A stretch of 24,684 bases of DNA from Dehalococcoidia bacterium (GCA_050123255.1 JASFHJ010000001.1:1-24684); one strand, 5' to 3'. Numbered from the stretch's first letter, positions 1 to 24,684 are shown. Translations and numbers: made by a program. Notes: generated from the sequence alone by a model not told the origin.

Positions 1-2
1 GC

Positions 3-296
3 GCGCATCCGTTCATTAATGCCGGCGAATGGATGAAATCGGTAGATGGCGTCAACCGCATGACGGAGAAGGACTCTACCGCTACTGTGACCACCGACGA
101 ATGGACGCTGCTCTATAACACCGAGCCGGGCATGTCCGAGCTTTATAACTTGAAGTCCGACCCTAGGCAGGAGAAGAACCTGATCAAGGAGCAGCCGGAC
201 AAGGCACACGAGTTACACCAGCTTTTGGTCGAATACATGCGGGAAACCAATCTGGCGGAGCATCTACTCCAGCCGAGACTGGAATTAAGATTATAG
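3..296 (+). CDS. Sulfatase-family protein, C-terminal fragment (5'-truncated by window edge)
   Basis: Frame is open from base 3 (AHPFINAGEW then MKSVDG...). ELYNLKSDPRQEKNL matches the ELYDLxxDPxExxNL tail typical of sulfatases. The catalytic N-terminus is not visible. Confidence 0.6.
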   Translation, partial: AHPFINAGEWMKSVDGVNRMTEKDSTATVTTDEWTLLYNTEPGMSELYNLKSDPRQEKNLIKEQPDKAHELHQLLVEYMRETNLAEHLLQPRLELRL

Positions 297-326
297 GGCA
301 GGGTATTTATAAAATCTATCGAACTC

Positions 327-350
327 TTGCGTAATTGCGCAAATGAGGAA
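327..350. repeat. 8-bp-period array, copy 1 (TTGCGTAA TTGCGCAA ATGAGGAA)
   Basis: Contains the exact 13-mer CGTAATTGCGCAA (330-342), also present at 1626-1638 and 10517-10529. Confidence 0.85.
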
Positions 351-437
351 GTTGTTGGCTGCGTCGGGAAGGAGCATAATTGATAATTACCGCGGGGAAT
401 TGCTAATATAAAGAAACTTTTATTGAAGGAGTATACT

Positions 438-1100
438 ATGGACGTTGAAAAATTGGAAGCAAGGGTTAAGTATCTTGAAGACAGGCTGCAAAAGGTCGAT
501 GATATTGAGGCGATAAAGAAACTCCAGAGGGCCTACGGATATTATCTGGAGCACTGGTGCGTCGAGGATATACTGAGCCTGTTTTCCCAGAGCCCCGAGG
601 TGGTGGTAAAAGTGCATGCAGGCGAGTTCCGTGGATGGAAGAGTGTCAGAAGATTCTTCCTCCACGGCAAAGAAGATATCGATCCCAGTACGGTAAAACA
701 TCCTCCGACATTCCTACACCAGGTGATGCAGCTTTCCCCCATCATCGATGTTGCTCCCGATGGCAAACGGGCCTGGGGAAGGTGGTATGGGTTCGGGGCC
801 AACGCTATGGACGTTCCGGGAGGCGGCATCGCCCCGGGATGGATGGACGGCGTTTATGAAAACGAATATATCAAAGAGGACGGCGTGTGGAAGTTTTTGA
901 AGTTCTACTGGTACATGTTCTTCCACGCTCCTTACACGCTGAGCTGGGTGGATCCTGAAAAACGGATCGATCTCCAGATGGAGCCGGACTTCAGCTCTTT
1001 AAGTCCGGACGGCCCCTCCGACGATACTTTCTACCCGTCCGGTTTCCAGGCACCGTTTCATTATCCCAATCCCGTTACGGGTAAGGAATACAAGAAGTAA
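438..1100 (+). CDS. SnoaL-like / NTF2-family protein (LinA/BaiE-type fold)
   Basis: AAGGAG at 426-431 precedes ATG 438, preferred over TTG 423. Motifs DIEAIKKLQRAYGYYL, IIDVAPDGKRAWGRW and GVYENEYIKEDGVWKF are typical of SnoaL_4 proteins. Confidence 0.8.
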   Translation: MDVEKLEARVKYLEDRLQKVDDIEAIKKLQRAYGYYLEHWCVEDILSLFSQSPEVVVKVHAGEFRGWKSVRRFFLHGKEDIDPSTVKHPPTFLHQVMQLSPIIDVAPDGKRAWGRWYGFGANAMDVPGGGIAPGWMDGVYENEYIKEDGVWKFLKFYWYMFFHAPYTLSWVDPEKRIDLQMEPDFSSLSPDGPSDDTFYPSGFQAPFHYPNPVTGKEYKK

Positions 1101-1171
1101 TTCGATACTGCCGCCTGTAAGACCGGTAAAGAACTGCTTCTTATCCCCGGCGTGACCGGTATACCCCATGT

Positions 1172-1212
1172 TTCCCCCTCTCCTGACGAGGCGTTCCGCA
1201 GGAGAGGGGGAA
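1172..1212. terminator. Perfect 14-bp stem hairpin (terminator or REP-like palindrome)
   Basis: TTCCCCCTCTCCTG (1172-1185) and CAGGAGAGGGGGAA (1199-1212) with a 13-nt loop, followed by GTGTTTTTT. Confidence 0.7.
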
Positions 1213-1310
1213 GTGTTTTTTAGAGATGCGCCAGCCCCTCTACGCAGGCTACTCCCTAGAACGCTGGGTGGGAATAGATATATAAAGTAGGGGTGGGGTA
1301 AATTGGTAAA

Positions 1311-1339
1311 TTGACAATTTTCGAATAAGAGACTAAATT
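1311..1339 (+). promoter_or_regulatory. Sigma70-type promoter for the zinc-finger gene
   Basis: TTGACA (1311-1316), 17 nt, TAAATT (1334-1339). GGAGG SD at 1362-1366 before ATG 1376. Confidence 0.65.
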
Positions 1340-1375
1340 GTTGATATGTTTATGTAAGGTTGGAGGTGGATCATA

Positions 1376-1588
1376 ATGGCTCATCAAGAAAGGTGCTTGA
1401 GTTGTAATGGTCATGGGTATTACATCTGTAAACGTTGTGATGGCAAAGGTAAAGTGAAATTACCTCCACGACCTTTCGCCGTTATGTTTGGACCATACTC
1501 TGAAGAGTGCGATGATTGCGGGGGCAGTGGGAAACTAATATGTGAAATTTGTGAAGGCACAGGTATTATTATTGTTTCTGATTCCTAA
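1376..1588 (+). CDS. Stand-alone DnaJ-type cysteine-rich zinc-finger protein (4x CxxCxGxG), 70 aa
   Basis: Motifs CLSCNGHG, CKRCDGKG, CDDCGGSG and CEICEGTG. Has its own promoter, SD and downstream hairpin. Confidence 0.8.
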   Translation: MAHQERCLSCNGHGYYICKRCDGKGKVKLPPRPFAVMFGPYSEECDDCGGSGKLICEICEGTGIIIVSDS

Positions 1589-1593
1589 AGGAT

Positions 1594-1614
1594 GAGGGGG
1601 CATTTCGCCCCCTC
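1594..1614. terminator. Hairpin between the convergent zinc-finger gene and dnaK (likely bidirectional terminator)
   Basis: GAGGGGGC-ATTTC-GCCCCCTC, followed by TTT and preceded by AAAG. Confidence 0.7.
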
Positions 1615-1622
1615 TTTAGTAT

Positions 1623-1646
1623 ATACGTAATTGCGCAAGTGCGCAG
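1623..1646. repeat. 8-bp-period array, copy 2 (ATACGTAA TTGCGCAA GTGCGCAG)
   Basis: Exact CGTAATTGCGCAA at 1626-1638, just past the dnaK stop codon. Confidence 0.85.
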
Positions 1647-1649
1647 ATG

Positions 1650-3560
1650 CTACACTTCCCTGAATTCACCCTCTACGGTGCCTTCGTCATCGTCGCTCTT
1701 GGGTTCCTCTCCGCCTTCGGGTGGTGGAGGGGGTGCTTCTCCGCCCGGCGGTGGCTGCTGTGCCTGGTAGACCGCCTGGCCTATCTTCTGCATCGTCTCG
1801 TTGAGCTCTTCGGTGGCTTTCTTGATGGCGTCGGTATCGTCACCGTTTAAAGTGTTCTTCAACGCTGTTATTTTCTCCTCGGCTTCGGTGTTCAGGTCCA
1901 CCGGTACTTTGTCTTTATTATCGCGTAAGAGCTTCTCAGCCTGGTAAGCCAGCGAGTCGCCCATGTTCTTGGCTTCAATTTCCTCGCGGCGCTTGGTATC
2001 CTCGGAAGCGTGCACTTCCGCCTCTTTCTGCATCTTATCAACTTCTTCCTTGGAAAGTCCGCTGGAGGCCGTGATGGTTATTTTCTGCTCCTTGCCGGTG
2101 CCCTTGTCCTGGGCCCTGACGTTCAATATGCCGTTGGCGTCGATATCGAAGGTGACTTCAATTTGGGGCATGCCCCGCGGCGCGGGCAGAATACCGTCGA
2201 GCATGAACCTGCCGAGGGTGCGGTTGTCGGCCGCCATGGGACGCTCGCCCTGGAGCACGTGGATTTCCACGCTCGGCTGGTTGTCCGCCGCCGTCGAGAA
2301 TATCTGGCTCTTGGCGGTAGGAATGGTGGTATTACGCGGGATAAGCGGGGTGGCCACGCCGCCGAGTGTCTCGATGCCCAGCGTCAGCGGGGTAACATCG
2401 AGCAGCAGTACGTCCTTGACATCACCCTTGAGTACGCCGGCCTGGATGGCGGCGCCGATAGCGACCACTTCGTCGGGATTGACGCCCTTGTGGGGCTCCT
2501 TCCCGAAGTATTCCTGTACTTTCTTCTGTACCAGCGGCATGCGTGTCTGGCCGCCTACCAGGATTACTTCGTCAATCTGGGCGGCTGTTTTCTCAGCGTC
2601 GGTAAGGGCCTGTTTGCACGGTTCTATCGTCTTATCTACCAGGTCCATTACCAGCTGCTCCAGCTTGGAGCGTGACAGCGTGATATTCAGGTGCTTGGGG
2701 CCGCTGGCGTCGGCCGTCACGAACGGCAGATTGACCTCGGTCTGCTGGACGGTGGAAAGCTCCGTCTTGGCTTTCTCGGCGGCTTCCTTGAGTCGCTGTA
2801 AAGCCATCTTGTCCTGGCTGAGGTCGATTCCCTGGTCCTTCTTGAACTCCTCGCAGAGCCATTCAATAATGCGCTGATCGAAGTCGTCGCCGCCCAGGTG
2901 CGTATCGCCGTTGGTCGACTCTACTTTAAAGGTACCTTCGCCGAGTTCCAGGATGGAAATATCGAAAGTGCCGCCGCCGAGATCGTATACGGCGATGGTC
3001 TCGTCGTTCTTTTTATCCAGTCCGTAAGCCAGCGAGGCTGCCGTGGGCTCGTTGACGATGCGTAATACTTCCAGACCGGCAATCTTGCCGGCATCCTTGG
3101 TCGCCTGGCGCTGGCTGTCGTTAAAATACGCCGGTACGGTTATGACAGCTTCGGAGACCTTCTCGCCGAGATAAGCCTCGGCGTCCATCTTGAGTTTCTG
3201 CAGAATCATCGCCGAAATCTCCGGCGGACTGTATTCCTTGTCCCCCATTTTTACGTTGGCGTCGCCGTTGGCTGCCTTGGTTATCTGGTAGGGGAGTAGT
3301 TTTCTATCGATTTCGGCGCTGGGTTCATCGTATTTACGTCCCATCAACCGCTTAATACTGAAAATCGTGTTATCGGGATTGGTCACGGCCTGCCGCTTGG
3401 CGACCTGCCCTACCAGGCGTTCGCCGGCTTTGTTAACCGCTACTATCGACGGCGTGGTGCGCCCGCCCTCGGCATTGGGAATTATTACCGGTTCGCCAGC
3501 TTCCATGACGGCTACCGCCGAGTTGGTTGTTCCCAGGTCTATTCCGATTACTTTTGCCAT
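1650..3560 (-). CDS. dnaK: Molecular chaperone DnaK (Hsp70), 636 aa
   Basis: Motifs [25 protein letters not shown] and [16 protein letters not shown] at 3575-3570 precedes ATG 3560 (MAKVIG), so the ORF-track start at 3593 is too early. Confidence 0.99.
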
Positions 3561-3561
3561 G

Positions 3562-4110
3562 TTAGTTTTCCTCCTTTGCTTCCTCTTCTCCATTGCCGAC
3601 GACTACCTTAGCCGGGCGTATCACTCTCTCGCCCATCATGTAGCCGCGCTGGAATTCGTCTAAAATAATGCCCTCTTCGCCTTTATCCTGCCGGAGGGCT
3701 TCGTGAATATTAGGGTCGAAGACCTCACCCACCGATATCATGGGTATCACGCCCTGTCCCTGTAGAATGGTCTTGAATTTTTGTTCAACCAGCTTGATTC
3801 CTTCTCCCCATTCGCTCCCGGCTATCTTGTCCGGCATCGCTTCGATAGCCCTTTCCAGGTCGTCGAGGACCGGCAATATGTTGAGAATCAGGCTGGTATT
3901 GGCGTAGCTGTTGAACTCGCTCCGCTCCTGCTCGACCCGGCGTTTATAGTTGATAAAGTCGGCCTGAGCCCGTTGCCAGCTTGCCAGGTATTCGGCGGCT
4001 TTCTGCTTCTCCGCCTCAAGTTGCTCTTCGAGGTTGCCGGAGCCGCCTATTTCTTCCGATTCGTTCTCGGGTTCGATATTCTCATTTTCCTGTGGATCTT
4101 TTGGTATCAT
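3562..4110 (-). CDS. grpE: Nucleotide exchange factor GrpE
   Basis: Motifs [31 protein letters not shown] and [16 protein letters not shown]. Lies between hrcA and dnaK. Confidence 0.97.
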
Positions 4111-4125
4111 AGTTCGGTATCCGCT

Positions 4126-5169
4126 TTAGCTGTCTTGTTCTTCCGGGCTGATATCCCTGCCGTACAGGCTGGCTACCAGCTGACTCAACACCGAGGAAAG
4201 GTAGTGCACGGTGGGAATCGTGCGTGAATACTGCATCCGAGTCGGTCCCACCACTCCGATGGTACCGGTAGCTTCTTCCGGGAGTCCGTACCGGCACAGG
4301 ACGACGCTGCAATTCTGTATGGCTTTGTCCTTATTTTCTTTGCCGATGATGACGTGGACGCCTTCACGACTAAGTTCAGCCGGGAGTAATACTTTCAGCA
4401 GGCTGCGCTGTTCTGTCAGTTCCATAAGGGCGCTGACCTGGTCGCTGTGGGAAAATTCCGGCTGGTTGAACATGAAATGCCAGCCATCCAGGTAGGGATC
4501 GCCGTAGTCCTGCTGGTCTTCGGCTCGCATGATACTCACCAGGTGGTCGGTTATTTCTTTCTCAAGCTCGGATAACTCAATTTCTTTCTTCGATATCTGC
4601 CGCGCCGTAAGGTCGGCGTAAGCTGTGTTCAGCTTTTCACTGGTAACGGTCAGCGTCGATTGGCTGACGTTATCGCCGAAGGCAATCAGCTTCTGCCTGA
4701 CTTTAGCTCCGTGTAACACGATAACCGCCAGCGCCATCGATTCCTGCAGCGAGAGCAGTTCCAGGTGTTTCAGCTTGCCGTCCGTCGATTTGGGGAGGCT
4801 GACCACGGCCACGTTCTGTGCCAGCCGTGCCAGGAGTGTCGCCGAAAGGCTCAACCACGCTTCGATTTCCCTCTCCGCCTGGTGGAAGGTGTGACTTATT
4901 AAACGCTGCTCTTCCCGCGGCAGGGTCAGGGTATAGATGGACTCTACGTAGTGCCGGTAGCCTTTGTCCGATGGTACGCAACCGGCCGACGTATGCGGAC
5001 GGATAAGATACCCCTCCTGCTCAAGCTGCGCCATCTCGTTGCGGATTGTTGCCGGGCTAACGTCGAGCCCGGAGTGCTTCGCGATTACCTGCGAAGGCAC
5101 CGGTGCGGCCCGGACGATATATTCCCTGATGATGGTGTTCAGGATTTTTCCGCTTCTTTCAGTCAGCAT
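4126..5169 (-). CDS. hrcA: Heat-inducible transcription repressor HrcA
   Basis: Motifs SPATIRNEMAQLEQEGYL, PHTSAG, and C-terminal GTIGVVGPTRMQY. First gene of the hrcA-grpE-dnaK operon, with a CIRCE upstream. Confidence 0.97.
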   Translation of the reverse strand: MLTERSGKILNTIIREYIVRAAPVPSQVIAKHSGLDVSPATIRNEMAQLEQEGYLIRPHTSAGCVPSDKGYRHYVESIYTLTLPREEQRLISHTFHQAEREIEAWLSLSATLLARLAQNVAVVSLPKSTDGKLKHLELLSLQESMALAVIVLHGAKVRQKLIAFGDNVSQSTLTVTSEKLNTAYADLTARQISKKEIELSELEKEITDHLVSIMRAEDQQDYGDPYLDGWHFMFNQPEFSHSDQVSALMELTEQRSLLKVLLPAELSREGVHVIIGKENKDKAIQNCSVVLCRYGLPEEATGTIGVVGPTRMQYSRTIPTVHYLSSVLSQLVASLYGRDISPEEQDS

Positions 5170-5180
5170 TTTACACTCCG

Positions 5181-5207
5181 TTAGCAGTCTCCCCCTTAGA
5201 CTGCTAA
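5181..5207. promoter_or_regulatory. CIRCE element (HrcA operator), symmetric variant
   Basis: TTAGCAGTC-N9-GACTGCTAA, a perfect inverted repeat 11 nt upstream of the hrcA ATG. Consensus is TTAGCACTC-N9-GAGTGCTAA. Confidence 0.93.
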
Positions 5208-5212
5208 TTAAT

Positions 5213-5242
5213 AATTTAGCATTTTACGGTAGGCTTTGTCAA
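5213..5242 (-). promoter_or_regulatory. Promoter of the hrcA-grpE-dnaK operon
   Basis: On the minus strand: TTGACA, 18 nt, (TGC)TAAATT, directly upstream of the CIRCE. Confidence 0.6.
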
Positions 5243-5270
5243 GGGTATTTATATCATTTTTCACGCTTTC

Positions 5271-5299
5271 TTGACCGTCTATCACGGCTATGTTAAATT
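5271..5299 (+). promoter_or_regulatory. Promoter of the MBL hydrolase (probably leaderless)
   Basis: TTGACC, 17 nt, (TGT)TAAATT. The GTG start lies 7 nt after the -10 and there is no SD. Confidence 0.55.
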
Positions 5300-5305
5300 A
5301 ATAGT

Positions 5306-5938
5306 GTGGATATTACCTGGTTAGGTCATTCTTGCTTCCGGATCAAAGGCAGTCAGGCCGTTATTATCACCGATCCCTTTCCCCCGGATTTAGGCTATAC
5401 GCTGGGGAAGCAGACTGCCGATATCGTTACGGTCAGCCATCAGCACCCCTCTCACTCCTACGTGGAGGGTATCGGTGGCGAGTACCACGTGGTCAACGGT
5501 CCCGGGGAGTACGAAATCAGCGGTGTATTAATTATCGGGGTTGCCACCTTCCATGATACCCAGCGGGGACAGGTTCGGGGGAAGAACACGGCTTACGTGA
5601 TGGAAATCGATGGCATATCGGTCTGTCATCTGGGAGACCTCGGGCATGTTCCCACTTCCGAGCAACTGGAAGAGATGGGTAATATCGATATGCTGCTGCT
5701 GCCGGTGGGCGGGGGTTCGACGATTAGCGCCGCTATTTCCGCCGAGGTCATACGGCAGATCGAGCCCAATATCGTTATACCGATGCACTATAAAACGCCG
5801 GCAATCAAGCGCGACCTCGATACTGTTGATGTCTTTCTCAAAGAGATGGGAAGGGGACAGGTAGAGCCGCGCCCCAGGCTGAATGTGTCCAAGTCAAACC
5901 TACCGATCAGCACCGAGATAATCGTACTTACTGCCTGA
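5306..5938 (+). CDS. MBL-fold metallo-hydrolase (short, ~210 aa type)
   Basis: Motifs WLGHSCF, TDPF, SHQHPSH (HxHxDH with D to S), HLGDLGH, LPVGG and IPMHY. Confidence 0.88.
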   Translation: MDITWLGHSCFRIKGSQAVIITDPFPPDLGYTLGKQTADIVTVSHQHPSHSYVEGIGGEYHVVNGPGEYEISGVLIIGVATFHDTQRGQVRGKNTAYVMEIDGISVCHLGDLGHVPTSEQLEEMGNIDMLLLPVGGGSTISAAISAEVIRQIEPNIVIPMHYKTPAIKRDLDTVDVFLKEMGRGQVEPRPRLNVSKSNLPISTEIIVLTA

Positions 5939-5967
5939 TACCGTTAACCGTTTCAACGTGTTCTCGG

Positions 5968-6699
5968 TTATCCCTCCAAAAACTCCCGCAGGTGTTTATT
6001 GAATTCGTTAACCGTGCGCCCGTGCGGGGCATGACCGAATCCCGGTATCACCGTCAGGCGCGCATCGGGTATCATTTCAGCCGCCTGTCGAGCAACAGAC
6101 AACGGTATGTAAAGGTCGTGGCGTTTCCAGATTAACAGCGTGGGGACCTTCAATTCCGGAAGTTTCTCTACGCACGCCCAGTCAGGATCGTCTCCCTCGC
6201 TTGCCAGGAAGTTGGGGTAGGGTTGGCGAATACGAAACAGCTTTCGGATTATCCAGAATCCCGTCAGGATAGCGGTGCCGAACCGTGATACTTTACCCAG
6301 ACCGGCTGCGTCCGCCAGTACCAGCTTCTTTACTCTTTCGGGATGAGCAAGAGCTATCTCCAGAACGAGCCTGCCGCCGAATGAATGACCCACCAGGAAA
6401 GAATCTTCCAGGCCGATAGCATCCATGAATCCCCGGATAAAATCTCCGAACTCGGAAAGGTAATAACCTTCGCGGTTCCTCTCGTTACGCCCGAACCCTA
6501 ATAAGTCCGGCGCATAAAGAGTGAAGCTGTCCGAGAGGGACTTCATCGTCTCCAGCCAGTCCCGGGAATCGCTGGCGCCGCCGTGCAGTAACAGGACCGG
6601 CGGTCCCGTGCCCGATTTCAGATAATGCGCCCGGTAACCGTTGATACCGGTTTCCAGGGATTCGATAGCGGATTCAGTTTCCGGAATCGTCTTTGCCAC
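5968..6699 (-). CDS. Alpha/beta hydrolase
   Basis: Motifs LLLHGG, APDLLGFG, nucleophile elbow GHSFGG and C-terminal GHAPH. GTG 6699 with GAGG 9 nt upstream is preferred over 6756. Confidence 0.88.
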   Translation of the reverse strand: MAKTIPETESAIESLETGINGYRAHYLKSGTGPPVLLLHGGASDSRDWLETMKSLSDSFTLYAPDLLGFGRNERNREGYYLSEFGDFIRGFMDAIGLEDSFLVGHSFGGRLVLEIALAHPERVKKLVLADAAGLGKVSRFGTAILTGFWIIRKLFRIRQPYPNFLASEGDDPDWACVEKLPELKVPTLLIWKRHDLYIPLSVARQAAEMIPDARLTVIPGFGHAPHGRTVNEFNKHLREFLEG

Positions 6700-7594
6700 C
6701 TGATAAAACCTCGTATTTGATGAAATTAATGAACTCTTCCAGTAAGCGGGATACAATTCTCTCCGCGCGGTATACGCAGTAAAAATCGCGTCTCAGGTTC
6801 AGTCCGGTCACGTTAACCTGCTTTACCAGTCCCAGCGTCAGACTCTTCTTGATTGCCAGATTGGAAACGAAAGCTATTCCGGCGCCGTCTTCCACCGCAG
6901 CGATTACCGCCTGGGTCGTCCCCAGGACCAGATTGGGCGTAAGTTTCCGAGCCTCAAAGCCGATACCCGATAAATGCTCCTCCAGGTTACGCTGTGTGCC
7001 GGATGTTTCCTCGCGGAAGATAACCGGCTGGTTCTCCAGTTCCGCCGGCATAATCTCGGTTCGCTGTGCCAGCGGATGCCCGGGAGGTACAATGAGGACG
7101 ATACTGTCTTCAGCTACTTTGAACACGGTTAACTCATGGCCTTCCGGGGCAATGCCGCAGAAGCCCACCTCGTACCGGTTTTCACGTGTGCCGTCGATGA
7201 CCGCCAGGGAATCCGAAACGTCTACCTGGACCTTGACGGTCGGGTGGAGTCGTTTGAACGAAGCCAGCCAGTGGGGGAGAAGAAACTCGCCGGGGATTGT
7301 GCTGGCTGCTACCAGGAGTTCCCCCGTTACGACCTCCCGTATCTGTTCTAGGTCGTACTGAAGCTGTTTGCGTTCGCTTTCGATTTGTTCCGCAAAGCGG
7401 AGAAGTCGCTTTCCGGCGGCGGTCAGGGCGATATTTCTCTGAGAGCGGTCGATTAGTCTTATGCCAAGTTCCTGTTCCAGCTTCTGTATCTGGAACGATA
7501 CGGCCGGCTGGGTTATCGTCAGCTTCCTGGCGACCTCCGAAAAGCTGCCCAGCCTGACTACTTCCATAAAAGTTATTAATTGCTCCAGGTTCAA
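6674..7594 (-). CDS. LysR-family transcriptional regulator (selenium-metabolism-associated context)
   Basis: N-terminal HTH GSFSEVARKLTITQPAVSFQIQKLEQELG and a LysR substrate-binding domain. TTG start. Divergent from yedF-selD. Confidence 0.92.
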   Translation of the reverse strand: MNLEQLITFMEVVRLGSFSEVARKLTITQPAVSFQIQKLEQELGIRLIDRSQRNIALTAAGKRLLRFAEQIESERKQLQYDLEQIREVVTGELLVAASTIPGEFLLPHWLASFKRLHPTVKVQVDVSDSLAVIDGTRENRYEVGFCGIAPEGHELTVFKVAEDSIVLIVPPGHPLAQRTEIMPAELENQPVIFREETSGTQRNLEEHLSGIGFEARKLTPNLVLGTTQAVIAAVEDGAGIAFVSNLAIKKSLTLGLVKQVNVTGLNLRRDFYCVYRAERIVSRLLEEFINFIKYEVLSGGKDDSGN

Positions 7595-7606
7595 TTAACT
7601 AATCCT

Positions 7607-7621
7607 ATAAATAATATTTAT
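7607..7621. promoter_or_regulatory. Putative LysR box (T-N11-A)
   Basis: ATAAAT-AAT-ATTTAT dyad with T7608 and A7620, between lysR and the yedF promoter. Confidence 0.55.
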
Positions 7622-7622
7622 G

Positions 7623-7651
7623 TTGCGTACAGAAAAATCTTATGTTATACT
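7623..7651 (+). promoter_or_regulatory. Promoter for yedF-selD
   Basis: TTGCGT, 17 nt, (TGT)TATACT. Confidence 0.55.
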
Positions 7652-7729
7652 CTCCTGGAATTATTTTAGATTATTGGAGTTAATTCATCAAGGAACAATA
7701 TTCCCGAGTCTTTTCGAAGGAGTTATACT

Positions 7730-8065
7730 ATGGAACCTAAAGTGATATTAATACAATCCGAGGTATTGGGCCGGGGTGACGACGAGCTTGGGATGAACCT
7801 CATGTCCAACTTTTTACGCCTGCTCGAAGAGAGTGAAGAAAAGCCGGCGCGGATACTGTTTTTGAATTCCGGCGTGCGCCTGGTGTGCGAGGGTTCCTGG
7901 GCGCTGGAGCACTTGAAAACGCTGGAAGCTGGCGGCATCGAGATACTGGCCTGCGGCACCTGCCTCGACTTCTTCGAACTCACCGACCGACTGGCGGTCG
8001 GCAAGCCGACCAATATGGTGGCGACCATTAACTCCTTGATGACCAGCCAGATGGTTTGTCTCTAG
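7730..8065 (+). CDS. yedF: YedF-like sulfurtransferase-like selenium metabolism protein (DsrE-type domain only)
   Basis: Motifs LGRGDDELGxxLMxNF, FLNSGV and ACGTCLDFF. AAGGAG SD. Directly upstream of selD. No N-terminal TusA-like domain. Confidence 0.75.
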   Translation: MEPKVILIQSEVLGRGDDELGMNLMSNFLRLLEESEEKPARILFLNSGVRLVCEGSWALEHLKTLEAGGIEILACGTCLDFFELTDRLAVGKPTNMVATINSLMTSQMVCL

Positions 8066-8122
8066 TTTACTTACTGGAACTTGCCTATTTATCGTAGTAG
8101 AATAGCCCCAAGAGGAATTAAT

Positions 8123-9172
8123 ATGATTAATAAAGAGAACAAGCGTCTCACCGAGACGGTTCATGGCTCGGGTTGAGCTTGCAAGATAGGTCCGGGTGAC
8201 CTCGCCCAGGCGCTGGCCGGACTGCCCTTCCAGACCGACGAGAATTTGATAGCCGGAATGGAAAGAGCCGAGGATGCCGGCGTATACAAGCTTACGGACG
8301 AACTGGCAATCGTGCAGACGGTCGATTTCTTCACGCCGATCGTCGACGATCCCTACCAGTTCGGCGGAATCGCCGCGGCCAACTCCCTGAGCGACGTGTA
8401 CGCCATGGGCGGCAAGCCGTTGACGGCTTTAAATATCGTCTGTTTTCCCAATAGCGCTATGGAGCTTTCCGTCCTCACCGAGGTCCTCCGGGGCGGCCTG
8501 GACAAGATGCATGAGGCCGGGGTGATACTGGTCGGCGGGCATACCGTGGATGACCCGGAGTTGAAATACGGCCTGGCGGTCACGGGCACGATTCACCCGG
8601 AAAAAGTGGTTCGTAACAGCACCGCCCGGGATGGTGACAAACTGATCCTTACCAAGACCCTCGGTACGGGAATCATCAGTACCGCCATCAAAGCGGGAAA
8701 AGCTGATACGTCAACTATTGAGGCTATTACTCAATCGATGTCCGCTTTGAACAGAACGGCTTCCGAGTTGATGGTAGAGGTCGGTGTGAACGCCTGTACC
8801 GATATCACCGGTTTCGGCTTACTCGGTCATGCCGGTGAGATGATTGAGTGCAGTGACGTAGGGATGGTTATCGAAGCTGCCGCGTTGCCGTACTTTCCGG
8901 CGTTTAAGGAACTGGCGGAAGCGGGCATGATTCCCGGCGGACTGAACCGCAACCGTGATTATCGGAAGGATATGGTGGATATCGATTCAAGTGTTCCAAA
9001 ATTCCTTCAGGATCTCCTCTATGACCCGCAGACATCCGGCGGGTTGTTGATATCCGTGCCGGAAAAGAAGGCGCGGCGGTTACTGGACAGTTTACATAAT
9101 AATGGCATCGTTGCAGCGGTTATAATCGGCGAGGTTACGGCTGAAAATAAGGGCAGGATAATAGTAAAATAG
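8123..9172 (+). CDS. selD: Selenide, water dikinase SelD, selenocysteine-containing (UGA at 8174-8176), 349 aa
   Basis: ATG 8123 is in frame with ORF 8246 and reads MINKENKRLTETVHGSG-U-ACKIGPGDL, matching the G(U/C)xCK active site. Also TVDFFTPIVDDPY, AANSLSDVYAMGG, GGHT, TDITGFGLLGH and DPQTSGGLL. Confidence 0.96.
8188..8202 (+). promoter_or_regulatory. Bacterial SECIS hairpin of selD
   Basis: AGGTC-CGGGT-GACCT stem-loop beginning 11 nt after the UGA, with a G-rich apical loop. Confidence 0.75.
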
Positions 9173-9360
9173 GCTGTTATCATCAAAACTTCTGAATTTA
9201 CCCCGGAATAAACCACCTGGAACTATGTTCTATCCCCTCCCAGAGCCCCTGTAATCAAAATCTGCGTATATTATGGTGCTGAGATATGTCTCACTATGGT
9301 CAGGTCATAAACCGGCGCAGGATTATTATACTGGAGCTTTGCCGGTTAATGATATATAAC

Positions 9361-9714
9361 TTACTTCAACTGAGCGCTGGCTCTCCTGAATAACTCCTCG
9401 TCGTCCTTGACGCCCCGCACGTCTATGCCCGACTGCCGGAAAGCTCTTACCATCGCTTCTATCAGTTTCGTCTTGCTCAGCTTCTTCCCGCCGCTGAACT
9501 TGGCCGTGGAAGCCAGTGTCTCCAGGTAGGCATCCTCTTCGTGGTTGAGGAACACGGAAAGCTTTATCATGGATGACCTGGGTTTTTCCGGGGTTTTAGG
9601 CACCGGCTGCGGTTCCGGTGCTGCTTCCGGCGGCGGGACTGCTTTCCTGCCCCCGGTAAGACGGTCCAGAGCGGTACCGTAAGCGAGTTCCTCGGTGATT
9701 CTAGCTCTTTTCAT
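9361..9714 (-). CDS. Small ParA partner, predicted ribbon-helix-helix DNA-binding protein (ParG/omega-like)
   Basis: Overlaps the parA stop by 14 nt. Basic N-terminus MKRAR, Pro-rich linker, alternating strand IKLSVFL, then helices HEEDAYLETLAST and SKTKLIEAMVRAF. The fold is an inference. Confidence 0.6.
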   Translation of the reverse strand: MKRARITEELAYGTALDRLTGGRKAVPPPEAAPEPQPVPKTPEKPRSSMIKLSVFLNHEEDAYLETLASTAKFSGGKKLSKTKLIEAMVRAFRQSGIDVRGVKDDEELFRRASAQLK

Positions 9715-10486
9715 TCAGCACCTCTTCTGTGAATTCTCTATAAGCCGCCGCGCCGTCGGAGCCCGATGCGTAGGTGAGGATGGACATCCCGGCGGCGGGA
9801 GCCTCTTTAAATCGTACGCTGGTAGGTATGGTGGCATCGAAAACCCGGATAATGCTCCCGAAGGCGCGCTTGGTAACGTCGATGACTTCACGACTGTGCA
9901 GCGTGCGCGGGTTGGTCATGGTAAACAGGATGCCCAATATCTCCAGGTCGTGATTGAGCTTTTCCTTGACCTCGATAATCGTGTGCAGCAGTAGTTCGAG
10001 CCCTTTCATCGCCAGGAAGTCGGCCTGCAGCGGGATAAGCACCTTATCGGCGGCGGCCAGGGCGTTTATCGTCAACAAACCCAGGCTGGGCAGACAATCG
10101 ACGAGTATATAGTCGTATTCCTGACGTGCCGGTCGGAGCATTTCCTGGAGCATGAGTTCCCGTGATTCTATCTCCACCAGGTCGAGCTGTGACTGGGATA
10201 GCTCGATGTTGGAAGGAACGATGTCGATTGCGGGAAATTCGGTATGCAGAATGGCTTCCCGGATGGACGGTTTACCGGTATCGTACATGACGCCCCGCAG
10301 TACATCATAGCTGGTCAAATCGAGATTATCCGGGTTATAACCGAAATTTACCGTCAAACTACCCTGCGGATCCCAGTCAATGAGTAAAATCCGCTTGTTA
10401 TGCTCGCTGAGTCCCTGCGCCAGGGCGGCGGCGGTGGTTGTTTTCCCCACGCCGCCTTTTTGATTGGTAATGCAGATTATTGGCAT
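9701..10486 (-). CDS. parA: ParA/Soj-family ATPase
   Basis: Deviant Walker A NQKGGVGKTTT, plus IDWDPQGSLT, YDYILVDCLPSLG and RFKEAPAAG. Confidence 0.93.
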   Translation of the reverse strand: MPIICITNQKGGVGKTTTAAALAQGLSEHNKRILLIDWDPQGSLTVNFGYNPDNLDLTSYDVLRGVMYDTGKPSIREAILHTEFPAIDIVPSNIELSQSQLDLVEIESRELMLQEMLRPARQEYDYILVDCLPSLGLLTINALAAADKVLIPLQADFLAMKGLELLLHTIIEVKEKLNHDLEILGILFTMTNPRTLHSREVIDVTKRAFGSIIRVFDATIPTSVRFKEAPAAGMSILTYASGSDGAAAYREFTEEVLNEKS

Positions 10487-10509
10487 CGCTTTCCTCTGTT
10501 TCCGCCGAG

Positions 10510-10538
10510 ATTATAGCGTAATTGCGCAACTGCGTCAA
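10510..10538 (-). promoter_or_regulatory. parA promoter
   Basis: On the minus strand: TTGACG (10538-10533), 17 nt, TATAAT (10515-10510). Confidence 0.75.
10514..10537. repeat. 8-bp-period array, copy 3 (TAGCGTAA TTGCGCAA CTGCGTCA), covering the parA promoter spacer
   Basis: Exact CGTAATTGCGCAA at 10517-10529. The array overlaps both promoter hexamers. Confidence 0.85.
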
Positions 10539-10657
10539 TGTTGCTTCTACCGCAAATAGAAGAGTGAAAACAGCCGGCAAGTTAAAAGAGAAAATAAGGA
10601 TAACCTTAAAAATCTTAATATTTTCAAAAAGTATTTTAAAAATTATTGAAAAGGGTA

Positions 10658-10686
10658 TTGACAAAATGAATATATGTCTTTATAAT
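10658..10686 (+). promoter_or_regulatory. Perfect-consensus sigma70 promoter of the DUF2089 operon
   Basis: TTGACA, 17 nt, TATAAT, with an A/T-tract UP-element-like region upstream. Confidence 0.85.
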
Positions 10687-10759
10687 ACATTAAGATAATT
10701 AATTTGCAGTTTAAATAAATCAATATTCAACACTCAAGCGGCACGAAGAGGAAAATGAA

Positions 10760-11122
10760 ATGGTAAAAGAATGGCATGAATTAACCAGGATGACCCAGGG
10801 AAAGCCCATCACGGTAGAACGAGTTCGCCTCGTGGACAGTGACATTGCCATAGAAGGCAGTTTTTCCCTGCCACCGCTAGCCGGCCTTTCGGCGGAAGAC
10901 CAGATTTTCGTCATGGCTTTCGTCCGGGCTCACGGCTCGATCAAGGACATGGAAGAAATGTTCGGCATCAGCTATCCCACGGTGAAGAACCGTATCAACC
11001 GCATCGCCCAGCAGTTCAAGTTCGTTGAAATGGTCACACCTTCAAGGCAGGACGACGTTATAGATGAACTGGAACGGGGCGATATTTCCCCCGAGGAAGC
11101 TTTGAGGAGGTTACAACAATGA
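10760..11122 (+). CDS. DUF2089-family HTH protein
   Basis: LSAEDQIFVMAFVRAHGSIKDMEEMFGISYPTVKNRI, with a C-terminal SHOCT-like VIDELERGDISPEEALRRL. Confidence 0.8.
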   Translation: MVKEWHELTRMTQGKPITVERVRLVDSDIAIEGSFSLPPLAGLSAEDQIFVMAFVRAHGSIKDMEEMFGISYPTVKNRINRIAQQFKFVEMVTPSRQDDVIDELERGDISPEEALRRLQQ

Positions 11123-11397
11123 TTCGACCACCATTATTAATGCGCCTGAAAATCCGGAACCCGGAACACGATTTCGGACTATGGCTGCCGTTATTCCTGA
11201 TAATACCCGTCGCTCTGGTGGTGTTTATCATACTCTCGCCGCTGATACTGCTGGCAGTGATACTGTTCTGGCATAAGGGCTGGGGTAAGACAGCGTTACT
11301 GGCGCCCTGGGCCGCCTGGCGGGTTTTCTGCGCAACCCGCGGACTGAAAGTTGACGTGCAAAATCCCGGTGAATGCCTGCAGATTGCATTCGTATAA
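11119..11397 (+). CDS. Small membrane protein of the DUF2089 operon
   Basis: ATGA overlap with the upstream gene. Long hydrophobic segment LWLPLFLIIPVALVVFIILSPLILLAVILFW. Confidence 0.7.
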   Translation: MIRPPLLMRLKIRNPEHDFGLWLPLFLIIPVALVVFIILSPLILLAVILFWHKGWGKTALLAPWAAWRVFCATRGLKVDVQNPGECLQIAFV

Positions 11398-11418
11398 TCA
11401 ATAAAGGAGGATAAATCC

Positions 11419-11862
11419 ATGACTGAGAGCCAGAAAAAGATACTGGAAATGCTTGCCGAAAAGAAAATTAGCACTGATGAGGCATATAGATTACTGAACG
11501 CTCTTGATACCGGTGATTCAGGACCGAAAGCCTCATCCGGGGAAGGGACGGTTTCCGGAAAGAAAGCCAAATATCTCCGGGTTACCGTTACGCCCGATCC
11601 GGATAATCCCAATCCGGAACACGCCGACCGCGTTAACGTACGGGTGCCGATGAACCTGATTCGCGCCGGCATCAAACTGACATCGCTCATTCCCGGCGAA
11701 GCCACCGATAAGGTTAACGAGGCGCTGAAGGATAAGGGTATAAACTTCGACGTCCGGAATGTCAAGCCTGAAGACCTGGAAGAGTTGATACTTGCCCTGG
11801 CCGATCTGGAGGTCGATGTTTCCAGTAGCCACGGTGAAAAAGTCAAAGTATTCGTTGAATAA
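11419..11862 (+). CDS. Protein with N-terminal SHOCT-like (YvlB/LiaX-type) domain
   Basis: AAGGAGG SD. KKILEMLAEKKISTDEAYRLLNAL, then KYLRVTV and VNVRVPMNLIRAG. Confidence 0.72.
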   Translation: MTESQKKILEMLAEKKISTDEAYRLLNALDTGDSGPKASSGEGTVSGKKAKYLRVTVTPDPDNPNPEHADRVNVRVPMNLIRAGIKLTSLIPGEATDKVNEALKDKGINFDVRNVKPEDLEELILALADLEVDVSSSHGEKVKVFVE

Positions 11863-11885
11863 TCATACTTTTTGGAGGTAAATAA

Positions 11886-12077
11886 ATGGGATATTTCAGA
11901 ATTTTAGCTGCCATACCGGGTTTCTTCCTCAGCTCCTTTTTCCTGATGCTTCTCTGGGGTTCCATCGCACCGGATTTTGGCATAGACTCGATCACCTACG
12001 TAAAATCGATGCTGATAACGATAACCCTCTGGATAGCTATCGCACCGCTGGCAGCTGCTGGTAAAAAAAGCAAATAA
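11886..12077 (+). CDS. Small two-TM membrane protein
   Basis: GGAGG SD. Two hydrophobic stretches and a basic tail GKKSK. Confidence 0.65.
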   Translation: MGYFRILAAIPGFFLSSFFLMLLWGSIAPDFGIDSITYVKSMLITITLWIAIAPLAAAGKKSK

Positions 12078-12090
12078 CCTGGAGATTCCA

Positions 12091-12130
12091 GGGCTGGTAA
12101 AGGCAATTTCCCTCCTAACTTTACCAGCCC
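12091..12130. terminator. Terminator hairpin after the DUF2089 operon
   Basis: GGGCTGGTAAAG and CTTTACCAGCCC form a perfect 12-bp stem with a 16-nt loop. Confidence 0.7.
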
Positions 12131-12218
12131 CTTTGGTTATAAATCATTTAATTCCCGGTAATTTACCGGCGTATCCGCCTTTATACCTTGGTGACCTCAT
12201 TTTTAAAACATCCATTGT

Positions 12219-12287
12219 CGTTCACGGTGCGTTTGTCAAATCGTAGCTAAAATTCCCAACTACCCTTCGGCAGGCTCATGGTGAACG
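12219..12287. repeat. Long imperfect palindrome (degenerate REP-like element)
   Basis: CGTTCAC and GTGAACG ends. Pairing continues inward with G-U pairs and an inner GTAG/CTAC stem. Confidence 0.5.
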
Positions 12288-12305
12288 GCTGATTAATACC
12301 AACTT

Positions 12306-13073
12306 TTACATCATCACGCTGCCGCCGTTGACGATGATGTACTGGCCGGTGATGAAATCGGAGTCATCGGAAGCTAAAAATACCGCGGTTCCCGCCAGGT
12401 CGTCGGGTTCTTCGCGGCGTTTTAGAGCCTGCATCTCCACCGTAGCATCGAATGATCCTGAACTGCCTTCCTGCCCCAGGCTGGCTTCGGTGGCTGTAAA
12501 TCCCGGGGCGATGCTGTTGACATTGATTCCGTCGGGGCCCAGCGCCCGGGCTAAAGTCTGGGTCATGGCGTAGACCGCCGCCTTGCTGCACGCGTAAGCC
12601 AGGAGATCTACCGCGCCCGCTACTTTGAAAACGTCCGAGGCGATATTGATTATCTTGCCCTTCCCCGCCTTCTGCATCAGCGGCCCGATTGCCCTGCAGC
12701 AGAGGTAGGTGCCCCGCACGTTGATTTCAAACATCCTGTCCCAGTCCTCCACTTTCCACTGGTCCCAGCGGCGTCGCTCGACTCCATAATATAGGGCGGC
12801 GTTATTAAGTAAAATATCCACTTTTCCGTAAATACGCATCACTTCTTCCGCCATTTTCCGGGTATCCGCTTCTTCGGAAATATCGGTTTTCACAGCGCAG
12901 GCTTCACCGCCTCTGGCTTTTATCTCCTCGGCGACGGCTCCGGCGCGTTCCGGGCTGATATCGGGGAGGAGTAATTTAGCTCCCTCATCGGCGAACCTCA
13001 GCGCGAAAACCTTGCCCAGTCCCCGCCCGGCTCCGGTGATGATGGCTACCTTGTCTTTGAGTACCGGTGACAT
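12306..13073 (-). CDS. Classical short-chain dehydrogenase/reductase (probably NAD-dependent)
   Basis: Motifs TGAGRGLG, NNA, catalytic YACSK and NSIAPG. Asp at the end of beta2 (LPDIS). Confidence 0.92.
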   Translation of the reverse strand: MSPVLKDKVAIITGAGRGLGKVFALRFADEGAKLLLPDISPERAGAVAEEIKARGGEACAVKTDISEEADTRKMAEEVMRIYGKVDILLNNAALYYGVERRRWDQWKVEDWDRMFEINVRGTYLCCRAIGPLMQKAGKGKIINIASDVFKVAGAVDLLAYACSKAAVYAMTQTLARALGPDGINVNSIAPGFTATEASLGQEGSSGSFDATVEMQALKRREEPDDLAGTAVFLASDDSDFITGQYIIVNGGSVMM

Positions 13074-13122
13074 ATAAGCCTCCTATCGTTACGAATCATT
13101 GATATTATCCTGACTGGCAAAA

Positions 13123-13151
13123 ATTGTACATCGTAGCCCGGTCAACGTCAA
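13123..13151 (-). promoter_or_regulatory. SDR promoter
   Basis: On the minus strand: TTGACG, 17 nt, TACAAT. Confidence 0.6.
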
Positions 13152-13205
13152 TCACACATGATATTTTGAAATATATAAAGAGATATTCATAAAATACTAT
13201 ATGTC

Positions 13206-13234
13206 TTGCTAAAAGATACCCGTCGCCATATAAT
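13206..13234 (+). promoter_or_regulatory. ABC exporter operon promoter
   Basis: TTGCTA, 17 nt, TATAAT. Confidence 0.6.
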
Positions 13235-13284
13235 ATAGCGAAAATCTCCTCAAAACTATCTCAATAGAAAGCGGGGGAAAGGCT

Positions 13285-14034
13285 ATGGCTGAGGAATATC
13301 TGGTCGCCACCGACCTTCACAAGAGTTTTAATGATTTTAAAGCCGTCGACGGCGTGACGTTTTCCCTAGCAAAAGGCGAGATATTCGGACTGCTGGGGCC
13401 CAACGGCGCCGGCAAGACCACCACGATACGCATGCTCTCCACGGTTCTTCCCCCAGATAGCGGCGATATAGTCATCGGCGGTCATTCCCTTCACCAGGAT
13501 GCCGCGGCGGTCAGGGCTCTTATCGGTGTTTGCCCCCAGGACCTGGCGCTCTATGAAGAACTCTCCGCCTACGATAACATGGTGTTTTTCGGCAGGATGG
13601 ACGGATTGAATACCCAGGAAGCCCGTGCCCAGGCTATGGAGCACCTGAAACTGATGGGACTGGAAGACCGCGCCAAAGGTAAAGTGGCCAATTTCTCCGG
13701 CGGTATGAAGCGCCGTATCAACTTGGCGATATCCCTCATGGGCAGCCCGCAGCTGGTCTTCATGGACGAGCCCACCGTCGGCATCGATCCGCAGTCGCGG
13801 AACAATATCTACGAAACTATCGAAGGCTTGCGGGATAAAGGCATTACCATTCTCTATACCACCCACTACATGGAAGAAGCCGACCGGCTTTGCAGTCGGA
13901 TTGCTATCATGGATGCCGGCAAGATTATCGCCATGGATACCCCGCGTAATCTCAAGGCTCAAATCGGCGACCCGGACAAGGTTACTCTGGAAGATGTTTT
14001 CCTGAACCTGACCGGACGCAGCCTACGGGACTAG
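13285..14034 (+). CDS. ABC-2 type exporter ATP-binding protein (DrrA/LnrL-like)
   Basis: Walker A GPNGAGKTT, signature FSGGMKRR, Walker B FMDEPTVGID and H-loop TTHYMEEA. Confidence 0.95.
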   Translation: MAEEYLVATDLHKSFNDFKAVDGVTFSLAKGEIFGLLGPNGAGKTTTIRMLSTVLPPDSGDIVIGGHSLHQDAAAVRALIGVCPQDLALYEELSAYDNMVFFGRMDGLNTQEARAQAMEHLKLMGLEDRAKGKVANFSGGMKRRINLAISLMGSPQLVFMDEPTVGIDPQSRNNIYETIEGLRDKGITILYTTHYMEEADRLCSRIAIMDAGKIIAMDTPRNLKAQIGDPDKVTLEDVFLNLTGRSLRD

Positions 14035-14044
14035 ACACGGAATT

Positions 14045-15220
14045 ATGCGAGCAGTATACATAGCCCTGAACGAAGTTAAGCTTTACCTGAAGGATAAGGG
14101 CGACCTTGCCTTCAGCTTGCTGCTGCCGATTTTTACCGTTGCCCTTATATATTTCGCCTTCAGCGGCGATACCCTTTTTGAAGGTACCGCCTACGTGGTG
14201 GACGAGGATGACGGTATATATTCAACCATATTGATTGATAATCTGGAAGCCGTCGACGGTGTAGATGTTGAACTACTGACGCTATCCGAGGCTGACGAAA
14301 AGATTGATAACTCCGATATTTTACTTTTCCTCTACCTCCCCGATAATTTCTCGGCGAATCTCGAATCGGGCAAGCCCACTGAGCTGCTCTTCAAGCAGCG
14401 CGGTAACGGCGGCGATGAGGGTCAAATTATCGCCAGCATGGTTCGTGCCGTCGCCCGGGAGATGAACAAGGAATTCGGCGTCAGGACCCAGGTTGCGGCA
14501 GTCCTTCAGGATACGGCGATTCCCCAGGAACAGATCGAGTCTACGGTGCAGCAATTCCTGGAAGCAGAGCGTGCCCGGCCGCTGGTGGAAATAACCGACG
14601 AGACCCTGGGCGGCAGTTCCGACTTCGAAACCCAGTTTCTGCCCGGGATTGTTACCATGTACGTCCTCTTTGCGGTGGCACTTGCCGCCCGGATAATCGT
14701 TGAGGAGCGGCGTAAGGGAACTCTGGAGCGCCTGCTCTCCACCCGTCTCAGCGTCAGCGAACTGTTCTTCGGTAAATACCTGGCAAATATCGCCCGCGGT
14801 ATTACGCAGACGCTCATCCTGCTGGTACTCGCCTATGCCGTATTCCAGATGTTCACGCCGCTGACCTTCCTGCAATCGCTGCTTATCGCTGTTATTTTCA
14901 CGGCGGCGGCCAGCGCGGTGGGACTGGTTATCGCCTCCATCGCCCGCAGCGAAGAAGGGGCTGCCTGGATAGCGGTGGTATTTTCAGTAATTTCCTTCAT
15001 GTTCGGCGGTACTTTCTTCCCGATTGCAGAAGATTCGGCGTTTTACGCACTCAGCCGGATATCCATCAACTCCTACGCTAACGATGCTCTGAATACGATT
15101 CTGGCGGAAAACGGTACCCTGGCCGACACCGGTTCCAACCTGTTGATCCTGGTTGGCGTCATGGTGGTGGGTCTGGTGGTCAGCAGGTTCCTCTTCAAGA
15201 TTGTACCCGGGGGAAAATAG
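14045..15220 (+). CDS. ABC-2 type permease with large extracytoplasmic loop
   Basis: N-terminal TM, VVDED loop, EERRKGTLERLLSTR and five C-terminal TMs. Confidence 0.9.
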   Translation: MRAVYIALNEVKLYLKDKGDLAFSLLLPIFTVALIYFAFSGDTLFEGTAYVVDEDDGIYSTILIDNLEAVDGVDVELLTLSEADEKIDNSDILLFLYLPDNFSANLESGKPTELLFKQRGNGGDEGQIIASMVRAVAREMNKEFGVRTQVAAVLQDTAIPQEQIESTVQQFLEAERARPLVEITDETLGGSSDFETQFLPGIVTMYVLFAVALAARIIVEERRKGTLERLLSTRLSVSELFFGKYLANIARGITQTLILLVLAYAVFQMFTPLTFLQSLLIAVIFTAAASAVGLVIASIARSEEGAAWIAVVFSVISFMFGGTFFPIAEDSAFYALSRISINSYANDALNTILAENGTLADTGSNLLILVGVMVVGLVVSRFLFKIVPGGK

Positions 15221-15226
15221 AAAGAT

Positions 15227-16483
15227 ATGAATAAGCTGAATTATATATGGCTTATCGCTCTCAAGGATTTGAAAATCTTCGCCAAAGACCGCGCTGCGGT
15301 GTTTTTCTTCATCATTTTCCCCTTTTTATTCATCCTGATGTTCTACTTCCTTAATCTGGGCGCGGCTGAAGACGAAAGATTGACTTTTCATTTGGCTACG
15401 CTCGAACCGGAAGGCGGACTCAGCCACGAGATAATCGGCACCATGGAAACCACCGACGAATCAAAGCTACAGGCCGGAGACCCGGTGATTGTCTGGGAAC
15501 GGGATTACGATGAAGCATATCGCAAGGTGGAAGAAGGTGAACTGCCGGGCTTTATCGCTTTCCCTGCTGATTTTACTCGGGGCGTCGTATCCGGTTCGGG
15601 TACCCGGCTCATGGTAATCGCCGATGCCGGAGCGGTATACGAAAAAGCCGCACTTGACAGCATCGCCGACTCGCTGGCTTCTCAGGTTGGTGCGGAGCAA
15701 ATCGTGATAAATGCCAGTGTGGCGCTGCTCGTTGAAGGAGGCATCATCCCGCCGGATGAAGAAAGCATCAACCAGGCCGCCCGGCAGATTCTGGCTGAAA
15801 TAAGCGCGGGACAGGACGGAACCGGGGGAAATCTCTCACTTATCGGATTTGCTGAACCCGAGAGGGTTGGCGATATAGAGGCAGGTAATCCCGCCGACTA
15901 CGTTATTCCCGGCTATCTGGTCATGTTTGTCTTCTTTGCCGCCGCGGTCGCCGCCGAGTCGATAGTACGAGAGCGGCAGAACAATACCCTGGAACGGTTG
16001 CTGACGAGTTCGGTGAGTAAAGGAAGTATACTGGGCGGTATTTACATCGGTACTTTGCTGCGTGGATTTATCCAGATTTTAATATTCTGGGCGGTCGGCA
16101 TCCTGTTTTTCAAGGTAGACCTGGGGCTGTCGCCAGTGGCGGTAATAATACTATCGGTGTTATTGGTAATAATGTCGGCGGCTTTCGCCGTTATGCTGGC
16201 GACCCTGGCAAAGACCCAGCGTAGCGCCGGTTCTCTGGCTACGGTTACGGCGCTTATTCTGGCGCCCCTGGGCGGTTGCTGGTGGCCCCTGTTCATTCTG
16301 CCGGAATGGTTGCAGACGATAGCAAAAATCAGCCCTCATGCCTGGGCTAATACGGGCTTTAACAAGCTGATGCTTTTCGGCGCCGATTTCGCATCGGTGG
16401 TGCCGGAAATGATAGCGCTGGTAGTGTTTACCGCTATCTTCGGCGTGATTGCCGTAATGCGGTTTCGTACCAGCGCTGTGTAG
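15227..16483 (+). CDS. Second ABC-2 type permease
   Basis: Motifs ERQNNTLERLLTS, LGGCWWPLFILPEWLQ and SPHAWA. Confidence 0.9.
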   Translation: MNKLNYIWLIALKDLKIFAKDRAAVFFFIIFPFLFILMFYFLNLGAAEDERLTFHLATLEPEGGLSHEIIGTMETTDESKLQAGDPVIVWERDYDEAYRKVEEGELPGFIAFPADFTRGVVSGSGTRLMVIADAGAVYEKAALDSIADSLASQVGAEQIVINASVALLVEGGIIPPDEESINQAARQILAEISAGQDGTGGNLSLIGFAEPERVGDIEAGNPADYVIPGYLVMFVFFAAAVAAESIVRERQNNTLERLLTSSVSKGSILGGIYIGTLLRGFIQILIFWAVGILFFKVDLGLSPVAVIILSVLLVIMSAAFAVMLATLAKTQRSAGSLATVTALILAPLGGCWWPLFILPEWLQTIAKISPHAWANTGFNKLMLFGADFASVVPEMIALVVFTAIFGVIAVMRFRTSAV

Positions 16484-16510
16484 CGTATTTTCTTGTTAAA
16501 TTTCCCCTGG

Positions 16511-19378
16511 TTATCCGTATATCACGTAGTGCGACGTACCGCCGGTAACCGTTTCACTGCGGACGGATATGATAAAGTACACCAGGTTCCAGGCATCGCC
16601 ATCGGTATACATGTCTACATGCAACACGCTGTCACCCGGTGTTAGGATGTTATCCGCCCAGAGTAATTCAAAGGTATCAATATCTACACCTTCTTCGTAA
16701 GTTCCCGGGTAAGACCTTCCGTTCCAAACATCATCGATGTCGCACTCGGGATTGGTCAGGCTTTTCGTGAGTTCGGATTGTTCACCGGTAATCTCTATAG
16801 AGGACGTGTCGGTCATCCAAGATGGGAAATCATCACCCTCGGTTATAAAGCAGGTCAGCTTGGCGGCTACTGTCTCGATAACTACTCCGTATTTATCTGT
16901 GATTGGCTCCGGTACGACAAAGTTGGTGATATCACCACCGGGAGTTCCGTCTTCATCAAAGTCTAGGCTAATACCGGGATCATCATAACCATGGAAGGCG
17001 AAATTATCGTCGCGTATATAGATATAATGTCCCGCCGTGTCCGGGCTGGCGTAGACAATGATCAGTGACCATCCAGCGTGCGAATAATGCGAATCACCGG
17101 TATGCCAAGGATCTGTCCCATTGTTTGCTTCAATATCATCCACCGTATAAAGGGCGTTGCCGGGGTAGTGCCCTGGGTCTCCTTCAGATACATACGCTTT
17201 GACCAGCGTCGTAACGTCCCGCGTGCAGGCGTAGGAGAATCCGTAGGGGTTAATCAGTTCGTTGAGCCTGACATAAGAACTGCTGGCAACTACAGGGTAC
17301 GGACCTGAAGCGGGATTACTGCCGTTAAAATATACCTGTTCGCCATCTATCTTGAAGGTAACTTCCCTGTCTACCGGACAATTCGTTATCTTAATATTAT
17401 CGATGCGGACTTTTTCTCCGGAATCTTCGCAGCCGACTACCTCAAACCTGAGTTTAAAGTCGCTGGTCGTATACTCATCGGGAAAGATATATAGGAATTC
17501 CCTCATGAAGCTTCCCTGATCTCCCCGGAAAACTTCATTGTCGATACTCCATGAAGCACCGTCGTCACCGGAAAAGGCAAAGTCAAGGCCGTCTTCCGAA
17601 GACAAGGTGCCAAGACCCGAAACCTCGATATTATCGAGGTACAAATTGTCCCAATCCCAATAATCATCAAAGCCGTAAAATTTTAATCTTACCTTGAAGC
17701 CGTTGGTCAGGTATGTCCCCGGGATTTCTATTTCATCGTGTATAGTACCGGAGAAATCGTTTCGGAAGACACGGGTATACGGGCTCCAGCTGGAACCGTT
17801 ATCGGACGAGAAAGCATACCAGAGACTATCACCATTATCGAGGTTATTCCCCGATACCTCCCATCTGTCCCAAGAGATATATGCATCACCCTGGGAGTAG
17901 CCGCTCAGGTTTGCCATACCATCTTTTAATGTTAGCTCCCGTGTCGGGCTACTATCACCTTGATCGGAATGAGCTTGGAAGCTGGTACCGGTAGGAGACC
18001 AATCCCCTCCGTTATCCCAGTTATCAAAGTTTTCACAGCCTTCGGCAAGTAACACGGCATTGACCTCGCTACCATAGTCAAAGGTAATTAATACCGATCC
18101 CGGAGTGTAGGAAGACAGATCCATGTCGTTGGTGAGGGTGAGTAATTTTGAATTCTCGCCGTCGCCGTAATAATGGCATTTATACTCGTTTGATTCCTCC
18201 TCCCAGCCTGTCGGGCTGCTATACGACCAATAGGTATTGATATTAGAGCAGGTATCTTCCATCAGTAGGTCCTTGGCGTCCTCATAACGCCAGCCCGCCC
18301 AGTAAAGGTACGCGGCAACAACATCAGCATCTTCGGGTATGGTATTCAGGTCGAAAGAGCTGGGGGTATGCCAGGCTTCACGCATTCCGTAAGTATCATT
18401 ATCATCATCCGCCAGCAACGAACCACCGATGGCAACATAATCACCGGACATGGCGTCCCCCATCTGGCGTAACTCGCATTTGGAGGAAAACGCCTGTATG
18501 GTCGTGTCTCCTGAAGTGGAGAGAATCTCGTAGAATCGGGTATCCGTATCCCAGGAAACCGGTACGTCATTAGGGTTTGTCCCGTACTCGCCAGCAATCA
18601 TGTCCGTGGTTACCCAGGCTATTGCCACCGGTAGCAGATTGGGATTATCCGCCGGAGGCGTATAATCAAAAGTAAAATTGAGCGTCATAGGCCTGGTTTC
18701 GGGGTCGACGTCGGGAAATTCATAGAAGAGTGGTTGAGTAGAAGTGTATTCCCAGACTACCGTGGAACCTCCGGGAGCATCGGCTACGGTTATTGTGTCC
18801 GGGCAATATACTTCAAAAGGACCGTCATCCTGAAGACTGCAGGAGTCGGTCACATACTCGAAACCCTGCGGCAGCCAAACTCCAAGAGAGTTAACAGTAA
18901 GGTTATCGCTGGCATCGGGCGTGAAGTCTATTTTTATGCTGTACGGATTGCCGGGGATAGCACCGGCAGTGCCTACCACCACCAGTTTTTCGGATTCGAT
19001 AATATCCCTGGCATCCTCGGCTGCCGGGGCCGGATAGTTACACGGGAACCAGACATTCCTGATCGTTACATTGGCGGTATGTTCGTTTACCTCGTCCGTT
19101 TCATAATCCCAGACGCTATAATAATCATAGGGGTCATATTCCGCACCCATGTAGTCGTATTTTATGCGCCATAGACCGTCTTCAACGCCGGCGTCGGAGG
19201 TATAGAGTTCATTGGTGCTATCCTCGTATTTTCGTCCGTTTTCCAGGGAAGTGGCCATAAAAGACATGACAGGTATAAGAGTGATACTACCCAGCATCAG
19301 GAGTATTAACACGAAAATTAATGCTGCTCCTGTTTCTTCCTTAAACCTTGCCAGTAATGCTTTTATATTTCTATTCAT
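16511..19378 (-). CDS. PilX/GspK-like modular minor pilin fused to a large acidic beta-rich adhesin region, 955 aa
   Basis: Class III signal KEETG|AALIFVLILL without Glu5. ELYTSDAGVEDGLWRI is typical of PilX N-termini. Two Asp-box-like motifs (FSSDNGSSWS, FSGDDGASWS) and DFDEDG. Confidence 0.75.
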   Translation of the reverse strand: MNRNIKALLARFKEETGAALIFVLILLMLGSITLIPVMSFMATSLENGRKYEDSTNELYTSDAGVEDGLWRIKYDYMGAEYDPYDYYSVWDYETDEVNEHTANVTIRNVWFPCNYPAPAAEDARDIIESEKLVVVGTAGAIPGNPYSIKIDFTPDASDNLTVNSLGVWLPQGFEYVTDSCSLQDDGPFEVYCPDTITVADAPGGSTVVWEYTSTQPLFYEFPDVDPETRPMTLNFTFDYTPPADNPNLLPVAIAWVTTDMIAGEYGTNPNDVPVSWDTDTRFYEILSTSGDTTIQAFSSKCELRQMGDAMSGDYVAIGGSLLADDDNDTYGMREAWHTPSSFDLNTIPEDADVVAAYLYWAGWRYEDAKDLLMEDTCSNINTYWSYSSPTGWEEESNEYKCHYYGDGENSKLLTLTNDMDLSSYTPGSVLITFDYGSEVNAVLLAEGCENFDNWDNGGDWSPTGTSFQAHSDQGDSSPTRELTLKDGMANLSGYSQGDAYISWDRWEVSGNNLDNGDSLWYAFSSDNGSSWSPYTRVFRNDFSGTIHDEIEIPGTYLTNGFKVRLKFYGFDDYWDWDNLYLDNIEVSGLGTLSSEDGLDFAFSGDDGASWSIDNEVFRGDQGSFMREFLYIFPDEYTTSDFKLRFEVVGCEDSGEKVRIDNIKITNCPVDREVTFKIDGEQVYFNGSNPASGPYPVVASSSYVRLNELINPYGFSYACTRDVTTLVKAYVSEGDPGHYPGNALYTVDDIEANNGTDPWHTGDSHYSHAGWSLIIVYASPDTAGHYIYIRDDNFAFHGYDDPGISLDFDEDGTPGGDITNFVVPEPITDKYGVVIETVAAKLTCFITEGDDFPSWMTDTSSIEITGEQSELTKSLTNPECDIDDVWNGRSYPGTYEEGVDIDTFELLWADNILTPGDSVLHVDMYTDGDAWNLVYFIISVRSETVTGGTSHYVIYG

Positions 19379-19408
19379 AGCGATACCTCAACGCAGATTC
19401 GTAAGCAC

Positions 19409-19960
19409 TTAAATGCCCGGGCGAGAAGTCACCTGTAATTCCTTGGTGAAGTCTATTACCAGGTCTCCCTCCCCGACGCTACTGGTTATTTTTATTGTCA
19501 GTACATCGTTATTATAAGAACAATTTGTCATCGATGGGTCGCTGTTGATGTATTCCGCTATCATGGTGGTCACGGCAGAGCTACCGTTCACGGAGTAGCT
19601 TCGCTTCAGTATATCACCCTGTAGAAAGTATGTTGCGATATGCTCGGAATTGTCCCATTGCGTCCAACTTATCACCAGGTTATCAGAAGCGGGGAAGCCG
19701 GCGGTTCCGTTAATTGAATGAGACATCTGGGCGTCCCGGATTATCCAGTGACCGGCGTTAAGAGCCTCACGGGTGGCTAGTGTGTAATCGTTATTCCTGG
19801 CTGTTTGTGTCATTATTTGGGCGTTGGTTACGGTAGCGCCCAGTGAAATTAGAGAGATAAGAACCAGGGCGACCGTCATTTCGATCATCGTAAAACCGTG
19901 CTGGTTGTTCTTAATTATTTTGATTATACGCGGTATTATTTTCATCGCTGAAACCGTCAT
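19409..19960 (-). CDS. Type IV minor pilin / pseudopilin (PilW-like position)
   Basis: NQHG|FTMIEMTVALVLI with Glu5. ATG 19960 overlaps the upstream TGA; ATG 19945 is an alternative start. Confidence 0.85.
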   Translation of the reverse strand: MTVSAMKIIPRIIKIIKNNQHGFTMIEMTVALVLISLISLGATVTNAQIMTQTARNNDYTLATREALNAGHWIIRDAQMSHSINGTAGFPASDNLVISWTQWDNSEHIATYFLQGDILKRSYSVNGSSAVTTMIAEYINSDPSMTNCSYNNDVLTIKITSSVGEGDLVIDFTKELQVTSRPGI

Positions 19961-20319
19961 CAATCGTTACGATTGACCTTGAAACTCTCCAGGGTAAATA
20001 CCTCGTCGCCGTAATGATGTATGGCTACCGTAAGCTTCTGGAGATTGTAGTAATAATCCTCAACGGTAAGGTTGGTGGTATATCCGTCATAGCCGTCCAA
20101 CGTAATCAGGGCGTAGGCGGTATAGTTGTCGGTATAATTCTGCTTTTTAAGGTTTTCCATCTGGGCTTCGGCGAGGATTTTGGCATTTACCCTTTCCTCG
20201 GCCAGAACCCTTGAGGTAGTGGTAGATCCCAGGCCGCTTAAAAAGGCTACGCTGATAACAGCCATCAATCCCAGGGCTACAACAGTCTCAATAAGTGTGA
20301 TTCCCTTTTCACTTTTCAT
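19960..20319 (-). CDS. Type IV minor pilin / pseudopilin (PilV-like position)
   Basis: MKSEKG|ITLIETVVALGLMAVI with Glu5. AKILAEAQMENLK helix. Confidence 0.85.
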   Translation of the reverse strand: MKSEKGITLIETVVALGLMAVISVAFLSGLGSTTTSRVLAEERVNAKILAEAQMENLKKQNYTDNYTAYALITLDGYDGYTTNLTVEDYYYNLQKLTVAIHHYGDEVFTLESFKVNRND

Positions 20320-20401
20320 CGATCACGCCCACAGCAACTCATATCCGGGTGTAAATACACGTCGGGATATATTAACTTTTCTTAACATTGTCTCTACTTG
20401 A

Positions 20402-20430
20402 ATTATCATTTGCCACCTGTTTGGCGTAAA
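20402..20430 (-). promoter_or_regulatory. Candidate promoter of the pilin cluster
   Basis: On the minus strand: TTTACG, 17 nt, GATAAT. Confidence 0.45.
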
Positions 20431-20539
20431 TAGTCCTTTAGTAGTATGTGTTCATAACTTAAGTACTAAACGTTAAAATCGGGTAAAATGTTGGTAGAAA
20501 AAAGGTATAAAAGACCGGAATACAGTATCAAACAGGTGG
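20413..20539. repeat. 11-bp perfect inverted repeat flanking 105 bp
   Basis: CCACCTGTTTG (20413-20423) and CAAACAGGTGG (20529-20539). Confidence 0.7.
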
Positions 20540-20628
20540 GAAAAGTGAAGCTAAGTGAACTGACGAAGGAATTGAAAGAAGTCTTTGTTGGGTATAATAT
20601 CGAGTAGGAAATCAGTGGAGGAGAAAAG

Positions 20629-21396
20629 ATGGCGGATAGTGACGACTCGTCGCGGATACCCCGGCTCTACGGCGATCTGGCGGAGTGGTTCCACCTGTTG
20701 ACTCCCCCGGAAGATTATGCCGATGAAGCGGCTTTCTACCGGGAAACACTCATGAAAAACAGCCGGAGGCCCCTCAGGACGGTGCTGGAACTGGGCAGCG
20801 GCGGCGGGAACAACGCTTCGTATCTCAAGAAAGATTTCGAGATGACGCTGGTGGACCTCTCCGGGTCTATGCTGGATATCAGCCGCCGTATAAATCCGGA
20901 GTGCGAGCACCTTCAAGGAGATATGAGGGACGTACGACTGAACCGGCAATTCGACGCCGTATTCATCCATGACGCCATCAGCTATATAACTACTGAAGAA
21001 GATCTGGCCAGGGCAATTGAAACCGCATGTATTCACTGTTTACCCGGTGGAGTGGCCCTATTCTCACCTGATCATACCCGGGAAACTTACGCGCCATCGA
21101 CGAGTCACGGCGGGACCGATTCTGGTAACCGGGGACTGCGCTATCTGGAGTGGATATGGGACCCTGACCCGAGTGACAGCACCTACTTCACGGACATGGT
21201 CTATATGATGAAAGACGGGGATAATATCGATTGCCAGCGCGACCGGCATGTCATGGGTCTTTTCAGCAACGATACCTGGCTGCGGTTGATCGAAGACGTC
21301 GGTTTCACCCCTGCTATGGAGCAGTATCGGCTAGACGAGGATCCACCCGTCGATATACACGTATTTCTCGGTCTCAAGCCGGAAACCGGTGAATGA
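20629..21396 (+). CDS. Class I SAM-dependent methyltransferase
   Basis: GGAGG SD. Motifs VLELGSGGG, LVDLS, GDMRDVRL and FDAVFIHDA. Confidence 0.9.
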   Translation: MADSDDSSRIPRLYGDLAEWFHLLTPPEDYADEAAFYRETLMKNSRRPLRTVLELGSGGGNNASYLKKDFEMTLVDLSGSMLDISRRINPECEHLQGDMRDVRLNRQFDAVFIHDAISYITTEEDLARAIETACIHCLPGGVALFSPDHTRETYAPSTSHGGTDSGNRGLRYLEWIWDPDPSDSTYFTDMVYMMKDGDNIDCQRDRHVMGLFSNDTWLRLIEDVGFTPAMEQYRLDEDPPVDIHVFLGLKPETGE

Positions 21397-21400
21397 CGTA

Positions 21401-21429
21401 TTTACATCGCACTCACTTTGTGCTAGATT
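21401..21429 (+). promoter_or_regulatory. Candidate promoter of the erm-like transcript
   Basis: TTTACA, 17 nt, (TGC)TAGATT, implying a leader of about 280 nt. Confidence 0.55.
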
Positions 21430-21465
21430 AAACAGGTCAATTATTCGCATCAAAGGAATTCACCC

Positions 21466-21504
21466 ATGAGAGAAATCGGTAGAAGAAGAGCCAACCGCGG
21501 ATAG
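21466..21504 (+). CDS. Putative erm leader peptide MREIGRRRANRG
   Basis: AAAGGA SD 8 nt upstream of ATG. R-R-R at codons 6-8 fits the R/K-x-R/K macrolide-arrest motif. Confidence 0.5.
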   Translation: MREIGRRRANRG

Positions 21505-21715
21505 GTTCCCGGTAGTCTCTATACTTTACAGAAATAAGCAGGGATATGCTCTTGTTACTGCCGATGTAGTCATGGCTTCGGTTTATTTCGTCCGATAACC
21601 CTTTTCGCCCGATTGCATTTATCTGTGTAGCCGTATTTCACCCCTGGTTTTCAAATCTATAGCGCTGCCGGGAGCTGGAAGCGATCACCAAACTTTTCAG
21701 CTTCAGGGGAGTGCT

Positions 21716-22504
21716 ATGAATCACCATAAAAACAATCATGTACATGCGCATTATTCTCAGAATGAGATCATCAATAAAGGCTTGATACAGAAACTGGTCG
21801 ATCAGTCCGGCATCGATAAAGGAGACCTCGTTTACGATATCGGCGCGGGTACCGGCAATATCACGGCAGCACTGCTAAAGAAAGGCGCTGAAGTCGTTGC
21901 TGTGGAGAAGGACGGGAGGCTCTTTCAAAAACTGGAGCGGCGCTTTGCCGCTGGTGATAGGGCCAGATTGCTTCACGCAGATTTTCTGGATATGGCTTTA
22001 CCTCTCGCCGGCGATTACAAAATATTCGCCAATATACCCTTTTTCCATACCGCCGAAATCATAAAAAAGTTACTCTTCAATAAAGCCCCGCCGGAAGACT
22101 GCTACCTGGTGGTACAGAAGGAGGCGGCGGAGAAGTATGCGGGTATTCCCGCGGATACGCTGGTATCGCTGCTGATAAAACCGCTGTTCTGGGTGGATAT
22201 TCTCCATCATTTCAAGCGGAAGGATTTCTTTCCTCCTCCGGCGGTTGATATTGTACTGATACAATTCGAGCGTCGAAGATGTCCCTTGATAGCCGGACCT
22301 CGCTACGAGCTGTACCGCGACTTCGTCGTTAAATGCCGGGAGGGTAAGGACCGTTTCCTCAAGCAGATATTGAAGGATTATATCAGCTTTCCACAGATGA
22401 AAAACGTCTTCCGGCTGCTGCGTATTGACTACCGCGCCCGTCCGGCTGAACTGGATTTCCGGCAGTATCTGGGACTGTTCCAGTATTACCTGGACAAATC
22501 GTAA
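21716..22504 (+). CDS. erm: Erm-like rRNA adenine N6-methyltransferase (Erm/KsgA family)
   Basis: YSQN at the N-terminus, DIGAGTG, AVEKD, DFL, ANIPF, VVQKEAAEK and FFPPPAVD. 262 aa. AGGGGA SD. Confidence 0.72.
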   Translation: MNHHKNNHVHAHYSQNEIINKGLIQKLVDQSGIDKGDLVYDIGAGTGNITAALLKKGAEVVAVEKDGRLFQKLERRFAAGDRARLLHADFLDMALPLAGDYKIFANIPFFHTAEIIKKLLFNKAPPEDCYLVVQKEAAEKYAGIPADTLVSLLIKPLFWVDILHHFKRKDFFPPPAVDIVLIQFERRRCPLIAGPRYELYRDFVVKCREGKDRFLKQILKDYISFPQMKNVFRLLRIDYRARPAELDFRQYLGLFQYYLDKS

Positions 22505-22675
22505 GTCGGCAGGTTGCTCAGGAAGAACCCGGGTATTGGAATATATGAAAAAATTACATTAAATAATTATAATAAACCATCAGTATATACGTTCTCGTTC
22601 TTGACAAAGTTATAACAGTTTTGAATAATTATCGTGGTTCTTTATGGGTAAAATCTCGATGGAGGGTGATTACTG

Positions 22676-23707
22676 ATGAAAGCATTACGCTTGTACGGCA
22701 GGCGAGACCTGCGTTATGATGATGTACCCGAGCCTTCTCCCGGCCCCGGGCAGCTCAAGATAAAGGTATCCCTGGCGGGTATCTGCGGCAGCGATATCAA
22801 GGTATATACCAGCGGGTCGGTAATGATTCCGCCGGAAAGAGTGCCCCTGACCATAGGGCATGAATACGTCGGGCGGGTGGCCGAAGTGGGTGAGGGTGTT
22901 ACCGGCTTCGAAATCGGCGACCGCGTTAGCGGCGTGGGGAACTGGTACTGCGGCGAGTGCTACTGTTGCAAAAAGGGCTATTACAATATCTGCATAAACC
23001 AGAACTTTATAGGATTGAGTTCCGAAGGCTGCTTTGCCGAATATTTCGTTATCCCGGCTTATTCCTGCTATAGGTTGCCGGAATCGGTATCCGATGAGGC
23101 CGGTGCCATGGTGGAACCTCTGGCAGTCGCCCTGCATGCTGTGCGTAAGGGTAACGTCCAACTGGGAGATACCGTGGCCATTGTCGGGGACGGCACTATC
23201 GGGCTTTGTGCTCTGGCGGCGGCCCGTGTCGCCGGGGCTTCGGCGGTCTATCTCATAGCCAAGCACCGGGGACGGGGCGAACTCGCCCGGAAGATGGGGG
23301 TAAACGAGGTCATTTACATCGATGAAGGTGAACCGGTGGAACGACTTGAAAAACTCACCGGCGGCATTGGCGCTGACGTCGTCCTGGAGTGTGTCGGCAG
23401 GCCGGAAACTCCCCAACTGGCAGTGAACCTGACCCGCCGGCATGGCGTCGTGGTTATCGTCGGAGTCTTCGCCGAGCCGGGATTAATGGACTTCGGCACG
23501 ATATTGTTCACCGAAAGGTCGATTGTCGGCAGTTCTATTTATATCGATGAAGGCCGGACCGCTGTCGACCTCATGTCTGACGGCAGAATCGACCCCACTC
23601 CCATGATTACCTCTACCGTTCCCCTGGAAAACGCCGTTCGGGAAGGATTTGATAAGTTAATCGATAACAAAGAAGATAATATCAAGATACTGTTGAAAGT
23701 TTCTTGA
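22676..23707 (+). CDS. Zinc-dependent (MDR) alcohol dehydrogenase, 2,3-butanediol/sorbitol dehydrogenase-like
   Basis: Motifs GICGSD, GHE, structural Zn CGECYCCKKGYYNIC, VEPLAVALHA and GDGTIG. Confidence 0.92.
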   Translation: MKALRLYGRRDLRYDDVPEPSPGPGQLKIKVSLAGICGSDIKVYTSGSVMIPPERVPLTIGHEYVGRVAEVGEGVTGFEIGDRVSGVGNWYCGECYCCKKGYYNICINQNFIGLSSEGCFAEYFVIPAYSCYRLPESVSDEAGAMVEPLAVALHAVRKGNVQLGDTVAIVGDGTIGLCALAAARVAGASAVYLIAKHRGRGELARKMGVNEVIYIDEGEPVERLEKLTGGIGADVVLECVGRPETPQLAVNLTRRHGVVVIVGVFAEPGLMDFGTILFTERSIVGSSIYIDEGRTAVDLMSDGRIDPTPMITSTVPLENAVREGFDKLIDNKEDNIKILLKVS

Positions 23708-23763
23708 TGTATATTTAAACATTGTCTTACAATAAGCATGGCTAAAAATTTAGGAGGAAAACA

Positions 23764-24684
23764 GTGATTAACAAGCAGATATACGAATTCCCCATCGTTT
23801 ATACCAACCCTATTCCCAAGATAGCTTTAGGATGGGGTGCCCACGAGACCGTGGCGGACGAGTGTAAATCGGCCGGTATCAAGAAAGCCCTTATCGTGAC
23901 TTCGGGGCTCAAGGGGTCCGGCATCGTCGACGAGATTAAGTCCAGCCTGGAATATAACGGCGTTGCCGTGGATGTGTACGATAAGGTCACCTCAAATCCC
24001 AAGGACTACCAGGTGATGGAAGCCTATCAGGCGTTTATGGACAGTAAAAGCGACGGCGTGGTAGCCATCGGCGGCGGCAGCTCGATAGATACCGGCAAGG
24101 GTCTGCGCGTTGTCGCGGCCAACGGCGGCGGAGAAGTGACCGACTTCATCGCCCTCATCGACCCTCCCTGGATGGAAACGCTGGCAAAACTGAAACCCTG
24201 CACCATCCCCCAGATTTCCGTCGCTACCACTTCCGGCACCGGCGCCGAGGTAACCTCCTGGGCGGCCATCAGCGATACCAAGAGAAAAGCCAAGGTGCTC
24301 GTCAGCGCTCCTAACGTTCATTCCACCGTGGCGGTTATAGACCCGCTTCTTGCCAGGCTTCAACCGAAGCAGTTCGCCGCCTGGACGGGTTTCGACGCCC
24401 TGGCGCACGGCTTCGAGGCTTTCGTTACCAAGGTTCAGGGCCCTTACGCTTACGGCATACTGCTGCGGGCGATAGAATTGATATACAATAATCTTCGCGA
24501 CTTCGTTTTCAACCGCATGAACAACGTTGCCTGCGAGCGCATGTGCTGGGCGTCGACCATGGGCGGTATCGGTATCGGTTTCGGGGCTGGAGCCGGCATC
24601 GTGCACGGTCTCGGTCACCAGATAAGCGCTCTGAAAGACATCCATCACGGTCGTATCAACGCGGTCTTGACGCTCGCCGGGGAA
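23764..24684 (+). CDS. Iron-containing (group III) alcohol dehydrogenase, 3'-truncated; absent from the ORF track
   Basis: AGGAGG SD, GTG 23764, frame open to the window end. Motifs IGGGSSID, TTSGTGAE, FDALAHGFE, GIVHGLGH and HHG. Confidence 0.92.
   Translation, partial: MINKQIYEFPIVYTNPIPKIALGWGAHETVADECKSAGIKKALIVTSGLKGSGIVDEIKSSLEYNGVAVDVYDKVTSNPKDYQVMEAYQAFMDSKSDGVVAIGGGSSIDTGKGLRVVAANGGGEVTDFIALIDPPWMETLAKLKPCTIPQISVATTSGTGAEVTSWAAISDTKRKAKVLVSAPNVHSTVAVIDPLLARLQPKQFAAWTGFDALAHGFEAFVTKVQGPYAYGILLRAIELIYNNLRDFVFNRMNNVACERMCWASTMGGIGIGFGAGAGIVHGLGHQISALKDIHHGRINAVLTLAGE

Follow-up and report, generated by a model that had tools for sequence, protein, structure and literature searches.

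The locus described here raises the question of what a set of short tandem repeats, one of which fills the promoter of a parA gene, is doing around that gene, and which protein binds it. The window, that is, the whole stretch of DNA analysed (24,684 nucleotides, contig C1), belongs to the MAG of an uncultured Dehalococcoidales bacterium (1.56 Mb, 64% complete). The repeats are most likely dnaA-region binding sites of a small ribbon-helix-helix (RHH) protein that replaces ParB as the partner of a Soj-type ParA. The basis of this reading is computational: a motif that is conserved and restricted to the dnaA region, the co-occurrence of genes, a fold prediction, the type of the ParA and the fact that no ParB was found. 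From these elements we infer DNA binding, repression, stimulation of ParA and chromosome segregation by the system.

In the window, the 13-mer CGTAATTGCGCAA is found exactly at 330-342, 1626-1638 and 10517-10529, each time on the + strand and in intergenic DNA. When up to two mismatches are allowed, six matches are obtained against 0.63 expected, a number that none of 100 shuffles reaches. Each exact copy is the core of an array of three phased 8-bp units made of a TGCG (or TGAG) tetramer box and a 4-bp AT-rich spacer (YAAN after the TGCG box). Array 1 (328-351, + strand, 33.6 bits) reads TGCGTAAT TGCGCAAA TGAGGAAG and lies between the 3' end of a sulfatase gene (296) and a SnoaL gene (423/438), about 30 bp upstream of the -35 element of a promoter-like site for the latter. 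Array 2 (1624-1647, + strand, 28.9 bits), composed of TACGTAAT TGCGCAAG TGCGCAGA, is located between convergent genes, where it adjoins the terminator hairpin (1594-1614) of a 70-aa DnaJ-CXXC ORF on one side and is separated by 2 nt from the dnaK stop codon (1650) on the other. Array 3 (10515-10538, + strand, 28.8 bits), composed of AGCGTAAT TGCGCAAC TGCGTCAA, is upstream of parA. The promoter of this gene (10510-10538, - strand) consists of TTGACG, a 17-nt spacer and TATAAT, with 11 of 12 positions matching in a promoter scan; array 3 covers the whole spacer, runs into the -35 element and is a candidate parA operator. The first-pass annotation had described these three intergenic copies, their division into three tandem octamers, the convergent genes around the second and the promoter spacer occupied by the third, and had judged a chance origin very unlikely; the scans agree with it on all these points. 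Only its copy number has to be revised, since the three copies are those of the window and the genome holds eight arrays.

These eight arrays score 27-34 bits, while the next independent site in the 1.56-Mb MAG reaches 13 bits. The five that are outside the window are carried by contigs C3 and C2, which adjoin it. The tail of the reverse complement of C3 overlaps the head of C1 over 163 bp (2 mismatches) inside one sulfatase gene, and synteny with the related genome G002 gives the order rc(C1)-C3-C2. A binning artefact, in which contigs C1-C3 would come from another organism, was ruled out, since these contigs resemble the rest of the bin in GC content and tetranucleotide composition. As both dnaA and gyrA are on C3, contig overlap and synteny place all eight arrays in a single stretch of about 30 kb around dnaA, from -23 to about +6-7 kb relative to this gene, and their polarity flips at dnaA. 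One of them is inside the coding region of a methyltransferase gene and is conserved in three genomes; another (C3:8273) is in front of lysC, where it abuts or overlaps a TATAAT. The proposal that the arrays should be mapped relative to the origin is thus answered with dnaA as the landmark. Indeed, oriC was not located: on C3, DnaA-box matches are no more frequent than expected by chance and form no cluster, and no clear switch is visible in the GC skew of the relative G042, calculated at 20 stretches of 20 kb on its 1.47-Mb contig. For this reason, the position of the arrays is described as dnaA-proximal, not strictly as origin-proximal.

Since the repeats are short and AT/GC-patterned, and since their core TTGCGCAA is palindromic and occurs 12 times in the genome, they could be thought to be chance matches or functionless relics of MITEs or REPs. 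This would hardly account for a genome that holds only eight full arrays, not hundreds, all in one region and with flanks that are unrelated to each other and have no common MITE/REP-like sequence, nor for the count that the shuffles never attain. Furthermore, a reversed-pattern control is essentially empty (one match in 41 genomes), the positions of arrays are conserved across genera while their flanks diverge, and the window has no match to any Rfam family, so that an RNA reading of the arrays is not supported either. Such an origin appears extremely improbable, as the genome-wide and comparative scans have all but refuted it. Operators of heat-shock regulators were also considered because array 2 is adjacent to an hrcA-grpE-dnaK operon; HrcA/CIRCE and HspR/HAIR were rejected because the motif differs and the array is at the 3' end of the operon.

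In related genomes, the arrays are again confined to the dnaA/parA region, including on contigs of 1.5-2 Mb, and all matches to the strict pattern are on contigs that carry dnaA or parA. For example, all matches of the 1.47-Mb contig of G042 are found at 1,023-1,040 kb, with dnaA at 1,028 kb, and a PWM search yields 21 matches in the 40 kb around dnaA vs none in 360 kb of sampled background; G043 and G044 have the same pattern. In the more distant G045 and G041, the sites are beside the gene pair formed by parA and the RHH gene, but 60-250 kb from dnaA. The location of array 2 is kept in G001, G002 and G004, and two genera have kept an array after the stop codon of dnaK despite diverging flanks. 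In the same way, an array is embedded in the parA promoter in 37 of 39 species loci, with diverging flanks there too; the two exceptions are a locus without a parA Walker motif and one without an octamer upstream. Several relatives have a second array, which forms the last codons of the RHH gene itself. The strict motif is present in 17 of the 24 genomes of the family (f1) and the RHH gene in 23 of them. Outside f1, none of the 16 genomes from other families of the order has the strict motif, and 15 of these genomes gave no match to the RHH protein; in 15 other families, neither the gene nor the motif was found. The expectation of the first-pass annotation that the motif would be tied to genomes with the parA-RHH pair is therefore borne out.

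The gene parA (9701-10486, - strand) encodes a 261-aa ATPase of the Soj type with a deviant Walker A motif. The AAA_31/CbiA domain covers residues 2-236, and there is neither an extra domain nor an N-terminal HTH. The partner gene (9361-9714, - strand) overlaps the parA stop by 14 nt and encodes a protein of 117 aa. This protein comprises a basic and nearly invariant N-terminal tail (residues 1-22), a variable proline-rich linker, an RHH-like core (about 50-100) and an additional C-terminal helix (105-116). The core is modelled by AF2 with a pLDDT above 90 and its helix-helix part is resolved. An exhaustive structure comparison gives, over residues 47-100, a top 50 in which RHH proteins predominate, with weak scores (Z 3.4-4.7); TraM, PutA, NikR, omega (Z 3.5), ParG, Arc and antitoxins are among them. 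This is consistent with the RHH-like nature initially proposed for the product of 9361-9714. Other searches were negative: a Foldseek search of the PDB returned no match at E <= 0.001, RHH entries being among the weak rows only; no Pfam family, and thus no Pfam RHH, matches the protein or its distant homologues; and the family profile gave only spurious matches among the sequences of solved structures, with no solved relative and no SegB. Prediction of a complex between a ParA dimer, 2 ATP and residues 1-45 of the partner gave a score of 0.01, which speaks neither for nor against binding.

With such a product, the arrays could simply be operators. The RHH protein would then be a local transcription factor only, which represses its own parA operon and regulates a few neighbours (lysC, apgM, radical-SAM and SnoaL genes), while ParA would have another function or work with no adaptor on the DNA. 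The location of most arrays, intergenic and upstream of genes, fits this explanation, as do the several promoter-proximal ones, those of parA and lysC that touch TATAAT, and the existence of homologues without the tail that are not adjacent to ParA and occur as stand-alone small regulators. We consider it unlikely all the same, because it leaves aside two conserved arrays, one in the dnaK 3' region, where convergent genes meet, and one inside the methyltransferase coding region. A regulon limited to about 30 kb around dnaA would also be odd in genomes of 1.5-3.6 Mb, and a plain repressor needs neither an invariant N-terminal tail nor translational coupling to ParA.

The proposal that the RHH protein replaces ParB agrees with what follows parA: a 117-aa protein, not a ParB with a ParB_N (CTPase) domain and an HTH, although other members of the class commonly pair parA with parB. 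The MAG has no match to the ParB_N domain (PF02195), but at 64% completeness it may lack a ParB gene that the organism has. Of the 24 f1 genomes, 22 gave no match either, and the matches in the other two are short ORFs on other contigs. The search for the 16-bp palindromic parS in the MAG returned a single match, with 2 mismatches and on an unrelated contig, which equals the control count. Outside this clade, a ParA is directly followed by P0138, a distant homologue that has the tail, and their operon is flanked by arrays of another sequence, CATATAAT, that have the same 8-bp period. This independent lineage thus agrees with what is seen here.

The link between protein and motif is thus suggested by co-occurrence in essentially one clade, whose members are not independent, and in one distant lineage. 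This leaves some room for another family-specific factor that would bind the arrays, such as an origin-domain organiser or a replication-related protein, the RHH protein having other specific sites or none. The clustering of arrays around dnaA rather than strictly around parA would suit such a factor, and the polarity flip at dnaA hints at a link with the direction of replication. This explanation seems quite improbable, however, in view of the array built into nearly all parA-RHH promoters and of the one found in the 3' end of the partner gene in several relatives. Moreover, the sites of G045 and G041 stay with the parA-RHH pair and not with dnaA, the distant ParA-RHH pair has its own 8-bp arrays on both sides of the operon, and no other DNA-binding gene is consistently linked.

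In the preferred reading, the arrays would be tandem binding sites for the RHH protein encoded just downstream of parA. Occupancy of the array in the parA promoter would shut off transcription of parA and the RHH gene and thus ensure autoregulation. A centromere-like role would fall to the remaining seven arrays, which are scattered on either side of dnaA over about 30 kb; some of them, in the dnaK 3' region and inside the methyltransferase gene, are located where there is no promoter. Through the basic N-terminal tail of the partner, which would stimulate ATP hydrolysis, the arrays could tether the dnaA region to nucleoid-bound Soj-type ParA-ATP. The net result would be a ParABS-like segregation of the origin, in which the RHH protein and octamer arrays take the place of ParB and parS. 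On this bacterial chromosome, the arrays would probably be operators and centromeres of the ParG/parH kind. More broadly, we lean slightly towards the view that the whole Dehalococcoidales family segregates its chromosome with a Soj-type ParA, an RHH adaptor and some 8-14 polar octamer arrays, which are dispersed within the dnaA region only and change orientation at dnaA. The loci L086 and L087 suggest that other ParB-less Dehalococcoidia families could do so too. It would be the first case of a bacterial chromosome whose centromere system is not built on ParB.

No paper describing such a system was found in the literature. To our knowledge, ParA-driven segregation of bacterial chromosomes is thought to depend universally on a CTP-dependent ParB clamp at palindromic parS. 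If the proposal is true, a ParA diffusion-ratchet can work on a chromosome of 1.5-2.5 Mb with neither the spreading or sliding of ParB nor CTP, and a bacterial chromosome has taken over centromeres of the plasmid and archaeal SegAB styles. With two small proteins and a 24-bp site, such a system would be minimal and easily reconstituted, and it would mark the origin region in uncultured relatives of the organohalide-respiring Dehalococcoides that are still poorly understood.

Several known systems can be compared with this one. RHH dimers bind short tandem repeats cooperatively, as omega does on 7-bp heptads and MetJ on 8-bp metboxes; the plasmid-borne omega of pSM19035 is both a repressor and a centromere-binding protein, while MetJ is a pure repressor. 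The partner described here would share with delta-omega and MetJ/metbox the binding of an RHH protein to short tandem repeats, and has no sequence similarity to omega or MetJ. In archaea, SegAB of Sulfolobus and HpaAB of Haloferax (pHV3), both encoded chromosomally as here, associate a ParA-type ATPase with a small RHH centromere-binding partner (PMC8682754; PMC13722703). The same association with a site-specific DNA-binding RHH protein is predicted here, but in a bacterial host and with a different site architecture. SegA (structure 7dut, a distant match at E 4e-15) and HpaA are not close to the present ParA, and no sequence relation of the partner to SegB or HpaB was detected.

The likeness to chromosomal ParABS (Soj-Spo0J/parS) concerns the Soj-type ParA, the presence of several centromere-like sites within tens of kb of dnaA and the N-terminal peptide of the partner as presumed ParA contact. 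ParABS relies on a ParB_N/HTH CTPase and the parS palindrome, whereas the present partner is a 117-aa predicted RHH protein whose sites would be direct octamer repeats with a polarity. The type Ib likeness put forward by the first-pass annotation stands for the operator-type repeats, short, iterated and phased by 8 bp at the operon promoter, which by analogy would serve as both operator and centromere; a small Walker-type ParA without an N-terminal HTH domain is a further type Ib feature. It would extend to the partner encoded directly downstream of parA if this protein is, as its modelled core suggests, a dimeric RHH protein. In type Ib systems, a flexible N-terminal tail of the partner stimulates the ATPase, as the basic tail may do here. 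The likeness fails for the ATPase, which is closest to structures of chromosomal Soj/ParA (E 1e-40 to 1e-57, only 4.5e-16 for delta) and groups by sequence with them, not with ParF or delta. It fails also for plasmid carriage, as dnaA, gyrA, dnaK and obg are found on the same contigs as the system, both here and in related genomes, where some of these contigs are 1.5-2 Mb long. Since the ParA is of the Soj type, the system looks like a replacement of ParB rather than an integrated type Ib cassette.

The type Ib system ParF-ParG/parH/OF of TP228 is plasmid-borne, unlike the present chromosomal one, and differs from it by its ATPase (ParF vs a Soj-type ParA), by its box (ACTC vs TGCG/TGAG) and by the layout of its sites, with 20 boxes grouped in a single block in front of the operon vs about eight arrays of 3-5 units over about 30 kb. 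The partner has no detectable sequence similarity to ParG. In TP228, the ACTC boxes are separated by 4-bp AT-rich spacers, each box receives one ParG dimer, and the same repeats constitute the promoter operator and the centromere (PMC3130281). The two systems are alike in having a small partner, predicted here to be an RHH protein as ParG is, with an N-terminal tail (flexible in ParG), encoded directly after the ATPase gene, and tetramer boxes with 4-bp AT-rich spacers that give an 8-bp period. The geometry of the arrays would thus be that of the ParG sites, with one RHH dimer per box and cooperativity between neighbouring dimers.

The 13-mer CGTAATTGCGCAA is found exactly at window positions 330, 1626 and 10517, each time on the + strand, and a search allowing up to two mismatches gives 6 matches where 0.63 are expected, a number reached in 0/100 shuffles. 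Read in register, each copy consists of three 8-bp units: TGCGTAAT TGCGCAAA TGAGGAAG for copy 1 (328-351, + strand), TACGTAAT TGCGCAAG TGCGCAGA for copy 2 (1624-1647, + strand) and AGCGTAAT TGCGCAAC TGCGTCAA for copy 3 (10515-10538, + strand). The best description of the unit is a tetramer box, TGCG or at times TGAG, TACG or AGCG, with an AT-rich spacer of 4 bp (YAAN) after it. In copy 3, the array occupies the 17-nt spacer of the near-consensus parA promoter TTGACG-17-TATAAT (10538-10510, - strand, 11/12 positions) and also overlaps its -35 element; parA starts 23 nt downstream of this promoter. Copy 2 is placed between convergent genes, with a terminator hairpin (1594-1614) on one side and the dnaK stop codon on the other, while a weak promoter-like site of a SnoaL-domain gene lies about 30 bp downstream of copy 1. 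The recount of the 13-mer and of the 8-bp registers thus confirms the observation made in the first-pass annotation, whose description is accurate since the register, promoter and intergenic placements of the three copies are all recovered.

Two neighbouring features can be mentioned. A gene at 1376-1588 (+ strand), with a promoter-like site and a terminator of its own, encodes a free-standing 70-aa protein consisting solely of a DnaJ-type CXXCXGXG zinc-finger domain; this gene and the hrcA-grpE-dnaK operon (1650-5169, - strand) are convergent. Divergent from parA, a perfect sigma-70-type promoter (TTGACA-17-TATAAT, 12/12 positions; 10658-10686, + strand) drives a DUF2089 HTH gene and a SHOCT-like operon (10760-11862).

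The window is an entire contig (C1) of a MAG of 1.56 Mb in 254 contigs, which is 64% complete. A MAG-wide search finds a fourth exact copy of the 13-mer on contig C3. The genome-wide count that had been proposed, made with relaxed patterns and a weight matrix, gives exactly eight arrays scoring 27-34 bits, the next independent site reaching only 13 bits. C1 has three of these arrays, C3 has four (at about 1362, 3248, 8273 and 9515) and C2 has one (1249). These three contigs have a composition that is ordinary for the bin, and C3 carries dnaA (12587-13924), gyrA, lysC, apgM, mazG, fmt and obg. Window positions 1-163 overlap the reverse complement of C3:1-163 over 163 bp with 2 mismatches, within one sulfatase gene, and the syntenic 38.9-kb contig G002:C64, from a congener, arranges the pieces as rc(C1)-C3-(about 2.7 kb)-C2. 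The assembly break at the C1/C3 junction is probably at a strain-variable spot. This overlap and this order group all eight arrays within about 30 kb; relative to dnaA, they extend from -23 kb, at the parA promoter, to about +6-7 kb. The C2 array (1249-1268) is intragenic: it lies in the part of a 416-aa ORF that codes for a methyltransferase domain, reads roughly as LRNCA in translation, and is kept at the equivalent place in two congeners (G002 and G001); in this it is like parS, which also occurs within genes.

The orientation of the arrays switches at dnaA, both in this scaffold and in relatives (L028-L037): 21/24 arrays are on the - strand to the left of dnaA and 7/10 on the + strand to its right, these counts being restricted to strand calls with a margin of 4 bits or more and being non-independent, as many sites are orthologous. 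On both sides the motif is directed away from dnaA, whatever the orientation of the neighbouring gene (opposite for parA, same for lysC). This polarity flip could be related to replication direction. oriC was sought in the MAG and in the relative G042 and was not located; GC skew sampled along the 1.47-Mb contig of G042 (L091-L110) is noisy, without a clear switch, and follows local gene-strand bias. Skew being uninformative in G042, origin mapping in this group needs other methods.

The same clustering is seen in relatives. In G042, where dnaA is at 1,028 kb and the gene of the 117-aa ParA partner at about 1,055 kb, all pattern matches lie at 1,023-1,040 kb, and a matrix scan gives 21 matches in 40 kb around dnaA versus 0 in evenly spaced background samples totalling 360 kb. 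G043 (2.0-Mb contig) and G044 behave in the same way. In the more distant G045 and G041, the sites adjoin parA-RHH, itself 60-250 kb from dnaA. Wherever contigs are long enough, the matches share a contig with dnaA and/or parA. Co-occurrence, a check also suggested initially, goes in the same direction, with a comparison drawn largely from one clade: the strict 20-nt pattern is present in 17/24 genomes of the host's family versus 0/16 genomes of other families (one match in total for the reversed-pattern control), and the 117-aa gene in 23/24 genomes of this family. Outside it, one more family of the order has the gene; searches of 15 other families of the order and of another 200 genomes of the class did not find it.

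Individual sites are conserved as well. The parA promoter carries an array in its spacer in 37/39 species loci examined, the two exceptions being a locus without the parA Walker motif and a locus without the octamer in the upstream stretch. In relatives, this promoter array often has five phased units, and its flanks diverge on both sides. In several of them (L023, L024, L026 and L027, about 1818-1843), a second array codes for the C-terminal residues of the partner, VIAQLR, with the stop codon, and runs on downstream of the RHH gene, so that the operon is bracketed by sites. It is lost in the MAG studied here, where the partner C-terminus (window 9361-9380) reads ASAQLK. Two genera share the array just past the dnaK stop codon, while all sequence beyond the terminator differs.

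ParA (9701-10486, - strand; 261 aa) is an AAA_31/CbiA protein without extra domain, whose nearest solved structures are chromosomal Soj/ParA proteins (E 1e-40 to 1e-57; 4.5e-16 for plasmid delta). The partner, encoded at 9361-9714 (- strand), has no Pfam match and about 1,550 homologues, all unnamed, from Dehalococcoidales and Chloroflexota MAGs; clustering at 50% puts the full-length sequences in essentially one cluster and leaves distant relatives that share just the C-terminal domain. Its alignment reveals an N-terminal tail that is almost unchanged throughout (residues 1-22, starting MKR), a variable Pro-rich linker and an almost invariant core (a strand at about 50-56 and two helices) with one more helix after it. 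In the AlphaFold2 model, residues 50-117 have pLDDT >90 and 1-50 are disordered. Foldseek returned nothing significant with this model; in an exhaustive structural comparison, RHH proteins (TraM, PutA, ParD, NikR, CopA, AmrZ, omega, ParG and Arc) dominate the best 50 matches over residues 47-100. As their Z is only 3.4-4.7, the partner is no more firmly assigned than as a likely RHH protein.

Distant homologues offer an independent lineage. P0138 (111 aa), encoded directly after ParA in an unrelated assembly (L077), keeps the N-terminal tail, and TRF finds 8-bp-period tandem arrays of a different unit, CATATAAT, on both sides of its operon (823-852, 1098-1144 and 2302-2348). P0142, another tailed homologue, also follows ParA, and the promoter of that ParA gene holds TTCTC-N4-GAGAA repeats. 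The tail therefore goes with a ParA neighbour, homologues without it not being adjacent to ParA, and different proteins have different repeat sequences.

Neither ParB_N nor parS was found in this 64% complete MAG. ParB_N was not found in 22/24 family genomes, and in the other two the matches are to short ORFs located on other contigs. Elsewhere in the class, parA and parB commonly form adjacent pairs. The ParAs most similar to that of the host come from two other Dehalococcoidia families (G079 and G076), both without a ParB_N match. There, ORFs of 104-108 aa (L086:485-799, - strand; L087:2240-2566, + strand) overlap the ParA gene, directly after it, and resemble the partner in their basic N-terminal peptide and strand-helix-helix core. 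This suggests that ParB replacement extends beyond one family. The L087 peptide KRGVEALF recalls the ParB N-terminal motif, and the region upstream in L086 is rich in TATA-type words.

The interpretation of the arrays as a putative operator/centromere set, proposed in the first-pass annotation, is supported at the comparative level. Most likely, RHH dimers would coat the octamer arrays, those at the promoter array repressing parA and those on the other seven marking the dnaA region, while the N-terminal tail of the partner would engage and stimulate nucleoid-bound ParA-ATP. Our literature search found no paper on a bacterial chromosomal RHH system; chromosomal centromere-binding proteins are presented as HTH ParBs in reviews (PMC7022226; PMC5002424). 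In TP228, the OF operator and the parH centromere consist of ACTC tetramer boxes with regular 4-bp AT-rich spacers, each box being bound by one ParG dimer, and repression and partition use the same repeats (PMC3130281). The geometry of the arrays matches that of TP228 (tetramer box and 4-bp AT-rich spacer). Unlike type Ib systems, the system described here is chromosomal, with a Soj-type ATPase and a dispersed candidate centromere, and it differs from ParABS in having neither ParB nor parS. The nearest chromosomal precedents are the archaeal SegAB and HpaAB (PMC8682754; PMC13722703).
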